Assembly (NCBI GenBank): GCA_047947115.1
Contig: CP170459.1
Location: 4,736,001-4,800,000, forward strand
Length of the DNA stretch: 64,000 bases
Origin: Verrucomicrobiota bacterium
Lineage (GTDB): Bacteria > Verrucomicrobiota > Verrucomicrobiia > Limisphaerales > AAA164-E04
Direction: 5' to 3'
How positions within the stretch are numbered: position 1 is the first letter of the stretch; each line of letters begins with the position of its first letter. Below are positions 1 through 64,000 of this stretch, piece by piece. The notes under the pieces are model-generated. The model did not search any database, was not told where the DNA came from, and worked only from the letters and a program-made list of their open reading frames with translations. A program made the position numbers and the translations under genes.

Positions 1-294
1 GGTGATGGAGGTGTCTTTGCTGAATACATTCTTCCCGTTTTGAAGGATCGCTGTGTGGATTGCCACGGCGAAGAGAAGCAAAAAGGCAAACTCCGGCTCG
101 ACTCTTTGGCTGCGACATTGAAAGGTGCCGGCGACGAGGCAATCGTTGTCAAAGGACAGCCGGACAAAAGCTCTCTTTACACACGCATCGTCCTGCCGGC
201 CGACCACGACGACCGCATGCCTCCAAAAGGAGACTTGCTGAGCAAAGCCCAGACCGACCTCATTAAACTCTGGATCTTGAGCGGAGCGGAATAA
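1..294 (+). CDS. C-terminal part of a protein with a planctomycete-type cytochrome c domain (5' end outside window)
   Basis: Frame is open from base 1; ILPVLKDRCVDCH (CxxCH), KGKLRLDS, RMPPKG and LWILSGA motifs; TAA at 292-294. Confidence 0.8.
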   Translation, partial: GDGGVFAEYILPVLKDRCVDCHGEEKQKGKLRLDSLAATLKGAGDEAIVVKGQPDKSSLYTRIVLPADHDDRMPPKGDLLSKAQTDLIKLWILSGAE

Positions 295-323
295 GAAATT
301 GTTCACGAAATAGTATTTGAATC

Positions 324-356
324 AAACGCCTCCAATGTTCCTTGGAGGCGTTTTTT
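324..356 (+). terminator. Intrinsic terminator
   Basis: AAACGCCTCCAA-tgttcc-TTGGAGGCGTTT hairpin running into a T tract. Confidence 0.75.
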
Positions 357-380
357 ATGAATCATTAAACATTGCAAACA

Positions 381-2147
381 ATGAATAGCAGATTAAACAG
401 AGTTCAAACGGGCCTGAGATGCGTCCTCGCAGGCTTGATGGCGGCAGCCTTCATCACACACTTTCATTTCGCCCGAGCCCAATCCACCTCACGTCCCAAT
501 GTCATTTTGGTCATCACCGATGACCAAGGTTACGGCGATGTTGGAGCACATGGGAATACGATGATTCAGACGCCCCAGTTGGATAAACTCCATGCACAGA
601 GCGTCCGCCTGACCCAGTTTCATGTGGACCCGACCTGTTCCCCCACCCGTTCGGCACTGATGACCGGACGCTACTCCACGCGCACCGGAGTCTGGCACAC
701 CATCCTTGGTCGTTCCATTCTCTACAAAGACGAAGTCACCATGGCGGATGTGTTCAAAGCGGGCGGCTACCGCACCGGTATCTTCGGGAAATGGCATCTG
801 GGGGATAATTACCCATCCCGCCCCATGGACCGGGGATTTGATGTTTCGGTGGTGCATGGTGGTGGGGGTGTGACTCAAACACCGGATTACTGGGACAACG
901 ATTATTTCGACGACACCTATTTTCGGAATGGAGACCCGGAAAAATTCGATGGTTACTGCACTGATGTCTTTTTCCGTGAAGCTTCCAAATTCATTCAATC
1001 CGACAGCGACCAACCATTCTTCTGCTACCTGACCACCAACGCGCCGCATGGACCTTTCAACGTATCACAAGCTTACAAGCAACCCTATCTTGACAAGGGA
1101 GTGCCCGAACCCATGGCCAGTTTCTACGGCATGATCACCAATATCGATGACAACATGGGACGCCTGACCGCGATGCTGGAGGAGACCGGATTGGACCAGA
1201 ACACCATCCTGATCTTCATGACGGACAACGGAACCGCGGCAGGTGTGACAGGCAATCCGAAGGAGGAATCAAATGCATGGGCTGGTTTCAACGATGGTAT
1301 GCGCGGACAAAAAGGATCAGCCTATGAAGGCGGTCATCGCGTTCCGTTTTTCATCCGTTGGCCAAAAGGAAACCTTGGTCAACCCAGAGATGTTTCCAAT
1401 TTGAGTGCGCACATCGACATACTCCCAACCCTGGCGGACCTCTGTGAGATCGATTTACCCACAGATCGCCATCTTGACGGCACAAGCCTGGCACCCTTGA
1501 TCAAGGGGGCTGAAGTCAACTGGCCGAACCGAACCCTGTTCGTTCATTCACAACGCATTGAATACCCTCGCAAATGGAAAACATGTTCCGTCATGACCGA
1601 GGAATGGCGACTGATCGACGGCAAGGAATTATATCGAATCGAGGATGACCGCGGACAAACCAAAGACCTCAGCGCACAATTCCCCGGTGTGGTCGAAAAT
1701 CTGCGCCATCAATACGAACAATGGTGGACCACTCTGGAACCCCGCTTCGATGATTATCCTTACATCAGCATCGGAAATGACGCCGAAAACCCGGCCAAAG
1801 TCACCGCCCACGATTGGCACGGACCGGCCGTTCCCTGGAACCAACGCATGGTCCGCAACATGCCTCATCACAATGGTTACTGGATGGTCAATGTTGAACA
1901 AACAGGATGGTACCGATTCACCCTCCGCCACTGGCCCGAGGGCACAGGCAAGATCATCAAAGCCAAACAGGCGCGATTGAAGATTGCCGATGTTGACAAC
2001 ACCATCGTACTGACCGATCAAAAGGACCGCGTCATGTTCAATGTCTACCTCCCCAAGGGCAAAACCAAGATGCAAACCTGGTTGACCGAAAAGGACAACG
2101 ACAAATCCCGCGGAGCATTCTTCGTCGATGTGGAGCATTTGAAGTAA
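381..2147 (+). CDS. Secreted arylsulfatase (S1, formylglycine-dependent)
   Basis: Signal-like N-terminus; RPNVILVITDDQGYGD, CSPTRSALMTGR, GKWHLG, YEGGHRVPFF motifs. Confidence 0.92.
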   Translation: MNSRLNRVQTGLRCVLAGLMAAAFITHFHFARAQSTSRPNVILVITDDQGYGDVGAHGNTMIQTPQLDKLHAQSVRLTQFHVDPTCSPTRSALMTGRYSTRTGVWHTILGRSILYKDEVTMADVFKAGGYRTGIFGKWHLGDNYPSRPMDRGFDVSVVHGGGGVTQTPDYWDNDYFDDTYFRNGDPEKFDGYCTDVFFREASKFIQSDSDQPFFCYLTTNAPHGPFNVSQAYKQPYLDKGVPEPMASFYGMITNIDDNMGRLTAMLEETGLDQNTILIFMTDNGTAAGVTGNPKEESNAWAGFNDGMRGQKGSAYEGGHRVPFFIRWPKGNLGQPRDVSNLSAHIDILPTLADLCEIDLPTDRHLDGTSLAPLIKGAEVNWPNRTLFVHSQRIEYPRKWKTCSVMTEEWRLIDGKELYRIEDDRGQTKDLSAQFPGVVENLRHQYEQWWTTLEPRFDDYPYISIGNDAENPAKVTAHDWHGPAVPWNQRMVRNMPHHNGYWMVNVEQTGWYRFTLRHWPEGTGKIIKAKQARLKIADVDNTIVLTDQKDRVMFNVYLPKGKTKMQTWLTEKDNDKSRGAFFVDVEHLK

Positions 2148-2240
2148 GCAGATAGTCAGCTTCAGGCATCGTAAAAAAGGCCAGCTAGTTCGAACAAAGG
2201 CAATGCGCCTGAAATAAACTCATATGGGGGGCAACCATCC

Positions 2241-2274
2241 AAAGATCATTTCGTTCATCGAAATGATCTTTTTT
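2241..2274. terminator. Probable bidirectional terminator between convergent genes
   Basis: Perfect 13-bp stem AAAGATCATTTCG / CGAAATGATCTTT with a 5-nt loop and a T run. Confidence 0.7.
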
Positions 2275-5200
2275 ATCGGGATACATTCAAAGGTTGCACA
2301 AACAATCCAACCGGCCAGGCCTTGACTGTGAAATCGTCCGATGCGGTGGCCAACCATTGGTTGTCGGGACTGAAGGCCATTTCATTAACTTGATGAGAAT
2401 GGGCGCGGAAAGAAGCAATCATTTCGTGCGTTTTGGTGTCCCACAATTCAATTTGCCCCAAATGATGATGTGTCACGATTACCAACAGACGTCGATCGGG
2501 GCTCATTCTTGACCACCGATATTCTTTGTGAGACATGTCTTCCTGGTTCATCATTGCAAGCGAGTTTTTCATTTCACCGGAATCCAAATTCCAAAAGCCA
2601 AGAATTCCCCTTCTTGTCACCGTGATAATTTCACCCTCGTCCTCATTTAACCAGGCACCGAGCAAGGCCGAATCAAAATCCCGAAGGTCAACGAGTTGCC
2701 GGCCGGATTCCACCTCCCATACACCAACATTGAATTGATGCATGAACAGTCGTTTGGAATCCTGCGAAAAACTGGCTGAAAAGCCGGCTTTGACTCCTTC
2801 CAATTGATGAGCTAATTGACCATCTTTCAAGTTGTAGATGCGAGCAGGTTCACTTTGGTCTGACAGCAACATCCATCGTCCATCCGGACTAAAACAAACA
2901 TGAGTCAAGAGACGGTCGAACCCCGCGAATATGGAAACCAGTTGTCTTTTCTCAACGTCGAACAAATAGGGATCGTGGGCCACACTTCTGTTTTCCCAAC
3001 GAGTCCCTTTACTCACACCGTTCCGAGCTAATGTGTTCTTATGGTACCTGCCTGACGGATCAACCAAGACATACTTGCCAGAAGGATCGGGATGCACTTC
3101 AGACACGGTCGACAGCAATCCCGGCACCCCCCAAAGGATCTCCTTGTTTCTTCAATCCCACAAACGAGCAGGCTGAAAAGACATTTTGGTGGGAGGCAAC
3201 CCGAGAATGTTTAAAAAGGCCCCGTCAACATCATTCGAAGCCGTCCACAACCCATTACCATCCGGACTGAAGGCCACACACCTCACCTCCCCTAAAAGCC
3301 GGTTTCGAACAACATCATTTGGCGCTTTTTCATATCCTTTAAGCATATGGTGGCGATCCGGCTGAGCCAAGGACCAGACACGAGCTGTGAGATCATCAGA
3401 ACCAGAAGCAACATGATTACTGTCGGGATGCCAATCCAATTGGGTCACACGTTTGGTATGTCCCTTAAAGGAGATCGCCATTTTCTCAAGACTGCCAGAT
3501 TCCCAAATGCGGACTGTGTGGTCTCGCGATGCCGTGGCGATATGAAAACCATTGGGATGGAATTTGCCATCTACCACCCGGTCATCATGCCCTTGCAACA
3601 CCGCCAAACCATGTCCGGTTTTCAAATCCCATAGACGCCCGGTACCATCGGCAGACACTGTCAGCAATCGTTTCTCATCGCTGGAAAAATCCACCCTCAA
3701 AACTGGAGCAGTATGTGACTTAAACAAGTGCATCAAATGTCCATCCGGCACACTGAACACGCGTGCAACGTGATCAGCGCAGGCTGTGGCCACACTTTGG
3801 CCATCAGGACTAAACTCAGCATCCAGCACCGTATGGTGATGCCCTTCCAATGCCGCGATCCATTCACGTTTTTTCAAATCCCATACTCCAACCTGGTCAG
3901 GTAAATCAGCAACAGTTACCGCCCAGCGACCGTTGTTGGAGAACTGAACCTGACAACGACTGTTGCCAAACACTTCTTTACCACCCAACACTTGTGAAAC
4001 TTGATTCCTAAATCCACCGATCTGCTTACCAGATTCGAGATCCCAAAACTTCACTAATTCCGATTCATAGGCTCTATTGTTGGTTGAACTCGTTGAACGA
4101 TGCCCGGCGGCACTCTCCTCCACTTTGACCTCCAAAACCTGCCCCATTGATGTCGTGGCTATCGATTGACCATCAGGTGTGAACTCCACCGAAGCGACCG
4201 AGGCTTCGTGCCCAGTGAGCACGTGCATTTTCCGGCCCGTGGAAGATTCCCAAATCACCGCGGTTTTATCGAGGGACGATGTCACCACCCATTGCCCATC
4301 CGGACTAAAACGGGCATCCGTCACCTGGGCGCTGTGCCCTTCCAGAACGTGCCGTATCTCCCCTGTTTTCGCATCCCATAAGCGAACTTTATTTTCACCA
4401 TTCCAAGGTCCCTCCCAGGTTGCTATAGGTTCACCCATAGGAGATAAATGAGGATAATAAAACCCTTCATCGATACTCAGAGTAAGGATCATGGATTCAT
4501 CGGGACTGAATTCGGCGTGACTGAGGGATCCATTGCTACCTTCCAAAACTAAAAGCAACTCACCCGAAAAAGCATTCCACACTCGCGCTTTTGTATCCTT
4601 GGAGGAGGTCAGTATGTTACTGCCGTCCATACTGAAAACAAGGGACGCTGCACGATCCTCATGTCGCATCACCTTCCGTGCGGTGAGGACCGGAGCACGA
4701 GCCGTTGCCAAGTCCATGGCAGCTTGATGAGCTTTTTCCAGAGCTGCTTGTTTCTGTAAGGTCTGCAGAAACAATCCCCCCAAACCAAAAACAGACAGCA
4801 AAACCACCAACACACTAAGAGCCGCAATGGAGGGTTTGCGGCGCGCCCATTTGATCTTGCGCTCCCAGAAACCACTGGGACGGGCTTCGATGGGTTGATA
4901 TGCCAACCAACGTTCCAAATCCTGCCCCAAAACCTCAGCCGACGCATAACGCCGGGCAGGATGTTTTTCCAGGCATTTCAGGCAGATGGTGGCAAGGTCA
5001 TCCGGCAGGGATTTGTTCCATTGCTTTGGGTGAGGCGGTTCATCTGACTGAACATACTGAAGCAATTCCAAAGGATCTTCTGCATCGAAAGGAGGTCTCC
5101 CGGTGAACAAATGGTAGAGCACCGCCCCCAAACTATAAACATCCGCAGAAGTGGTCAGAGGAATACGTCCGGATTTGGCCTGTTCAGGGGCCATGTAGGC

Positions 5201-5893
5201 AGGGGTTCCCATGATCGTTCCGGTGCGCGTCATCGTCACATCTTCCCCTTCCCGTTTGGCCAGACCAAAATCCGTCACCCAGGGCTCGCCCTTTGCATCG
5301 ATCAATATATTGCCTGGTTTGATGTCACGATGGAGTACTCCGCGCTGATGGGCAAAATGGACCGCCTTCACCACTTTCACCATCAACTCCACAGCCCGCC
5401 TTGGGTGAGCCATCAAAGAGGGTAGTGATTCCTTGAGAGTCCCGTTCTCAATGTATTTCATCGTAAAGAACGTTTGTCCATCATGCCTTCCTATTTCGTA
5501 TATGGGAACGATGTTGGGGTGATCCAGATGAGCAACCACTTCGGCTTCGGAAAGAAAGCGTTTGAGCACATCCTGGCGAGCAAAAGCCCCTGCGAACAGC
5601 ATTTTCAGGGCAACCACACGATTGAGCTTCTTTTGACGCGCCTTATACACCACGCCCATGCCTCCCTGTGCAATTTCCTCAAGAATCTCGTAATCCCAGG
5701 CCCCCTCCCCAACATGAGCAACATTCTGATCCGCATCTTTTGTCAGGATCATCTCATCAGACAGCACAACCGTTTCATCGATACCTGCCCGAATCAGGCA
5801 ATTGGAACAAAGTTCATCAACCGACTGGAGTGGAGCGCCGCATGTTTCACATTTTTTTGGATCATTCATGGCAGTCATTGTTTTTTCCTTCAA
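2273..5893 (-). pseudogene. Ser/Thr protein kinase with TM helix and WD40 repeats, interrupted by one in-frame TGA
   Basis: [22 protein letters not shown] and APE kinase motifs; many GH..WD repeats. ORFs 3152..5893 and 2273..3127 are in the same frame, separated only by TGA at 3152-3154 (RLWD*RNKEILWGVPG). Confidence 0.8.
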
Positions 5894-5944
5894 TGTCTAC
5901 TGATGAATGATCCTCCAAAGGTAACGCATTTTTTGAAAAAAAGT

Positions 5945-6694
5945 TCAGGACGAGGAAAGACAATACTGCAAATAGCCCAGCTCCTCCTGAATTTTGGTAG
6001 GGTCATCGATCGTATCCGCCACTTTGCGATGCAACAGATCGCGATACTGCTCGCGCAGCCGTTTCACTTTCATCTTCACCGCCGCCTCGCTCAATCGGAG
6101 TTCTTTTGCTATATCTTGATAACGGATTTGTCCTGCTTGCTTCAACATATGTGGTTTCAATCGTTCGAACTCGTCCAATCGACCAACAGACTCCCATTGC
6201 GCCCGTAAGACATCCATCACTTCTCCCAGCAGACTCAAGGCCCAACGCCGTTCGTAAGCCCGTTCGGGGTCCGAGGTTTGCCAGGTTTCCGCCGCCAGGC
6301 GCTCCTCTCCGCTCAAGGCGTCGAGAGAAACCAGCTCCGTCCCACCTCCACGTTTGAGGGCGCGCTGTTTGTTCCATTGGTTCTGGATGTAATGTTTGAA
6401 AGCCCCCAGGAGAAAAGACCGGAATCGACCACGCATCGGGTCGGCTTGAGCCAGATATTGCCGGCTCAGCAAGCGCTCGAAAAAACCCTGCACCAGATCA
6501 CGTGCGGATTCGCGATCATTTCCCAACTGTCGCGCAAAGGCATATAAAGGATACCAATATCGTTCGCATAAAATTTGCAAGGCATCCCAACCCCGGGTCT
6601 TTTCAGGATCGGTCGCCGCTTTCACCTGCGTCCACAGGGTCGTGGCAAACCATCCCGGCCGCACTTCACTGGAGGTTGTGGCATGCTGCTTCAT
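5945..6694 (-). CDS. ECF-type sigma-70 factor, kinase-associated PVC type
   Basis: FATTLWTQV, LCERYWYPLYAF, DLVQGFF, GRFRSFLL; C-terminal HTH YQDIAKELRLSEAAVKMKVKRLR; directly upstream of the kinase. Confidence 0.88.
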   Translation of the reverse strand: MKQHATTSSEVRPGWFATTLWTQVKAATDPEKTRGWDALQILCERYWYPLYAFARQLGNDRESARDLVQGFFERLLSRQYLAQADPMRGRFRSFLLGAFKHYIQNQWNKQRALKRGGGTELVSLDALSGEERLAAETWQTSDPERAYERRWALSLLGEVMDVLRAQWESVGRLDEFERLKPHMLKQAGQIRYQDIAKELRLSEAAVKMKVKRLREQYRDLLHRKVADTIDDPTKIQEELGYLQYCLSSS

Positions 6695-6703
6695 GGGGAT
6701 TTG

Positions 6704-9700
6704 TTAAAGAGACTGCATTTGCAGATAGGCAATCAGGTCGGCAAGATCCTGATCGCTCAGTGCCTCTCCCCACCCCTCGGGCATCAGTGAGCGTGTGGCG
6801 GGTCGAAGCGATTCAACCTGGTCATTTGGTATGGATCTTTTCTCGCCGGTAGTGGTGGTGATTGCGATACTGTCTGCTGTTTGTTCACCCAACAACACCG
6901 TCCATTCCGTTTCATCTTTCAACACCAGTTCGTGTGCCAGGTAGGTTTGTTCGATGGCATCGTTTGGATTCAGGATGGCGGTGAGCAAGGCCAGTCCGGA
7001 CCGGTCGCTCAGAGCATTGAGATCCGGCCCGACACTGGCGCCCTCTCCACCAAACAGATGACAGACACTGCAGTTCTGCTTGAACAGTTCCTGTCCGTGC
7101 CTGGTGTTCCTGGAAAGTTTGGCGATCTTTTCGAAGCGTTGCTGGACGGTTTGATCGGGAACACGGTTCAAACCCAACCGATGTGAACGTTGATCCAAAG
7201 CTTCTTTAACAATAGGTTTCAACGCGGCATTGGGGAGATTCCTCAAAGCGATGGTCATCTCGGGAGTGATGGTGGCATCAACCAAAGGTTGTTCGCCTGA
7301 TTCGAAATGTCCCGTCGCCAAAACGTTCAGAAACCGTTTTGTCCAGGATTCACGCTTCAACACAATCCCCAACAAGATCCGGCGTTCTTCCAAAGAACAA
7401 CGATTCCACAAGGATTCAAGCCAGCCTGAATTTTCACCTAAAGATTCCGGGCGATTGGAAATCTGGTTCAGGATGTGGCGCTTCGTCTCCGTACCCAAAC
7501 CACTCTGCCCAGCGAACAAATATTCAAGCCACGGAACCCAGTCCTGAACCCCGCCCAGAGCAAACATGAAATCAAAAGCAAGGATCCTTTGTCCAGTAGA
7601 AGCTTGAGCATCAAGCAGCACGGGAATCATCAGTTCCGTCATTTCCCTGACAGGCCAGCCATCGGCTTCTTTCACTGATCCGCCGCTCTTTGCAAATTGT
7701 GTCAGAAGTGAGATCTTACCTGACAGGCTTTGGTCCGTGACGCCCGTTTTACCGGCGTATCCGTTTGCAAGTGATTCTACTGATAAATCAGGATCCAGCG
7801 GCAAATGCGCCTTAGGTTGGAGGGCACCACTTTTTTCTTGATCCAAACGAGTGGCTTGCCGGACCGCATGGTCCAGCCACGGAACTTTTTCACGAAAGGC
7901 CAAACTCAACAGGTCGTTGCGCAACGGCCCTTCCAGACATGTTTCACACGACATGGCGTGCTTCAACATGGGTTCCAGATGAACGCTGGCAGTGGTCAGC
8001 AAAGCCTCCTTGAAATAAGGCCGTCGTTGGTCCCGATGCATCGCTTGAGCCAGGAAGTCGCCACTCCATTCATTTTCAACTGCACCGAGCGTCAAGATGG
8101 CCTGATAACGTACGGACCGGGCGGGATCTTCCAGGAGTTTTGAAAACGTTGATGCGTATGTTTCCTCAGTTTCCAAGGCTCTTTGGTAGGCAGCAAATTC
8201 AGACAACTGGAGAGCATTTTCCCTCACTCCTTCATGTGGATCCTTCAGAATCGCCAGCAGGTCATCCACACTCAAGTGACCCAGTCCATGCAGTGTCCAC
8301 ATCGCATGAAGTCGCGCTTTGGGTTGAACGGCCGTTCGCAGCATGGTCTTAAGCACGGCGGACTGTCCTTCGGCGTGAGAAGAAACAAGCAAACGCTGGG
8401 CTGTATCCCGAACCCATCCGTTATCGTTCTCCAGCATGACTGTCCATTCTGAAGCAGTCATGGAATCCATGTTTGGCATACCACGGTTGTCGACACCTTT
8501 TCGGTGAATGCGATAAATGCGGCCCTTGTCCGTACCCGCTCGGGTGTCCATGTATTGTTCAACATCATCCGGAATCCATTCGGTATGCTCGATGATCAGC
8601 CGGTACATATCCGAAACATACAAAGCGCCATCCGGTCCGGTCTTGGACATGGAGGGGCGAAACCAGGGATCGGTGCTGGCAAAGAACTCACGTTGCTGTT
8701 CGTCCTCCGGCCGGTTTGCTTTGAAACTCATGCCATCCGGCTCCAACACAAGGTGCCTGACGAGATTATGCACGGGTTCACAAATGAAAACATGCTGTTT
8801 GTCATCATCAAACAAAACGGTGTCACGGTATAGTGACGGGCCGCAGGCCGAAGTTACGTGCCCCCGCATGCCAATGTCATTGAATCGTTGAAGCGTGGGA
8901 GCGATTTGATTGACCTTTTTCAGTTCCGGTTCGCTTGCCAATTGAATCTTGTTGGATCCCAGGTCTGCAAACGACACCCGACCTGCATAGCGTTCGGGAA
9001 GATGGTAGTGCCAAAGCCAGTTTGGATTGTTGTTGCCAAACCAATGCCCCCAATCGTCGCGGCGCCTGCCAAACTGCGTCTGTCCTTCCACCCTTTCAAA
9101 CCTACCACTCACCGGATCAAAACGGAAATCCCTGCGACGAATGTCCCACTCCTCATCCGACCAGAGAGATCGGACTATGCCGCTGCTGTCTCCATTGGCA
9201 CCATACAATTGATGATCCAGACCATAAACGAATCCATTGACGAGATGCTGCTGATTCCACACCCCGAATCCGTCAAAAAGCCTCCTCACAAGATCCGCCT
9301 TGCCGTCTCCGTCCAGATCGGATGCGAAAAAGACATTGGGTGCGGAGCTAATCCACAACCCATTTTCCCATGGATAAATACCATTCGGGAACGGGATCTG
9401 ATCCAGAAAAATCAATGACTCATCATATACACCATCTCCATCCACATCCTCCAGGCGCTTGATCCGTCCACCAGGGGCACCGGCCCCATCCAAGCCCATG
9501 GGATAATCCCTCATTTCCGCCACCCAGAGGAAACCATCCGATGACCATTCGAAAGCCACCGGATCTTCGACCAGTGGTTCGGAAGCCACACATGTCAACT
9601 CGTAGGAATCTCCTACCTGAAGTGATGCCATCGCTTCGGACAGGGATTTGGGTTTGGGACGGTTACCCAAAAGGATTTCCTGAAACGCTTTACGCTGCAC

Positions 9701-11527
9701 CAAATCGGGCAAATGGGCTGTGTCCTCGTTCTGCACCCATACATGCCCTTTTGCAAACCATGCACCATTGTCCCGATGCGCCCCTGCCCGCACAAAGGCC
9801 GGGATGGCGTCTTCATCGGATCGTTTCCCTTCCATGATCAGACGCGACCAACCTGCTTGAAAACCCAACACCCATTCCGGAATAAAAATGTAGGCCGAAT
9901 AACGCGTTTCATCGGATTGAATCAAATCCAGCCAACCATCCGAGTTGATGTCCACCAGGCGAACTCCCATGTCTCTTCCCTGGTCATCCACCAGAGTCAC
10001 ATCATCCGGCCAAAAATAGCTCATCTCCTCCCAGGTCTTGCGATCCTGCCTCCACTTCAAGACACCTTGCTGGCCCGGATACCCGACAATCAATTCATCC
10101 ACTCCGTCATGATCCACATCATGCACCAGCACACCATCTGTATTGTTTTGCAACACAGTAGGTACGGCCCTGCCTTTGCATCGCAACTCAGATATCAAAC
10201 TCCCCAAAGTAATCAGCTCATCCGCTTCGCTCAGCCAGGCGCCCTCTCCTTTGTCGTCACGATAGAACCAAGCCGTTGGCCCATCTTTCCAAAACACTCC
10301 GTGTTTGAGTCCGGTGGCATGGGCTCCATCTGTTTGAACCGGTAGAGGCGACGCTTGATCCATGTAGCTGCCAAGTTCTTCGTTCCAAATGCGAACCGTT
10401 CCCTTTTCTTGACCTCCCAACACCACATCGAGGTATCCATCCCGATTGATATCCACCAGGCGATTGCCGGCATCCTTGCCATCCGGACGACGCAATCCAT
10501 GGCCTGACAAGAGATGTTCGCGCAAACGTTCCGCAGCTTCCTTGAAGGTCAGAAACAACACACGTCGACCAAAAGTTTCGTCCGCATAATCGATGAACTC
10601 ATTAACCTGATCATTGCGTATCCAACCGTGGGGATGAAAAACCCAGGTGAACACTCCCTGCTTTTTAACCGTTAAATCCAGGGCCCGTTTCCAATCCTCG
10701 ACAGTGGTTTCGTTGTTCACACCATGTAAATTCTGCGCTTCCCAGTCACTGGGCGCCAAAGCCGGAAACTCCCAGCAGACATCGTTGATCACATATGGAT
10801 ACGGATAATTCTCAATGGTGGTCGTGAACGAAGGAAATGGCACGTACTTGGTAAAGCGTTCTTTTCCTTCAGCATCCAGCACCAGATTTCCAGGCAATTC
10901 GGAGTCGTCTGATGTCAGGAGGCAGACGACACTCGAGTCGATTTCAAGAAACCCTCCCTCCTCCGAGGTGTAGGGAAATATTTCACTGTAGAACCTCGGG
11001 CTGGGCGAATTGATCGAATCACAGCAAGGCATGCGGTAAGCAACGGTCCGGTTGTTGGGAATACGATTGAGTAAGTCAACACCACCAAAAAAGGTATTCT
11101 GAGCAGCAGGAAAATCTCCTTTGGCAAGCAAGGGACACGGATGCGAGAGCGTATGAACTTCGAGGGAAAGTCCCTCCTTGAGCCAGATTTGGAACCGCGG
11201 TTCATTCGGATCAAGACTATTGCAATAAATACTGACCGGTGCTCGTCCGTCGATTTTCTTGAGACGATTCAGAATGGGACGCAGGTAATCCTCATACTTT
11301 TGAGTCGTTCGAAGGTCATCGATAGCCAGGATAACCACAGCATCAACGCCTTCTTCCCCCACCCATTGGGGCGTGGTCAGTTTCGGGAAATCCTTATCAA
11401 CATAAAAAGGATTGTTCGGGACCAACTGCTGCTGCCCCCCCAAGACAGCGAGTCCGGCCCCTCCAACACCCAACAAAACTCCAAACAACAACCTGATGAA
11501 ACCATGTGACAAAAAGGAGGAATGCAT
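6704..11527 (-). CDS. PVC-type heme-binding protein: polysaccharide-deacetylase-like + FG-GAP/VCBS + sugar-dehydrogenase-like propeller + HEAT + cytochrome c
   Basis: LAIDD and EVHTLSHP (deacetylase-like); DINRDGYLD repeats; ASEPLVEDPVAFEW..WVAEMRDYP; CSVCH and VGPDL near the C-terminus. Confidence 0.8.
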   Translation of the reverse strand: MHSSFLSHGFIRLLFGVLLGVGGAGLAVLGGQQQLVPNNPFYVDKDFPKLTTPQWVGEEGVDAVVILAIDDLRTTQKYEDYLRPILNRLKKIDGRAPVSIYCNSLDPNEPRFQIWLKEGLSLEVHTLSHPCPLLAKGDFPAAQNTFFGGVDLLNRIPNNRTVAYRMPCCDSINSPSPRFYSEIFPYTSEEGGFLEIDSSVVCLLTSDDSELPGNLVLDAEGKERFTKYVPFPSFTTTIENYPYPYVINDVCWEFPALAPSDWEAQNLHGVNNETTVEDWKRALDLTVKKQGVFTWVFHPHGWIRNDQVNEFIDYADETFGRRVLFLTFKEAAERLREHLLSGHGLRRPDGKDAGNRLVDINRDGYLDVVLGGQEKGTVRIWNEELGSYMDQASPLPVQTDGAHATGLKHGVFWKDGPTAWFYRDDKGEGAWLSEADELITLGSLISELRCKGRAVPTVLQNNTDGVLVHDVDHDGVDELIVGYPGQQGVLKWRQDRKTWEEMSYFWPDDVTLVDDQGRDMGVRLVDINSDGWLDLIQSDETRYSAYIFIPEWVLGFQAGWSRLIMEGKRSDEDAIPAFVRAGAHRDNGAWFAKGHVWVQNEDTAHLPDLVQRKAFQEILLGNRPKPKSLSEAMASLQVGDSYELTCVASEPLVEDPVAFEWSSDGFLWVAEMRDYPMGLDGAGAPGGRIKRLEDVDGDGVYDESLIFLDQIPFPNGIYPWENGLWISSAPNVFFASDLDGDGKADLVRRLFDGFGVWNQQHLVNGFVYGLDHQLYGANGDSSGIVRSLWSDEEWDIRRRDFRFDPVSGRFERVEGQTQFGRRRDDWGHWFGNNNPNWLWHYHLPERYAGRVSFADLGSNKIQLASEPELKKVNQIAPTLQRFNDIGMRGHVTSACGPSLYRDTVLFDDDKQHVFICEPVHNLVRHLVLEPDGMSFKANRPEDEQQREFFASTDPWFRPSMSKTGPDGALYVSDMYRLIIEHTEWIPDDVEQYMDTRAGTDKGRIYRIHRKGVDNRGMPNMDSMTASEWTVMLENDNGWVRDTAQRLLVSSHAEGQSAVLKTMLRTAVQPKARLHAMWTLHGLGHLSVDDLLAILKDPHEGVRENALQLSEFAAYQRALETEETYASTFSKLLEDPARSVRYQAILTLGAVENEWSGDFLAQAMHRDQRRPYFKEALLTTASVHLEPMLKHAMSCETCLEGPLRNDLLSLAFREKVPWLDHAVRQATRLDQEKSGALQPKAHLPLDPDLSVESLANGYAGKTGVTDQSLSGKISLLTQFAKSGGSVKEADGWPVREMTELMIPVLLDAQASTGQRILAFDFMFALGGVQDWVPWLEYLFAGQSGLGTETKRHILNQISNRPESLGENSGWLESLWNRCSLEERRILLGIVLKRESWTKRFLNVLATGHFESGEQPLVDATITPEMTIALRNLPNAALKPIVKEALDQRSHRLGLNRVPDQTVQQRFEKIAKLSRNTRHGQELFKQNCSVCHLFGGEGASVGPDLNALSDRSGLALLTAILNPNDAIEQTYLAHELVLKDETEWTVLLGEQTADSIAITTTTGEKRSIPNDQVESLRPATRSLMPEGWGEALSDQDLADLIAYLQMQSL

Positions 11528-11569
11528 GAAGGTATTAAAGACCGATTCGCCGGCGGAACCAAGCCGAAT

Positions 11570-12706
11570 TTATCGCGTCTCATAGTACTTCACAAAACCC
11601 GCCAGATCACGCCGATAATCGGTATCAATATCCATGCGAGTCAATTGACGATGAACCTTTGCAAGTCCCTCGTCGCTGGATTCCGCCGCGAGGGCATCCC
11701 GAAACCTGAAGGTCGGATCCGGGTTAAGGAATCTTCGGAGGATGGCGATCAATTCACGGTTACAGGAAACGTAGGATGGAACCAACTGATCCAGATCCTG
11801 AACCAATCCAACCTTTATTTCATACAACTGCGGTCGGCTGAGAACTGAATCGCGTGGAATCAAAGGGCGACCACACAGCAACTCCAGCCCCACAAGTCCG
11901 ACACTGTAGATATCGGATTGAACCGAAAAACCTCCGCCTGAATGATATTCAGGCGGAGCGTATGCCGGCGTGGTAAGTGCATGACTGACATCATCGTCAA
12001 ATCTGGTTGCACGCCCAAGATCAATGAGACGGATATAGCCTTGTGCGTCAACCATCACGTTGCTGGGTTTGATGTCACAATGAAGATAGGAAGCGGCATG
12101 CAAATTTTCCAAACCAGCCAACATTTGCCGCATCACATAAGTCACCACCCCGGGTTGCATGCAACAACGTCCTTCGAATTGATTGAAAAGAGATTTAAAA
12201 CCGTGAAGTGGATGCCCGGATTTCAAGCGCAGTTTATGATACAGGGGCAGGACCTGCCCCAAATTGATACCATCGATCAATTCCATCTGCACCAACCCGA
12301 CCCCGTCTATTTCAGAGTAAAAATCTGTATCGACCAGATTCGGACAACGATTGCGGTGCATTTCAGATACCTGTCGTGCAATACGGATCATGTCCTGCCA
12401 ATAGGCATCCGCATCGACATAATTGGCCGGATGATAAAACTTGATGGCATGCTGTGTCACACATTCCCGTTCCCCTCTCCGGACCGCCCGGTATACAATC
12501 CCTTGCCTCCCTTTGCCCAGCGGAGCAGACAATTCATAAGAAGCACCAGACAAAAATGTGGCTGCACTCATCAGGGCATGGTACTGACGAATCAAACCAT
12601 CCAACCTTGGATCGGCGAGCCGTGTTTCAGGAGACCTGGACACGTCAAACCAACTGTAGTCCGTTGTCTGAACAGAAGAACCAATCATCCTATTTACCCA
12701 AACCAC
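11570..12706 (-). CDS. Cytoplasmic Ser/Thr protein kinase
   Basis: LGKGRQGIVY, HAIK, HCDIKPSN, DLG, YAPPE, SDIYSVG. Confidence 0.85.
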   Translation of the reverse strand: MVWVNRMIGSSVQTTDYSWFDVSRSPETRLADPRLDGLIRQYHALMSAATFLSGASYELSAPLGKGRQGIVYRAVRRGERECVTQHAIKFYHPANYVDADAYWQDMIRIARQVSEMHRNRCPNLVDTDFYSEIDGVGLVQMELIDGINLGQVLPLYHKLRLKSGHPLHGFKSLFNQFEGRCCMQPGVVTYVMRQMLAGLENLHAASYLHCDIKPSNVMVDAQGYIRLIDLGRATRFDDDVSHALTTPAYAPPEYHSGGGFSVQSDIYSVGLVGLELLCGRPLIPRDSVLSRPQLYEIKVGLVQDLDQLVPSYVSCNRELIAILRRFLNPDPTFRFRDALAAESSDEGLAKVHRQLTRMDIDTDYRRDLAGFVKYYETR

Positions 12707-12740
12707 TTGTTATTTTGAATGGTCTTAGTCCACCCGGTCT

Positions 12741-13574
12741 TCAAGCATGAGCGAATTCGCTCTCGAAACTGAGACTCAAATCACGAGACAAAGCCGCCTC
12801 GGCAATGAGCGAATCGTCCAAATCGGCAATGGAGGCCACAACATGGTCGGGCTGATAGGAAAACGATGGCAAATCCTCCTGGTGAGTGGTGCCCGACAGA
12901 ACCAACACGGTATAATACCCAAGCTGGTGCCCCCCCAGAATATCCGTGCTCATGGTGTCTCCGATCATAATGGTTTGTTTTGCGTCCAGATTTAATTCCT
13001 TACGGGCTCCCCGCATCATGATCGGGCTGGGTTTGCCGACACTGAAAGCCTGGCGTCCGCTGGCACTTTCCAGCATGCGAACCAAGGCACCACAACCTGG
13101 CCGCATGCCGTGCTGGGTAGGACAGTTGGGATCCAAATTGGTCGCAATAAAGCGGGCACCCGAACGAATGAGATTAAGCGCCTGCTCCATGATTTCAGCA
13201 TTGAAGGTTCGGCATTCCCCGATCACCACATAATCAGGATCCTTATCCACAATGGAATACCCATGATCATGAAGAGCCGCCAACAATCCACCCTCCCCGA
13301 CAACAAATGCGGTTCCGTTAGGTTTTTGATGGGCAAGGTAGGAGGCCGTTGCATCAGCACAAGTATACACATGCTCGTCCAACACATGAATCCCGTATCG
13401 GGTGAGACGTGTTGCAATATCGCGCCGCGTTCGTTGACTATTATTGGTCAGAAACATGAACGGCACTTTGTTTTCCAACAGTTGATGAATGAAGGATTCT
13501 GCCCCTGGGATAAGTTTCCCTCCCCGGTAAATGACCCCATCCATGTCAATCAAGTATCCATGACTTTTTTTCAT
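12741..13574 (-). CDS. HAD-IIA family hydrolase (NagD-like phosphatase)
   Basis: DMDGVIY, LTNNS, GKPSP, IGDTMSTDILG; the ATG at 13574 fits the family N-terminus better than 13679. Confidence 0.9.
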   Translation of the reverse strand: MKKSHGYLIDMDGVIYRGGKLIPGAESFIHQLLENKVPFMFLTNNSQRTRRDIATRLTRYGIHVLDEHVYTCADATASYLAHQKPNGTAFVVGEGGLLAALHDHGYSIVDKDPDYVVIGECRTFNAEIMEQALNLIRSGARFIATNLDPNCPTQHGMRPGCGALVRMLESASGRQAFSVGKPSPIMMRGARKELNLDAKQTIMIGDTMSTDILGGHQLGYYTVLVLSGTTHQEDLPSFSYQPDHVVASIADLDDSLIAEAALSRDLSLSFESEFAHA

Positions 13575-14218
13575 CGCATGAAGCACTGAGCTTAAATCAA
13601 GCCAACTCAGCAAACGATCGCGCAAGCCCTGAACAAGGGGCGGAATGCCAACGCCGGTTCCAACAGAAGATCGCTGCATTCACATCCGTTCATAAAAAGC
13701 ATGAACCATCTTTCATTACATATTCAGCACTCTCCCCATTCTCCCCAGCCTGCGCCATGTGACGGACGGGAGATGAAGTGAAGTGCTCTGCTGATGAATC
13801 CTGCCAGGATGCCGCCCACTCGGGAATGCCTTGTCGAGATTTCATACAAACTGATTTCCTATTCCCCCCCCAAACCAGGTTCACCTTGTTGCTTTATAGA
13901 CATCACCTGAGCAAAATGGAACAACCCTTCAAAATAATGACATCGGATTCACATATCGGCTTCGGGATCATGCCGGCCTATTTGGAGATGATGTCGGACA
14001 TTTCCACACCTCATTGAGCAAGAGAGGAGATTTCGTCGACTCACCATGCACCCAGTCCGATCATGACATTGCCATCGATATTCTGATTGTTTTCATACCA
14101 GATAATGGGCCTTTTCTTTTATTTCACTCATATCAACATCCGTTCTCAAGTCACCTATCTCTATCCCTCATACAGCCCATGCAAATAATTCATCTATCCG
14201 GGATCCGGTATAAGGCAA

Positions 14219-14235
14219 TTGGCATCCACGGTGCT
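14219..14235 (+). promoter_or_regulatory. Candidate sigma-54 (-24/-12) promoter
   Basis: TTGGCATCCACGGTGCT has GG-N10-GC spacing and resembles YTGGCACG-N4-TTGCW; about 120 bp upstream of the heme-protein cluster in a long intergenic region. Confidence 0.5.
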
Positions 14236-14357
14236 GCCACCGCCGCCTGAAGGGAGAAGCTAAACACAGAACACATCCGTTGCGGTGAGATCTGGTATCC
14301 ATGACCCAAAGGAGTTTGGAATGCCCATCCCGAAATTGAACCCTAAAAACGAAGAAC

Positions 14358-14996
14358 ATGAAAAACCCTCTGAAACCCCACCATCATCATCAGTACCATC
14401 CACGCACCTGGATGCATTACGGACTCCTGACATTGGCTTTCGCCATTTGTCTGGGCGGCATTGGATGCAGCCCGCAGAAAGAAACAACAGCGACACCTCC
14501 CGGCCTTCCATACAGGAAAGTCTCTGATTTCCTCCACACCGTCCTGGAAAATGACAGAACTGTTTATACCAGAAATGTGGTCAACCGATTGGTAAAACAG
14601 GAAAAGGTGATCACGGCAAGCGAACATTGGACGGACGAGAAAGCGCTGCCTCTACCCGCTCAGATGTTTCGGATGGGAGCGGAAATGACTGCAGAAAAAA
14701 CCTCCGACTTCAGCTACTCGCTCCAATCTCTCTGGCCAATCAACAAGGCCAACGCGGCAGGCCAGACGGACATAGAAAAAGAAGGCCTGCAGTTCGTCGT
14801 CGACAACAAGGGAAAGGCTCCCTTCTATGGAGAAGAGACGCTGGGTGGAAAAGATTACTTTGTGGGCATTTACGCCGATGTGGCTGTGGCCCCGGTGTGT
14901 GTGGATTGCCACAATGATCACAAGGACAGCCCCAAAACGGATTTTACCCTTGGGGACGTCATGGGCGGTGTCGTGATCCGCATCCCGAAAGAATAA
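14358..14996 (+). CDS. DUF3365 / Tll0287-like c-type heme lipoprotein
   Basis: Lipobox-like GIGC; LPLPAQMFR, SLWPINKAN, CVDCH, GDVMGGVVIRIP. Confidence 0.8.
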   Translation: MKNPLKPHHHHQYHPRTWMHYGLLTLAFAICLGGIGCSPQKETTATPPGLPYRKVSDFLHTVLENDRTVYTRNVVNRLVKQEKVITASEHWTDEKALPLPAQMFRMGAEMTAEKTSDFSYSLQSLWPINKANAAGQTDIEKEGLQFVVDNKGKAPFYGEETLGGKDYFVGIYADVAVAPVCVDCHNDHKDSPKTDFTLGDVMGGVVIRIPKE

Positions 14997-15065
14997 GGCC
15001 CTCAGCATGTTGATGAATGGAATTGACAAACAGTTCGTAACAACCTTCGACCGCGTTCATAGATC

Positions 15066-15488
15066 ATGTTTTTACAAAGAACTGTGAGAGGGCTTTGCCT
15101 GATTGCCGGTATTTCTCTGATATGGATCGCTTGTGACAACCCATCCACAAAACAAGCAGTCCCCCCCATGACAGAGACGCCCGTTCCGGAAAAACCCTTT
15201 GATCCCATGGCTCTGCAACTGAACACAGAGCCACTCCAAAAAGGACGGCTTATCTGGATGGAAACCTGTGCGGCCTGTCATTTGGAGGGATTGGGAGATG
15301 CTCCATTGATAGCCAACAAAGAAGCATGGGCCGACAGGATCGAAAAAGGCATGACGACCCTGTATCAACACGCGATTGAAGGCTTCTACGGCAGCATCGG
15401 GGAAATGCCTCCACGTGGAGGCAATGAATCCTTGAGCGACGAAGAGATCAAACTGGCTGTGGATTTTGTGATCCATTGCAGTCGATGA
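15066..15488 (+). CDS. Cytochrome c5 family lipoprotein
   Basis: CAACH, AWADRIEKG, HAIEG, MPPRGG, LSDEEI. Confidence 0.88.
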   Translation: MFLQRTVRGLCLIAGISLIWIACDNPSTKQAVPPMTETPVPEKPFDPMALQLNTEPLQKGRLIWMETCAACHLEGLGDAPLIANKEAWADRIEKGMTTLYQHAIEGFYGSIGEMPPRGGNESLSDEEIKLAVDFVIHCSR

Positions 15489-15524
15489 AAATGTATCCCG
15501 ATTACAAAACAGAAAGTATTCAAA

Positions 15525-15950
15525 ATGAGTCTGACACAAGAAGAAATCACCCAGGTTCAAGCAAGCTGGGAAAAATGCATACCGATCAGTGAAAAAGCTG
15601 CCGAGTTATTCTACGGCAAATTGTTTGAACTGGATCCGGAATTACGGTCCCTGTTCACCTCGGACATCAAAGAGCAAGGCAAGAAGCTGATGACCATGAT
15701 CACGGTGGCTGTGAGGGGCCTGAGCGACTTGGAAAAGATCGTTGATGACGTCAAAGCACTGGGTGTCAGGCACGTCCAGTACGGAGTCAAGGATGCCCAC
15801 TATGACACAGTGGGTGAAGCCCTTTTATGGACACTCGACCAAGGATTGGGTGAGGATTTCACTCCCGAATTGAAAGAATCATGGACGAAAGTATATCTGC
15901 TTCTTGCCGGCACAATGAAAGAAGCGGCAGCGGCAAGCTCCAATGAATAA
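15525..15950 (+). CDS. Single-domain globin (flavohemoglobin-type globin fold)
   Basis: VQASW, AELFYGKLFELDP, QGKKLM, LGVRHVQYGV, HYDTVGEALLWTL. Confidence 0.92.
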   Translation: MSLTQEEITQVQASWEKCIPISEKAAELFYGKLFELDPELRSLFTSDIKEQGKKLMTMITVAVRGLSDLEKIVDDVKALGVRHVQYGVKDAHYDTVGEALLWTLDQGLGEDFTPELKESWTKVYLLLAGTMKEAAAASSNE

Positions 15951-16021
15951 ATGCATCCCCTGTGTCACCTGCATGACAGATTAAAAACAGGCCGAAACCT
16001 TTACTGCCATGCGGTGACACA

Positions 16022-18070
16022 GTGGAATTAAACAACAATGTTGCCCAGCATGGAACAATGCCTTTGAGCCCTCCACAAACCCACAATCGCTTAAGCCCTG
16101 AACAACCCCAGTCTCCGGAAAGGAAATCTCTGGTGATCGTGGGAGGCGGCATGGTCTGCCACCGGCTTTGCAAACAATTGGTTCATGAAGGATACCAAAC
16201 ACACCAGATCAAAATTTTTACTGAGGAATCCTTGCCACCCTATGATCGGGCCAACTTATCCAAATGTTTTCATCGTTCATTGAAAACACCACCTCTGCTC
16301 GACCAGAAACGTTGGTATGAAAAAAATGGCATATCACTTCATCTTTCGAAAAAAGCGGCGCATCTGGACGCCTCAAACAAACGAATCCGCTTTTCAGACA
16401 ACAGTATCATCGGCTACGACAAATTGGTTCTGGCTACAGGCAGTCGTCCGGACATCCATGCTATTGAAGGGGCGGAACTGGAGAACGTGTTCACCTACAA
16501 GAATTGGCAAGATTTACTCAAAATCGAGTCCTTCTGCCGGCCGGATCGAACCATCGCCGTGATTGGTGGTGGATTGCTCGGCCTGGAGGCCGCAGCCGCT
16601 CTGCATCAGGCCAAATGCCGGATCAAAGTCTATGAAACGGCCAACACGCCTCTTTGCAGAAACCTCAGCGAAACGGCCGGAGCCGTCCTGTTGAAGTCCA
16701 TGAAAACCTTGGGGATTGAGGTTCTACTCAAATACCAGCTGGAAAAAATTCTTTCAAACAACGGAAAATTGAATCTGGTTTTTAGGGGGAATGTGTTCGC
16801 CGAAGCAGACGGCGTTGTGCTTGCAACAGGAACCCGTCCCTGCGATGAACTGGCTGCCGAAAGTGGCATTCAGGTTTCTCCCAAAGGAGGCTTTCTGGTC
16901 GATGAAACCTTGAGCACCAGCGATCCTGACATCTTTGCACTGGGGGATTGCGCCAGCTTTCGTCATGACAGTTTTGGATTTGTCCAACCCGCATACGAAC
17001 AGGCCGATGTTTTGGCCGCTCGTTTTTGCGGCAAAGATGACACCTATGTTCCGACTGGGCGAAACTGTCGGCTCAACATTATGGGGATAGAGTTGTCTGC
17101 CTATGGGGAAAACCTGGGAGAGGGAGAGCATCTGGTCTACTCGGTGAATGGTGATTACAGATCGCTGGTGATGCATCGAGGCAAATTAATAGGCGCCACG
17201 ACCATTGGAAAATGGGAACAGGCAACCGCTCTGGGGGTGGCTGTCAGTGAAAACTTGCGCGTCCCACATCGCCAGAAAAAGCATTTTTGCACGTCGGGCC
17301 AGTTGGATATGTTGACACATATGGGAAACGTCACGACCTGGTCCGCAGATGCCGTGATATGTCAATGCACGCACATGTCCTGCCAGGCTGTAAAAAACGC
17401 CATCTCCGAAGGATTCGATTCCCTTGCCAAACTGGAAAAATATACTCAGGCAGGTGGACAATGCGGTTCCTGCCGCCCTTTGCTGCTGGGACTGTTGCAC
17501 CCACAATCACAAGAAGTTCAAGGCAAAGCAGAAATACCGGGACATCGAAAAGATCATCTGTGGTGGGTGGCACTGGTGGGCTTGATTTTTTGTATGCTGT
17601 TCTGGGCACCATGGCAAATGCCACCTGTTGATTCGGTCCAATCCTTGAATTATAAATGGAGTCAATTTTGGAACAGCTTCTTCGCCAAGCAAGTGACTGG
17701 ATTCACCACAGCAGGCCTCTCCTTGTCCGCCCTGATCCTCTCCCTTCGAAAGCGCATGGCCTGGTTCCAGTGGGGTGAGTTTGCCGTTTGGCGAGTGCTG
17801 CATGCCTGTGTTGGAATCCTGACTCTCCTGACTCTGTTTTTGCACACCGGTTTATCCATGGGACACAATCTGAATTTCTGGCTGGCGACATGTTTCGTCG
17901 GATTGAACACGCTGGGCGCTTTTGCAGCCATTGCTTCCTCATCCCGCGCCAGAAAAACAGCGGGCACCCAGACAACCTTTCAGGTCTGGATGACACGCCT
18001 CCACATCATCTTCTTTTGGCCGTACCCGGTCCTGTTGGCGGCTCACGTGTACAAGGTTTATCAATACTGA
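16022..18070 (+). CDS. NirB-like FAD/NAD(P)H oxidoreductase with a BFD-type [2Fe-2S] motif, fused to a multi-pass His-containing membrane domain
   Basis: VIVGGGM, PYDR, YDKLVLATGS, VIGGGLLGLEAA, IFALGDCA; CQC...CGSC; then about 5 hydrophobic segments; no siroheme domain. Confidence 0.8.
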   Translation: MELNNNVAQHGTMPLSPPQTHNRLSPEQPQSPERKSLVIVGGGMVCHRLCKQLVHEGYQTHQIKIFTEESLPPYDRANLSKCFHRSLKTPPLLDQKRWYEKNGISLHLSKKAAHLDASNKRIRFSDNSIIGYDKLVLATGSRPDIHAIEGAELENVFTYKNWQDLLKIESFCRPDRTIAVIGGGLLGLEAAAALHQAKCRIKVYETANTPLCRNLSETAGAVLLKSMKTLGIEVLLKYQLEKILSNNGKLNLVFRGNVFAEADGVVLATGTRPCDELAAESGIQVSPKGGFLVDETLSTSDPDIFALGDCASFRHDSFGFVQPAYEQADVLAARFCGKDDTYVPTGRNCRLNIMGIELSAYGENLGEGEHLVYSVNGDYRSLVMHRGKLIGATTIGKWEQATALGVAVSENLRVPHRQKKHFCTSGQLDMLTHMGNVTTWSADAVICQCTHMSCQAVKNAISEGFDSLAKLEKYTQAGGQCGSCRPLLLGLLHPQSQEVQGKAEIPGHRKDHLWWVALVGLIFCMLFWAPWQMPPVDSVQSLNYKWSQFWNSFFAKQVTGFTTAGLSLSALILSLRKRMAWFQWGEFAVWRVLHACVGILTLLTLFLHTGLSMGHNLNFWLATCFVGLNTLGAFAAIASSSRARKTAGTQTTFQVWMTRLHIIFFWPYPVLLAAHVYKVYQY

Positions 18071-19413
18071 TGTATCTCCTCAATTTTCAATCGGCAACCT
18101 TTCTGGCAAGCACAGCAGCGATGGCCTTGACCATCGGCGCTCTTTCAACGGCTTCCCGGAACAAGGAACTCTTGAGTCCCGGTCCGATGACCAGCGGACA
18201 CTATCAAATCGAACTGCGTTGCGATGTCTGCCATGGAGAAGAGGAGGACAGCATACAGAAGGCCTGCCTGCAATGTCACGCTGATGAGTTGAAAAAGGTG
18301 GACGATTCGCATCCGGTTGTAAAATTCAAAGACCCGAGGAATGCAAGTCGACTCGAAAAAATCGACGCCACACAGTGTGTCAGTTGCCACAAGGAACACC
18401 GGCCTGATCTGACAAGAGACATGGGCGTCACATTGCCAGAGGATTACTGCCTGTTCTGTCACGACAACATAGCGGAGGAACGACCAACACATGTTGGATT
18501 GGGATTCGAGACCTGCGCCACAGCAGGATGCCATAATTTCCATGACAACTCATCCCTCTACGAATCTTTCCTGGCTTCCCACCTGGATGAGCCTCCACAC
18601 AAAACTGGAGGAAAGGTTCTGACAAATCTTCAGGATCTCAACCATCAAACGACAACTCAGCAGGGACTCAACAATACATCGGCAGATATGCCGAAGGACA
18701 TTCCTGTCACAAGAGATCTGCTCAATGACTGGCAGGCATCTCAACACGCCGCATCTGGCGTCAACTGCAGTGCATGCCACACCAGCATACAGCCCGACAC
18801 CACTTCAACAGATTGGAAAAACGAAGTTTCGATCGACCAATGCGGAAATTGCCATTCCTTCCAACAAGAAAGTTTTCTGTCCGGAAAACACGGCATGCGG
18901 CTTGCGGAAGGGCTTTCTTCCATGAAGCCTTCGATCGCAAGATTGCCAATGAAGGAAGATGCCTCACACTTGACACTCAACTGCACCGTTTGCCATGAAA
19001 GTCATCGATTCAATACCAGACAAGCAGCGGTTGAATCCTGCCTGAAATGCCATGACGACGAACACTCAAATGCATACAAGGATTCACCGCACTTCACTGC
19101 CTGGCTCAATGAATCACGTGGAGTGGCCGAGCCGGGGACGGGTGTGAGTTGTGCCACCTGTCATATGCCCAAAGTTGAAGTCAACCGGTTTGGAGAGGTT
19201 TTCATTGAAGTGGATCACAATCAAAACAACACCTTGAGGCCCAATGAAAAAATGATACGCACAGTGTGCATCCATTGTCATGGGCTTCAGTATTCACTGG
19301 ATGCCCTGGCAGACGAAGAATTGATCAATACCAATTTTTCGAGTCACCCGACCCGGCACGTGAGCAGCCTGGATATGGTTGTAAAGGAACAACAACGCGG
19401 GGACAAGGAATGA
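18070..19413 (+). CDS. Multiheme c-type cytochrome (10 CxxCH + 1 CxxxxCH)
   Basis: ATG overlaps the upstream TGA at 18070; N-terminal hydrophobic anchor; CDVCH, CLQCH, CVSCH, CLFCH, CATAGCH, CSACH, CGNCH, CTVCH, CLKCH, CATCH, CIHCH. Confidence 0.88.
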   Translation: MYLLNFQSATFLASTAAMALTIGALSTASRNKELLSPGPMTSGHYQIELRCDVCHGEEEDSIQKACLQCHADELKKVDDSHPVVKFKDPRNASRLEKIDATQCVSCHKEHRPDLTRDMGVTLPEDYCLFCHDNIAEERPTHVGLGFETCATAGCHNFHDNSSLYESFLASHLDEPPHKTGGKVLTNLQDLNHQTTTQQGLNNTSADMPKDIPVTRDLLNDWQASQHAASGVNCSACHTSIQPDTTSTDWKNEVSIDQCGNCHSFQQESFLSGKHGMRLAEGLSSMKPSIARLPMKEDASHLTLNCTVCHESHRFNTRQAAVESCLKCHDDEHSNAYKDSPHFTAWLNESRGVAEPGTGVSCATCHMPKVEVNRFGEVFIEVDHNQNNTLRPNEKMIRTVCIHCHGLQYSLDALADEELINTNFSSHPTRHVSSLDMVVKEQQRGDKE

Positions 19414-19583
19414 ACGGTTGACCCCATTGAATTAAGCTGTCATGACCGGAAGCAGGCCTTTGTTATCAAACATGCAACCGGACAGACGAAAAAACCACAG
19501 CCTCACGACCGTGGTTGTGATTGCTGGTTGAAAACCCGCATGCAACGCAGAGAGATGCCCTCGCAAAAGGCAATGGAACCTCA

Positions 19584-20618
19584 TCATGCACCGGCACGAT
19601 CGCGAATATGTATATACGCATGCACGTGGGGTGCGCCCCGGAAGTAAATCAGCGAGGAGGGCCCTTCAATCTGCCAAACATCCCAGATGCCATCGTTCCC
19701 CAGGTCATGATTCTTATAAAAAGCCATGTGGAGGTGTTCGAACCCCGCCTGATCCACCAGCTTTAAAGCTTCATCGGCATCTTGTTTACGGAAGGGCGCC
19801 AGGACGTCGGACAAGACCTGACGCACCAGCCCCTTCTGATCCTGCATCAATTCAGTCATGGGAATACCGGGCAATCCGGACTTCTTACCAGTCAACGCCA
19901 CAGTCTTGGTTCCCTCCTCCTTTCGAGACGACCCCAGCAAAGCCATTTCACGCTGTTTTCCATTCAGCATCTGAAAAACCTTGTTCGCCTGTTTGGCCTG
20001 ATACCAATAGGCGTTGCCCGGATGGTCAGCCGGCTCGGTGTCTTTGTTGCCAGCTTGATGGCCATAGAAGATCGGACCACCAAAAGCCGCTCCGTCCACC
20101 GAGTTGCCATCACAACGCCGCGTCACATGTCTTCCGGTAAGAACGAACTCAAACTTGCTCTGTCCCGGTTCCCCGAAAAGTGCGATCGAAGTATCTTCAA
20201 GCCCCTCCTCGTCGGTATCCCAGGCCACCGCCTCAAAAATTTTGCTGGCATATTCTTCGCTGTGAATGCCCATGAAAATCTCACGGATCATGGCCTGCTG
20301 ATCGGCGGTGAAATGCTCACCAACGCGTGACTTGGTGATATACCAGTTGTTCTGGACCTCGGATCTCAATGGATGATTGTACGGAAAGCAAATCTGCTGC
20401 TTCTGTTTCTCATTCAGGCTACCAAACAAGGTGGCCACGAGTGTTTCAGACGCAGGTTGCTTTGGTTGGTCGGCAGCTTTGGCGAGCGTGTGCACCAATG
20501 GATTGGCTGCGGCAGCAGCAACGCCAAGGGAACAGCTGGTCGATTTCAGAAAACGCCGGCGATCCATTACTGATGCCGACTGCAGCCCGGTTTTAGGGTT
20601 AGTACTCTGGGAGCTCAT
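19584..20618 (-). CDS. Tat-exported DUF3500-like protein
   Basis: DRRRFLK twin-arginine signal; IALFGEPG, GRHVTRR, FGGPIFYG, WQIEGP, PHVH. Confidence 0.7.
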   Translation of the reverse strand: MSSQSTNPKTGLQSASVMDRRRFLKSTSCSLGVAAAAANPLVHTLAKAADQPKQPASETLVATLFGSLNEKQKQQICFPYNHPLRSEVQNNWYITKSRVGEHFTADQQAMIREIFMGIHSEEYASKIFEAVAWDTDEEGLEDTSIALFGEPGQSKFEFVLTGRHVTRRCDGNSVDGAAFGGPIFYGHQAGNKDTEPADHPGNAYWYQAKQANKVFQMLNGKQREMALLGSSRKEEGTKTVALTGKKSGLPGIPMTELMQDQKGLVRQVLSDVLAPFRKQDADEALKLVDQAGFEHLHMAFYKNHDLGNDGIWDVWQIEGPSSLIYFRGAPHVHAYIHIRDRAGA

Positions 20619-20816
20619 CCTCTCCTTCTACCTCAATTGAAAGAATCATACCACAAAAAAACGTGCATCATTCAAGGGAAGTAGCCGACTTCGAAAGCAG
20701 GTGGCGGCCTCAGGTTCGAGTTGATCCCTCAGGATTCGGATGCGACACTTTCGCAAGTGCGGCTACGATGTAGCCGCTTCCACCAGAAAGTGGCAGTCCA
20801 CTCCCAACGAACGGGC

Positions 20817-23800
20817 TTATTGGAAAAGAGAGGCTATCCAATCTCTTTCCGGCATGGCATAGGGGCGAAATGTTTCCAGATAGCCTCTACGTTCGTTATA
20901 GAACAAAGCGCGATGGAGTCCCAACTGACTGGCTTTTGTATTGTCGATAAGCGCTGCCGAGTCATTGGCGCTCATTTGGAACAATACGCGCATTTCAAAC
21001 TCGGAAAGGGCCTTTCGATTCAGATACCTTTGGGCACTATTGTAGGAATCAACCGTCACAATGGCATGAATTCCAACCCCGGGGCCCTCCCGGATCATGC
21101 GTTCAAACACGTTGCCGGGTTGTGTGCTCCCTTCCTCATTGCTTGCGCCAAAACTGAATTCATCTTCCGGCTTCAGTTTCTTGAAAAACTGCAGGCCTGT
21201 GACCAGAACGAATATCGCTTTTTCAGGTTCGCCCGTTTCTTTACCACCTGGCTCCAATTTGGAATCAAGATACTCCATCATGTCTTCCAAGCTCTCATCT
21301 CTCAGAGTGCGCACGGTCTGAGGTAACAGTGATACGACCTGATCCAACAATTCGCGGTGAGAGGAATGGTCCGGCAGCGGATCCAGCACCAGAAATTCAA
21401 CCAGTCCTTCGGAATACTGGGCAGCCAGGGAGATGAGGCTGGAGATCACCATGGAAAACGCCATCTCATCATTCTGCCCTAGAATTAACAGGTGCCCCCC
21501 ATTCTGCTGTCCAAAGGTAGCACACGTAGGTCCTTTGATCGCGTTCGGGGCCCCCAGCCAGGCACGTGGCGCACCCGCTACTTTAACGGTTCCGGAAGAT
21601 AAAGCTTCGGCAAGTTCAACATTTTCCCTGATGTCGGCAGGAGCATTTCCTTCAAACACCACCAACTCCCTCTGCTTCACCGAGCGCTCACCGGCCAACT
21701 GACTCACCCGGTTCAGAAATGTTTCGCGATCGGTATCTGACAACCAGACGGTCTGAAAGGGACTGTTCCCTTCAACCTCGCCACTGCTGTCGTTGTAAAC
21801 ACCTTCCCCTGGTCTGGACAATAAACGCGGTGCCGCGTTGGATTCATCCATGATGAGGTAAGCGTCCGCCTCGTCACATTGCAGTGCAATCCTAACTGCC
21901 ATCTGGGCAAAGGTCGTTCGCGCAAGCGTATAAGCTCCTCCCAATGTCTGTGAGCCTAAAATCACATGAATCCCAAAAGCGCGACCTTGCCGAACGATCC
22001 GGTCCAGCAGGACAGCGGCGTTTTGTGCCACACGGTCATCTTCGACGAAATACTCCTGAAACTCGTCAATCATCAAAAGTGTCCGGGGAAGCGTCTCGCC
22101 TTCGGATGCTTGCAGGTATCCATTCAAATCCTGAACCCCTTTCTGACGGAAAAGGTCTCCACGACGGCGCAGTTCCTGATCAACTCGTTCCAACACGCTC
22201 AATCCGAATTCGCGATCACTTTCAATCGCAACAACCCTAGCATGTGGCAACCGGTGTGTGGCGTAACACTTGAATTCGACGCCTTTCTTGAAATCAATCA
22301 GATAAAATTCGACCTGATCCGGCGAACACCAAAGCGCCAGATTGGATACGATTACATGAAACAAAGTCGACTTCCCTGAACCAGTCTTACCCGCAATCAG
22401 AGCGTGTTGCTGGGTTCCCTTACCCAAAGTCAGATACTGCCATTTCGACGCCCCGGTACGACCAATGGGTACACGCAGCACGGCATCCGTATGAAGAGAC
22501 CAAACCTCTTCCGCCTTGGGTGCAATCTGAGAGAACGGTACTTCCACCCTGTTGGAATCCACACTGGCTCGACCGATCTGATGAATCATAGCAATGGCCT
22601 GCCGGGGTTCCGGCTGCCGGTACCAATGCCATGTGGCTCCAGCCCACTGAACGCTGCCGGGGCGACATCCTCCGCCCTGTGAGAGCATCCAAACACAGTG
22701 TTTTCGCAAATCATCCAGAGCCGCATCGTCCGGCATCGCCTGACGTTGATCCCGATGCAACCAGACAAACACACCGCAACGCGCTCCGCTGACGATGATG
22801 CTTTGCAAACGTCGCAACGCCGTTTCGCTGAATCCAACCGGAAAGTCCGAAATAACGAGGACTTGATACTTCTCGGCAATGTTGCCTGCGACCCGGTTGT
22901 AATCCGCAAGGGATGGGTATTCATTGCGCAGGTACATCTGGGTCACTTTTTCCATGTGCTCGGTCAGATCCCGCAGGCATTGCTCGATTTGATTCGACTG
23001 GGTCCAAATCCGGCGATGAATCAACTGCTCATCATGGTCGGCAAGATGCATCAAGCCGGCAAAATTCTTACCCAACCCAACAGGATCGATCAGCGTGAAC
23101 TGCAAACGTCCCACTGGCGAACTCATCAACAGACGCAGCGCCATGCCATTGAGCGCATCGACGATTTCCTGTGGGGCAGATCCCTCTGATTCAAACAGAA
23201 TAGACTCCCCATCCGGCAACCTGAATACCAGGGGAACCCGAAGAGATTCATCCCCAAAGCTCATTTTTTCATCTGCAGGAGGCGATGAAAGGAACTGTTT
23301 CAGATCCACGGCTAACTCGGCAAAACCGCCGGCGGAATCTCCTTTGGAAGGAACTTCCCATTCATCAGAAAAAGCCGCATCAAATCTGGAATTCATTTCC
23401 AAAGACTGACTGTGACTGCCCTTGAGTAGCGCCAACCATTCGAACACCTCCCCATTCCATTGTTCCACGAGAACAGCCATGTCATGGGAAAAACGGTCGT
23501 TCACTTCCGTTTCCATCGAACTCTGCTCATCCTCCATTGTGTCGGGACTGCCGTTGTTTCCATGCACTCCGACGGTTGTCCCCTGCTTATGATCACTGTC
23601 CAGGCGGTTCAGGGCGGCTTGGAGCATGTTCTCATGACGAAACTCCAATCGCTCTTTCCGATGTTGCAATTGACCGAGCCCGGATTCGAGCTTTTCTGAT
23701 GCAGAGGCATCAGCGGTCTGGAACGCTTTTTCAAGACCTGCTTCGATTTCTTTCAGGACCTGATCTATACTCGCCAAGCCCTGGTCCCGACTTCGATCTG

Positions 23801-24692
23801 CCCCTTGTTGACACCGGCTGACACATTGAGAGGAGAGAGCATACTGTTCCAAAATGGACTTCACTCGCCCTCGAGCCAGCATGTAACCCCCGGCATAAGC
23901 AGCCAACACAAGAGCAGCCAGCACCCCGGTATAGAGAATGAGCTGCTCCTTCGCGATTCCGAGTGTGTCCGGCACCTGCGGCACCAATAGCCCAAGCGCG
24001 CCCAACACGCCGATAAAAACCAACAAAACCCAAACCGGAACCATGGAGAAGCACTGCGCCAATGCTGTTGGAATTGAAAAACGAAGCTGCGCCTCAAGGT
24101 CTGTCAAATGCGAACGCAAGGTTTGCAGTTGCACATATTCATCCTCTGTGGAGGATTCCTGAGCAGCAGGGTCCAGTTCCCTTTGAAGCCAACTACGAAA
24201 AGATCGATACCCGCGAAACACCTTCCATGCGAGACCCTGAATGCCTTCCAGCCGCTGAATTTCTAAGGATAAATCAGAAACGTAAGATTTCCATGTCTGA
24301 TCCATGGCAAGGCTATTGGCATCGTGATCACGCTGGGCCTGGAGCAAGTCCTTTTGATTTTCGTATTGCTGCTGGCTCCGGGCATGCTCCGCTGCGTCAT
24401 GAAGCGCCTTGCTAGTGTTCTCAATGGCTTGCTTGATTCGAAGCCTGCGGGATGCGAACCTGGATTCAATGCGCTCGCGTTCGGCATTCAATGCTTCCTG
24501 CGCCAAGGCTGCTTGTGCATCAGCCTGTTTCCGGACATGAGCTTTTTGGGATTCGAATTTTCGCCGAATAGCCGCCAAATCCCGATCACGCGACTCGATC
24601 AATGACTTCTCCCGCAAACCGAGTTCCTCGACCGTATGTCGAAGTTGTTCGAGTAAGGAAAGGGTGTTTCCCGCTGTGAGCATTTTATTCAC
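20817..24692 (-). CDS. FtsK/SpoIIIE-family ATPase (EccC/EssC-like) with coiled coils and two TM helices
   Basis: HALIAGKTGSGKST (Walker A), YLIDFKKGVEF, LLMIDEFQ (Walker B), RQGRAFGIHVILGSQ; degenerate ATPase-like repeats on both sides. Confidence 0.88.
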   Translation of the reverse strand: MNKMLTAGNTLSLLEQLRHTVEELGLREKSLIESRDRDLAAIRRKFESQKAHVRKQADAQAALAQEALNAERERIESRFASRRLRIKQAIENTSKALHDAAEHARSQQQYENQKDLLQAQRDHDANSLAMDQTWKSYVSDLSLEIQRLEGIQGLAWKVFRGYRSFRSWLQRELDPAAQESSTEDEYVQLQTLRSHLTDLEAQLRFSIPTALAQCFSMVPVWVLLVFIGVLGALGLLVPQVPDTLGIAKEQLILYTGVLAALVLAAYAGGYMLARGRVKSILEQYALSSQCVSRCQQGADRSRDQGLASIDQVLKEIEAGLEKAFQTADASASEKLESGLGQLQHRKERLEFRHENMLQAALNRLDSDHKQGTTVGVHGNNGSPDTMEDEQSSMETEVNDRFSHDMAVLVEQWNGEVFEWLALLKGSHSQSLEMNSRFDAAFSDEWEVPSKGDSAGGFAELAVDLKQFLSSPPADEKMSFGDESLRVPLVFRLPDGESILFESEGSAPQEIVDALNGMALRLLMSSPVGRLQFTLIDPVGLGKNFAGLMHLADHDEQLIHRRIWTQSNQIEQCLRDLTEHMEKVTQMYLRNEYPSLADYNRVAGNIAEKYQVLVISDFPVGFSETALRRLQSIIVSGARCGVFVWLHRDQRQAMPDDAALDDLRKHCVWMLSQGGGCRPGSVQWAGATWHWYRQPEPRQAIAMIHQIGRASVDSNRVEVPFSQIAPKAEEVWSLHTDAVLRVPIGRTGASKWQYLTLGKGTQQHALIAGKTGSGKSTLFHVIVSNLALWCSPDQVEFYLIDFKKGVEFKCYATHRLPHARVVAIESDREFGLSVLERVDQELRRRGDLFRQKGVQDLNGYLQASEGETLPRTLLMIDEFQEYFVEDDRVAQNAAVLLDRIVRQGRAFGIHVILGSQTLGGAYTLARTTFAQMAVRIALQCDEADAYLIMDESNAAPRLLSRPGEGVYNDSSGEVEGNSPFQTVWLSDTDRETFLNRVSQLAGERSVKQRELVVFEGNAPADIRENVELAEALSSGTVKVAGAPRAWLGAPNAIKGPTCATFGQQNGGHLLILGQNDEMAFSMVISSLISLAAQYSEGLVEFLVLDPLPDHSSHRELLDQVVSLLPQTVRTLRDESLEDMMEYLDSKLEPGGKETGEPEKAIFVLVTGLQFFKKLKPEDEFSFGASNEEGSTQPGNVFERMIREGPGVGIHAIVTVDSYNSAQRYLNRKALSEFEMRVLFQMSANDSAALIDNTKASQLGLHRALFYNERRGYLETFRPYAMPERDWIASLFQ

Positions 24693-24894
24693 AATCTTTC
24701 CTCACTTTCTTCAAAAGGACATTCAGCTTTTCCATGCCATGAATGGCACGATTGACGCTCGGCTCCAATTCCTTCAAGTAGGTCTGTTCAAAAGATGCGG
24801 CCTTTTCATCTTTCCATACCGTGCGGGCCGATTCCCATGACCGCAGCAGGTCCTTGGTCAGGGCCAACAACTGATTTCTTTCCGACGAACTCAT
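24685..24894 (-). CDS. Small helical WXG100-like protein (W-K-D turn)
   Basis: 69 aa, ARTVWKDEKAASFE; overlaps both neighbouring genes. Confidence 0.65.
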   Translation of the reverse strand: MSSSERNQLLALTKDLLRSWESARTVWKDEKAASFEQTYLKELEPSVNRAIHGMEKLNVLLKKVRKDCE

Positions 24895-25475
24895 TCATTT
24901 CCCTTCTGTTTGATGTCCTTTTCCAAAGCATGTTTCCCGGGCGATTCGACCATTGGGGCTTCGGATTCAGGCCGATTTTCCTCATGAACTGAAAACTGGG
25001 TTTGACGGGGTGAAAGATATTCACTCAAAACAGCCCCCAAACGATCCAGGTGGGCCGCACCCTTTTGCAAATCCTGTTCCAGAACGGTGCGCAGTCTTTC
25101 CACGTCACGTCCGTGCGGTTCCACTTCACTTTGATAGCGCCGGCACCACACCTTGACGCAGCGCAACTTTTCCTCGGCTTCACGAAACGCCTTTCTAGCA
25201 CGTTGAACAGTCACTTGTTGAATATCACTTGATGCCCGCAACTGGGAAAGCTTTGCGGAAAAAGCGGCATGTTGTGCCTCTTCCAAAGCACGGTGCCGAA
25301 CCCGCACCTGATGTTCCCAATAAGGTTTCTGGTGATCCTCCAGCCATGCCCGGGTTCTTTTCATGTCAGAGCCGACCTCGTCAATCACATGCGTGGCCTT
25401 CTCAACATATTGAATCAACCGCAAACGAAACGCTTCCAGCGCATCCACCGAACGTATCTGAGCTCTGTCGGCCAT
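24891..25475 (-). CDS. Coiled-coil protein in the WXG100/FtsK operon
   Basis: Helical charged sequence; starts 2 nt after the WXG100 stop codon and overlaps the next gene. Confidence 0.7.
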   Translation of the reverse strand: MADRAQIRSVDALEAFRLRLIQYVEKATHVIDEVGSDMKRTRAWLEDHQKPYWEHQVRVRHRALEEAQHAAFSAKLSQLRASSDIQQVTVQRARKAFREAEEKLRCVKVWCRRYQSEVEPHGRDVERLRTVLEQDLQKGAAHLDRLGAVLSEYLSPRQTQFSVHEENRPESEAPMVESPGKHALEKDIKQKGNE

Positions 25476-25477
25476 GA

Positions 25478-25750
25478 CTATCGTTGATCGAGGTAGTCCT
25501 CGATTCGCTGAGCTTTGCGCAGGAGGAAGGGAGTGTGTTGACTGGAAACTTCCGCAAACTTTTTCAAAGTCCGCATCGTCTGACTGAATTCCTCAGCGAA
25601 ACGCTGCTGTTCCTGATCCTGCCAGGTATCGCCCAAGGCCTTGAATCGCGCTTCCAACAGCGCCATCCCCTGTTGAAGACCGGCATTGAACTGCTTCAAT
25701 TCCTTGGCAAAACGCCGCACTTCCTCCGGATCCATGATTGCCCGTGACAT
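25478..25750 (-). CDS. WXG100-family (Esx-like) protein
   Basis: 90 aa; MDPEEVRRFAKEL N-terminus; central LGDTWQDQEQQRF (WxD variant of WxG). Confidence 0.85.
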   Translation of the reverse strand: MSRAIMDPEEVRRFAKELKQFNAGLQQGMALLEARFKALGDTWQDQEQQRFAEEFSQTMRTLKKFAEVSSQHTPFLLRKAQRIEDYLDQR

Positions 25751-26185
25751 CAGTTTTTCCTTTCTTCCTTGATCGTAAGTCTCATTTCACCTGCCAGTAT
25801 ACAAGCAGATATCAGGCCAGTGCAGTAAAAACACTCCAATCTCCTGATAAATTAAAACTCAGGAACTCTGTAACAAATAAGACTCACGAAACTGTATAAC
25901 CTGGAAAAAGGATCCGCCATGAAACCCGACTCGATTCAGTTCATTCATTTCCTTTCGCTAATCACTGTCCTGTCCTGCATGTTTTGGATCACACGATGAT
26001 CACGTGGTTCTGGGCGAACCACTCATCGGAAGAATCACCGTGGATGAGGCAGCCCTGAAAGGAGCCAAATGGCAATGGAACGGTGTGACGCATGTGTTTA
26101 TCTTATCATGCGGTAACAATTAAAAGTGCCCACCCACAAACAAGTCGCTGCTTGAAGAAGGCAGCTTCATGCCTGACCGCATCCG

Positions 26186-26611
26186 TCAGTCTTTTGGTTT
26201 TTCCCAACGCCAAACTAATCCATCATCGGGATCCATCACTTCTCCGGTTTTTCTAAACCCACATTTGGTCAGGACCCTGGTGGAAGCATTCTCTTCAGGC
26301 AATGTGTGGGCGCAAACTCGACGCACTTCTGCATGGCTGCATGCATAATCCACCAGGCCTGTCGCCGCTTCGGTGGCGTATCCTTTCCCCTGGTAATCAG
26401 GATCAATTCCGTAAGCGATCTCCACCACCCCCTCCGCATTGGGAGGCGCCTTGAACCCGCAGTTCCCAACTAAGACATCGGCCTCGCTCAGTCGAATGGT
26501 GAATCCGTGCAACCACGGGTCGGGTTCGGTGGCTGCCTGTATCAGGGCCAGCCAATCAGGAGCTAATTGCACCTTCTCCTCGGACGACATCCCGTCAATC
26601 ATGGCGCGCAA
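26186..26611 (-). CDS. GNAT (RimJ/RimL-like) N-acetyltransferase; true start probably further upstream
   Basis: VEIAYGIDPDYQGKGYATEA, NASTRVLTKCGF; the frame stays open upstream (IETPHLNLVP) to ~26710 with no ATG. Confidence 0.85.
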   Translation of the reverse strand: MRAMIDGMSSEEKVQLAPDWLALIQAATEPDPWLHGFTIRLSEADVLVGNCGFKAPPNAEGVVEIAYGIDPDYQGKGYATEAATGLVDYACSHAEVRRVCAHTLPEENASTRVLTKCGFRKTGEVMDPDDGLVWRWEKPKD

Positions 26612-26814
26612 TTCGTCAGGAGTTTTTGGTACAAGGTTTAAATGAGGTGTTTCAATCGTGATGCTGGCATCCTGCCAATCCCGTTTAATCTGTCTATTAA
26701 AAACATCCCCTTATCCAGTCAACACCCCTGCGGTAAGGGAGCTCTGAGCAGATAACATAGACATTCCACCCGAAGAACCTCATGCTGTCCGCGAAATGAA
26801 GACCAAGTGAGAAA

Positions 26815-27492
26815 ATGAAACCCAGAATCAAACTATCCGAGTCGGTGTTGGAGAATGGAGATATCATGTCCCTGTATGAACATGATGGCAGTTTTGGTAT
26901 TTGCCTGAATGGACAGGAGTTGATGAACACCCGAGCGACTTACTCGGAGTTGATGCTTGGTTCCCTGGGAGTGGAAAGCCTGGAGAAAGACTCACCCAAT
27001 CGTGTGCTGATAGGGGGTCTGGGTTTGGGATACACCTTGAAAAGTGTTCTGGAAGAAACAGGCGAATCCACCCATGTCGAAGTCGCCGAACTGTTACCTG
27101 ACGTGATTGAATGGAATCGTACGCACCTGAAATCGGTCAATGGAGTTCTTCTGGAAGACTCACGCGTAAAAATCTGCAACAAGGATGTTCAGGAAATCAT
27201 TCAAGAAGCAGAACCGGCATCTTACGACGCCATCATGCTGGACATCGACAACGGTCCCGTCGCCATGGTTCAGTCGGGTAATCGGTCCCTGTATTCACGA
27301 AAAGGCATCCATGCCCTATTGAATGCTCTGACAACCACCGGACGCCTGGCGGTCTGGTCGGCGAGCATAGATGCAAAATTCGAGCAACACGTTAAGAAAA
27401 ACCGCGCCCACATAGAAATGCACCGCGTCAAAGCCAGCCACCAGGCCAAACGAGCGAGCTATGTGATCTACATTATCCAGAAAACCAAATAG
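26815..27492 (+). CDS. Spermidine synthase-like SAM-dependent transferase
   Basis: VLIGGLGLGYTL, VAEL, YDAIMLDIDNGP, LAVWSA. Confidence 0.8.
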   Translation: MKPRIKLSESVLENGDIMSLYEHDGSFGICLNGQELMNTRATYSELMLGSLGVESLEKDSPNRVLIGGLGLGYTLKSVLEETGESTHVEVAELLPDVIEWNRTHLKSVNGVLLEDSRVKICNKDVQEIIQEAEPASYDAIMLDIDNGPVAMVQSGNRSLYSRKGIHALLNALTTTGRLAVWSASIDAKFEQHVKKNRAHIEMHRVKASHQAKRASYVIYIIQKTK

Positions 27493-27597
27493 AACCTCTT
27501 TTCACAGCGTGGTCCCGGAGCCGCATTCGCTGACAGCAGCGGAAATGAACCCGGCACCCCGAAACACTCCGCGAACAAAGGTAGGAAGCAGGCTTCC

Positions 27598-29556
27598 CTA
27601 AAAGGAGTCCTGATACCTTGACAAGGCGCCCAGAACCGTGGCGGTTGTGAACACCTTTTGGCAGTCAGAGTAGACGGTTCCACTGTCGATGGACGTATGA
27701 GGGGATGCAACATGCGGATGTGTCAATCGGAGAAAAGCTCCCGATTCCCATGCCCCGTTCGCAAGCTGGGAACGAAGCAGTTCATGTATCCAATCTTTGC
27801 ATGGCAATGTCCTTCCCAAGCTCATCCAGCACTGAACAAGCAACGCAATTTCAAAATCGGTCGTGGGAGAATACGATACCAAAGATTTCTCCAGCTCTCT
27901 TCTGCGAGGCACTTCCTGTAAAGGATCAAGACATTCCAATACGACCCAGGTCGCATAGAGTGGTGTCAACCACCAATAAGAATCCCACATTCCATTTTCG
28001 TTTTGAATCCGGCGCAGGTATCTTACGGATTTTTCCCAAGAGGACGTTGAACCACGCCTTACCAACGCTCCGGCCAACCCTGTCACATCAGGGGAAGCTC
28101 CGTTCCAGGCATCCTCTCCCCCGGGATTCGAAAGGTAGGTAGAAAAACCCCCCTCTTTATTTTGAAATCTGGCAAGTAAAGGCAACCACTGCGCATCCGG
28201 CATATGAATCCCCCATCTTGTCAGAGCATGAAGCGCCAGCGTTGTGGAATCCGCATCAGATGGTGTGGTCCCATGATATCCCCATCCGCCGCCAGCATGT
28301 TGACGTTCCCGCAGCCATTGCGCAACTGCCGGCATCCAGGATATTTGAAGTTTACAGGAATGGGAGAGAAACCTCCCGGTCACCATCAGGGTGTAGGCTG
28401 TCACCCATTCGTCTGAGACACCCACCGGCAAGTTAAAATCGACCCAATGATCATCTTTCAGCCTGGTGCTTAAGAAGTCCATCGCTCGACGAATCGCTTC
28501 TGCTTTCTTCGGTTTCCGGATGGAGGGGGCACCCGCATCCTGCATGGCAAGGTCGGGTTCAACATAAATATTCATATGACATGAACCATCCGCTTCCAAT
28601 CCGACTCCGACAAAGCGATGAAGACAATCTGGCTGGCGCAAGGCGCTCTTCGAAATCAAAACCTTCACATCCCTTCGATATCCGGAGGCATCAAGACCTA
28701 TTCGATCAGCAAGTTGCCCCACGCATGCCTGAGCAGCGGTTTCATCCAGTGAAAGGAATCGGGTGAAATTCAAATCCGACTTGAGTGTGACATCTGTGTC
28801 ATTTGCCGGAAATTCCAAGGAAACATGGATGCTCTGTTCAGGATAGTATGAATGATCAAGCAAGGGAAACGTGTCCAAGAGGGAGGAGATTGCAAAAGCA
28901 TTCTGCGAAGCATCTACAGTCTGATACCATCGAGCCAGCCATGAGCGCGTAACACGACCGGATCGAAAATAGACCTTCACCCTTCCAACGGGTTTACCGG
29001 GTATCCAATCAAAAGCCATCCCAACCGGCCATGAATGGGGGGATACACTGCTCGAGAGATCGCACAGTTGTTGCAATCCGTTTTTGCGGCCCAAATGTAA
29101 AAGAACGTTTCCGATCCTGCGCCAACGATCCGTGGCGGCCCCTTCGTTCAGATTGAAATAAACCTTCGTGGCAAAGCCATGATCCCCCGCCACCACACCA
29201 AACCAAATGGCACTTCGCCAGTGAGATGGCCAGTTGTCTGCTTCGGGCAGGATATACGTTTCGACAAGTCGACGGATGATCGGAAGCGCGGCCCCCTTAT
29301 CATCTCCGAAGATATGATCCAACACCTGCCAGGAATGTTGGTAACGATCCCAACAAGAACTTCCGGGTTCACCCGATTCGCAGACGAAAGCGACCGGAAA
29401 GCGCTCATCCCCAATACGACTTAGCCATTGAAAAGGAAGCCCGTTGGCATTGATCTGCGAAAGCCCCTCATACCGGGCGGAAACAGGCTGTTTCAAGGAT
29501 TTGCCGCAAAATTGCTCAAACAGCCACATCGTCCGTTCGGTCGCCCCGGGGGACAT
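27598..29556 (-). CDS. Putative ABBA-type aromatic prenyltransferase fused to a prenyltransferase/squalene-cyclase-repeat (class II terpene cyclase-like) domain
   Basis: N-half: ATKVYFNL, RVKVYFRS, MNIYVEP strands. C-half: QW-like repeats (RQHAGGGWGY, FQNKEGGF, IQNENGMW, SQLANGAW) and PSDADST. Start uncertain (29556-29650). Confidence 0.6.
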   Translation of the reverse strand: MSPGATERTMWLFEQFCGKSLKQPVSARYEGLSQINANGLPFQWLSRIGDERFPVAFVCESGEPGSSCWDRYQHSWQVLDHIFGDDKGAALPIIRRLVETYILPEADNWPSHWRSAIWFGVVAGDHGFATKVYFNLNEGAATDRWRRIGNVLLHLGRKNGLQQLCDLSSSVSPHSWPVGMAFDWIPGKPVGRVKVYFRSGRVTRSWLARWYQTVDASQNAFAISSLLDTFPLLDHSYYPEQSIHVSLEFPANDTDVTLKSDLNFTRFLSLDETAAQACVGQLADRIGLDASGYRRDVKVLISKSALRQPDCLHRFVGVGLEADGSCHMNIYVEPDLAMQDAGAPSIRKPKKAEAIRRAMDFLSTRLKDDHWVDFNLPVGVSDEWVTAYTLMVTGRFLSHSCKLQISWMPAVAQWLRERQHAGGGWGYHGTTPSDADSTTLALHALTRWGIHMPDAQWLPLLARFQNKEGGFSTYLSNPGGEDAWNGASPDVTGLAGALVRRGSTSSWEKSVRYLRRIQNENGMWDSYWWLTPLYATWVVLECLDPLQEVPRRRELEKSLVSYSPTTDFEIALLVQCWMSLGRTLPCKDWIHELLRSQLANGAWESGAFLRLTHPHVASPHTSIDSGTVYSDCQKVFTTATVLGALSRYQDSF

Positions 29557-29653
29557 CAAGCGGACCTCACACCACTGACGAAGTGTGTTCAGGATAACCG
29601 CATGCAGATCACGGGTGGATCCGCATGCGGTAGAACCTGACCATCCCGGGGGA

Positions 29654-30304
29654 TCAAGCGCCTTCTTCAATAATGTTGATCGAACCATCTGTGCCTTTGG
29701 TGCCGTTGGAGGAAGATTCACCATTTGCCCCAGGATTTCCCTGGGCTCCATCGTTGCGTCCGGTGCCACGTTCCCCACGGTCACCTCCCTGCCCTGGATT
29801 GCCAGCAAGCCCACCGGCTCCACCTTCGGAATTGGCGTTCAAAGTGCCCGTGGTAATCGATTGGGCCACGACGGTGATATTGCCGCCTTTGCCTCCGTCC
29901 CCACCACGCCCGGCGTCGCCACCTTTGCCTCCGTTGCCCCCGTCACCGCCGTTGCCGCGGTCTTCGCAACCCGATCCACTGCCGCCGTTCCCACCGTTTC
30001 CACCCTTGCCTCCTTTGCCTCCATCACCACCGTTGCCACCTTTTCCACCTCGGGTGTCGATGTCAACGCCGGCAATAAAGTCTTCCACTTCGATCAGCAC
30101 ATTGCTGCCATTTGTACCATCCTGACCGTCAATCCCCTTCGATCCGCTGGTTCCGCTTCCCCCGTCTTTGCCGTTACCAGCCGGATCATCCCCATTCCAA
30201 TGACATTCTGCATTTTTTCCATTCGCGCCATCAGGACCTGCCGAACCTGCCGCCCCCACCGTCCCAGTTAGACCATCCGTGCCTCTTGCAATAATATTTG
30301 GCAT
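29654..30304 (-). CDS. Glycine-rich (G-G-X / G-X-X repeat) protein
   Basis: GGKGGNGGDGG tracts alternating with short beta-strand-like segments; strong AAGGAG RBS. Confidence 0.8.
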   Translation of the reverse strand: MPNIIARGTDGLTGTVGAAGSAGPDGANGKNAECHWNGDDPAGNGKDGGSGTSGSKGIDGQDGTNGSNVLIEVEDFIAGVDIDTRGGKGGNGGDGGKGGKGGNGGNGGSGSGCEDRGNGGDGGNGGKGGDAGRGGDGGKGGNITVVAQSITTGTLNANSEGGAGGLAGNPGQGGDRGERGTGRNDGAQGNPGANGESSSNGTKGTDGSINIIEEGA

Positions 30305-30363
30305 AATTGTTTACTCCTTTTTAATGTATACGTTGTATCTTGTTGCTTTGAACCCTGCTTGCT

Positions 30364-31029
30364 TCATCCAATTTTCCGAATGGCGATGTTCGCCGCAGGA
30401 CCCAGTTCGGCTTTGACAAGTTTGCCTTGAAGAGAATTGCACCGAATGGTTTTGGGACCGTCACATACGATCTGTCCGGATCCATACATGCGAATCCGGT
30501 TGGCGTAAAGCGCATGGGTGGCTTTGGCGATGTTCAGAGTGGCTGTATCCTGAACGATGATGTCACCAAACAACGGCAGAAAGATGCTTGGTTTGACGAT
30601 TTGGATGAATCGATCCATCATCTCCAACGAAACGCCCGCAGTCAGTTGTCCCCCCATCACATATCCGGCGACCGCTCGATGAGCGATCCCCAGAGCACTG
30701 CCTTTGATGGACTCATCTTCGTGATCCAGATCATCCACCGAATGCACGCGAGTGGTTTTACCACCGCACCCGCAAGGAGATGTTCGGCCTTTCAATATGG
30801 CCTCAGGAAACCCAAGTGCCTGCCTAACATCCTGAATGGATGATGGTTGCACCCGCACGAAAGCCGATTCAAAACGGCTGGACGTGGGGCTTAAACTGAC
30901 CGCTTCCCCGGGTTCCACGACCAATTCCTGAGGGTGATCGACCTTGCATCGTTTAAGCAGGGCCTGTTGTTCCGAACGAAGGACCTCCCGAATACTCTCC
31001 GCCGTGTTAGTTTTATCTTTTTGTGTCAT
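30364..31029 (-). CDS. Hypothetical protein, first gene of the three-gene cassette
   Basis: Strong AAGGAG RBS before the ATG at 31029; C-terminal beta-solenoid-like periodicity (DIIVQDTATLNI..IRMYGSGQIV). Confidence 0.7.
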   Translation of the reverse strand: MTQKDKTNTAESIREVLRSEQQALLKRCKVDHPQELVVEPGEAVSLSPTSSRFESAFVRVQPSSIQDVRQALGFPEAILKGRTSPCGCGGKTTRVHSVDDLDHEDESIKGSALGIAHRAVAGYVMGGQLTAGVSLEMMDRFIQIVKPSIFLPLFGDIIVQDTATLNIAKATHALYANRIRMYGSGQIVCDGPKTIRCNSLQGKLVKAELGPAANIAIRKIG

Positions 31030-31534
31030 TTGTTTTACTCCTTTTTTATGTGATGCCAATGCATGATATCCAAATACCTTATGCATTTGTCATCCAAATT
31101 CCGAATGATTTTACGCCATTGAAGGAAGCCTGTTAAAAGTCATTTATGGTTCATTTAAAGTGGAATGTTGGACCTTGATCGAATAGTCGCACACTGCATC
31201 AAATGAACACAATGATGCCATAAGTGATATTTTTGAATATTTTTCTCTCTCCTTGTGATTCTCATTTATACATATATAATTAGTTTTTGCAATACATTTT
31301 TTAGAATGATTATGCGCCATATCAATCAGCATGAATCAACAAGGCAAATACCCGCCCCTTGAATCCAGCCTTATCCACACAAGGATAGTTTCGAAGGCCA
31401 ACAGATCCGGACCCCATTTAGGATAATCCATGGAACAGAAGGAAAATGAATCTACAAGCAACCTTGCCGGCATTCTGGGGCGACCGCCTTCAAATCGGCG
31501 TCGAGTCGCACGTAGTCCGAAGACTACCAAAAAC

Positions 31535-31576
31535 AAAAAACGTGAAGGCCGAAATAATCCGCACCTTCACGTCTTT
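31535..31576 (-). terminator. Intrinsic terminator downstream of the second kinase-WD40 gene
   Basis: ACGTGAAGG...CCTTCACGT stem preceded by A6 on the plus strand (U tract on the minus strand). Confidence 0.55.
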
Positions 31577-31600
31577 GCTGATGGATGACTGGCTGATTGT

Positions 31601-34600
31601 TTACTTCATGGCAAGTGTTCGGGCTTCTTCGATTTCCTCCCAGCTTGGAGCCCGCCACAGTTTCAATCCGGCTTCAGTGGTGCAACCCAGCCATTGGCCG
31701 TCGGGTGAGAAGGCGGCGTAATGGAAGTCTGAATACTCTGTTCCGAGGGATAGGACGGGTTGGCCCGTTTCCACATCCCAGAGCTGCAAACCATGTCGAT
31801 TCATTCCCTCCGTGACAAATCGGCGACTGTCCGGAGAAAAGGCGAGCAATCCCCAGTTGCTTACCGCTGTACGGGATGTAAAGACCGATTTCTCCTCATA
31901 CGTCTTTGCATCATACACATAGACAGCCCCAGAAGTACGGCCAGCGTGGGATCTAATTGCCAGCAATTTTCCATCAGGAGAAAAACTGGCATGTGTTGCA
32001 ACCTTCCACTCCGTATTAAGAATCTCATCCCTGTTTCTCTGTCGATCGTGGATAAGCGCCCCCAGATCACTTGAACCATTGGTCCGAACAAACACATTTT
32101 CGTCCGGTGAGTATGCCGCGAATGCATGCACGCCATGGTATAGGGTGGTTGAGCTTAAAATCTTTGAATGCCTTAGATCATGAAACTCAAACTGCTTTAC
32201 CCTGAAACCATCAGAACGTTCAGCTTCTATGGCAACCACTCCATCATTCTTTACATGAATGATTCGCACCCGTTTTTCACCCACTTTTCGACGAACGCTT
32301 TGACGGTTCGGGACATCCCACAGGGTAACGAAGCCATCCGAGGAACCGATTGCCAAAAAACGGGCGTCTGGTGAGAATGCTTTAATCCTTTGCCTGGCGG
32401 GTTCTTCGATTTGAAACAGGGTTTCCAGCTCCTGGTAAGCGGGGCCTTTTCTGCGCACAACTTGCGTGCCTTCAATCGTAACCAGGATTTCGCCATCCTG
32501 TGAAAAAGCAAATCCGGAACCTGTCACATCCTTAATCTCCAACTCGTCAGGCACTACCCCATCCTGATTCAGATTCCAGATAAACAAATCTCCTCCCCCT
32601 GAGCCGATCAATGTTTTCTGATCCGGAGCCAAGGCAAGCTGCGTCACCCATGACTCATGCCCCCGAAGGATTCGTATCATGCCGGGTGAGCGAGGATCTG
32701 AAATATCCCACAGGCGAATGGACTGGTCGAGTGATGCGGTCGCGATGGTCTTTGCATCTGGCCAGAAGACGATTTCACTCACCGAATCAACATGCCCAAG
32801 CAACGTTGAAAGCTTCTGGCCGGTTGATAGATCCCATAAAACCGGTCCCCTTTTAAAGTCATGCTGAATGGCACTGGCAACAACGGCAATCCGACCATCC
32901 GGTGAAATGGCGACTCCGTTGATATTGCCATCAGCCGGAAGCTTTTTAAGAAGCTCCCCAGTCCTCAAATCAACGGTTTGAACAAAATCCTGAGCTGCAT
33001 AAATAGCTGTCCGAGCCTGTCGATCAATGGCAAAGGATTCCCACCGACTAAAAAACACATTCATCCCAGGAGCTTGTACAGTATTGATGGTTTTCTTCTG
33101 TTCGATATCCCACTGAACGATACAAGAGGCATCATCCGGTAACTGATTCGCCACAATGAGCACTTTCCATCGGAAATGAAAGCAAGTCCCTCACAAGTAC
33201 CCTGCAACGTGAAAGAAGCAACACTTTCCTGTGTATCGGCATTCCATAGATGCATCCGGGTCACTTTGCCTTCCGATGTATCCTGACTGTTATAGGCCAA
33301 CAAATTGGAGACCGGTGAAAAAGCGAGTCTTACACGTCCGTATTTCACTTCGGGCGCAGAGGTCAACCTTTGGCCGGATTCCAGGTTCCACACACAAAGA
33401 GCATCTTGTCCTCCCACCGATGCCGATCCATCAGCAAACCATTTACCATCTGGAGAAAAAGACAATGAGTGACCATTTCCACCATGGGGCATTGACAGCT
33501 GTTGACGCTTGCCGCCCTGAGTTTTAAGCCATAGATGACGCCATTCCCAGCCCTGGAGATTCTTCTGGGAAGCTTGACGTTGCATCAGGCGTTTGGCCTG
33601 CCCAAACTCCTCGTCGTCCAAGGCGCGGCCTACATCTCGCATATCCGCCGCATACAATAGTCGACGCGCTTCCAGTTCGTTCCGCTCAGCTTGCTGACGT
33701 TGATCATCGGCGGTGGCTTTTGCCTCTTCGGCTTCCTTTCTTTTTTCCTCGGCCAACACTTTTTGATGCGCTTCCGAATCCCTGGCGTTTTGAGCGCTGA
33801 TCGCCTGAGCGGTCGAAACAACAGTTCCGATCACCAACGCAATCGCGATTCCCGCGGCGGCGGCAAAGGTGGGTTTATGTCGGTAGTAAAGCTTGGCAAG
33901 CTGGTATGGGAAGGATGCTTTGGCGGCGAGAACCGGCTCATCACTCAAATGCCTGCGGATATCTTCAGCGAGTCCGTTGGCGGTTTCGTAGCGACGGGTG
34001 CGATCTTTTTCCAAGGTTTTTAGAACGATCCAGTCCAAATCCCCACGGAGCTGTTTGGTCAGGTTCCCCCATTCGCCGGATCGGTTCTTGGCAACGATGG
34101 TTTGTTGCTACCCAACCAAGGTGCTCATCCGCAATGAAGGACGTTCGGGTTCCTGCTCGGCGATGATGCGTTGCATTTCGCCATATCCTTTGGACAGAAG
34201 TTCCTTCTCTGGAAAGGGTGTGGTTCCGGTTAACAGTTCATAGAGCAAAACTCCTAGTGAATAAACGTCCGACCGGGTGTCCACATCCAGGCCACTCATC
34301 TCAGCCTGTTCCGGACTCATGTACGCCGGCGTGCCGATCATATGGGCAAAATGGGTGAATAACGTCTTCTCGGTCAGACGTTGATTGGTTGCCTTGGCGA
34401 TACCGAAATCAATCACCTTGGGAACCGGTTTACCATCGTGAAGCGTGACAAGAATGTTGCCCGGTTTGATGTCCCGATGAATCACTCCTTTTTGATGGGC
34501 GTGCTGAATGGATTTGCAGACCTGAATGAACAATTCTAGCCGTTCGCGCGTGCTCAGATGGTTTTTGTCGCAATAAGTGTGGATCGGCACCCCCTTGACC

Positions 34601-35073
34601 AGTTCCATCACAAAATAGGGGCGACCGGTTTCGGTGGAACCGGCGTCCAACACCTTGGCAATGTTCGGATGATCCATCAATGCCAGCGCCTGACGTTCCG
34701 CTTCGAAACGTGCGACAACCGATTTGGTGTCCATACCGAGCTTGATGATTTTCAGCGCGACCTTGCGGCGCACGGGTTCGGTTTGTTCCGCCATGAACAC
34801 CATTCCCATGCCTCCTTCGCCGATCTTTTGAAGGAGTTTATAGCGATCTATGATCGTCCCGGGTTGTTCGGACAAGGGCCGATGATTCGCCAGCGTGGGT
34901 GCCTCTGGCAGAAACTGATCCGCGTCATCGTGGGCCCGGATCAAGGTATCCACCTTCTGACGAAGAACGGCGTCCTGACCACAAGCCCCACTCAAAAATG
35001 CGGCGCGTTGGTCTGCTGTGTATTGGAGGGCCTGATTGAACAGCTCCTTAACTTGATGATGATTTGTTTCCAT
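31601..35073 (-). pseudogene. Ser/Thr kinase-TM-WD40 gene broken by a nonsense codon and a frameshift
   Basis: [26 protein letters not shown]. In-frame TAG at 34108-34110 (STLVG*QQTIVAKNR..LRGDLDWIVLK); frame change at ~33165 (SDGK/VLIVAN). Confidence 0.85.
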
Positions 35074-35237
35074 AAGCCTGATGTAATGTTCGATCAGGTT
35101 GGCGCCATCCGACAAAAAAATGGCTCAATTATTTTTGAGTTTTTTATCATTCGAACCTATTTGTTTCAAATTCCAAGGGAAACCATTTCAAAAACGGGTA
35201 TGATTTGTAATGCCGAAATCTGTCTTCACAAAACAGC

Positions 35238-35438
35238 TTTTGGAGTGCTGTGGCTCGACACAGCTTTGGATGCCTTCCCTTATCCCATCAGCTCTGGAAC
35301 TTCCAGGAACATCGCCCTTACGCCACCGTCAATCAACAACGGGCCAGGGATCGAGGAAGCGTACGAGTCTTAAAAATGCTCACCTCGACGTCATTGGACC
35401 GTATCCAAAGCGGCGCCGAGTCGCGCGCAGCCCGAAAG
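35238..35438. repeat. Imperfect inverted pair of REP-like palindromes
   Basis: TTTTGGAGTGCTGTGGCTCGACACAGCTTTGGAT (35238-35271) and ATCCAAAGCGGCGCCGAGTCGCGCGCAGCCCGAAAG (35403-35438) are approximate reverse complements. Confidence 0.5.
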
Positions 35439-35547
35439 AACGCTAGATTATTCTAACACTATTGCAATTATATAGTAACAAAAGAAAGCATCCACTAGAA
35501 CGACAGGATCGTCTTGACAGCACGCCGTCCATGCATAGCATGGAACC

Positions 35548-35769
35548 ATGCAAAAAATGCAAATACTGTTTCCCGATCCGATGATGAAACAAATGAGAGA
35601 GTTGGCGGCACGCGAAGATGTTTCTGTCAGTGATCTGGTTCGTAGGGCGACACAAAGTTGGATGGAGAGGTTTCCAGTAAATAATCCGACACGCCGACAA
35701 GTTCCAGTGATTGATGCCGGACGGTGTCTTTTGGATTCGGATGAATTGAAGGAAGCGCTTTATGAATAG
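35548..35769 (+). CDS. vapB: Ribbon-helix-helix antitoxin (VapB-like)
   Basis: MQKMQILFPD..LAAREDVSVSDLVRRA RHH pattern; overlaps the PIN gene by 8 nt. Confidence 0.75.
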   Translation: MQKMQILFPDPMMKQMRELAAREDVSVSDLVRRATQSWMERFPVNNPTRRQVPVIDAGRCLLDSDELKEALYE

Positions 35770-36199
35770 TTTGGATACCAATCTACTCATCTACGCGGTC
35801 AATCGCGGTTGTGAGGAACACGTTCAAGCCAAAAAAGTGTATGAATGGATGTTGAACGCTCCAAGCGACTGGATCATCAGTGATCAGATTCTTTTTGAAT
35901 TCTATCGTGGGTTACGTCATCCAAAAATTCTCGAACGTCCTTTAAATCACAGGGAGGCTTTAAAACAAATAACCTTCTTAAGAGAAGATTCCGGGGTTCT
36001 TCACTGTACCTACGAAACCTCTTTTTGGGATAATCTCATCCACGACAAAAAATGGAAACCAGGAAAATCGGTCCATGTTTTTGATCGGGTATTGGCAGTG
36101 ACTCTCCTCAAAAACGGAGTCAAAACCTTCTATACCAGAAACACAAAAGATTTCAAATCGTTTGAATTCGATCAACTCATTAACCCGATTGATGGGTAA
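35762..36199 (+). CDS. vapC: PIN-domain toxin (VapC-like)
   Basis: SLDTNLLIYA, ILFEFY, VFDRVLA, YTRNTKDF. Confidence 0.88.
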   Translation: MNSLDTNLLIYAVNRGCEEHVQAKKVYEWMLNAPSDWIISDQILFEFYRGLRHPKILERPLNHREALKQITFLREDSGVLHCTYETSFWDNLIHDKKWKPGKSVHVFDRVLAVTLLKNGVKTFYTRNTKDFKSFEFDQLINPIDG

Positions 36200-36232
36200 T
36201 CCTGCAAAGGAGGGGGCTACTCCCGGCACCTT

Positions 36233-36786
36233 TTATTTTATGTTTTTCAACTCCCGGAACAACCAGGCACGCGCGAAGGCCCATTGGCGTTTGGCGGTGG
36301 CTTCCGAGATTCCCAGCGCCTGGGACGCTTCGGCGATGCTGAGTCCGACGTAATAGCGCAGTTTGACGAGTTCCGCCTTTTCGGGTTGCTGCTCGGCAAG
36401 TCGATTCAGGGCTTCGTCCACCATCAACAGACTTTCATCCGATGCCTCAATCGCCACATCGATTTGATTGAGATCGATGTGTTGCGCTCCCCCGCCCCGC
36501 CGTAGCCGACCTCGTTTGCGAGCGCGCTCGATCAGGATGCGCCGCATGGATTCCGCGGCGGCATTAAAGAAGTGGCGTCGATCCCGCCAATCCTGATTCG
36601 ACCCACCAGACGCATCCAAGCTTCGTGGACCAAAGCAGTGGGTTGCAAGGTTTGCCCGGGAGACTCCTGATTCATCTTGTATTGGGCCAATCGCCGCAAC
36701 TCATCATAAACCAGGGGAAGCAGATCATCCGCTGCCTTGGGATCACCTTGATCAATGGATTCGAGAAGTCGGGTAATGTCAGACAC
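36233..36786 (-). pseudogene. ECF sigma factor (Rhodopirellula/Verrucomicrobium type), frameshifted
   Basis: [29 protein letters not shown] continues in another frame as [34 protein letters not shown]; shift at ~36602. Confidence 0.85.
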
Positions 36787-37073
36787 GAGATCAAACTACC
36801 CAAGCGTTGAAGGAACGTAAAGTGCGCATGCGCCTTCCCAAGATCCATCGGCATATTTTAATCATCCGATCCCAAATCGCCAAGGCGAGCCGTTTTCCGA
36901 CAGAATGAATAATGAATAGACATACATTGCGGAGTGACAGCCATGAGCCGCGGCCGTTTTTTCAAGGCATGGCGGTCGACTGATTGAGCTGGCGCCATGG
37001 GAAGATATAGCTACTTGGTGGCATGTTTCCTCAAATCGATCGTAACTTGTCTTAAGTTCGTCTTTCTGCTCAA

Positions 37074-38000
37074 ATGCCCGCCATGTGCATTGCATTCAGA
37101 AAGTTGAGTTTGTTTCGCTTTTCATGGACGCTCCTTTTTTGCCTCACAATATCAATACTTCATGCCGGTTCTGAATCCAATCCCAACATCGTCATCCTTT
37201 TTGCAGATGACGTGGGATATGGAGACCTCGGATGCTACGGGGCCACACATATCAGCACCCCTCATATTGATCGATTGGCCCGGCAAGGACGCCGTTTCAC
37301 GGATGCCCATTCCGCCTCGGCTGTCTGTTCACCATCACGGTATGCATTGATGACCGGACGTTATCCCGTGCGCCACGGGACCTTGTGGAGCCCCATCTTT
37401 CTGCGTCGACCACTGGTCATTGATCCGGATCGCACCACCATCGCGGATATCGCCAAGAGAGCAGGATACGCAACCACCTGCATCGGCAAATGGCATCTGG
37501 GTTTCGGTATAGAAACCCCAACAAACTGGAATGCCGAACTGAAACCCGGTCCTTTGGAACTTGGGTTTGATTCATTTTTCGGCATCCCGGTCGTCAACAG
37601 TCATCCACCCTTTGTGTTTATCGGAAACCATCGGGTATTGGGATGGGATTCGGCGGATCAATTGGTTAATGGAGAAAAAGCCAAAACGCGCGTGTTTGAT
37701 GAAAAGTTTCGAATCGATCAAATCGGCGGCGCTGACAAGGCGTATGCCCTCTATGATGGTGAAAAAGTCGGCACGGAACTGATGAATCGAGCCCGCCGGT
37801 GGATCACCCAACAATCCCAAAGTGAGAAACCCTTCTTTCTGTACTTTGCCAGTCACGCGATCCATCACCCCTTCTCCACGTTGGAAAGGCAGCAGCAAAG
37901 CGGAGCCTTACGGGGATTTCATGCAGGAACTGGATTGGATGATCGGAGAGATTCTACGTTCAGTGGATGAGAATGACGTCTCCGACAACACACTCGATAA
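37074..38000 (+). pseudogene. Truncated, frameshifted arylsulfatase
   Basis: PNIVILFADDVGYGD, CSPSRYALMTGRY, GKWHLG; frame change near 37875 to YGDFMQELDWMIGEIL..DNTL; the C-terminal half is absent. Confidence 0.8.
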
Positions 38001-38002
38001 CC

Positions 38003-38386
38003 ATGCAAAAAGATCCAGGCAGCACATTTGAGTTGGACGAATCCGAACTGGAGGAGACCTTCAGTCGTTCGGCGGGTCCCGGGGGACAACATGTCAACAA
38101 GGTGTCCACGCGAGTTGTCTTGAGGCACATTCCTACCGGACTGCAGGTCGCCGTACAGGAAGGCCGCAGCCAATCGGCCAACCGCCGCAAAGCACGCGAA
38201 CTCCTGCGTGAGATGATCCTTGAACGCGCGCGCGAACGCAAACTTGCCCAACAAAACGAACGTGAAAAGAAGCGACGCCAAAAAGCCATCCGCCCCCCGA
38301 AAGTCAAACGCCGCATCCTCGAAAACAAACGACGCCGTTCAGAAACCAAAGCCCGCCGCAAAAAAAGCTTCTCAAGAGATGATTGA
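38003..38386 (+). CDS. arfB: Alternative ribosome-rescue peptidyl-tRNA hydrolase (ArfB-like)
   Basis: FSRSAGPGGQHVNKVST, RSQSANR, long basic C-terminal tail. Confidence 0.85.
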   Translation: MQKDPGSTFELDESELEETFSRSAGPGGQHVNKVSTRVVLRHIPTGLQVAVQEGRSQSANRRKARELLREMILERARERKLAQQNEREKKRRQKAIRPPKVKRRILENKRRRSETKARRKKSFSRDD

Positions 38387-38451
38387 ACCTTTGATTTCTA
38401 ACCACAGATTAAAAAAGCGGGAACAGGTCCAGAGGCAAAAAAATCACCCTT

Positions 38452-38628
38452 CTAACATTCATCCTTTGCCTCGTGCTTTGACTGCTGGTTCTTGCGCTTA
38501 TTCACCGCCTGTTTCAGAAGAAACTCCATTTGACCATTCACACTCCTCATGTCCTCCTGGGCCCAAGCTTCCAGCTCATCCCACAGTTTGGGATTCATAC
38601 GAAGGAGAAATGCTTTTCGTTTTGCCAT
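38452..38628 (-). CDS. Arc-like ribbon-helix-helix DNA-binding protein
   Basis: KRKAFLLRMNPKLWDELEAWAQEDMRSVNGQMEFLL; this type usually accompanies SPFH genes. Confidence 0.85.
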   Translation of the reverse strand: MAKRKAFLLRMNPKLWDELEAWAQEDMRSVNGQMEFLLKQAVNKRKNQQSKHEAKDEC

Positions 38629-38653
38629 GAGCAATCATTCTTCAATGCAGCAA

Positions 38654-38730
38654 ACCTAACACCTAACACCTAACACCTAACACCTAACACCTAACACCTA
38701 ACACCTAACACCTAACAGCTAACAGCTAAC
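38654..38730. repeat. Heptamer tandem repeat, (ACCTAAC)9(AGCTAAC)2
   Basis: Eleven contiguous 7-bp units read directly from the sequence. Confidence 0.97.
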
Positions 38731-39200
38731 AAAAAACTCTCAGGTGAATCCGGGCTGATCACGAGTTTTTTTCCTTTCACTTCCAGCACCACCGACTTCT
38801 TTGTATCCGTGACCCAACACCGAAAAGTGCCGAGCTTTTTAGATCGAAAGTAACCACTGAAAGAGAACAATCCACCGTTCCCAAAGGTTTTAAAACAACG
38901 ACGAAAAGCCTCAGGCTCCTGGTAAGCCTTTTCTAAATCCCGTAAATCAATTCGGGTTTCCCATATCAACCGCTGCACATACAAAGTTTGATCCTGCAAA
39001 CGATAACCCCTTACAGTAAAAAGCGCGGTCAACAACCAGATACAATTCATGGCGACCGAAGGAAACCAGACACCCGGTTTCTGAACACTTATTAGAAAAA
39101 TGGAGAAACCAACGAACATCGCGGTAGCGCCCCATGAAATCCACATCAACGAGGGACTCCATGGGGCGTCAAATGAACCACTGTAGTATTTCGTCTTCAC
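38712..39200 (-). CDS. Membrane protein with a bacterial PH domain
   Basis: Two N-terminal TM segments; KTFGNGGLFSFSGYF, LVISPDSPE. Confidence 0.75.
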   Translation of the reverse strand: MKTKYYSGSFDAPWSPSLMWISWGATAMFVGFSIFLISVQKPGVWFPSVAMNCIWLLTALFTVRGYRLQDQTLYVQRLIWETRIDLRDLEKAYQEPEAFRRCFKTFGNGGLFSFSGYFRSKKLGTFRCWVTDTKKSVVLEVKGKKLVISPDSPESFLLAVSC

Positions 39201-39211
39201 GAAGGAATCTA

Positions 39212-40111
39212 TTAAGAATACAATGTGCCGGTGTTAATGATCGGGTTCACTTCCGATTCACCACAAAGGACGACGAGCAGGTTGCTCACCATGCTGGCTT
39301 TTCGTTCTTCATCCAAATCGATGACCTGCTTTTCCGCCAAACTTTGGAGAGCCATTTCCACCATCCCGACCGCACCCTGAACAATTTTGGTTCGAGCGGC
39401 AATGATGGCTTCAGCTTGCTGGCGTCTCAGCATGGCCTGGGCGATTTCCGGAGCATAAGCCAAGTGGGTGATGCGGGCTTCCAAGACTTCCACTCCGGCA
39501 TTACCCAGACGTTCCTGAAGTTCCTTCTGCATCTCTTCCGCTACTTCCTCGCGTCCACTCCGTAGCGTGGTTTCCTCATTTTCGCCGTGGTCGTAGTTGT
39601 AAAGCCCAGCCAGATGACGAATGGCGGATTCACTTTGAATCCTCACGAAGTGCTGATAATCGTCCACATCAAAAACCGCTTGAGCCGTATCCATCACACG
39701 CCAAACCACAACCGCGGCAATTTCAATGGGATTTCCACCTTTGTCATTCACCTTCAACTTTTCCCCATCCAGGTTGCGAGCACGCAGGGAAATGCGTGTC
39801 TTGGTGTAAAACGGATTGGTCCAGTGAAATCCGCTCGATCGTTCGGTCCCCTTGTAATGTCCGAACAAGATCAACACACGCGCCTCGTTCGGTTGCAGCG
39901 TGAAAAACCCGCCAAAACAGATGACGGATGCGATGATGGCCAGGATGGGAAGAACGATCCATACCACCGACGGATCATTCGTGTTGGCGTTCCAAATCAA
40001 ACTAAAGATGGAACCCGGTATCAGCAAAAGGATAACAAAAAGAACGGGCCATCCGCTCATGGTGCTGATTGATAATTCTCGACTAGGTTGTGACTTTTGG
40101 GGCGTTGTCAT
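39212..40111 (-). CDS. SPFH (band 7) domain protein
   Basis: [49 protein letters not shown]. Confidence 0.92.
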
Positions 40112-40120
40112 ATGTTTTCT

Positions 40121-40151
40121 CCGTTATCAATGTGATATCACACTGTAATCA
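40121..40151. promoter_or_regulatory. Candidate RHH operator upstream of the SPFH operon
   Basis: Perfect palindrome TGTGATATCACA (40131-40142) flanked by degenerate half-sites GTTATCA and GTAATCA at ~11-bp spacing. Confidence 0.5.
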
Positions 40152-40186
40152 AATACCCATAGGAAGCCTGATTGTTTCAATCCATG

Positions 40187-41671
40187 TCAGGATTTTTGTT
40201 TTCTGAAAAATTGAATCACCAACGGACTGATCAACATGATGATCAGCATACAAGCCATTACCGCACAGAATGGGCGGGTTAGAAACGGCAGCCAATCCCC
40301 TTCGGTCTTGATGAATCCGGTGCGCATGTTTTTTTCCACCATAGGTCCGAGGATCAGCCCGAGAATGAGAGGAGCCAGGGGAATGGCAAGCAGTTCCAGC
40401 CCAAAACCAATCAACCCGAACAACCCCATCACATAGACGTCGAACATGCTGCTCTGCAAGGCGTAGGCCCCCACCACCGAGAAAATCACCACAGCCGTCA
40501 GCACCCAGTGCCGGGGAAGTTTCAAAAGTCGATCGAAAGCCTTGATCCCTATCCAACCTGCCGGAAGCAGGAGAAGCTGCGTGATCAGAGCGATACCAAA
40601 GATCGCTTTCACCTGATCGCCACTTTGTTCAAAAATCATGGGACCAGGTTTGATGTCGTAAACCATCAAAGCCCCCAACACGATGGCCGTTACAGCATCC
40701 CCCGGAATTCCGAACACCAAAGCCGGAATCCATGCACCGGCGACAGCCGCGTTATTGGCGCTGGTGGGAGCCATCACCCCCTCCTCGGAACCTTGTCCGA
40801 ATTTTTCCGGCTCTTTCGAGGTTTTCTGAGCCAGTCCATACGATGCCCACGCGGCAATATCCGCTCCAGCACCGGGCAGAGCGCCTATCACGGTGCCGGC
40901 AACCGAAGATTGGGAGATCAGTCTTTTTCGTTTCCAGAGGGTCCGAAACAGTTCGGCGAAGGAGAAACCTTTACCAGATGATCGAATGCCCGTTGTCGTT
41001 GTGTCTACGGTGATCGTCGGTTTCCAAATGTTACGAAGCACTTCGGAAAGACCAAACAAACCAATCATCACCGGGATGAATTGAACACCGTCCATCAGAT
41101 CAATCTTGCCATAGGTAAACCTCTGAGCCCCACTGATAACATCCAGACCGACGGTGGACAACAAGAGTCCCAGGCAAGCAGCCAGCAAACCGTTCAAAGT
41201 GTTGCCCGCACTGACGATCGCGCTCATGCTTAATCCAAAAATGGCCAGCCAGAAATACTCGAACGAGCTGAATTTCAGCGCAAACCTGGCCAATTGAGGA
41301 GCCAGGAAGATGAGCAGACAAACTCCGATGATACCTCCGATACACGAACACCACAAATCCAGGGTCAATGCAATCGCCCCCTTACCCTGACGTGACATCT
41401 GGTGTCCATCCAGAGTTGCCGCTGCCGAAGCAGGTGTACCCGGAATGCGCAAGTAAGTTGCGGGAATGTCTCCGGCAAAAATGGCCGTAAAACTGACACC
41501 GATGATCATGGCCAAACCTGCGTTGGCGGGCAGGTAATAACTCATGGGAACAATCAATGCCACTGCCATCGTCGCGGTAAGCCCGGGTGTGGCCCCCACA
41601 AAGATACCGAACACCATCCCCAACATCCAGGGAATCAATGTGCCGGGATGAAGTAATTCAAGCCAGTTCAT
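40187..41671 (-). CDS. tctA: Tripartite tricarboxylate transporter permease TctA
   Basis: GATPGLTATMAVAL, RIPGTPASAAATLDG, SANNAAVAGAWIPALVFGIPGD. Confidence 0.92.
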   Translation of the reverse strand: MNWLELLHPGTLIPWMLGMVFGIFVGATPGLTATMAVALIVPMSYYLPANAGLAMIIGVSFTAIFAGDIPATYLRIPGTPASAAATLDGHQMSRQGKGAIALTLDLWCSCIGGIIGVCLLIFLAPQLARFALKFSSFEYFWLAIFGLSMSAIVSAGNTLNGLLAACLGLLLSTVGLDVISGAQRFTYGKIDLMDGVQFIPVMIGLFGLSEVLRNIWKPTITVDTTTTGIRSSGKGFSFAELFRTLWKRKRLISQSSVAGTVIGALPGAGADIAAWASYGLAQKTSKEPEKFGQGSEEGVMAPTSANNAAVAGAWIPALVFGIPGDAVTAIVLGALMVYDIKPGPMIFEQSGDQVKAIFGIALITQLLLLPAGWIGIKAFDRLLKLPRHWVLTAVVIFSVVGAYALQSSMFDVYVMGLFGLIGFGLELLAIPLAPLILGLILGPMVEKNMRTGFIKTEGDWLPFLTRPFCAVMACMLIIMLISPLVIQFFRKQKS

Positions 41672-41690
41672 CTGCAGTTCGCTTCAGATG

Positions 41691-42641
41691 TTAGGCAAGG
41701 AGATCCATCGCTTTTCGCATGGATCTTGCCAAAACAGCCAGACCGGCTTCTCTGGGCATCTCACGGAAGGGACGGTTGAAGGGTTCAGCCATCAAAGGAG
41801 CCTTCACACCTTGCGCAGCAAGTCCGTTCAGGAAGCCAGCTGTATCAATCACTTCCGTTGACGCAGGCATTTCACGGGTTCCGTCCTGAAGGAAGGGCCG
41901 ATCGATTCCTACCGGAGCATCATTCAGTTCCACACTGACGACATGTTTGGGCTCGAGGAGTTTAAGATCTTCAACTGTATCCTGTGCATTATGCCAGTGC
42001 CAGCAGTCCATCACCAACCCCACGGTGTCCAACCCAATGGCATCGATCAAATCCAATCCCTCACGCAGTGTATGAATGAAGGGAAATTTCCGGCGATTCC
42101 GAAGTGATTCCGTCCCGACATACTCCATGCCGAAGCGAAGTCCATGATCCGCCAGCACACGACCGATCTCTGCAAGGCGACGACGATGTATTTTAAAGTT
42201 CTCCAGATAAGTCCATTCATCGTGGCATGGCATGATGTAAGTGATGGCACTTTTCACTCCGGCCTTGGCCAATGCATCCGCTTGTTGAGGAAGTTTTCGA
42301 ATCCCATCCTGAAATTTACCTTCGTCATTACGGAAATCGACCGGCATGCTGGAGGTGCCCCATTGAAGCTTTTTGTCGGCCAGGGTTTCGGCACACTCAT
42401 CAAAGTCCCTTTGGCTCCATTGGCTCACTTCCTCCGTGTGCGCACCCACCGATTCAAATCCAAATTGTCCGGCCCATCGAATGGCGTCGTCTTGTTTGCC
42501 CGGTATGCCCAGTTTCCAGACCGTAAGATCCATCGTAAAAGGCTTCATCGTGTCTGATGCCGCTTCAAGAGCCGTCGAACGATATGCCAGCGCTGCAGCC
42601 GACATCATCCCAGCTTGGCGCAACCAATGGCGACGAGTCAT
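41691..42641 (-). CDS. Tat-exported sugar-phosphate isomerase/epimerase (TIM barrel)
   Basis: TRRHWL signal; FGMEYVG, GLVMDCWHWH, VELND, AEPF. Confidence 0.8.
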   Translation of the reverse strand: MTRRHWLRQAGMMSAAALAYRSTALEAASDTMKPFTMDLTVWKLGIPGKQDDAIRWAGQFGFESVGAHTEEVSQWSQRDFDECAETLADKKLQWGTSSMPVDFRNDEGKFQDGIRKLPQQADALAKAGVKSAITYIMPCHDEWTYLENFKIHRRRLAEIGRVLADHGLRFGMEYVGTESLRNRRKFPFIHTLREGLDLIDAIGLDTVGLVMDCWHWHNAQDTVEDLKLLEPKHVVSVELNDAPVGIDRPFLQDGTREMPASTEVIDTAGFLNGLAAQGVKAPLMAEPFNRPFREMPREAGLAVLARSMRKAMDLLA

Positions 42642-42842
42642 TTTGAACACAGCGGAATCGGACTTCTCGATAGAATCGGGCAATGGTTCATGCATCCCCT
42701 ACTGTTACTGAAATGGTTGATGAAGGTCAATGTCAGGATCATACCCCTAAACCAATCATGGTTCACACTGAATCGAATCATTAACCTGTTGATCAATTCT
42801 ACGAAACATGCACTCTTTTCGTCGTCGTTTTGATTTATTGTT

Positions 42843-43688
42843 ATGATTGTTTACTGGAACGGACAATTCATCCCAAAGGAACAGGTAAGGGTTTCGCCCG
42901 ATGACCGTGGATTCCTCTTTGGCGATGGCGTTTATGAAGTCGTTCGTATTTATAACGGACGTTTTTTTGAGATGGAAGCCCATGAGCAACGCTTGATCGA
43001 AAGCGCCAATGCAATTGGATTGGCACTTCCTGGATTTAAAGGCATGGGTGCATTTGCACAAGAACTGCTGGGGCACCAAACGCTGCCGGACGGCAATGGC
43101 GTGCTGTATTACCAGATAAGCCGCGGAGCAGCGCCGCGCAAACACTTCTTTCCGGATCCTCCCATCCAAGCAAGTCATTATGCCTACATCCAGGCACTTC
43201 CGCTTCCCGACCTGGCGACTCGCCCGGGTGCAGCGGTCCACACCGGTCCGGACCGACGCTGGGCCAACTGCCACATCAAATCCATAGCACTTCTGGGGAG
43301 TGTCCTGGCCGCCCAGGAAGCAAAAGACAAAGGTGGCCACGAAGCCATCTTGCATCGCGACGAACGAGTCACGGAAGGTTCCCACACCAACGTCTTTGCG
43401 GTGATGAACGGTTCCCTCCTCACTCATCCTGCAAATCAATGGGTCCTCAATGGCATCAATCGCCGGGTCGTGATCGAATTGGCCAAGGAAGCAGGCATTC
43501 CATGTTCGGAGAAAGCCTTCACACTTTCCGAATTAAAACAAGCGTCGGAAGTCTTTCTCACCGGAACCACGGTGGAAATATGGCCGGTTGTTTCAATAGA
43601 TGGCATGCAAGTCGGAGACGGACAAACCGGCTCCGTTGCCCGCCAGTTGCAGAGCCTTTTTGATCGCGGCAAAGATCGCCTGGCTTAA
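42843..43688 (+). CDS. Class IV aminotransferase (D-amino-acid transaminase-like)
   Basis: DRGFLFGDGVYE, YYQISRG, HIKSIALL, VTEGSHTN, EVFLTGT. Confidence 0.9.
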   Translation: MIVYWNGQFIPKEQVRVSPDDRGFLFGDGVYEVVRIYNGRFFEMEAHEQRLIESANAIGLALPGFKGMGAFAQELLGHQTLPDGNGVLYYQISRGAAPRKHFFPDPPIQASHYAYIQALPLPDLATRPGAAVHTGPDRRWANCHIKSIALLGSVLAAQEAKDKGGHEAILHRDERVTEGSHTNVFAVMNGSLLTHPANQWVLNGINRRVVIELAKEAGIPCSEKAFTLSELKQASEVFLTGTTVEIWPVVSIDGMQVGDGQTGSVARQLQSLFDRGKDRLA

Positions 43689-44656
43689 TCTTTTTCCAAT
43701 TTGGGGTTGCTGTTCTTCATGAACCGGTACAAGTCACTGTCAGTCGAAAGAATCATGGTCGTTTCACCTTCGATCACCGTTTCGTAGGTCTCAAGCGTCT
43801 TCAGCAATTCATAGAAAGCCGCTGATTCTCTGGATTGATTGTAAGCGCTGGCATAGATCTCCGTGGCTTTTGCATCCGCAGCACCCTGGATTTCCTGAAT
43901 CTGCTTGTAGGCTTCTGATTCGATCTGTTGCATGTCGCGTTCCTTGTTCCCCAGAATACGAGCGGCCTCACCGGCGCCTTCGGAACGAAAGCGTTCGGCG
44001 ATCTGCTGGCGTTCACTGATCATGCGTTCATAAATGCGTTGACGCACGGTTTCGTTGTAGTTGATTCGCTTAAAACGAATATCCAGCAGCTCAATACCGA
44101 AATCTTTCAGTTTTTCGGCGGCCTGCTGATAGATTTCTTCTTCGATCAACGCTCTGCCTTTGGTGATCGGATAAAGCTGCCCCACGTTACCCGGAGCATC
44201 GGACAGTACTTCGTCCACAACCGGTTCACGATCCTTGGTGGTGCGCACGATTTCGATCAGTTCATGCTTGGCGATCGCGTTGCGTGTTTCACTGCCGAGG
44301 ATGTCGTCCAGACGAGACTGAGCACTGCGTTCATCTCTCAAACGAAGGAAAAACTGTTTAGGATCCTGAATGCGCCAGCGTCCAAAGGTATCAACCTCGA
44401 TATAAGTCTTATCCTTGGTCGGCATTTCGTTGGACTGCCCGTCCCAGGCAAGAATGCGTTTTTCAATTTGATTCACATTCTGAATAAACGGGATTTTGAA
44501 ATGTAACCCGGCCGATGTGATGGGCTCCCCGACAGGTTTGCCAAATTGTGTGATGATAGCCTGTTCCGTTTCGTGAATAGTATAAGCGGCATTAAAAACA
44601 AAAAATGCGCCGACGAATACGATTATAGCGAAAAATGTAGCTTTGACTGATTGCAT
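43685..44656 (-). CDS. hflC: FtsH protease modulator HflC
   Basis: AIITQFGKP, GLHFKIPFIQ, RMISERQQIAERFRSEG; downstream of hflK. Confidence 0.93.
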   Translation of the reverse strand: MQSVKATFFAIIVFVGAFFVFNAAYTIHETEQAIITQFGKPVGEPITSAGLHFKIPFIQNVNQIEKRILAWDGQSNEMPTKDKTYIEVDTFGRWRIQDPKQFFLRLRDERSAQSRLDDILGSETRNAIAKHELIEIVRTTKDREPVVDEVLSDAPGNVGQLYPITKGRALIEEEIYQQAAEKLKDFGIELLDIRFKRINYNETVRQRIYERMISERQQIAERFRSEGAGEAARILGNKERDMQQIESEAYKQIQEIQGAADAKATEIYASAYNQSRESAAFYELLKTLETYETVIEGETTMILSTDSDLYRFMKNSNPKLEKD

Positions 44657-44671
44657 GATGATATCTCCCGA

Positions 44672-45649
44672 TCACTTGTTTCCGTCCAGTTGCAACAGCG
44701 GCAGCACTTGATTGGCCTCTGCATCCATGATGATTTTCCTGCCCATTTTCGGCACCACACTCTTCATGGTTTCCAGATACATGCGCATCCGCGTTACTTC
44801 AGGCGCTTTGGCGTATTCCAGAAACATGGCATTGAAACGGGTGGCATCCCCTTCCGCTTCGTTGATTCGTTTCAAGGCGTAACCTTCGGCGGCTTTGATC
44901 TTCTGATCCGCCTCACCTCGTGCCAACGGCACCACCTTATTGTATTCCCGATTGGCCTCGTTCACGAGTTGCACGCGCTGCTGCTGTGCTTGGTTGACTT
45001 CATTGAATGATGCTCGGACGGGATCCGGCGGATTGACGTCTTTGAGTTGAACCTGGTCGATACTCAACCCCATCTCGTATTTGTTCACCAATTCCTGCAA
45101 CCGTTGCAGCACGAACACTTCGATCTCCTGACGTCCAACCGTGATGACTTCATCCACTGTCCGGTCGCCCACCACTTCACGCATGACGGATTCGGAAACG
45201 GCTCTCAAGGTATCACCAGGATCTCTCACCTGAAAAAGATACTGCCTGGGATCGTTGATGCGATACTGAACAATCCATTCGACCGTTGCCGCATTCAGGT
45301 CTCCGGTCACCATGTTCTTTTCATTTTCCCAGCTTCTCGAAGAGGAGTACTGTCTGGGATTCGTTGCCCCGGCAGTTCCAAAACCAAATTCCTGCTTCAA
45401 CTGACGTCTGACAGGAACAATCTCCACCGAATCAATACCGAATGGCATCTTGACCCTCAAACCCGGATCAACCGTCTTGATGTACTTTCCAAAACGAAGC
45501 ACGACGCCCTGGGACTCGGCCTGCACGGTGTAAAACATGGTGAACAACGCAACCAGGATCAGGGCCGCAATGGCCCCCATCATGATCACCCGCAACTGAA
45601 TTCTGTGGTCGTTGAAGTTGGCTTCAAAGACGTTTTTCATCTGACTCAT
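44672..45649 (-). CDS. hflK: FtsH protease modulator HflK
   Basis: GVVLRFGK, MVTGDLN, VPLARGEA, APEVTRMRMYLET. Confidence 0.93.
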   Translation of the reverse strand: MSQMKNVFEANFNDHRIQLRVIMMGAIAALILVALFTMFYTVQAESQGVVLRFGKYIKTVDPGLRVKMPFGIDSVEIVPVRRQLKQEFGFGTAGATNPRQYSSSRSWENEKNMVTGDLNAATVEWIVQYRINDPRQYLFQVRDPGDTLRAVSESVMREVVGDRTVDEVITVGRQEIEVFVLQRLQELVNKYEMGLSIDQVQLKDVNPPDPVRASFNEVNQAQQQRVQLVNEANREYNKVVPLARGEADQKIKAAEGYALKRINEAEGDATRFNAMFLEYAKAPEVTRMRMYLETMKSVVPKMGRKIIMDAEANQVLPLLQLDGNK

Positions 45650-48600
45650 GGTTTTTTACTAAATTGTGGCTTGGTCCGATCGCCGCCGGATTCCAAGTAA
45701 GCAAGCAGATCCAATATTTCCTCCTTTTTCAAAACTTGCAACAATCCTTCCGGCATGGGAGAGAGTTTGGATGGTTCCCTTGCACTGATGTCCGTCTTTT
45801 TGACAGTCGTGACAGTGGAATCGTAGGGGTTTTCCTGCAAATCGAGGCTACTGTCTGTTTCCCCAACCAATCTCCCGACAAATTGTTCTCCGTTCTTGGT
45901 TTGAACTTTTTCGTAGACGTATTGTTCGGAAAGCACCTTGGATGGATGCATGATGGAGTCCAGAACATCCAATCTTGAAAAACGGCTGCTGATCGCGGTT
46001 AGTTCGGGCCCTACCGATCCTCCCTCGTTGCCAAAACGATGACAGGCGCCACATTGCGCAGCCTGATAAGCCAGTCGTCCCTGTTCAAAGTCCCGCCCTT
46101 TACCAACCTGGTCGAGTTGTGATTCGATGTCGCTCATGGTCCATTCGGTAAATTCACCACGCGTCAGAATTGGATTCGGGGGCAGTTCCCGGTCCACCGT
46201 AAGGCCTCCGTCAAGAATGTCCTTGAGGGCGTTTTTTTCAGCATCCGTCAGGTGCGCCAGCGCGTCATTTTTGATATTAACCATGAATTTGTTGAAACTG
46301 GCACCAAAGGAGAATCCACGCCCGGCCTCCAGAAACCAGGACAAGGTTCGCGGAGGGTGCTGAATGCTGTTCAGATCCTTGTTAAACCAACTGAAATAAC
46401 GTCGACGCTGTTCCAATGTCCAGCCTTCCGACACATTCCGGAGGGTGAAGATGTAGTGCAATTGGTCCTGATGATATTTGGTCTGATCCACCAAGGCCAA
46501 GGTGTCTTCGATGACGCCGGGGACGTTAAAGTAAACGTCGATGCGGCACAGTTCCTGATTCACTTTTTCACTCGGTGACGGGTAAAGCTGGTCAACAGCG
46601 CCGGCAACGAGTTGCGCGGTGTTGGCAGAAGGTTTTCCCATGCGAACGAAACACAACTGCAGGATACGTGCTGCCTGCAACTGCTGTTCTTCCGTCAAAG
46701 CAGGACCACTCACTTCCTGAAGCTTTTCCAGCAGAGCATCTTGCCAGCCATTGGTCCCGACCCGGGCCAAAGCAAGAAGGCCGGTTAAACTTCCCTGCAC
46801 GCTGTATTCATCCAACAAGCGATCACTCCATGCTGTGACAGGCTGGCTTTCAATCGCGACACGGGCGGCATAGCGTATAAAACGATCCGAACTCCGCAGG
46901 TGAGGCCAGGCGAAGGCAACTGCCTGGGAATCGATTTTTCCATGGAAGGATTCCAATCGACGTCTCAACATCCGGGCGTCGGCTTCCTTGGTATCTTCGT
47001 AGGAAACCAGATCGGTCGGTTCCTGTCCTTCGTAGGTCACTCGATAGAGTCCGGACTGGGTACCACGGCCTCCTATCGCAAAGTAAAGCGCGCCATCCGG
47101 GCCTACTTCCATATCAGACACATTCAGAGGACGCCCCGACACGAAGGTTTCCTTCGATGCATAGTAACTGGCTCCATTCGGAATCATGTGAATGGCAAAT
47201 ATCCGGCCATAGGACCAATCCATCACGTAAAGCGCCTTCTGGTATCGCTCGGGAAACTGTGCTCCATAACCAAAACAAACGCCCGTCGGGGAACCGATCC
47301 CGACATCGATCAAGGCAGGTAGACTGTCCTCAAAATATTCCGGCCATTTACTGGTACCGGATCGCCAGCCGTATTCCCCGCCCACGACTGAATGGATCAC
47401 CCGGGTGGGACGGTACCATGGCGTTCCCCAATCCCATTCCATGTCGCTGTCATAGGTGAAGATTTCTCCGTCGGCGTTGAAATCGAAATCATAGGAATTG
47501 CGGTAACCGGCCAGCAATAATTCCCAGTGTTTTCCTTCGGCATCGGTTCGCACGATGTATCCCCCCGGCGCCATGACACCGGTGGCGTGACCGTTGGCAT
47601 CCCATTGACGCGGCAGTAAATGATCTTCCGCAAAATTTCGGTGAGGCGAGTTGTCGGCCACTCCTTCCGGGACACGGGTATGATTGCCGTTCATCATGTA
47701 AATCATCCCATCAGGCCCCAGTCTCAATCCGTGGTAACCATGTTCCCCTTCTCCGCGGATGGATTTCAAAAAGATCGTCTCATCGTCGGTCCATTGGTCA
47801 TCCTGATTGCGGTCGATCCAGCGATATAAACCGGTTCCGTTCGGGCCGTGACCATTGATGTAAAGACTGTCATGAGCATAAAGCAACCCCATGGCATGGC
47901 GCACTTTGGTGTTTGAGAACGTTTCCACCACCGGCGAAGAGGAATCCAACTGACTGACTCGGAGGAGCGGATCTTCATCTGATTGCGGGGAAAGAATGAT
48001 TCTGCCCTGCCCGTCAAAGGTCATGGCGATCCAGGAACCCTGCCCACGTGCCGAGGAAAGAACGCGTTCCACTTTGAAACCTTCAGGCACTTTGATGGAA
48101 TCCGCTGCGGTGGCTTCCTTGCCGTTGAATACATTTCCCCAAGGTTGGTCCCCCAATTGGGCGACCACTGAAACACGATCCCACTTGGAATCATCGAAAA
48201 CCGGGTTCATCCAGCCTTCCCCGGATTCGTCCGAGGACAACCACCAGCCGTCCGTGGCAATATTGGGATTCGGGCCATTGGGACGTTTAACATTCAACCG
48301 GGCCATGACACCGGCGGAACCTCCACGGTTCATCGCCCGGATGGCCAGCACATTGCGTCCCTGCTTCAAACCGGTGGTCACATCGGCAAAGGCCGGGCGC
48401 TGCCAGTCTCGGGAAACGGCGATGCGTTCGCCATTCAGATAAGCCGCACCATCATTGTCGATGGACATCTCAAAGGAGGCGCTTTCCCATCCCCCGGGCA
48501 ATGTGAACGCGTAACGAAAAAACCTGGGCTCCGAAACGGAATCCGGATTTTCATCCGATGCGTGCCAGATCCAGGATGCACCTTGAACCTGCTGACCAAA

Positions 48601-48654
48601 GCTTGCCAGAACCAGCAAACTCAATGACAAAAAGTTGCGAATGGGACCTCTCAT
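45646..48654 (-). CDS. PVC-type heme-binding sugar-dehydrogenase-like protein with an N-terminal galactose-binding-like domain
   Basis: Signal peptide; IDNDGAAYLNG; GEHGYH, GYRNSYD, DSDMEWD, GSPTG; CGACH, VGPELT. Confidence 0.8.
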   Translation of the reverse strand: MRGPIRNFLSLSLLVLASFGQQVQGASWIWHASDENPDSVSEPRFFRYAFTLPGGWESASFEMSIDNDGAAYLNGERIAVSRDWQRPAFADVTTGLKQGRNVLAIRAMNRGGSAGVMARLNVKRPNGPNPNIATDGWWLSSDESGEGWMNPVFDDSKWDRVSVVAQLGDQPWGNVFNGKEATAADSIKVPEGFKVERVLSSARGQGSWIAMTFDGQGRIILSPQSDEDPLLRVSQLDSSSPVVETFSNTKVRHAMGLLYAHDSLYINGHGPNGTGLYRWIDRNQDDQWTDDETIFLKSIRGEGEHGYHGLRLGPDGMIYMMNGNHTRVPEGVADNSPHRNFAEDHLLPRQWDANGHATGVMAPGGYIVRTDAEGKHWELLLAGYRNSYDFDFNADGEIFTYDSDMEWDWGTPWYRPTRVIHSVVGGEYGWRSGTSKWPEYFEDSLPALIDVGIGSPTGVCFGYGAQFPERYQKALYVMDWSYGRIFAIHMIPNGASYYASKETFVSGRPLNVSDMEVGPDGALYFAIGGRGTQSGLYRVTYEGQEPTDLVSYEDTKEADARMLRRRLESFHGKIDSQAVAFAWPHLRSSDRFIRYAARVAIESQPVTAWSDRLLDEYSVQGSLTGLLALARVGTNGWQDALLEKLQEVSGPALTEEQQLQAARILQLCFVRMGKPSANTAQLVAGAVDQLYPSPSEKVNQELCRIDVYFNVPGVIEDTLALVDQTKYHQDQLHYIFTLRNVSEGWTLEQRRRYFSWFNKDLNSIQHPPRTLSWFLEAGRGFSFGASFNKFMVNIKNDALAHLTDAEKNALKDILDGGLTVDRELPPNPILTRGEFTEWTMSDIESQLDQVGKGRDFEQGRLAYQAAQCGACHRFGNEGGSVGPELTAISSRFSRLDVLDSIMHPSKVLSEQYVYEKVQTKNGEQFVGRLVGETDSSLDLQENPYDSTVTTVKKTDISAREPSKLSPMPEGLLQVLKKEEILDLLAYLESGGDRTKPQFSKKP

Positions 48655-48825
48655 AGTTTTTTTTCGAATCGATGCATGTAAACGGGGACTTTGACCACAG
48701 TCCGCTTTCGTCGCAAGGAGTTTCTTGTGAATAAAAAAGACGGGATCTCTCAGGACTCAGATGCCCTGTCCCTGGTATTGCCTGATAGCCATCCAACAGA
48801 CTAAACTGGCCTTTCAACATAATCC

Positions 48826-49722
48826 ATGAAACGCGCGCATCCCATCCTTCGCCCCGCTTCGACCTGGCTCCCATTCATGCTGGCAACCTTTTTTGCGCTC
48901 ACCTCCAGCACGGGAATCACACAGCTTTCAACTCTGTCCAATCTGAATGAATTCCCAACCCTATTTGAAAACCCTCCCACCGTCGCGGGAAATCCAGCGC
49001 CCGGCAAGCGCATCAAAGGAACGACCTCCGGTTGGAAGGACACCAATGCTTATCACACCCTCTATCTTCCAACAGATTGGACACCCGACATCCAATGGCC
49101 TGTGATCGTTGAATATCCGGGAAATGGAGGCTATTCCAATGCTCTGGGAGATGTCAGCGAAGGGACGGTTGAAGGCTGTATGATGGGCTACGGGCTTTCC
49201 GGCGGAACTGGATTCATCTGGATCTCGATGCCCTTTGTCAGTGCGGCGGGACAAAATGCCGTCAAGTGGTGGGGGGATATTGAATCCACCAAGCGTTACT
49301 GCATCCAAACTGTGAATGCTGTTTGCGAGCAATACAACGGCGATCCTTCACGGGTCATCCTGGCAGGATTCTCACGCGGAGCCATCGCCTGCAACTACAT
49401 TGGACTCCACGACGACTCCATTGCCGATCTTTGGTGCGGCATGATCTGTCATAGCCATTATGAAGGTGAATTCAAACATCCCGCACCAGATGAATCCGAA
49501 TGGCCCGACCGATTGAAACGGCTGGGCAAACGACCGCAATTCATCAGTCACGAAATGTCGGTCCACCCCATTCAAAAAGTGATTCAACATGCCGGTTTCG
49601 AAGGCAACCTCACTTTTCAAGCACTTCCATTCAAAAACCACAGCGCCAGATGGACCCTCTGCGATCTTCCTTTGAGGAATCAAGCCAGACAATGGCTGCT
49701 GCAATTTGGAAATCAGCCCTGA
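48826..49722 (+). CDS. Secreted alpha/beta-hydrolase-like protein
   Basis: LYLPTDW, WPVIVEYPGNG, nucleophile elbow LAGFSRGA. Confidence 0.65.
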   Translation: MKRAHPILRPASTWLPFMLATFFALTSSTGITQLSTLSNLNEFPTLFENPPTVAGNPAPGKRIKGTTSGWKDTNAYHTLYLPTDWTPDIQWPVIVEYPGNGGYSNALGDVSEGTVEGCMMGYGLSGGTGFIWISMPFVSAAGQNAVKWWGDIESTKRYCIQTVNAVCEQYNGDPSRVILAGFSRGAIACNYIGLHDDSIADLWCGMICHSHYEGEFKHPAPDESEWPDRLKRLGKRPQFISHEMSVHPIQKVIQHAGFEGNLTFQALPFKNHSARWTLCDLPLRNQARQWLLQFGNQP

Positions 49723-49785
49723 TCCTTTGGTCAACAGAAAGGATTCTTGAACAAACAATGGTTTCCCCGGCATATTCTCGTCATC

Positions 49786-52700
49786 ATGAATAGCCGAAAG
49801 TTTCATTTGATCGTCAGCATCATGCTGACCATTGGTTTCGTCACGGGCTTCTCGACCGCGGCGCAAGGAGCCGAAGCCAGGCTCAAGGCCCTGTTGGTGG
49901 CCGGCGGATGCTGCCACGACTACACCCATCAACACGAAGTGCTCGTCAAAGGCATCCAGGAAAGAGCCAATGTACAGGTCGATGTCGTCTGGACCGATGA
50001 TCGCTCCACCACCCCGCCTCTGCCGCTTTACAACGATCCGAATTGGGCGGACGGTTACGACGTCGTCATTCACGATGAATGCGCCGCGGGAAATGCCGAT
50101 CTGGAAGTCATGCACAATATCCTGCGAACGCATCAGGTCATCCCTGCCGTTCATCTCCACTGCGCGATGCACAGTTTCAGGAACGGCACCGATCTTTGGT
50201 TCAAACACCTCGGCCTTCAATCCTCAAGTCATGGCCCCCAGGTTCCCATTGACATTCATTTCACGGACACGGCTCACCCCATCACCGCCACACTCAAGGA
50301 TTGGACAACCATTCGGGAAGAACTTTACAACAATGTCAAACTGTTCGACGCCCACCCGCTCGCATCCGGCAAGCAGGTCATTCGCAGGGATGGAAATGAA
50401 CGTGTCGCCGAAGCAGTCGTGGCATGGATCAATGAAAAGCAAGGAGCCCGCAGTTTCAGCACCACCATCGGACATAACACGGAAACAGTGGCCGACCCGC
50501 GCTATCTGGAATTGATCACCCGTGGATTGCTCTGGGCATGCGATCAACTCAACACCGAACACCTGACACCTTACTCAGGCAAAAACAAGGTCACCTTTGT
50601 CGAGGCCAAACCCAAGCCCCAGGCAGCAACAGCCCCCCAACCCGGCGGAAACGCCCCCAAGGACGCCACATTGGTCCAAGTCACGGCCAGCAGCACACAG
50701 GATCAACGCTGGACCTGGATGGCTATTGACGGCAACAAGGAGACCCGTTGGTGCGCCAGCGGCGCGGAAACACCCCAGTGGCTTCAACTTGAATTCGAAA
50801 ACCCACAGGAAATCTCCGGAGTGGACATCGTCTGGGAAAGCCAGACCAACGCTTACGGATACAAACTGGAATCCTCCATGGATGGCAAGACCTGGACTTC
50901 ATTGTTTGACGCCACCAACAATGTCAAACGAGGCAAAACCCAAGCCACTTTCCCCGCAAAAACCATGCGATTCCTCAAACTGACCGGCACCCGCACCATC
51001 GGCGGTGGATGGATCAGTCTCTGGGAACTCTCAGTCAAGGGAAAAGACATCAAATCCCTCTTTCCAAAACTTGACAGCAACGAACAAAAAACCGCCGTGG
51101 CCGCCCGGCAAACCGCGGAGGATCCACTCGCAAAAGGAGGCAACATCACACCGAAAATTGCTGCGCTGAACAGTGCGGAAGTGGAAAGCATCATGAAAGA
51201 CGTCAAAGTGCCTGAAGGATTTGACGTCACCTTGTTCGCATCCTCCGCCACAGCCAATTATCCGGTATATGTCGCCGCCTCCCCCGATGGAGACCTTTAC
51301 GTCAGCAGCGACGGGAATGGTTCGCTCGGACGCAACCCGCATCGTGGCCGTGTGCTGCGCCTTCGAGATTCCAACAACGACGGAAAGGCCGATGAAGTCA
51401 AAGAATTCATCAAGGACATCGATTCCCCCCGAGGTTTGATTTGGGATCAGGATCGACTGTATCTACTCCACCCACCCCATATCAGCGTCTTTTATGACCG
51501 GGACGGAGACGGCATTTCGGAAGATTCCAAACGGCTTGTTTCCGGCATCGCGTTCGATTTCGATCAACGTCCTCCCGATCACACCACCAACGGTCTGGAA
51601 CTGGGAATCGACGGCTGGATCTATATCGCAGGCGGTGACTTCGGGTTCATGAATGCCGAGGGAACCGATGGCCGCAAACTCCAACATCGAGGTGGTGGCG
51701 TCATTCGTTTTCGTCCGGACGGCACCGGGCTCCAACTCTTCGCAACAGGCACACGCAACATTCTCGGCACCCCGATGAGTCCCCTGCTGGACATGTTTGC
51801 CCGGGACAACACCAATGACGGAGGAGGCTGGGACGTCCGGCTGCATCACTTCACCGGTCTGGAAGACCACGGCTATCCCCGCCTTTATAAAAACTTTGGA
51901 GAAGAACACATTCAACCACTCGCCGATTATGGCGGAGGATCCGGTTGTGGTTCGGTTTATATCCATGAACCTGGCTTTCCGGCTGAATGGGCCAATGCAC
52001 CCTTCACCTGTGATTGGGGACGTGCGGCCACCTTCCACCACAGCGTCGAACGACGTGGAGCTACTTTTGTGGAAACATCCGCGCCAAAACCCTTCATCCA
52101 GGTCACAAGACCAACCGACGCCGATGTGGACGGCATGAGCCGGGTATATCAAGCCAGTTGGAAAGGCCCTGCCACCTTCAATTGGGCGGGACCGGATCAT
52201 GGCTATATCGTTCGCGTCACACCGAAAGGCTACAACCCGGAACCTCTCCCCGTGTTTGACCATTTGACGGATGCGGCACTGATCAAACTGCTGGAATCCC
52301 CCAGTCACATCCGCACGCTCGCCGCCCAGCGCACACTGCTGAGGCGTGACCCGACTCCCGACACAACCGGGGCACTCCTGCAACTCGCGGCAAACCGTTC
52401 GAAAGACCTTGGCGCAAGGATCGCGGCACTTTACGCCGTCACCCAACGAGGCATCGACAGCCGCCTCAGTGCGGAGGTCATTGAACAGGTCAAGCCACTC
52501 ATTCAGGACACAACCCTGCAGGCGTTCGTGTTGCGGGCTTTGGGTGATATGGGGCTGAACCTCAGAACACAGGGCGTCAGCGGCCCGGTGGAAGCGGCTG
52601 TATTTGAAACGGGCATGGACAGTGACGATCCCCGCACACGTCTCGAAGCCATCATCGCGGCGACACATCAGGGTCGCTTGAATACAGCCGGCCTGATCGC

Positions 52701-54255
52701 CGCAAGTCTGGGGCATGAAGATGGCGTCATTGCCCACACCGCATTTCGATCATTGGCCGAACTGGGTGCCAGTGAAGCATGTTTTGCTGTTTTGGATTCG
52801 GCATCATCGAGCAACGCCCAGAAGCAAGGTGCTTCCTTTGCTCTCATGCGCATGCATGAATCAGATGTGGTTGAGGGCCTCATTTCACGTCTGCAGGATC
52901 CGGGTAAAATATCCATCAAACCTCACCTGCTATCCGCGCTCTGCCGACTCTACCATCAGGAAGCTGAATGGAAGGGTGACAGTTGGGGAACGAGACCTGA
53001 CACCCGCGGCCCCTATTACCAATTGGACACCTGGGGACAATCAGAGCGTATCCTTGAAGCGCTCAAGCAGGAACTTGCCTCTGCCGGGCCAGAGCAAGCG
53101 GCATTACTGATCAGCGAAATGAATCGCAATCGCATTCAATCCAACGAAGCACTGGAACGCATCATTGATCTGGCAACGGAAGACGCATCACATGTCGGCG
53201 CGGCAGTATCTCAACTAGCGGCTATTGATGACATCCCGGCAAAAGCGGTGCCACTGTTGATCAAGGCAGCTAATAATCCATTGGCTTCACCCGCCGTCTT
53301 GTCACAAAGCATCGCCGGACTGGCAAAGACCCGTCACTCCTCCGCACTGAACGCCATGCTGACCGCCATGAGCACCCTCCAGAATGCCGAAGGTTCCGAC
53401 AAGGAACAAGCGGCGGGTCGCAGCGCCTTTCTGGGAAGCGCCCTGCTGGTTGATCAACATGAACAACTGGAAAAACTGGCCGCCGAAGACCTGAAATCAC
53501 CCGCTGCAAAGTGGGCCAACGCAGGATTGCTGGCTCTGGCGGAACGTAAGAACATCGGACCTGAAATTACGACACACGTGCGCAAAGCAATCGACCTGGG
53601 CTGGCAGGAAGCGGACCGGCGCGTTCTGCTCATGAATACGGCGGCGCTCCTGCGCAACCACTATCTGGATGCACGCATTCAGGCCTCGATGAACGATTTT
53701 GATCCGGACATCGCCGATGCCGCCAAATCAGCCGCCAGACGCTTGCGCATCCCTGCCCCCGGCGAAGACAACACATCAAAAATCGGAGATCTCACTCCCG
53801 AAAAAGCGCTCGAACAGGTTGCTTCTTTCAAAGGCGATATCGCTCTCGGGGAAGCTGTCTTTTTACGCGCGGCCTGTGCAACCTGCCACACGGTGAGTCA
53901 GGATCAGAAACAAAAAGGCCCCTACCTTGGCAACATCGCCAACACTTATCGTCGCAATGACCTGGCCCTATCCATTCTGGATCCCAACAAGACCATCGCC
54001 CAGGGATTTGCCACCAATTTTCTGCACCTGAAGGATGGACGGGAACTGACCGGATTCGTCGTGAACGAAGCCGGGGACCAGGTGGTTTTAAGGGATATAC
54101 TCGCCCAGGAACACAACATCGAAAAGCGTGACATCCAAGAACGCAGAACACTCGAAACATCCATCATGCCCGAAGGACTGATGGCGGGATTTTCCGTCAA
54201 AGAAATGGCCAGCCTTCTCGATTACCTGGAGAACCTTTCGAGTGATGATGAGTAA
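49786..54255 (+). CDS. ThuA-like + F5/8 type C + PVC-type heme-binding dehydrogenase-like protein
   Basis: GGCCHDY, LHCAMHSF, TTIGHN; AIDGNKETRWCA..WLQLEF; DHTTNG; CATCH, KGPYL. Confidence 0.8.
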   Translation: MNSRKFHLIVSIMLTIGFVTGFSTAAQGAEARLKALLVAGGCCHDYTHQHEVLVKGIQERANVQVDVVWTDDRSTTPPLPLYNDPNWADGYDVVIHDECAAGNADLEVMHNILRTHQVIPAVHLHCAMHSFRNGTDLWFKHLGLQSSSHGPQVPIDIHFTDTAHPITATLKDWTTIREELYNNVKLFDAHPLASGKQVIRRDGNERVAEAVVAWINEKQGARSFSTTIGHNTETVADPRYLELITRGLLWACDQLNTEHLTPYSGKNKVTFVEAKPKPQAATAPQPGGNAPKDATLVQVTASSTQDQRWTWMAIDGNKETRWCASGAETPQWLQLEFENPQEISGVDIVWESQTNAYGYKLESSMDGKTWTSLFDATNNVKRGKTQATFPAKTMRFLKLTGTRTIGGGWISLWELSVKGKDIKSLFPKLDSNEQKTAVAARQTAEDPLAKGGNITPKIAALNSAEVESIMKDVKVPEGFDVTLFASSATANYPVYVAASPDGDLYVSSDGNGSLGRNPHRGRVLRLRDSNNDGKADEVKEFIKDIDSPRGLIWDQDRLYLLHPPHISVFYDRDGDGISEDSKRLVSGIAFDFDQRPPDHTTNGLELGIDGWIYIAGGDFGFMNAEGTDGRKLQHRGGGVIRFRPDGTGLQLFATGTRNILGTPMSPLLDMFARDNTNDGGGWDVRLHHFTGLEDHGYPRLYKNFGEEHIQPLADYGGGSGCGSVYIHEPGFPAEWANAPFTCDWGRAATFHHSVERRGATFVETSAPKPFIQVTRPTDADVDGMSRVYQASWKGPATFNWAGPDHGYIVRVTPKGYNPEPLPVFDHLTDAALIKLLESPSHIRTLAAQRTLLRRDPTPDTTGALLQLAANRSKDLGARIAALYAVTQRGIDSRLSAEVIEQVKPLIQDTTLQAFVLRALGDMGLNLRTQGVSGPVEAAVFETGMDSDDPRTRLEAIIAATHQGRLNTAGLIAASLGHEDGVIAHTAFRSLAELGASEACFAVLDSASSSNAQKQGASFALMRMHESDVVEGLISRLQDPGKISIKPHLLSALCRLYHQEAEWKGDSWGTRPDTRGPYYQLDTWGQSERILEALKQELASAGPEQAALLISEMNRNRIQSNEALERIIDLATEDASHVGAAVSQLAAIDDIPAKAVPLLIKAANNPLASPAVLSQSIAGLAKTRHSSALNAMLTAMSTLQNAEGSDKEQAAGRSAFLGSALLVDQHEQLEKLAAEDLKSPAAKWANAGLLALAERKNIGPEITTHVRKAIDLGWQEADRRVLLMNTAALLRNHYLDARIQASMNDFDPDIADAAKSAARRLRIPAPGEDNTSKIGDLTPEKALEQVASFKGDIALGEAVFLRAACATCHTVSQDQKQKGPYLGNIANTYRRNDLALSILDPNKTIAQGFATNFLHLKDGRELTGFVVNEAGDQVVLRDILAQEHNIEKRDIQERRTLETSIMPEGLMAGFSVKEMASLLDYLENLSSDDE

Positions 54256-54426
54256 TTCGATGCAAAGGCATTCAACAAAACTGGTGGATCGGATCGCCAG
54301 GAAGTACCCACAAGCTATCGCGATGCGGATGTTTGGTGGTCATCTCTGAGGTTTTCCTTTGGATGGCAGTTTTGAACAGGTATGCCATGAGGGCGCGGCG
54401 GGACGCCACGGTCTACCTGTTTGCAT

Positions 54427-54858
54427 TCAGATCATCTTTTTCAGGCATGCTTCCAGGGCGAGGTGGTAGGAATCTTCACCAAACCCGGCGATCTGCCCGA
54501 TGCATACGGGGGCAATCATGGATTGATGGCGAAAGGATTCACGGGCATGGATGTTGGATAAATGAATTTCAATGGTCGGCACCTCGGCAGCTGAAATGGC
54601 ATCTCTCAATGCGATGCTGGTGTGTGTATAAGCCCCGGCATTCAACACTATGAAATCAAATTGACCACGCGCATCCTGAATCCAGGTCACCAATTCCCCT
54701 TCATGATTGGATTGCCTGAAATTAATCTCCACACCTGCGGCTTTTGCGCGTTCACGCAGGGTGTCACCAATGTCGCCCAATGACTTGGAACCGTAGATCC
54801 CCGGCTCCCTCAAACCGAGCATGTTCAGGTTCGGTCCATTCAGGAATAAAATTCGCAT
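54427..54858 (-). CDS. aroQ: Type II 3-dehydroquinate dehydratase
   Basis: LNGPNLNMLGLREPGIYG, QSNHEG, HTSIALRDA, EIHLSNIHARE. Confidence 0.96.
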   Translation of the reverse strand: MRILFLNGPNLNMLGLREPGIYGSKSLGDIGDTLRERAKAAGVEINFRQSNHEGELVTWIQDARGQFDFIVLNAGAYTHTSIALRDAISAAEVPTIEIHLSNIHARESFRHQSMIAPVCIGQIAGFGEDSYHLALEACLKKMI

Positions 54859-54902
54859 GTCAGCTAATTACCCCAAAACCTGGCGTCTGTCGATCTTGGA
54901 AA

Positions 54903-56396
54903 TCAACGGGACGCCAAATCGTCCGTGCTGGAATCGTTGGGCGGCAGCGTCCATTTGGACTTACCATTCAAATCAAAGGCCTGTAATGCACCATCAAACG
55001 TTCCCACCACCAGACTCTTCTGGCTCTCCCAATAAATGAGACAGGAAAGCGGTTGCTTGGTGCGGGCCATCACTTTTTCATTACCTGTATTGGATGATTG
55101 AGCCCCGCTATGTTCCTGCAAGTCGAGGTAGCGGTAAAGATCGCCCTTTTGGTTGATGGCAAACAACTGCGATTTTTCGGGCTCCCAGCAAACATCCAGA
55201 AAGCTGTATTGAGGCCGTCGCCCCAAATCAAACAGACGCTCCCTGGACTTCATATCCCATACCTTCAGAGAATTGTCGGAACCGGCTGATATCAACAATG
55301 AACCTTCACCATTCAACACGAGTGCCATGACGGGTGCGCTGTGCCCCTCCAGCCAATCCTGTTCGATTCCCGAATCAGATTCCCAGAGGCGCACCGTATG
55401 GTCCGCGGATGCCGTCATCCAGTAGCTGCCGTCAAGGGATTCCTGTATATCAAACACTTCATCGGCATGGGCTTTCCAGGATCGTTCAGGCGTTTCATTG
55501 AAATCGGTATAGACATGCACATTTCCATACAATCCGGGAATCCCTTCGGCAACCAACATGCGGGAACCGTCTTGTGTGAACGTGATGGCGTTGATCTGAC
55601 CTTTCAAAGGTCCGGACCATTCCCGAACAACCTCGCGTGTCTCCGCGTCCCAAACCACCAATCGCCCGAAGCCTCCGGAAACCCATTGTGTTCCATCAGG
55701 GGTCACCGCGATCGCTCGAACGGATTCTTTGTGCACTGCGGGTAATCGAACTTGCTCCGGCTTGCCCTCCAGCATGCGGGTCTCCACCAACGCTGAACCC
55801 TGAGACGAAAGCAACCTATCCTTGATATCGTTGGCCGCCATGGCCAGGACGGGGCGGTAGCTTTCCGGCAGTGCCCGAATCCGCCACTCTCGAGGACGGA
55901 CTTCGGGTGTTTGAAGCAGTGTTTCCGCATCCCAGGGCATTCCGGATTCAATCCAGTTCGTCAATAGTGCAATACTTGTCTCTTCCAACTGCTTCTTGGG
56001 AGGCATGTGCGAGTCTCCCGGATCGGTCAGCGTCTCGATCAGATAACTTTCCTCCGGTTTGCCATCCACCACCACCAATCCCGAATCACTCCCACGCAGG
56101 AGAGCCTCCCGGGTGTCCATGATCAACCCTCCCTTTGACTTTTCGGCATTGTGGCAGGAAAGACAGGAATCTCTCAACACCGACATGGCGTTCCTGGTCA
56201 AATCTGATGCCGGCTCGGCGGCTTCACCAGAAATCACCCCACAGCATAACAAGAAACCAAGCACACACCAAAATCCAACCGCTAATCTGGAGTGCTTAGG
56301 CTCGACGGAGCGTTGGATTCCATCCGCACACACAACAAACGCCCCTGATCCACAAGGAATTCCTGCCTGAAATGAAAAGTCGATGCTATTCATCAT
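54903..56396 (-). CDS. Planctomycete cytochrome c domain + WD40 repeat protein (start uncertain)
   Basis: CLSCH, KGGLIMD, HMPPK, WIESG, followed by WD40 repeats. Confidence 0.78.
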   Translation of the reverse strand: MMNSIDFSFQAGIPCGSGAFVVCADGIQRSVEPKHSRLAVGFWCVLGFLLCCGVISGEAAEPASDLTRNAMSVLRDSCLSCHNAEKSKGGLIMDTREALLRGSDSGLVVVDGKPEESYLIETLTDPGDSHMPPKKQLEETSIALLTNWIESGMPWDAETLLQTPEVRPREWRIRALPESYRPVLAMAANDIKDRLLSSQGSALVETRMLEGKPEQVRLPAVHKESVRAIAVTPDGTQWVSGGFGRLVVWDAETREVVREWSGPLKGQINAITFTQDGSRMLVAEGIPGLYGNVHVYTDFNETPERSWKAHADEVFDIQESLDGSYWMTASADHTVRLWESDSGIEQDWLEGHSAPVMALVLNGEGSLLISAGSDNSLKVWDMKSRERLFDLGRRPQYSFLDVCWEPEKSQLFAINQKGDLYRYLDLQEHSGAQSSNTGNEKVMARTKQPLSCLIYWESQKSLVVGTFDGALQAFDLNGKSKWTLPPNDSSTDDLASR

Positions 56397-56652
56397 GTGG
56401 TCCGATCGAATGAACCGGCATGAGGATTCCCCCCCATTAGCGCTATTCTTTGCCACAGCATGCTGGATGCGTCCTTTCACATTGAAATAGCCCAGGATCC
56501 TTGACCGGAATATCGAACCAAACGCCCGCATTATGTTCGCTGTTGAAGTCGCTCATGATGCTGAAACTTTAGGGACTCGATGCCACACATTCAATGTCTA
56601 AAACCGAGAGACCGTTTGAGTCACTCACTCGCACACGTGATTCAGAAACACT

Positions 56653-57801
56653 TCATCCCGGGCGCACTGCATCGAGTATTGTGTCGGCCATCATGTCCAA
56701 CTGTCCCACCCAAACTTCACGCCAGGCATCGGGCATGAACATCCAGACAACGGCTGCCAGTGCAATGTAGGGACCATAGGGAAGTCGACTGGACCAGTCA
56801 CGTTTCCCGATCAGGATCAGAGACACCCCGATGGCAGCTCCGATCATCGAACTGATCATCAGGGAAAAGAAAGTGGAATGCCAACCCAGGAAAGCACCGA
56901 TCGCCCCCATGAACTTGACGTCTCCAAATCCCATGGCTTCGCGAGGCAAGGTTATGGCATGGCAAACAGCTTCCATGTGAGGCACTTCATTGGGATCGTA
57001 TGAATCGTCACCGATGACCAGTTTCTTTTGGGACAGACTCACTTTCACCCCGGCATAACAACGATCCACCAATTCAAGTCGATCCGCTTCAAATCGAATA
57101 CAATCTGATTTGCGATAAAACAATTCCTCATAAGGAACCTCTTCATCAGGCAGGACCAAGGATGTTTCCGTGAAGACCAATTTGGCGGAATCAGGAAGCG
57201 CAACATGCATCTTCCCGAACATCAGTTTTCCGAGGCGCACGATGGAATAGACCAGCAGGAACCCCACCGCCCCCCCCAAGGCACTTCGTTCAAACGCGCT
57301 CATTCGATTTGGAGCATCCTGCAATGCCGGCACGGCCACTGAAAACACCAATCCCGCACCGATACCACCGAGGGTGATTTGATCCGGTATGATGAAATGT
57401 TCAAAATCAATCAAGGTCGCCACGACAAAGCCGGAAAGAATCGTCGCATAGGCCAGCGCCAAGCCGGTGGAAACCGGTCCCATCACCCACCAAGTCACCA
57501 GAAAAAGCAAACCCGTCAACAATTCCACCGCGAAATACCGAAAACTGATGGGAGCCTTGCATTGAGCGCATCGGCCACGCAGGACCAGCCACGTGATCAG
57601 GGGCATGTTGAGATACCATGGAATCCGATATTCACAATGCGGGCAATGAGAAGGCGGATGAATCACGCTCAAATCCCGCGGCATCCGGTGAATGCACACA
57701 TTCAGAAAACTTCCCACCATACTGCCCAGAATAAACCAGGCAACCGACCAGAAATGAAACGGCACGTACTGCCAGCGTTCGGGATCAAGTAATGAAGTCA
57801 T
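56653..57801 (-). CDS. pilD: Prepilin peptidase (A24) with an inserted soluble domain
   Basis: GSFLNVCIHRMP, SHCPHC, RCAQC, IDFEHFIIPD, MGFGDVKF, LPYGPYI. Confidence 0.9.
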   Translation of the reverse strand: MTSLLDPERWQYVPFHFWSVAWFILGSMVGSFLNVCIHRMPRDLSVIHPPSHCPHCEYRIPWYLNMPLITWLVLRGRCAQCKAPISFRYFAVELLTGLLFLVTWWVMGPVSTGLALAYATILSGFVVATLIDFEHFIIPDQITLGGIGAGLVFSVAVPALQDAPNRMSAFERSALGGAVGFLLVYSIVRLGKLMFGKMHVALPDSAKLVFTETSLVLPDEEVPYEELFYRKSDCIRFEADRLELVDRCYAGVKVSLSQKKLVIGDDSYDPNEVPHMEAVCHAITLPREAMGFGDVKFMGAIGAFLGWHSTFFSLMISSMIGAAIGVSLILIGKRDWSSRLPYGPYIALAAVVWMFMPDAWREVWVGQLDMMADTILDAVRPG

Positions 57802-57821
57802 GATACAATGATTCCAACATC

Positions 57822-58766
57822 TCAATGGGCCGAAGGTTTCCCGTAAACATGAGCATGGAGCGCCTCTCTCATCACATCGGTGGGAGCCGGCCTGCCGGTC
57901 CATATTTCCAACGCAGCGGTTCCCTGATACAAAAGCATACCAAGCCCGTTGGCCGTTCGACACCCGGAAGCACGAGCCGCCTGGAGGAGTGCTGTTTCGG
58001 CGGGTTGATATATCATGTCGTAAACACTGTCGACGTTTCGCAAGTTGATCGCTTCCAGATCCAGTGGCAGATCATCACTGGTTTTCAGCCCAAGCGAAGT
58101 GGCATTCAGCAACAGATCAATGGAATCCCCATGCCTGGGATAGTCCAGGACGATGTCGACATCGGGGTATTTCGCCTGAATATCCCGGGCAACCGCTTCT
58201 GCTTTGGGCCGGGTTCGGTTGATGAGGTGAAGACGACTCACTTTGGCGGATGCCAGTTTCATGGCGGCCACCCGTCCTGCTCCACCCGCGCCCAGCAGGA
58301 CGCATTTGCTTCCCTTCAATCCCATCTCCAGATCTTCCTTGATGGATCGCAGGATTGCGTCGGCATCGGTGTTGAACCCGACACTACGAATGGACTCGAA
58401 TCCGGTTGGATCCTCCGCCTGTCCAACAGGCACCCACTCCCCGCCGCTGGTCTGTCCTTCGAAACGAATCGTATTGACCGCCCCCCATTCCCTGGCGGCG
58501 GGATCCACCTCATCCACCCAGTCCAGTGCCAACAATTTGTGAGGCACGGTCAAATTCAGTCCTACGAACCGCATGGACCGCGCGCCGGCCAGTGCCAGGT
58601 CCAATTGTTCAGGGGCTACGTCGAACGCCAGATAACGCCAATTCAACCCCATATCGGCGATACCGGCGTTCTGCATGGCAGGCGATGCGGAGTGCCGGAT
58701 CGGATGTCCGTACACGGCCGCATACAAGGTCGAGGCATTCAGATTGCTCTGTTGATTCAATGACAC
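57822..58766 (-). CDS. aroE: Shikimate dehydrogenase
   Basis: HSASPAMQN, NLTVPHK, GAVNT, NTD, LGAGGAG, NATSLG, GLGMLLYQG. Confidence 0.95.
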   Translation of the reverse strand: MSLNQQSNLNASTLYAAVYGHPIRHSASPAMQNAGIADMGLNWRYLAFDVAPEQLDLALAGARSMRFVGLNLTVPHKLLALDWVDEVDPAAREWGAVNTIRFEGQTSGGEWVPVGQAEDPTGFESIRSVGFNTDADAILRSIKEDLEMGLKGSKCVLLGAGGAGRVAAMKLASAKVSRLHLINRTRPKAEAVARDIQAKYPDVDIVLDYPRHGDSIDLLLNATSLGLKTSDDLPLDLEAINLRNVDSVYDMIYQPAETALLQAARASGCRTANGLGMLLYQGTAALEIWTGRPAPTDVMREALHAHVYGKPSAH

Positions 58767-58938
58767 AGGGGGTCTTTATAAGGGGCGTGTGGTCAAACTC
58801 AACGTTGAATTTTCAATTTGATGTCTTTGGGTGAAACCGGCATATTTCTCGAGCACCCCTTTCGCCCTGCGAAAACAGAGCCTGCCTGTCCGTGGAATGG
58901 ATCGCCTTTAAACAACGAAACGTTTGAAGGTATAAAAC

Positions 58939-59597
58939 ATGTTGGCAAAAATTGATGCGGCTTCGGTTCGTGGAATCGAAGCATTTAAAGTAGAAGTGGA
59001 AGTCCACGTCGGTTACAGCGACTCCTGTGTCGTGATCGTCGGACTTCCGGACGCCGCCGTGCGCGAATCTCGCGACCGGGTCGGATCAGCCATGTCGAAC
59101 AGCGGATACCGCTTTCCTCAAGGTCGCACCACCATCAACCTCGCACCGGCCGACCTAAAAAAAGAAGGTCCCAGCTTTGATCTCCCCATCGCAATGGGCA
59201 TCCTTGCCGCAAGCGAGCAGATGGAACCCTGTTTACTGACCCGCTACATGCTCGTGGGGGAACTGGCACTGACGGGTGCCGTTCGACCGGTAAAGGGTAT
59301 TCTGCCCATCGCTCTCCGGGCCAAAGCCGAAGGCAAACGTGGCATCATCGTGCCAAGCGAAAACGCCCACGAAGCGGCCGTGGTCCAGGGCATTGAAGTC
59401 ATCCCCGTTCAAAACCTGCGCGAAGCGGTTCATTTTTTGGAGGAAGAAGTACCCATATCCCCGTGTCGAGTGGATCTCGATTCGCTTCTGGGCAAAACCA
59501 TCGATCCCGCATTGGATTTCAGCGATGTCAAAGGCCAGGAATCCGTCAAACGAGCGCTGGAAATCGCCGCAGCCGGCGGACACAACGTATTGTTATT
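58939..59597 (+). pseudogene. comM: 5' part of comM/YifB (Mg-chelatase-like AAA+ ATPase), interrupted by an insertion
   Basis: VGLPDAAVRESRDRV, INLAPADLKKEGPSFDLPIA, DVKGQESVKRALEIAAAGGHNVLL; the expected GPPGxGK Walker A is replaced by unrelated sequence with a stop at 59641-59643. Confidence 0.92.
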
Positions 59598-59601
59598 GAG
59601 G

Positions 59602-59629
59602 TTGCAAATACCTTTTGGAGTGGTATGCT
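59602..59629 (+). promoter_or_regulatory. Candidate sigma-70 promoter of the integrase (leaderless mRNA)
   Basis: TTGCAA-16 nt-TATGCT with extended TGn; the ATG begins 7 nt after the -10 box; no SD. Confidence 0.5.
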
Positions 59630-59635
59630 TCACAA

Positions 59636-61291
59636 ATGCCTAAAGCTTACTCATATATCAGATTTTCTTCCCCCGAACAACACCGTGGCGATTCCTTGAG
59701 AAGACAACGTGCTGCTGCGGAAAATTACATTTCTGAACACCCTGAGTTAAAGCTTCATCTGGACGAGGATGTCTCAATGCTAGATTCCGGAATTAGTGCT
59801 TACAATCAGGACAATGTGTCAAAAGGAGCACTTGGCCGGTTTATGGACACTATGAGAGAGGGTAAAATAGAAAAAGGATCTTATCTACTGATTGAATCCC
59901 TAGATAGAATGAGTCGAGCGGAACCTTACAAAAGTGCACTGCTGCTCTTAGAAATAGTAAAGGCAGGTATCAAAGTTGTCACCTTGTTCGATGAAAAGAT
60001 TTACTCTGAGAATACATTGAATTTCGATAATTTGATCCTTGCCATCTGCACATTCAAAAGAGCTCATGATGAGTCTGAAACAAAATCCAAAAGAATCAAA
60101 TCCGTATGGTCAAGGAAACGCGGTTATGATTCGGTAATTACGAAACGATGTCCTCATTGGTTGGAATTCGACGAAAACGAGGGAGCTTTTAAACCTATTC
60201 CTGAAAGGGTCGAGTTGTTGGAAACGATTTTTCAAAGATTCTGCAGTGGTGAGGGCAAAGACAAAATTGCACGAAGTCTGAATAAAGCTGGAGAATCGCC
60301 ATGGGGAAGAGGAAAAGGGTGGCATGCTTCTTACATTCAAAAGATAATTCGTAACAGATCGGTTATAGGAGAATTTCAACCTCATGAATTATTTGATGGA
60401 AAAAGGATTCCTGTTGGTGAAATTAAATCAGGATATTATCCGGCAGTCATTTCCTCTCAACTATTTGAAAAAGCACAACAGCGCTTAAGTTCCTCCAAGC
60501 ATCAGAAAGGAAAACGTTCAGAAAATTTTACAAATCTATTCTCGGGTTTGGTTTACAGCGGCTTGACAGGATCATCAGTGATCTATGTTTCAAAGGGATC
60601 TAAAAAAACACAGAAATACTTGGTCTCCAGTGACGCAAAATCAGGCCTTGGTGAAAAATATGTCAGTTGGAGATATGATGCTTTTGAAATCTCGTTCTTA
60701 ACTAGCCTCCGCGAGTTGGATTTAAACTCCCTGCTCCCACCTCTTGAGCAAGCTGATAATAAATCTACGGAAGAAATAGCCAAAATTAACCAGAATCTTG
60801 CCTGTATTGAGAAAAGTCTAAAAAATATCCAAGATGGAATTGAGCGCGGCTCCAAAAAAGTCACAACACTCGTAAACCGAATGGCTGAACTGGAAGAAGA
60901 ACGAGCAATAATTTTAGAGAATCTGCAAGTTTTGCAAGATGAAATCGAAACACAAAATGCCATAAAAGCGACAGTAACAAATGCATCAATAGACATTAAA
61001 AGCCTAATCGAAGACCGTTTCAAGCCGGATATTCGCAAAAAACTATATGTTGAAATCCATAATTTAGTTGGAAAAATCGAGATTTTTTTTGAAAACAGCC
61101 CTTTTACAGCATCGGACGGCCTTGCATCGGAACATCCAGATCTACCACAACTTATTGCTGGAAGGTGTTTTGTGATTCATTTCAAATCCTTTAATTACTC
61201 CAAAGCCTGTTTTCCATCAAAAAAGGACCCAGCAATAGTACCAGTAATAATTGATGATTTGCGAGTTTCTGAAAAATTAAGAGCAGAATAA
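59636..61291 (+). CDS. Large serine recombinase (integrase)
   Basis: AYSYIRFSS (catalytic Ser), DSLRRQ, IESLDRMSR, ESETKSKR; recombinase domain IARSLNKAG..WHASYIQKII..YYPAVIS; C-terminal coiled coil. Confidence 0.95.
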   Translation: MPKAYSYIRFSSPEQHRGDSLRRQRAAAENYISEHPELKLHLDEDVSMLDSGISAYNQDNVSKGALGRFMDTMREGKIEKGSYLLIESLDRMSRAEPYKSALLLLEIVKAGIKVVTLFDEKIYSENTLNFDNLILAICTFKRAHDESETKSKRIKSVWSRKRGYDSVITKRCPHWLEFDENEGAFKPIPERVELLETIFQRFCSGEGKDKIARSLNKAGESPWGRGKGWHASYIQKIIRNRSVIGEFQPHELFDGKRIPVGEIKSGYYPAVISSQLFEKAQQRLSSSKHQKGKRSENFTNLFSGLVYSGLTGSSVIYVSKGSKKTQKYLVSSDAKSGLGEKYVSWRYDAFEISFLTSLRELDLNSLLPPLEQADNKSTEEIAKINQNLACIEKSLKNIQDGIERGSKKVTTLVNRMAELEEERAIILENLQVLQDEIETQNAIKATVTNASIDIKSLIEDRFKPDIRKKLYVEIHNLVGKIEIFFENSPFTASDGLASEHPDLPQLIAGRCFVIHFKSFNYSKACFPSKKDPAIVPVIIDDLRVSEKLRAE

Positions 61292-61318
61292 CTTTTCCAC
61301 CCAATGATTCGAATAATC

Positions 61319-61336
61319 TCTAAACGGACGTTTAGA
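61319..61336. other. Candidate serine-recombinase crossover/binding site
   Basis: Perfect inverted repeat TCTAAACG-GA-CGTTTAGA with a 2-bp core, between the two recombinase genes. Confidence 0.55.
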
Positions 61337-61373
61337 CTTGTGTTTTTTTCATTGTAACCTTACGATTTTACAT

Positions 61374-62054
61374 ATGGAATCCTTCGTAGCCTATTATCGA
61401 GTCAGCACACAAAGACAAGGGCAAAGCGGACTTGGTCTGGAAGCACAACAATCAGCAGTATCCCAATACATCAATGCAACCGGCGGAAAACTGGTAGAGG
61501 CATACCAAGAAATTGAATCGGGCCGCAACAATGATCGCCCAAAATTAAGAGATGCATTGCTCACCGCAAAAGCCAATAAGGCAAAAGTAGTTATTGCAAA
61601 ACTAGATCGTTTAGGGCGTCGAGCATCTTACATTCTGCGCCTAATTGACGAATCCGGTGTGGACTTCCATATTTGTGATATGCCCGATGCTGACAAATTG
61701 ACAATAACTATATTAGCTGCTGTAGCGGAGCGAGAAGCATCTGATATTTCAAAGCGAACAAAAGTAGCTTTAGCTGCAAAAAAAGCACGCGGAGCAAAAC
61801 TTGGAAACCCCAGACTTGAAGAAGCGAGGGCAAAAGCGTTGAAGAGCAACAAGATCATAAACACCGAACGCCAACAGAGATACAAAACAATCATTTCAGA
61901 AATCATCACTAAAGGAAGAGTCACAACACATAAGGAGATTGCTGAATGTTTGAATGCACGCGGAATCTCTACTGCAAGGGGTGGTAGATGGCATACAACA
62001 TCGGTCAGGAGACTAATCCCCTTTCCTGTTGAAACGTTTGCGGAATCTTTATGA
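61374..62054 (+). CDS. Short serine recombinase (resolvase catalytic domain + short recombinase-type DNA-binding tail)
   Basis: FVAYYRVST, SGLGLEAQ, IAKLDRLGR, ISKRTKVAL, GAKLGNP, IAECLNARGISTARGGRWHTTSVRRL. Confidence 0.93.
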   Translation: MESFVAYYRVSTQRQGQSGLGLEAQQSAVSQYINATGGKLVEAYQEIESGRNNDRPKLRDALLTAKANKAKVVIAKLDRLGRRASYILRLIDESGVDFHICDMPDADKLTITILAAVAEREASDISKRTKVALAAKKARGAKLGNPRLEEARAKALKSNKIINTERQQRYKTIISEIITKGRVTTHKEIAECLNARGISTARGGRWHTTSVRRLIPFPVETFAESL

Positions 62055-62339
62055 TATTTATGACTACGCACTTCTTCATCTTGAAATCCAACCCGCGCAA
62101 AATTGGGACACAGCGATCCACGAATACTTCACGACCATTACAAAGCACTGGTATCACATAAAGAACTTGAACAGTTTTGGATGTTAGATCCAAATTCAAT
62201 TCTCTGATTCTGCTTTCCGCACTTGTTCAAGACATTCAGAAAAATTTTTGAAAGATTGTGTTTACTTGGTCGATATCTCAAAAGAAATGGGTTTGATCAA
62301 ATTAATTAGTCATTATATGCGAAACTGGAGATTCAGTAT

Positions 62340-62445
62340 AAAAAAAGCCGCCCCAGCGGGACGGCAAGAGGATACCACTTGGGATACCCTACGTAATCGA
62401 AATACTTTGTTGTGAAAAGCATTTCAAGGGATAGCTTGATACACT
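62340..62445 (-). ncRNA. Putative tracrRNA
   Basis: Minus strand reads anti-repeat-like AGTGTATCAAGCTATCCCTTGAAATGCTTTTCACAAC, then AAA, nexus-like GTA-TTTCGAT-TAC-GT, hairpin AGGGTATC/GGTATCCT, and terminator GCCGTCCC/GGGGCGGC + T7; immediately upstream of cas9. Confidence 0.75.
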
Positions 62446-62451
62446 GGAGAC

Positions 62452-62480
62452 ACTCTATACATAATTGGAAAGAACGTCAA
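62452..62480 (-). promoter_or_regulatory. Candidate sigma-70 promoter for the tracrRNA
   Basis: TTGACG (62480-62475)-17 nt-TAGAGT (62457-62452); predicted +1 near 62445, at the anti-repeat boundary. Confidence 0.6.
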
Positions 62481-62486
62481 TAACAT

Positions 62487-64000
62487 ATGCAAAATAAAAT
62501 CTTAGGTTTAGATTTAGGTACAACATCTGTTGGCTGGGCTCTGATTCAAACGGGTGATGATGATGGAAAGATTCTCGGTGGAGGAGTACGGATTTTTCAA
62601 GGTGTCACAGAAGAGAAAACAGGGGCATTAAAAAACCAAAAACGGCGCGAAAAACGCGCCCAAAGGCGTAATATCCAAAGAAGGAGCAGGAGAAAAACTG
62701 CGCTTAAAAAAGCACTTACTGTTGCAGGTCTGTTGCCAAATGACGTGCTTGATCCGCATAAAGCTCCAAAAGTTTTAAACCAAATCCATCCTGACCCTTA
62801 TCTTCTCCGATCAAAAGCCCTTTCCACTAAACTTTCAGATTACGAATTGGGGCGTGCCATTTTAAACCTTGGCATGCGCAGGGGCTTTTTAAGCAATCGT
62901 AAAGCAGGAAATGATACGGACAGCAAACATGTCCAGCCGGCCATCGATAAACTGACTCAAGAGATAGAAGACACAGGATGCGCCTCCTTGGGGGATTACC
63001 TTGCGAATCAGCCAACAAAGAGAGGCAGGTATACCCATAGATCAATGTTTGAAAAAGAACTGAATTCCATCTGGGCGGCTCAAAGTCAGCACAACCCAAA
63101 GTTAACTTCTGAATTAAAATCAAAAATTGAACATTACCTGCTATTTCAAAATCCATTAAAAATTCAAAAATTTTTGGTAGGACAATGTGCTCTAGAGACA
63201 AGCAAGAAACGAGCGGCAAAGTGGCAGCCTATAGCGCAACGCTTCAGGATTTGGCAAGACGTCAGCCGAATTAGATTTACTCATACTGGGATGCCACTCG
63301 ATTGGGCTCAACAAAAGAAGCTGGTAGATGCATTGGAAAGTAAACCTAAGCTGTCATGGAAAGCTGTTAGAAAATTAATTGAATTGCCAGATGACACCAA
63401 ATTTAACCTAGAGGAAAGTGGAGCACTCAAGGAACTCAAAGGTAACGACACTAACGTCAAACTAACCAAAGCCCTTTCAAATTTCAACGAATCGCTTTCC
63501 CCTGAGAAGAAATCTAAAATTCTCGATTGGCTCGATACATCAGATACTGATGAATTTTTAATAAGGAAATTGAAAAAAGGTTTTAATTTCGATGAAAAAA
63601 CAATAACTGCCCTGACCAAGTGCAAATTGGCTTCAGGATACCTCCACCTGAGCGTGAAGGCCTGCAACAAAATAGTTGATGCATTTGAAACGTCCAAATT
63701 ACCTCTCAGCTACAGGGAGGCGGCGGAAAAAGCCGGTTATAACCTGAACGAGTTGAAAGATAGCGAAAATTTTCCTAATCGCCTGCCACTGCCGCCTAAA
63801 CTTAGAAATCCTACGGTCGAGAAGACTCTCTCCGAAACGCGCAAGGTCGTAAATGCAATCATTCGAAAATTTGGCAAACCAGATAGAATTCATCTAGAAA
63901 TTGCTCGGGACTTAAAAAATCCTAAGCGGGTTCGAGAAGAAATTCACAAACACAACAGGGAACAGGAAAAACTTCGTGAAAACGCCAAAAAAGTCCTTGA
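62487..64000 (+). CDS. cas9: CRISPR-associated endonuclease Cas9, type II-C-like (first 504 codons; runs off the window, so absent from the ORF track)
   Basis: Manual translation without stops: MQNKILGLDLGTTSVGWA (RuvC-I, D9), GVRIF, Arg-rich bridge helix NQKRREKRAQRRNIQRRSRRK, DPYLLRSKAL, RRGFLSNRK, FQNPLK, GQCALE, RNPTVEKTLSETRKVVNAIIRKFGKPDRIHLEIARDL (RuvC-II, E471). Confidence 0.96.
   Translation, partial: MQNKILGLDLGTTSVGWALIQTGDDDGKILGGGVRIFQGVTEEKTGALKNQKRREKRAQRRNIQRRSRRKTALKKALTVAGLLPNDVLDPHKAPKVLNQIHPDPYLLRSKALSTKLSDYELGRAILNLGMRRGFLSNRKAGNDTDSKHVQPAIDKLTQEIEDTGCASLGDYLANQPTKRGRYTHRSMFEKELNSIWAAQSQHNPKLTSELKSKIEHYLLFQNPLKIQKFLVGQCALETSKKRAAKWQPIAQRFRIWQDVSRIRFTHTGMPLDWAQQKKLVDALESKPKLSWKAVRKLIELPDDTKFNLEESGALKELKGNDTNVKLTKALSNFNESLSPEKKSKILDWLDTSDTDEFLIRKLKKGFNFDEKTITALTKCKLASGYLHLSVKACNKIVDAFETSKLPLSYREAAEKAGYNLNELKDSENFPNRLPLPPKLRNPTVEKTLSETRKVVNAIIRKFGKPDRIHLEIARDLKNPKRVREEIHKHNREQEKLRENAKKVL

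Follow-up and report, generated by a model that had tools for sequence, protein, structure and literature searches.

We identified a 40,247-bp genomic island of low GC content that splits the host comM gene at a 5-bp core and carries a complete CRISPR-Cas9 locus directly behind two serine recombinases. It is highly probable that this locus is self-contained type II-C defence cargo of the island, with the large recombinase likely to integrate and excise the element without Cas9. The window analysed, 64,000 nucleotides of contig CP170459.1 (positions 4,736,001 to 4,800,000), ends inside the island, and features beyond it are given in contig coordinates. An earlier sequence-only reading had described the order comM 5' half, large serine recombinase, palindrome, small serine recombinase, tracrRNA-like gene and cas9, which is confirmed in the sequence, and had offered two interpretations, a mobile type II-C defence cassette or a functionally coupled recombinase-Cas9 system. 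The full cas locus, the island ends and the empty site support the first of these.

The 5' half of comM, a host gene for a YifB-family Mg-chelatase-like AAA ATPase (Pfam ChlI and Mg_chelatase 1-27; NCBIfam TIGR00368), lies at 58939..59594 on the plus strand. Its 3' half was found in frame 40.2 kb further on in the host contig (contig 4835837-4836712), the gene being broken at the GGHNVL motif. Contigs of metagenome runs X1, X2 and X3 match the host through 59594 and then enter the 3' half, which sets the left limit of the island at 59595, where the earlier reading had begun the element. The attL site (59590..59605) contains the core TTGTT (59590-59594), common to the right end (contig 4835837-4835841), and a 7-bp arm (59599-59605) that recurs in inverted orientation as an arm within the right end (contig 4835823-4835829); both att ends fit exactly. 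The empty comM site was thus seen in three of the four metagenome runs; the DNA that holds it in X1 and X3 shares 98.6-99.9% identity with the host flank. Across the insertion site, comM is uninterrupted in six of seven congeners. Contig depth in the metagenome runs was 5-26 for the host flank and 2-5 for most island pieces, which hints that island carriers are a minority in the population, contig depth being no share of cells. In runs X5-X14 the share of words was consistent with the host comM part alone.

Beyond the window, the island carries surface-type and nuclease cargo after the CRISPR array, a type I restriction-modification system (contig 4825630-4831202) and a polymerase-like gene of 543 aa (contig 4833820-4835451), for which a PolA-like fold is a weak prediction only, followed by attR. 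Some of its sequence is duplicated within the island, and copies of short repeats of the host also occur there. No relaxase, conjugation or type IV secretion, or capsid or virion gene was found with Pfam among its 26 ORFs of about 100 aa or more, 10 of which had no Pfam family and 12 of which were also scanned with PHROGs, and it was therefore not classed as an ICE or prophage. What we found, a Resolvase plus Recombinase protein at the element end, a target gene split between ends that match, and relatives in which the site is empty, identifies a comM-targeting large serine recombinase island.

The large serine recombinase (551 aa; 59636..61291, plus strand) has Resolvase and Recombinase domains, Ser11 and a DRMSR motif and lacks a CxxC pair, and is predicted to be the integrase of the island. 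The relatives examined are all distant, with 23-44% identity on the best segment. In 32 of their 75 loci comM sequence lies within 700 nt, in some at other comM positions, and in all 16 inspected cases where the 5' half lies on the same strand, comM is interrupted at the GGHN/GAHN motif, as it is here. Neither Cas9, cas1, cas2 nor an array-like repeat was present in any of the 75 loci, 57 of which have at least 4 kb downstream, and the Cas9 profile recovered all 20 control stubs. Among the loci adjacent to comM, 24 have 4 kb or more downstream, and a scan of 90 of their 163 ORFs showed cargo that includes methylases, EcoRII, type ISP, OLD nuclease, relaxase, transporters and hydrolases. No relative of the large recombinase turned up in a scan of viral contigs, and the large recombinase, the small recombinase and Cas9 were each absent from all 21 other genomes of the family.

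Extension of the contig, which the earlier reading had proposed as a check, located the HNH and RuvC-III residues, cas1, cas2, the array, attR and the 3' half of comM. The type II-C cas9 gene (995 aa; contig 4798487-4801474, plus strand) has its first 504 codons in the window (62487..64000). Residues that correspond, by SpCas9/SaCas9 numbering, to those of RuvC-I (D9), RuvC-II (E471), HNH (H559 and N582) and RuvC-III (H691 and D694) are present, including the two RuvC acidic residues, D9 and E471, that had been called intact from the window. By sequence, the closest entries in the PDB are Cas9 chains about 1,080 aa long. Directly after cas9 lie cas1 and cas2 (contig 4801452-4802665) and then a CRISPR array of nine identical repeats and eight spacers (contig 4802713-4803278); csn2 and cas4 are absent from the locus, and all backbone and cas reading frames are open. 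By its gene content, this is a complete, ordinary type II-C CRISPR-Cas locus in the order tracrRNA-cas9-cas1-cas2-array.

The predicted tracrRNA (62340..62450) lies on the minus strand and is read away from cas9, toward the recombinases. It has an anti-repeat at about 62445-62409, two hairpins and a terminator at 62365-62347 with a T-run. In the anti-repeat, 34 of 36 repeat bases pair, at -55.5 kcal/mol versus -43.3 on the other strand, and the fold has a z of -3.9. Rfam gave no match to it at the gathering score, nor to anything else in the window, and the call follows from repeat complementarity and fold, which agree with the tracrRNA-like gene noted earlier beside cas9. A promoter-like site for the tracrRNA lies at 62480-62452, and a divergent candidate for cas9, a consensus match only (10 of 12 positions), lies at 62436..62465 on the plus strand.

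Cas9 is rare in the order, with hits in 3 of 400 other genomes (E 1e-40), and the order-wide search returned matches at 33-42% identity only. The nine closest relatives share 55-63% identity, the longest of their contigs being 36 and 58 kb; two metagenome scans, by Cas9 protein and by Cas9 alignment, and a viral scan found no match that would give the context of such close relatives. Of 20 further Cas9 genes from the phylum, 18 of them with 8 kb upstream, none had a serine recombinase upstream, and the recombinase profile recovered all 18 controls; the Cas9 genes whose context was read are distant, at about 30-38% identity, and the 55-63% clade falls outside this comparison.

Phage defence is assumed to be the role of the CRISPR locus. 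Matches of the whole array to phages and plasmids were at chance level, spacer 6 had no exact match among viral contigs, and two weak matches to parts of the array came from 300 genomes of the order. A non-array contig of run X1 seems to contain the spacer 6 sequence, judging from loose ends at both spacer edges that are assumed to belong to one contig; no target was found for the other seven spacers. Against the host's own genome, both comM halves included, none of the eight spacers came closer than 8 mismatches. The same result speaks against a TnpB/IscB-type homing or retention nuclease, which we rejected. The sequence-only reading had held that Cas9 would be passive cargo if relatives of the recombinases carried unrelated cargo and if cas9 sat in an ordinary cas9-cas1-cas2-array locus with phage spacers; the unrelated cargo and the ordinary locus were found, and a phage match of the spacers was not.

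The small serine recombinase (226 aa; 61374..62054, plus strand), with a Resolvase domain and the start of a Recombinase-like helix-turn-helix, is most likely an accessory recombinase or resolvase. At 12 of the 75 loci its family accompanies the relative of the large recombinase, never as this same-strand tandem, and it is a recurrent, loosely tied passenger of the large-recombinase family. This family of serine recombinases of about 220 aa may merit separate study. Between the two genes lies an 18-bp palindrome with 8-bp arms (61319..61336). The palindromic site reported earlier is real but does not exceed chance, as the island holds three such palindromes compared with 1-6 in 10 shuffles. 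Its sequence occurs once in the genome. Strong relatives of the small recombinase were found at 21 loci, one of them without upstream DNA, and in a single locus any palindrome of this kind lies upstream, of unrelated sequence. We therefore rejected it as a res or att site; possibly it is a terminator or operator. That no intact gene interrupts the stretch up to cas9 held true, and we found in addition the remnant of a tyrosine recombinase C-terminus (LGH...HY) at about 62091..62207 on the plus strand, with no start and with stops upstream. The remnant matches six places in the genome (E 6e-5 to 0.02), and the two of these that were checked are both Pfam Phage_integrase genes.

One alternative is that the small recombinase, the remnant and the CRISPR locus make up a separate nested element, which the small recombinase moved into the comM island at a later time. 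Members of the small-recombinase family are found on 18 viral contigs, of which 16 lack a second serine recombinase of the large type, the two recombinases do not co-diverge (Mantel rho 0.15, p 0.15, 13 pairs), and in run X3 the DNA just past the array is joined to other sequence, a loose end at position 9281 of the searched locus. Nevertheless, we consider this very unlikely, as there is no second copy of the palindrome and no other matching ends around the cassette, Cas9 is absent from all 93 loci searched, those of small-recombinase relatives included, and the remnant sits between the small recombinase and the tracrRNA. An equally small chance is given to the proposal that Cas9 is, within its nearest clade (55-63% identity), a permanent component of a two-recombinase element that integrates into comM and has its own polymerase-like gene. 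Cas9 would then serve the element by cutting rivals or controlling recombination, and the island would both block its own removal by transformation and police incoming DNA.

Functional coupling of the recombinases and Cas9, in which Cas9 would guide, guard or license recombination or cut the empty comM site for retention, is slightly less credible still. TnpB keeps IS605 elements in place by cutting the vacant site, which provides an analogy. Both recombinases and cas9 are directly adjacent on the same strand, GC3 is similarly low (0.28-0.36) in both recombinases and the cas genes, and the closest Cas9 clade falls outside the contexts compared. Against this, no spacer matches comM or either island end, cas1, cas2 and a normal array are retained, and the minus-strand tracrRNA with its terminator and the integrase remnant separate cas9 from the recombinases. 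The order of two recombinases and cas9 recurred in none of the 75 recombinase loci and none of the 20 Cas9 loci, and the coupled system first proposed is therefore unsupported; the locus is no evidence for an RNA-guided recombinase. CRISPR-associated transposons are defined by Tn7-like transposase genes and a nuclease-deficient effector; no such transposase genes were found among the 26 island ORFs and the Cas9 residues are intact, which led us to reject this class. Least probable of all is a fixed, decaying island in which neither the recombinases nor the CRISPR locus still works, since the remnant, the duplications and host repeat copies, the lack of transfer genes among the 26 ORFs and the short array stand against open frames, identical repeats, exactly fitting att ends and empty sites in X1 and X3 whose near-identity to the host flank points to recent movement of the island.

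Under the preferred reading, CRISPR cargo on a comM island, knowledge of the family suggests that the large recombinase would recombine the att site of the element with the conserved GGHN-L site of comM, whose reading frame would be restored by exact excision. A split comM may leave the host less capable of removing the island through transformation. Paired with crRNA and with the tracrRNA made in the divergent direction, Cas9 would cleave mobile DNA entering the cell, in parallel with the type I restriction system of the island. The tyrosine-integrase remnant may mark an older insertion between the small recombinase and Cas9, and Cas9 probably adjoins the small recombinase because cargo accumulates just inside the integrase end. 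The island provides a clean example of a Cas9 locus entering a lineage where Cas9 is rare, its ends defined to the base, its site found empty in the same populations and its genes intact, and offers as a resource a compact Cas9 with a predicted tracrRNA and a predicted integrase with known att sites.

In the literature searched, which comprised main texts and few subscription journals, we found no description of the exact combination, and similar cases may be listed in the LSR tables of PMC10083194. Elements of large serine recombinases with a Mg-chelatase/comM gene as site-specific target have been described by Durrant et al. (PMC10083194), whose accessible text names no Cas9 cargo, in contrast to this island. 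Mobile elements that interrupt comM in Acinetobacter carry defence systems such as CBASS and Zorya (PMC11472951; review PMC12378983), but more than half of them are Tn7-like AbaR elements, whereas the present island has a serine recombinase, Cas9 and type I restriction-modification. Type II-C loci reported in 10.1101/402107 lie at a fixed chromosomal place and are irrelevant as a precedent. SCCmec type V(5C2&5) is a recombinase cassette with an active CRISPR-Cas system of type III-A as excisable cargo (PMC10434264), and the SCCmec backbone includes the replication gene CCPol, an A-family polymerase (PMC7581432). Our island resembles these cassettes in combining recombinases with CRISPR cargo, but differs in host, target and CRISPR type; for its polymerase-like gene a PolA-like fold is a weak prediction, and no helicase or MP partner was recognised. 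CcrA/CcrB models scored far below cut-off and the target is comM, unlike the proteins and target sites of SCC and DsiB/DsiA-type islands.

The Dehalococcoides ssrA islands have such a DsiB/DsiA module beside attL, in which a 540-aa serine recombinase precedes a smaller one of 200 aa, and two putative complete CRISPR modules are among the cargo of 31 islands (PMC3146451). A large and a small serine recombinase stand in tandem at the element end here too, although the target is comM rather than ssrA, and the ParB, Mom and other module genes reported in the accessible part of that account were not seen in our island. In Vibrio natriegens, a 30-kb integrase island absent from a sister strain carries type II-B CRISPR-Cas and a restriction system (PMC6360697). 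That island has a tRNA target and other integrases, unlike the type II-C locus within comM described here, but both place a Cas9 locus and restriction-modification together on an integrase island.

We identified the 40-kb low-GC element that splits comM as a genuine insertion, occupying 40,247 bp including one core (G000:C1:4795595-4835841, on the host contig CP170459.1). At the point where comM is interrupted, GC content drops from around 0.53 to 0.40; it recovers 40 kb further on, where the 3' half of comM picks up in frame; the island as a whole stands at 0.425 compared with 0.511 for the genome. A 5-bp core is common to both ends and a 7-bp inverted repeat lies in the inner arms. Among four metagenome runs compared, X1, X2 and X3 yielded contigs that pass from the host through window 59594 directly into the comM 3' half, with one difference in 1,594 bases relative to the host in X3 and 22 differences in X1, while the site lay outside the coverage of X4. 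This empty site fits either excision or a site that was never occupied. In addition, comM is unbroken across the site in six of seven congeners, the seventh giving no match at all, and none of the large recombinase, the small recombinase and Cas9 was found in 21 other genomes of the family.

At the right end, in-frame ATG codons (L003:1795-1836; L001-L003 are stretches of the host contig covering the island) precede the comM 3' half, from which the AAA+ part of ComM without its N-terminal domain could still be produced. We also noted an ORF resembling a prepilin peptidase, as judged by eye, 1 kb ahead of comM (window 56653-57963, minus strand), and an open comEC-family gene elsewhere in the genome (G000:C1:2195626-2196474); because of these two genes, the host may be naturally competent.

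The gene order proposed from sequence alone was borne out. The plus strand of the window (G000:C1:4736001-4800000) carries the comM 5' half, a large serine recombinase (551 aa, Resolvase and Recombinase domains, 59636-61291), a small serine recombinase (226 aa, Resolvase domain, 61374-62054) and, at the window end, the first 504 codons of cas9, the predicted tracrRNA (62340-62450) lying ahead of cas9. The tracrRNA prediction stands, with 34/36 repeat bases paired, a fold z of -3.9 and a terminator at its end, on the minus strand, unlike cas9. Divergent promoter-like sites, one for the tracrRNA and one for cas9, are individually weak evidence, since 12 such sites were found against 7.8 expected. 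No other intact gene separates the recombinases from cas9; a C-terminal tyrosine-recombinase stub follows the small recombinase, ahead of the tracrRNA. Several tyrosine-recombinase genes of the stub's family are present elsewhere in the genome, which matches the stub at six places, G000:C1:3848473-3849618 and 4537518-4538711 among them.

Extending the contig recovered every part expected beyond the window, namely the HNH/RuvC-III motifs, cas1, cas2, the array, attR and the comM 3' half. The complete cas9 (G000:C1:4798487-4801474) encodes a protein of 995 aa that contains both HNH and RuvC domains, and D9, E471, H559, N582, H691 and D694, which we take to be the catalytic residues, are all present and invariant across the nine closest relatives; D9 and E471 are the RuvC acidic residues already noted as intact. 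It is followed by cas1 and cas2 (G000:C1:4801452-4802665) and an array of nine identical 36-nt repeats and eight spacers (G000:C1:4802713-4803278), with neither csn2 nor cas4 in the locus, which is an ordinary type II-C locus.

We consider it highly probable that this Cas9 locus is self-contained defence cargo and that the large recombinase moves the island at comM without Cas9. The recombinase would put the island into comM and take it out, disruption of comM would shield the island from loss by transformation, and Cas9 and the restriction system would provide independent defence against incoming DNA. The complete cas locus and the unrelated cargo beside recombinase relatives agree with the passive-cargo reading offered earlier. 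The relatives comprise 75 loci: all 30 from a species-genome scan, 6 standing for 7 places of a phylum search and 39 for all 40 places of an order search. Their cargo is mixed and includes several defence genes (90/163 ORFs scanned, 24 loci). Sequence of comM lies at most 700 nt away in 32/75, and all 16 inspected relatives with a same-strand 5' half break comM at the same motif. Relatives at L050, L051, L105, L111, L006 and L091 sit elsewhere in or next to comM, either around residues 134-148 in the 3' half or close to the gene start. A second large-recombinase match is present at L012, L016, L017, L023, L024 and L051, in some cases severed at contig ends.

The small recombinase belongs to a large protein family, found on 18 viral contigs, two of which carry a second serine recombinase fitting the large-type profile and none of which carries Cas9. 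Family members of 215-240 aa occur near the large-recombinase relative in 12/75 loci (L009, L028, L102, L104, L105, L111, L113, L117, L118, L119, L127 and L128), ten of these being among the 39 loci from the host's taxonomic order. They lie 1.5-8.3 kb from the large-recombinase start, tail to tail in four loci, so that spacing and orientation differ. In nine genomes selected for co-occurrence, all ten copies were those near the large recombinase; a tenth genome, not so selected, had none. Sequence distances of the two recombinases were uncorrelated across 13 pairs. On these comparisons, the small recombinase is a regular companion of the large-recombinase family and not a fixed partner. The 18-bp palindrome ahead of it (window 61319-61336) is no more frequent than expected by chance. 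That the island contains a separate nested element is very improbable.

Functional coupling of the recombinases with Cas9, which the sequence-only reading had also raised, was not supported and appears very improbable. Around the 75 recombinase relatives, 57 of which have at least 4 kb downstream, sufficient to reveal cas9 at the distance seen in the island, tblastn found no Cas9, cas1 or cas2, two profiles found no Cas9 (the second recovered 20/20 control stubs), and no array-like repeats were seen. Conversely, neither a serine recombinase nor comM lies upstream of Cas9 in any of 20 loci chosen among the best matches (42 + 3 genomes with a match), 18 of them with 8 kb upstream. The order is thus not repeated among the relatives compared, which are distant ones, the nine closest Cas9 proteins, at 55-63% identity, lying outside the comparison. 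The complete cas locus also argues against coupling, as does the lack of a self-targeting spacer: elsewhere in the genome no spacer finds a match with fewer than 8 mismatches, which leaves both comM halves untargeted. Searches of phages, plasmids and genomes of the order with the array, and of viral contigs with spacer 6, gave no convincing target. In run X1, a match appears to cover the full length of spacer 6 (L001:9081-9110), breaking off into loose ends on either side with flanks unlike the repeat, which suggests a candidate protospacer on a non-array contig. That the island is simply dead is scarcely credible.

The remaining cargo includes an SNase nuclease, three large Ig/LamG-domain proteins, ankyrin, DUF2130 and BspA-type LRR proteins and a type I restriction system (G000:C1:4825630-4831202), and no transfer or virion genes were recognised among the 26 island ORFs. 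Two of the Ig/LamG-domain genes (L001:16802-L002:6290) have a 2.3-kb stretch in common at 95% identity, and a third gene holds a 636-bp piece of it. Contigs of X1, X3 and X4 diverge from the island at L001:7332-7600, 7405, 9241, 9281, 10051, 10357 and 11632, one being an inverted join; judging from such contigs, related islands with different cargo order or array content seem to exist. A gene 385 bp from the right end (G000:C1:4833820-4835451; L002:19820 to L003:1451) encodes an orphan 543-aa protein. It has five homologs, and its model (pLDDT 69, built on six sequences) weakly resembles the family-A polymerase fold (best PDB E 6e-5, TM about 0.35). In a circular island, this gene would come before the integrase on the same strand.

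We found no description in the literature, supplementary tables aside, of a serine-recombinase island at comM that carries a type II-C Cas9. Its components have precedents in published accounts. Site-specific large serine recombinases often target Mg-chelatase (comM-family) genes (PMC10083194), and protection from removal by transformation through comM breakage has been proposed for other comM elements (PMC11472951, PMC12378983). Islands of Dehalococcoides, with a large and small serine recombinase pair at attL and CRISPR modules in their cargo (PMC3146451), resemble the comM island in both respects. An excisable SCCmec cassette bearing CRISPR (PMC10434264) is likewise comparable as a recombinase cassette; an A-family polymerase gene is a further component of SCCmec (PMC7581432), to which the weak fold prediction for the 543-aa protein offers a tentative parallel. 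Finally, a Vibrio island holding Cas9 and a restriction system (PMC6360697) is like the comM island in combining the two.

Follow-up and report, generated by a model that had tools for sequence, protein, structure and literature searches.

Does the short intergenic segment beside a cas9 gene in a Verrucomicrobiota bacterium encode the RNA partner of that Cas9, and with which repeats would it pair? The segment lies near the end of a 64,000-nt stretch of the host contig CP170459.1 (C1; positions 4,736,001 to 4,800,000 of the forward strand), which we refer to as the window and which breaks off within cas9. An earlier note, made from the letters of the window alone, had described a tracrRNA-like gene on the minus strand here and had predicted the repeat of a CRISPR array lying outside the window. 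We conclude, with a probability of roughly 0.93, that 62445-62340 on the minus strand is the tracrRNA gene of a complete type II-C CRISPR-Cas9 system. By analogy with the Neisseria-type model, a sigma-70 promoter would give rise to a 106-nt RNA ending at its own terminator, and the array would be transcribed against the direction of the cas genes, probably starting at an extended -10 box at the repeat ends. Pairing of crRNA repeat and anti-repeat would produce a 34-bp duplex for trimming by host RNase III (for which the host genome has one gene); with its nexus and 3' hairpins free, the RNA would load onto the 995-aa Cas9, which would then cut spacer-matching DNA. The free RNA is predicted to be closed as a hairpin between anti-repeat and nexus, which pairing with the crRNA would open.

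Elements of the probable tracrRNA gene

Inspection of the sequence placed all elements of a tracrRNA-like gene on the minus strand between 62480 and 62340 (Table 1). The promoter of the earlier description was found exactly where it had been read, yet its agreement with the consensus is within chance in shuffles and weak alone, with 4 promoter-like sites in 600 nt against 1.9 ± 1.4 in shuffled sequence. Transcription from it would start about 6 nt past the -10 box, at 62445, where the anti-repeat begins. The anti-repeat of about 37 nt, the 8-bp hairpin and the terminator with U7 were each located on the same strand. The G+C-rich terminator stem belongs to the sole terminator in 600 nt (0.3 ± 0.6 in shuffles), and the predicted RNA ends in the 3' stem-loops and intrinsic terminator that characterize type II tracrRNAs. 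The proposal of a nexus-like mini-stem is refined: the stem is predicted in the co-fold with the crRNA and disappears from the predicted free RNA, where its pair probability is about 0.002. Rfam covariance models returned no family at the gathering score for the tracrRNA segment; tracrRNA sequences are described as highly divergent in the excerpted text of PMC6546382.

The anti-repeat is intergenic, with the cas9 reading frame starting 42 nt from its first base. The candidate cas9 promoter, the best consensus match in the region, overlaps the putative tracrRNA promoter back to back, and its -35 box sits in anti-repeat DNA. This DNA also retains the extended -10 motif of the repeat, facing cas9 (62437-62445, plus strand). 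Because the -35 box and the extended -10 motif both lie within anti-repeat DNA, repeat-derived DNA may double as the cas9 promoter.

Table 1. Features of the CRISPR-Cas9 locus and the island boundary, in window coordinates; positions above 64000 are window-equivalent
Feature	Position	Strand	Basis or remark
Left junction core TTGTT	59590..59594	+	right core at 99837-99841
Large serine recombinase, 551 aa, likely island integrase	59636..61291	+	PF00239, PF07508
Small resolvase-type serine recombinase	61374..62054	+	PF00239
Predicted tracrRNA, 106 nt	62340..62445	-	co-fold with array repeat
Intrinsic terminator-like 8-bp stem and U7	62340..62365	-	stem 62365-62347, U7 62346-62340
Stem-loop, 8 bp	62369..62390	-	fold
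Nexus-like stem, 3 bp, A-rich junction before it	62393..62405	-	co-fold structure
Alternative 12-bp hairpin, putative latch	62397..62427	-	62427-62416 predicted to pair with 62408-62397
Anti-repeat, 37 nt	62409..62445	-	nt 1-18 identical to repeat; 6 differences, all further 3'
Candidate cas9 promoter, TTGATA-18 nt-CATAAT	62436..62465	+	10/12 consensus, putative
Sigma-70-like tracrRNA promoter, TTGACG-17 nt-TAGAGT	62452..62480	-	9/12 consensus, putative; TTGACG 62480-62475, TAGAGT 62457-62452
cas9, 995 aa	62487..64000 (5' half), ends 65474	+	TIGR01865, 635 bits against cut-off 100
cas1	65455-66336	+	TIGR03639 (II/NMENI model), 279 against cut-off 120
cas2	66321-66665	+	TIGR01573, above curated cut-off
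Array, 9 repeats of 36 nt, 8 spacers	66713-67278 (C1:4802713-4803278)	crRNA sense -	exact copies

Predicted pairing with the array repeats

A genome search with the 37-mer, which the earlier note had proposed as a check, led to an array of nine identical repeats 2.7 kb beyond the window. The expectation of repeats of about 36 nt with a GTTGT start was borne out, the repeat being 36 nt long and beginning GTTGTG on the minus strand, and the anticipated resemblance to 62409-62445 holds in 31 of 37 aligned columns (84% identity), so that the repeat is no exact copy. Across the 6.08-Mb genome, blastn with the repeat gave a single match of E < 0.1 beyond the array itself, and this match is the anti-repeat. 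The segment has a defining feature of type II tracrRNAs, complementarity to a cognate repeat from a place outside both the array and coding DNA. An orphan Cas9-RNA pair is refuted by the matching array, about 4.3 kb from the tracrRNA gene.

The suggested co-fold of repeat and anti-repeat paired 34 of 36 repeat bases at -55.2 kcal/mol, through 31 Watson-Crick and 3 G-U pairs, with 2 U-U mismatches and 1 bulged A. Duplex energies for 5000 random 106-nt windows of the genome averaged -22.3 (sd 3.3), the best being -38.6. In the co-fold the lower stem reaches the first repeat base and is followed by an A/AA junction, with the nexus 1-3 nt further on. The excerpted text of PMC6546382 likewise places the nexus 1-3 nt past the hybrid, behind an A/AA junction, and gives a median II-C hybrid energy of -39.4; the first lower-stem pair is G-C here, whereas the majority form in that text is G-U. 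In the opposite orientation the duplex reaches -42.6 against -55.2 and the 3' hairpins -17.0 against -23.5 on the minus strand, the weaker values arising because the G-U pairs form on the minus strand only. Duplex and hairpin energies favour the minus strand, so that transcription of tracrRNA and crRNA most likely runs against that of the cas genes.

The cas genes and their array

The start of cas1 overlaps the end of cas9, that of cas2 overlaps the end of cas1, and the array begins 47 nt past cas2, too close for csn2 or cas4 to fit between. This cas9-cas1-cas2-array order, free of csn2 and cas4, is that of type II-C, and the assignment made in the earlier note is thereby upheld. The 995-aa Cas9 falls within the 900-1100 aa expected of a II-C protein and retains intact RuvC and HNH catalytic residues (D9, E471, H559, N582, H691 and D694). 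We also considered type II-D (Cas9d) and rejected it, as the protein scored 146 bits with NF049971, below the cut-off of 375. The II-C systems of Neisseria meningitidis and Campylobacter jejuni have the same three-gene operon, anti-repeat pairing and -10-like box ending the repeat; compared with the Neisseria system, the Cas9 here is 995 aa long with a divergent PAM-reading end, and the locus lies on an island in comM.

Nine relatives of this Cas9 (P0002-P0010), one of them (P0005) labelled Verrucomicrobia bacterium by NCBI, are 991-999 aa long and 56-63% identical over their full length, with catalytic columns invariant in all nine. Identity falls to at most 43% beyond this clade. We sought cas9 loci of the clade in genome and viral collections and found none, the only match being a distant locus, L013 (35%). 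The L013 cas9 gene contains a perfect 30-nt triple repeat (L013:9127-9217), and the array of that locus, with 53 repeats (L013:11585-16872), has apparently duplicated spacers. The best PDB matches were 8ja0, 6kc8, 6jdq and 6jdv, with chains of 1082-1092 aa and E values from 6e-74 to 1e-72; these are chains of Nme1Cas9. For 6JDV this identity is given in 10.64898/2026.08.17.745178. The PDB match spans residues 3-741 only, and the PAM-reading end is therefore divergent. The locus supplies the full RNA pair for the 995-aa Cas9 of a ten-member clade that is without a close solved relative. Separately, within 3.5 kb of four plasmid cas9 genes (L060, L062, L064 and L065), neither cas1 nor cas2 was annotated and a full array was not detected.

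The eight spacers of the array are 30-31 nt long. Each of the nine repeats ends TGATACACT in the crRNA sense, which fits TGnTAnnnT, the consensus of an extended -10 element, and marks the repeat end as a candidate promoter. Promoters inside repeats, together with cas9-cas1-cas2, are attributed to II-C systems of Neisseria and Campylobacter in the excerpt of PMC5965381. Protospacers were absent from the host genome beyond 14-nt chance matches, the whole array matched phages and plasmids only at E = 2-6, and a 20-nt part of one of the eight spacers, the only one scanned there, had no exact match in viral contigs. As no protospacer was found, no PAM was derived. An 18-nt motif common to repeat and anti-repeat had 2 metagenome matches, which we judged to be chance; the parts read held no array.

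The host carries a second CRISPR system (L066; C1:4517275-4528067) with host GC, about 40 repeats at a 61-nt period and genes from cas3 through cas2, which by inspection looks like type I-E. Its 39 spacers had no match beyond 16 nt in the island or the genome.

Layout among relatives in the phylum

We detected a Cas9 match in 82 of the 401 phylum genomes searched. The comparison set comprised 42 loci, namely 38 phylum Cas9 loci, L013, L014, L017 and the present locus, with arrays in 38. L015 and L016, whose contigs end before a full array, are not part of the 42, and removal of L048, which has a truncated repeat, from the 38 left 37 loci. When a G[CT]T-start rule was used to orient the arrays, the crRNA sense ran opposite to cas9 in 36 of these. 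By eye we judged 22 of the 37 tracrRNAs confident, on the basis of anti-repeat, A-rich junction and terminator, and dropped the remaining 15; the tracrRNA position in the 22 is given by construction, because only the opposite strand near the cas9 start was searched. An unrestricted tracrRNA finder was abandoned for its false matches in coding regions, and a second search of 13 further phylum loci yielded at most one credible candidate (L052, p = 0.77). The repeat end is -10-like in 19 of the 22 confident loci, extended in 11 and plain in 8. Since many phylum loci share the same layout, the tracrRNA here is typical of II-C, and as a tracrRNA it is ordinary.

One repeat family (L019, L023-L025, L027-L031, L033, L034 and L036) shows matched letter changes in the repeat, the anti-repeat and the segment that follows, in U/A and C/G forms, and its tracrRNAs show no obvious nexus hairpin of local pairs.

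A predicted hairpin between anti-repeat and nexus

Folding of the free 106-nt RNA predicts that nt 19-30 of the anti-repeat pair with nt 38-49 to form a 12-bp hairpin with 2 G-U pairs, hiding the nexus. The closed fold has a minimum free energy of -33.2 against -23.5 for the open fold, a difference of 9.7 kcal/mol, with 11.8 expected anti-repeat/nexus pairs, and nt 1-18 are predicted to be unpaired at 82% on average. Binding of the crRNA is predicted still to gain about 40 kcal/mol, and the nexus to form only after this pairing. Of the six positions at which the anti-repeat departs from the repeat, five fall in the hairpin arm and make pairs there.

Unconstrained tests came first and gave this RNA no significance, with a rank of 107 among 972 alternative letter sets and a count of 210 in 3000 shuffles. 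With a statistic restricted to anti-repeat/nexus pairs, chosen post hoc after those tests, the RNA scored -9.8 kcal/mol against -1.7 for a perfect anti-repeat, and 0 of 150 nexus shuffles did as well. Among the 22 confident tracrRNAs, 18 had at least 6 expected anti-repeat/nexus pairs, the real anti-repeat outdid a perfect one in 19, and shuffle p values were below 0.05 in 8, 10 and 9 over three runs. Own pairs exceeded within-group permutations in a 6-member group (320/20000) and a 12-member group (6/20000), values inflated by kinship because no more than 5 repeat groups are represented among the 22 hand-picked loci. Substitution of perfect anti-repeats removed the signal within groups (768/5000 and 1375/5000; all 22, 148/5000). 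Windows 19-36 and 37-54 nt downstream gave 2/22 and 1/22, and the permutation signal was absent there. The opposite strand was almost as complementary (p < 0.05 in 9/22 against 10/22), the sense strand being the stronger in 15/22. Ten plasmid loci from other phyla gave 5 usable cases, one of which shows the complementarity, and L013, L038, L039 and L040 are without the hairpin. Taken together, two lineages and the present locus appear to have a genuine complementarity.

By a slight preference, we favour the explanation that this complementarity is real but neutral, arising where template switching homogenizes near-palindromes or where U-rich drift suits the purine-rich start of the nexus. Template switching at quasi-palindromes takes place during replication, and such an origin agrees with pairs that are mostly Watson-Crick and nearly strand-symmetric over the 22 loci, confined to the adjacent window and patchy between groups. 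It sits less well with the two non-Watson-Crick arm positions here, which both form G-U pairs in the transcribed sense (-9.8, the opposite strand giving -5.4), and with the failure of composition-preserving shuffles and cross-locus swaps to reproduce the pairing. A neutral, palindrome-driven origin fits at least as well as selection for the hairpin.

We hold it doubtful that the hairpin is a selected latch added to the tracrRNA function. Such a latch would hide the nexus and the lower-stem half of the anti-repeat while leaving the first 18 nt open as a toehold; nothing short of a full crRNA repeat would displace it and allow Cas9 to load. The RNA would then enter fewer pairings with stray mRNAs, and Cas9 would stay RNA-free while crRNA is scarce. 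In its favour are the differences from the repeat that create hairpin pairs, which a perfect anti-repeat loses, and the advantage of own pairs over permutations, confined to the adjacent window and abolished within groups by perfect anti-repeats. The excerpt of PMC12477760, moreover, reports that tracrRNA by itself is not enough for a stable NmeCas9 complex and that Cas9 devoid of RNA acts as a sensor of low crRNA; the toxicity of free tracrRNA maps to anti-repeat and nexus in the excerpt of PMC12302355. These two papers offer a reason for which a latch could matter. PMC8224270 reports guides derived from host transcripts. Telling against it are the non-significant unconstrained tests, the sharper statistic having been picked afterwards, and the near-equal complementarity of the opposite strand, which a DNA-level process would also produce. 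The hairpin also recurs in just one of the five usable plasmid loci and is absent in the four loci named above, and the folds are predictions.

It is at best a tentative suggestion that, in a subset of II-C systems, anti-repeat imperfections co-evolve with the nexus as a crRNA-opened switch with an 18-nt toehold. If true, the switch would act at the RNA level as a check on guides derived from mRNA and would give Cas9 a structural means of sensing crRNA abundance, and the present locus, with its 12-bp putative latch and 995-aa Cas9 from an uncharacterised clade, would be a clean test case. The idea could account for the imperfection of anti-repeats and for the inertness of free tracrRNA, and it would also bear on the design of reprogrammed tracrRNAs and single guides. 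Full-text literature searches, with most subscription journals outside their scope, and the excerpted text of PMC6546382 returned no description of this fold, which is not proof of novelty.

The arrangement of the two promoters invites a further comparison. The tracr-L RNA of Streptococcus pyogenes is reportedly a natural single guide; its tracrRNA gene and cas9 point away from each other, and their promoters are tightly spaced. Here it is very improbable that the gene also yields a long RNA of this kind, which would start at a further minus-strand promoter within cas9 (62600-62571) and would repress the cas9 promoter via Cas9. The divergent layout is alike, the divergent promoters overlap and 62600-62571 matches a promoter at 9/12 positions, although a single extra match is within chance. 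The 225-nt form folds no upstream repeat mimic onto the anti-repeat, and no single-guide fold is predicted in it. Nor did 62330-62490 have a match of at least 10 nt near the cas promoter, a query that covers the guide only in part, since the 5' end of the long form lies outside it. Least probable of all is that the locus is dead and the segment a solo repeat, decayed and silent: neither a transcript nor a protospacer was found, but nine identical repeats, three open cas frames, catalytic residues in place, a promoter and terminator in register with the anti-repeat and strand-specific G-U pairs all speak against decay.

Environmental contigs

We found cas9 pieces at 90-100% identity in runs recorded as seawater, salt marsh and estuary. 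One DNA contig (X3), which departs from the locus at 2 positions, spans L001:4276-4426 and with it most of the tracrRNA gene. The tracrRNA gene is left uncovered by all 16 contigs of four RNA-library runs, and such gaps are no evidence against transcription; assembled contigs reveal neither RNA ends nor strand. DNA carry-over is possible in these four runs because intergenic pieces are also present there. Repeat-bearing contigs of the RNA-library runs X12, X18 and X19 carry different spacers, and related arrays therefore vary. A 95-nt RNA-library contig that includes the repeat (X19 record 11; L001:8913-8973) has a depth of 76 against 2-4 for cas9 pieces, which is a hint only, because contig depth cannot rank expression. 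Another RNA-library contig covers most of a short open stretch between the resolvase gene and the tracrRNA gene (62070-62207, plus strand), which we take to resemble the C-terminal end of a tyrosine integrase (LGH...Y).

The island in comM

The locus lies on a 40.2-kb island that splits comM, with the 5' half of the gene in the window and the 3' half at C1:4835834-4836685. At 59.6 kb the GC content drops from about 52% to 42.5%. The core TTGTT is common to both junctions, 40,247 bp apart, and excision of the island in silico restores the Walker A motif of comM in frame; at the predicted circle junction, short inverted arms flank the core. Contigs of the DNA runs X2 and X6 pass from the island's left boundary, at the same base, into the 3' half of comM, and an empty site therefore exists in related cells. 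A split target, a core shared by both ends, a likely integrase gene at one end and an empty site together mark the island as a site-specific integrative element. It also carries type I restriction-modification genes, and the CRISPR-Cas9 system is likely defence cargo of this serine-recombinase element beside them. Cas9 was found in none of the 21 same-family genomes searched (52-95% complete); among 400 further genomes from the same order, 3 yielded it (E ≤ 1e-40).

The comM gene is a known landing site of defence-carrying elements in Acinetobacter, as described in the excerpt of PMC11472951, and the element here likewise inserts into comM with defence cargo. Unlike an AbaR/Tn7-like element, it has a large serine recombinase, a TTGTT core and inverted arms at the predicted circle junction.

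Other cargo of the island (C1:4804918-4835451; L001, L009 and L010) includes a staphylococcal-nuclease homologue and several large surface-type proteins, one of 1046 aa with Ig domains and others of 1932 and 1168 aa. A 543-aa reading frame at the right end of the island had no PADLOC match and may encode a replication protein. By inspection, the cargo also includes one ankyrin-like protein and one leucine-rich-repeat-like protein.

Follow-up and report, generated by a model that had tools for sequence, protein, structure and literature searches.

We report a complete type II-C CRISPR-Cas9 locus, with a Cas9 of 995 amino acids, on a mobile island that interrupts the comM gene of a Verrucomicrobiota bacterium. 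The intact locus probably protects the bacterium from tailed phages by RNA-guided immunity. What we observe directly is the gene content, the intact cas9 frame, the catalytic residues, the repeat:anti-repeat pairing, the ends of the island, its empty site and the spacer matches to phages. The genome is a single contig of 6.08 Mb, and the window, that is, the whole stretch of 64,000 nucleotides that was analyzed, covers its positions 4736001-4800000. Parts of the locus past the window edge are given in L001 coordinates, to which 58000 is added to obtain the window-equivalent position. Features are listed in Table 1.

Table 1. Features of the island's left end and of the CRISPR-Cas9 locus (window positions unless prefixed)
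Feature	Position	Strand	Remarks
yifB/comM 5' half	58939..59643	+	ends just before Walker A; stop codon inside island
attL core, 5 bp	59590..59594	+	repeated as attR at genome 4835837-4835841
Large serine recombinase, 551 aa	59636..61291	+	PF00239 and PF07508; likely island integrase
Small serine recombinase/resolvase, 226 aa	61374..62054	+	PF00239
Predicted tracrRNA, 106 nt	62340..62445	-	37-nt anti-repeat, nexus-like hairpin, second hairpin, terminator hairpin with U-tract
Candidate sigma70-like promoter, cas9	62436..62465	+	10/12 matches; -35 box within anti-repeat DNA; consensus match only
Candidate sigma70-like promoter, tracrRNA	62452..62480	-	9/12 matches, 17-nt spacing; consensus match only
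cas9	62487..64000	+	first 504 of 995 codons; whole gene at genome 4798487-4801474 (L001:4487-7474)
cas1	L001:7452-8336	+	overlaps cas9 stop; TIGR03639 cas1_NMENI, 279 bits (cut-off 120)
cas2	L001:8321-8665	+	TIGR01573; PF09827
CRISPR array	L001:8713-9278	crRNA probably on -	9 identical 36-nt repeats, 8 spacers of 30-31 nt
Spacer 6	L001:9081-9110	-	30/30 in a non-array X1 contig; 29/30 in IMG/VR contig L043, 28/30 in L042
Spacer 7	L001:9147-9176	-	30/30 in a second non-array X1 contig

The open frame that the initial annotation had followed from its ATG to the window edge is real and covers 504 codons there. It carries on for another 1,474 nt beyond the edge without an internal stop, up to genome position 4801474, which makes a gene of 2,988 nt that encodes 995 amino acids. 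The annotation had rightly pointed out that the ORF list omits this gene; the omission arises because the window cuts the gene, which is listed as a 3'-open frame when open ends are permitted, and has no biological meaning. Residues 5-986 of the protein match the Cas9 model TIGR01865 with 635 bits (cut-off 100, E=3e-190), which excludes a chance match. The protein has the split RuvC domain and inserted HNH domain of Cas9, with matches to PF13395, PF18541 and PF18470 and a fold match to Nme1Cas9. Against the Cas9d model NF049971 it reaches 146 bits, below the cut-off of 375, and is thus not of type II-D; by inspection of the sequence, no CxxC zinc-ribbon pair occurs in the REC lobe (residues 1-470). 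An AlphaFold model based on an alignment of 116 sequences has a pLDDT of 87 and a pTM of 0.66; a first model based on 10 sequences (pLDDT 57) was discarded. The top PDB fold matches of the predicted structure are Nme1Cas9 and ThermoCas9 (E about 1e-50, ~25% identity).

The follow-up outlined in the initial annotation (gene recovery, Cas9 HMMs, phylogeny and structure prediction) gave an intact Cas9 with a predicted Nme1Cas9-like fold. Of the outcomes named there as contradicting a compact Cas9, none was found: the downstream part holds no stop or frameshift, the HNH and RuvC-III residues are in place, and the length is far from 1200 aa. The anticipated 1000-1100 aa was correct as to compactness and slightly too high as a figure. 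The short REC lobe put forward together with it holds in part: the protein is 87 aa shorter than Nme1Cas9, and only about 26 of these are saved in the REC half, ahead of RuvC-II. What is saved downstream of RuvC-II includes about 38 aa in one gap behind RuvC-III, with the remainder at the termini and elsewhere (estimated from alignment offsets).

The RuvC-I residue D9 (LGLDLG) and the RuvC-II residue E471 (IHLEIAR) had been placed correctly and align with the RuvC residues of Nme1Cas9. With H691 and D694 they make up the complete RuvC D-E-H-D catalytic set, and the HNH residues are E558, H559, N573 and N582. Conservation was counted in an alignment of the best 120 of 4,167 homologs, our own sequence included. 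D9 is kept in 118 of these sequences, the other two having gaps, and E471, H559, N573, N582, H690, H691 and D694 are kept in all 120.

The gene order is cas9, cas1, cas2 and array, the latter beginning 48 nt after cas2. No csn2 or cas4 gene is present in the ORF list between the resolvase and the array; the locus thus lacks the csn2 gene of a II-A (SaCas9-like) system. A cas9-cas1-cas2 set without further genes is described as that of type II-C (PMC12477760), and repeats of 36 nt with spacers of about 30 nt are likewise those of II-C loci. Together with the TIGR01865 score and the Neisseria-type cas1, this gene set upholds the type II-C class first proposed for the protein. Elsewhere in the genome, BLAST at up to 15% divergence finds a single further repeat-like stretch, located upstream of cas9. 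Every repeat carries at its 3' end the motif TGnTAnnnT, which we take to be an extended -10-like motif. Transcription of crRNAs from promoters within repeats is reported for Neisseria and Campylobacter (PMC5965381, PMC12477760), and the motif may reflect the same arrangement here.

A search for a degenerate terminal repeat after repeat 9 gave at best 16 of 36 positions, which was not accepted. The stretch right after the last repeat (L001:9279-9310) contains short blocks in common with the repeat, in the same order, and was accepted neither as a repeat nor as a spacer. Five of the eight spacers (L001:8749-9242, crRNA sense) start with C at their PAM-distal end, too few for judgement. A 38-nt match between the AT-rich leader and contigs of sequencing runs X20 and X4, with 7 differences, was considered unrelated.

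A tracrRNA was expected to be identifiable alongside cas9, and cofolding and terminator prediction indeed point to a 106-nt unit lying antisense upstream of the gene. Its predicted anti-repeat pairs with the whole minus-strand repeat, leaving two small internal loops (duplex of -55 kcal/mol by cofold), its terminator occupies 62365-62347 on the tracrRNA strand, and its predicted fold has a z-score of -3.45. Rfam provided no family for this candidate, its two weak matches being far below gathering scores. A scan for sigma70-like promoters found 4 sites compared with 1.7 in shuffled sequences, and a start about 7 nt downstream of the candidate tracrRNA promoter would fall on the first base of the anti-repeat. 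The candidate promoters of the tracrRNA and of cas9 overlap and point away from each other, and expression of the two may be coupled. Read on the plus strand (window 62409-62465), the DNA of the anti-repeat closes with the extended -10-like motif that is also found at the end of every repeat.

The whole locus is carried by an island. From 59.6 kb in the window, GC content drops from about 0.53 to 0.38-0.48 over about 40 kb. The yifB/comM gene is interrupted at this point, and its AAA+ (3') half resumes at L003:1837 onward, 40,247 bp later. This distance is the length of the island. Joining its outer sides restores the reading frame of congeners, and joining its inner ends produces a dyad symmetry at 17 of 25 positions, centered on the first two core bases. 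Seven congeners were examined, and in all six with a match the gene reads through the junction, one of them being later cut by a contig end. Furthermore, the empty site itself is found in a 15-kb contig of run X2 from a near-identical strain, which shows 1 difference in 1,594 nt and runs straight into the far flank, as well as in a contig of run X20. A recombinase at one end, a short core, a symmetric attP, a restorable gene and an empty site together identify a serine-recombinase island.

Other cargo includes an SNase-family nuclease, surface proteins with Ig repeats and the M, S and EcoEI-like R genes of a type I restriction-modification system (L002:11630-17202). Several large surface proteins of Ig-repeat, LamG and lectin-like types occupy L001:11666-20000 and L002:1-8265; two have near-duplicate C-terminal halves of several hundred residues, with a third partial copy, possibly a product of recombinational shuffling. 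The right end of the island contributes an in-frame ATG, preceded by a purine-rich stretch and located 13 codons upstream of the attR core (L003:1795-2712, genome 4835795-4836712). A protein of 305 aa comprising the AAA+ half of ComM could still be produced from it, although this ATG may be there by chance. An ORF of 469 aa at the same end (L003:42-1451) has no Pfam or PHROG match; two of its motifs recall what we take to be motifs A and C of family A DNA polymerases.

We compared the locus with 6 of 20 listed sequencing runs. Spacers 6 and 7 each match perfectly a contig of one metagenome, run X1 (Table 1), and the two contigs carry no repeats; matches of this kind are expected by chance at 5e-8. 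A scan of IMG/VR with a single 18-nt piece of spacer 6 yielded two contigs, L042 and L043. L042 carries head-protease, major-head and tape-measure genes, downstream of which a LamG-domain gene encoding 607 aa has the protospacer at its 3' end; L043 has weaker matches to virion proteins, and its protospacer lies in a homologous gene end adjoining virion-type genes. Judging from these neighbors, the target of spacer 6 is tailed-phage DNA. The two contigs have in common a module formed by this gene end and a small gene (L042:8198-10327, L043:9708-10585), in otherwise different sets of virion genes. The module is targeted by spacer 6 and by a spacer from run X20, and its presence in both contigs suggests a mobile host-recognition module. 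L042 also contains two tandem major-head-protein paralogs, both of phrog_283 (L042:1264-3040).

Six of the eight spacers gave no target in the searches run. Blastn of the array against INPHARED phages and PLSDB plasmids returned only matches with E of 2-7, treated as chance, and no self-target was found outside the array at up to 6 mismatches, the best having 7-8 (spacers shifted by one base). An 88% match to the array in one of 400 genomes of the order (G218) was rejected, as no spacer had fewer than 12 mismatches to L045. Runs X1 and X20 hold repeat-spacer-repeat contigs with the same repeat and other spacers, suggesting spacer turnover. One X20 spacer, which extends over the beginning of the next phage gene, has 19 nt in common with the DNA that adjoins the target of spacer 6; a sister array thus appears to target the same phage family. 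Run X20 is an RNA library available as contigs only, which cannot show transcription. One array contig of this run, at a depth of 76, has a new spacer adjoining one that resembles spacer 4 in part (7 differences over 61 nt, repeat included). Run X5 gave no match to the locus, which is not proof of absence, and in run X3 most of the array was uncovered, with no spacer match among the matches listed.

On the expected PAM side, A3, T6 and A8 are common to both perfect sites, and positions 2 and 7 are purines in each, whereas the other flank has none of 8 positions in common. Using these two sites and the reading of positions 2, 3, 5 and 6 by Cme2Cas9 as a model, we may propose a PAM of about NRANWT, read at positions 2-3 and 5-6, as a hypothesis only, since a pair of sites is not enough (agreement at 3 of 8 positions has P=0.32 by chance) and the mismatched sites in L042 and L043 have A, not T, at position 6.

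By analogy with Neisseria and Campylobacter, minus-strand promoters within the repeats would drive the crRNAs, which would base-pair with the tracrRNA, perhaps be trimmed by the host RNase III, a gene for which is present in the genome, and load Cas9. The loaded enzyme would cut double-stranded DNA 3 bp from the PAM, HNH cleaving the target strand and RuvC the other, and Cas1-Cas2, aided by Cas9, would add spacers.

We may also hypothesize that the locus is silent or barely used cargo, with spacers collected in an earlier host, and that the bacterium is defended by a system of its own. A second array of 40 repeats of 29 nt and 39 spacers of 32 nt is indeed present at genome 4517273-4519680, with genes extending beside it to about 4523000 (cas1 and Cas7/Cas5-like ORFs); by the look of its repeats and genes we take it to be type I-E-like. 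Compared with it, an array of 8 spacers is short; Cas9 is found in none of 21 genomes of family relatives; and the GC content of the island is low (0.38-0.48, against 0.51). None of the 39 type I-E-like spacers matches L042 or L043 beyond 14 nt, and these phages are thus not independently tied to the host; the same spacers match nothing in the island or genome beyond 14-17 nt. However, all nine repeats are identical and the genes unbroken, the perfect protospacers occur in run X1 together with near-identical island pieces and host flank, and arrays with the same repeat and other spacers exist in both X1 and X20. Idle cargo thus seems unlikely to us, and we favor an immune system in use.

Nor do we give much credit to a defect in the nuclease. 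At the first metal ligand of HNH our protein has Glu (E558) where every PDB Cas9 compared (Nme1, Hpa and Geo/Thermo) has Asp, and this Glu might weaken target-strand cutting, leaving a nickase or a slow cutter. Yet Glu is the majority residue, with 111 of the 120 aligned sequences against 9 with Asp, next to H559, N573 and N582, which never vary; we read Glu558 as a variant of the clade and not as damage. In addition, EH motifs are common among natural Cas9s (112 matches for three motifs in supplement file 9 of PMC7606464), and Cme2Cas9, clade-like by eye over a comparison that did not extend to its HNH stretch, is reported there to cleave in vitro. A weakened HNH is therefore quite improbable. 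A service to the island itself, in which Cas9 would guide integration, exclude rival elements or repress a promoter instead of fighting phages, is brought to mind by the position of cas9 beside two recombinases at the left end and by the overlap of its predicted promoter with anti-repeat DNA. The att sites are nonetheless of the ordinary serine-recombinase type, with a 5-bp core, no spacer matches the genome or island outside the array, and it is phage DNA that a spacer was found to target; cas1 and cas2 are retained and the nuclease residues intact, so that such a role is hardly credible beside phage defense.

The homolog search scored 7,996 candidates, of which 4,167 had E<=0.001 and the best 120 were taken. 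The closest among the matches listed are nine proteins of 991-999 aa with 56-63% identity; the label Verrucomicrobia bacterium is attached to one of them, and the cluster of another contains members with TARA ocean names. The remaining homologs of the best 120 are 35-43% identical. A FastTree phylogeny was built from 58 sequences (10 close, 22 subsampled homologs and 26 ORFs from genome loci; L037, a partial sequence, was dropped). Our Cas9 and its nine close homologs form one clade with support 1.0 and a long stem, and most Cas9s from the phylum of the host branch elsewhere. No closely related locus was found in genomes, metagenomes or viral contigs, and one locus reaches 35% identity (L005). 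Cas9s only distantly related to ours are encoded by 3 of the 400 genomes surveyed in the order and by 25 of the 400 surveyed in the phylum, the best of them scoring 625 bits, compared with 1,818 for the protein against itself. In the literature searched, we found neither a tested member of the sub-clade (nearest relatives at 56-63% identity) nor a report of a compact II-C Cas9 with Verrucomicrobia.

The initial annotation saw here a candidate small editor. This remains a fair description, except for any suggestion of rarity, because compactness is normal in the clade: the 116 aligned sequences longer than 950 aa from the best 120 measure 972-1,073 aa (median 999), 59 of them being under 1,000 aa, and by this comparison the size of the protein is ordinary. 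Typical II-C enzymes are described as having 900-1,100 aa (bioRxiv 10.64898/2026.08.17.745178), and one survey, the source of CoCas9, kept 436 clustered orthologs of 950-1,100 aa (PMC11043407). Hundreds of orthologs of the same size exist.

A bolder hypothesis is that this Cas9 and its nine close, probably marine relatives represent a putative lineage of sub-1,000-aa enzymes with a Glu-type HNH and an A/T-rich PAM near NRANWT, whose cutting is efficient at low temperature or in mammalian cells and which pass from species to species as defense cargo of comM-targeting islands. We hold this combination to be rather doubtful. If true, the lineage would open target sites missed by the Cme2, Cj, Sa and Nme enzymes, and the 2,988-nt gene with a tracrRNA of about 100 nt would fit a single AAV. 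As biology, the locus is an ordinary but well-documented case of phage defense on a mobile island, with mapped att sites, an empty site and a phage target. As a tool, it offers a compact candidate Cas9 with a predicted tracrRNA and a PAM hypothesis, the value of which hangs wholly on activity and PAM. With protospacers, a predicted tracrRNA and att sites in hand, the locus is cheap to test.

In the PDB, the Nme1, Geo, Thermo and HpaCas9 group gives the best matches, with E 6e-74 for sequence and E 6e-51 for fold. These enzymes have the same domain order and a cas9-cas1-cas2 operon with a Neisseria-type cas1. Ours differs from them by an identity of about 25%, a length shorter by 60-92 aa and a Glu in place of Asp in HNH, and its PAM-interacting end barely aligns with theirs by sequence. 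Compact II-C enzymes of the same size class include CjCas9, presumably 984 aa long, CoCas9 (1,004 aa) and EHCas9 (1,070 aa). All three are distant in sequence; the match to the CjCas9 structure covers the N-terminal half (E 1e-33). These three have been tested in cells, whereas the present Cas9 is a candidate. For EHCas9, a locus of the same design is described, with the tracrRNA upstream (PMC10281378). Cas9d (II-D) and Cas9c2 (II-C2) overlap in size range, with 600-1,050 aa, and are described as carrying zinc-ribbon motifs in the REC lobe (PMC9755519), unlike our protein, which has no CxxC pair there.

The nearest tested relative that we found appears to be Cme2Cas9, from a compost metagenome (clade IX, PAM-domain group 29), an enzyme of 1,008 aa with the PAM NAGNGC and activity at about 30-55 C (Gasiunas et al. 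2020, PMC7606464). The comparison was made by eye on the sequences given in that report. The 36-nt Cme2 repeat agrees with ours at 22 of 36 bases, among them all of the last 6 and 16 of the first 19; the modules of the Cme2 tracrRNA follow the same order as in our predicted one, with a similar second hairpin; and the N-terminal 400 aa of the protein follow the consensus of our homolog alignment. Judged by its N-terminus, Cme2Cas9 is absent from the best 120 homologs (at least 35% identity), and it probably scores below that set. Its guide orientation agrees with ours, supporting the strand assignment of crRNA and tracrRNA, while its PAM differs from the NRANWT hinted at here.

As for the island, a serine-recombinase comM island carrying Cas9 was not reported in the limited literature searched. 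The closest parallel comes from Acinetobacter, where comM is described as interrupted by mobile elements that often carry CBASS or Zorya defense systems (PMC11472951). Those islands resemble ours in their comM target and their defense cargo, and ours differs from them in its large serine recombinase integrase and its Cas9 cargo.
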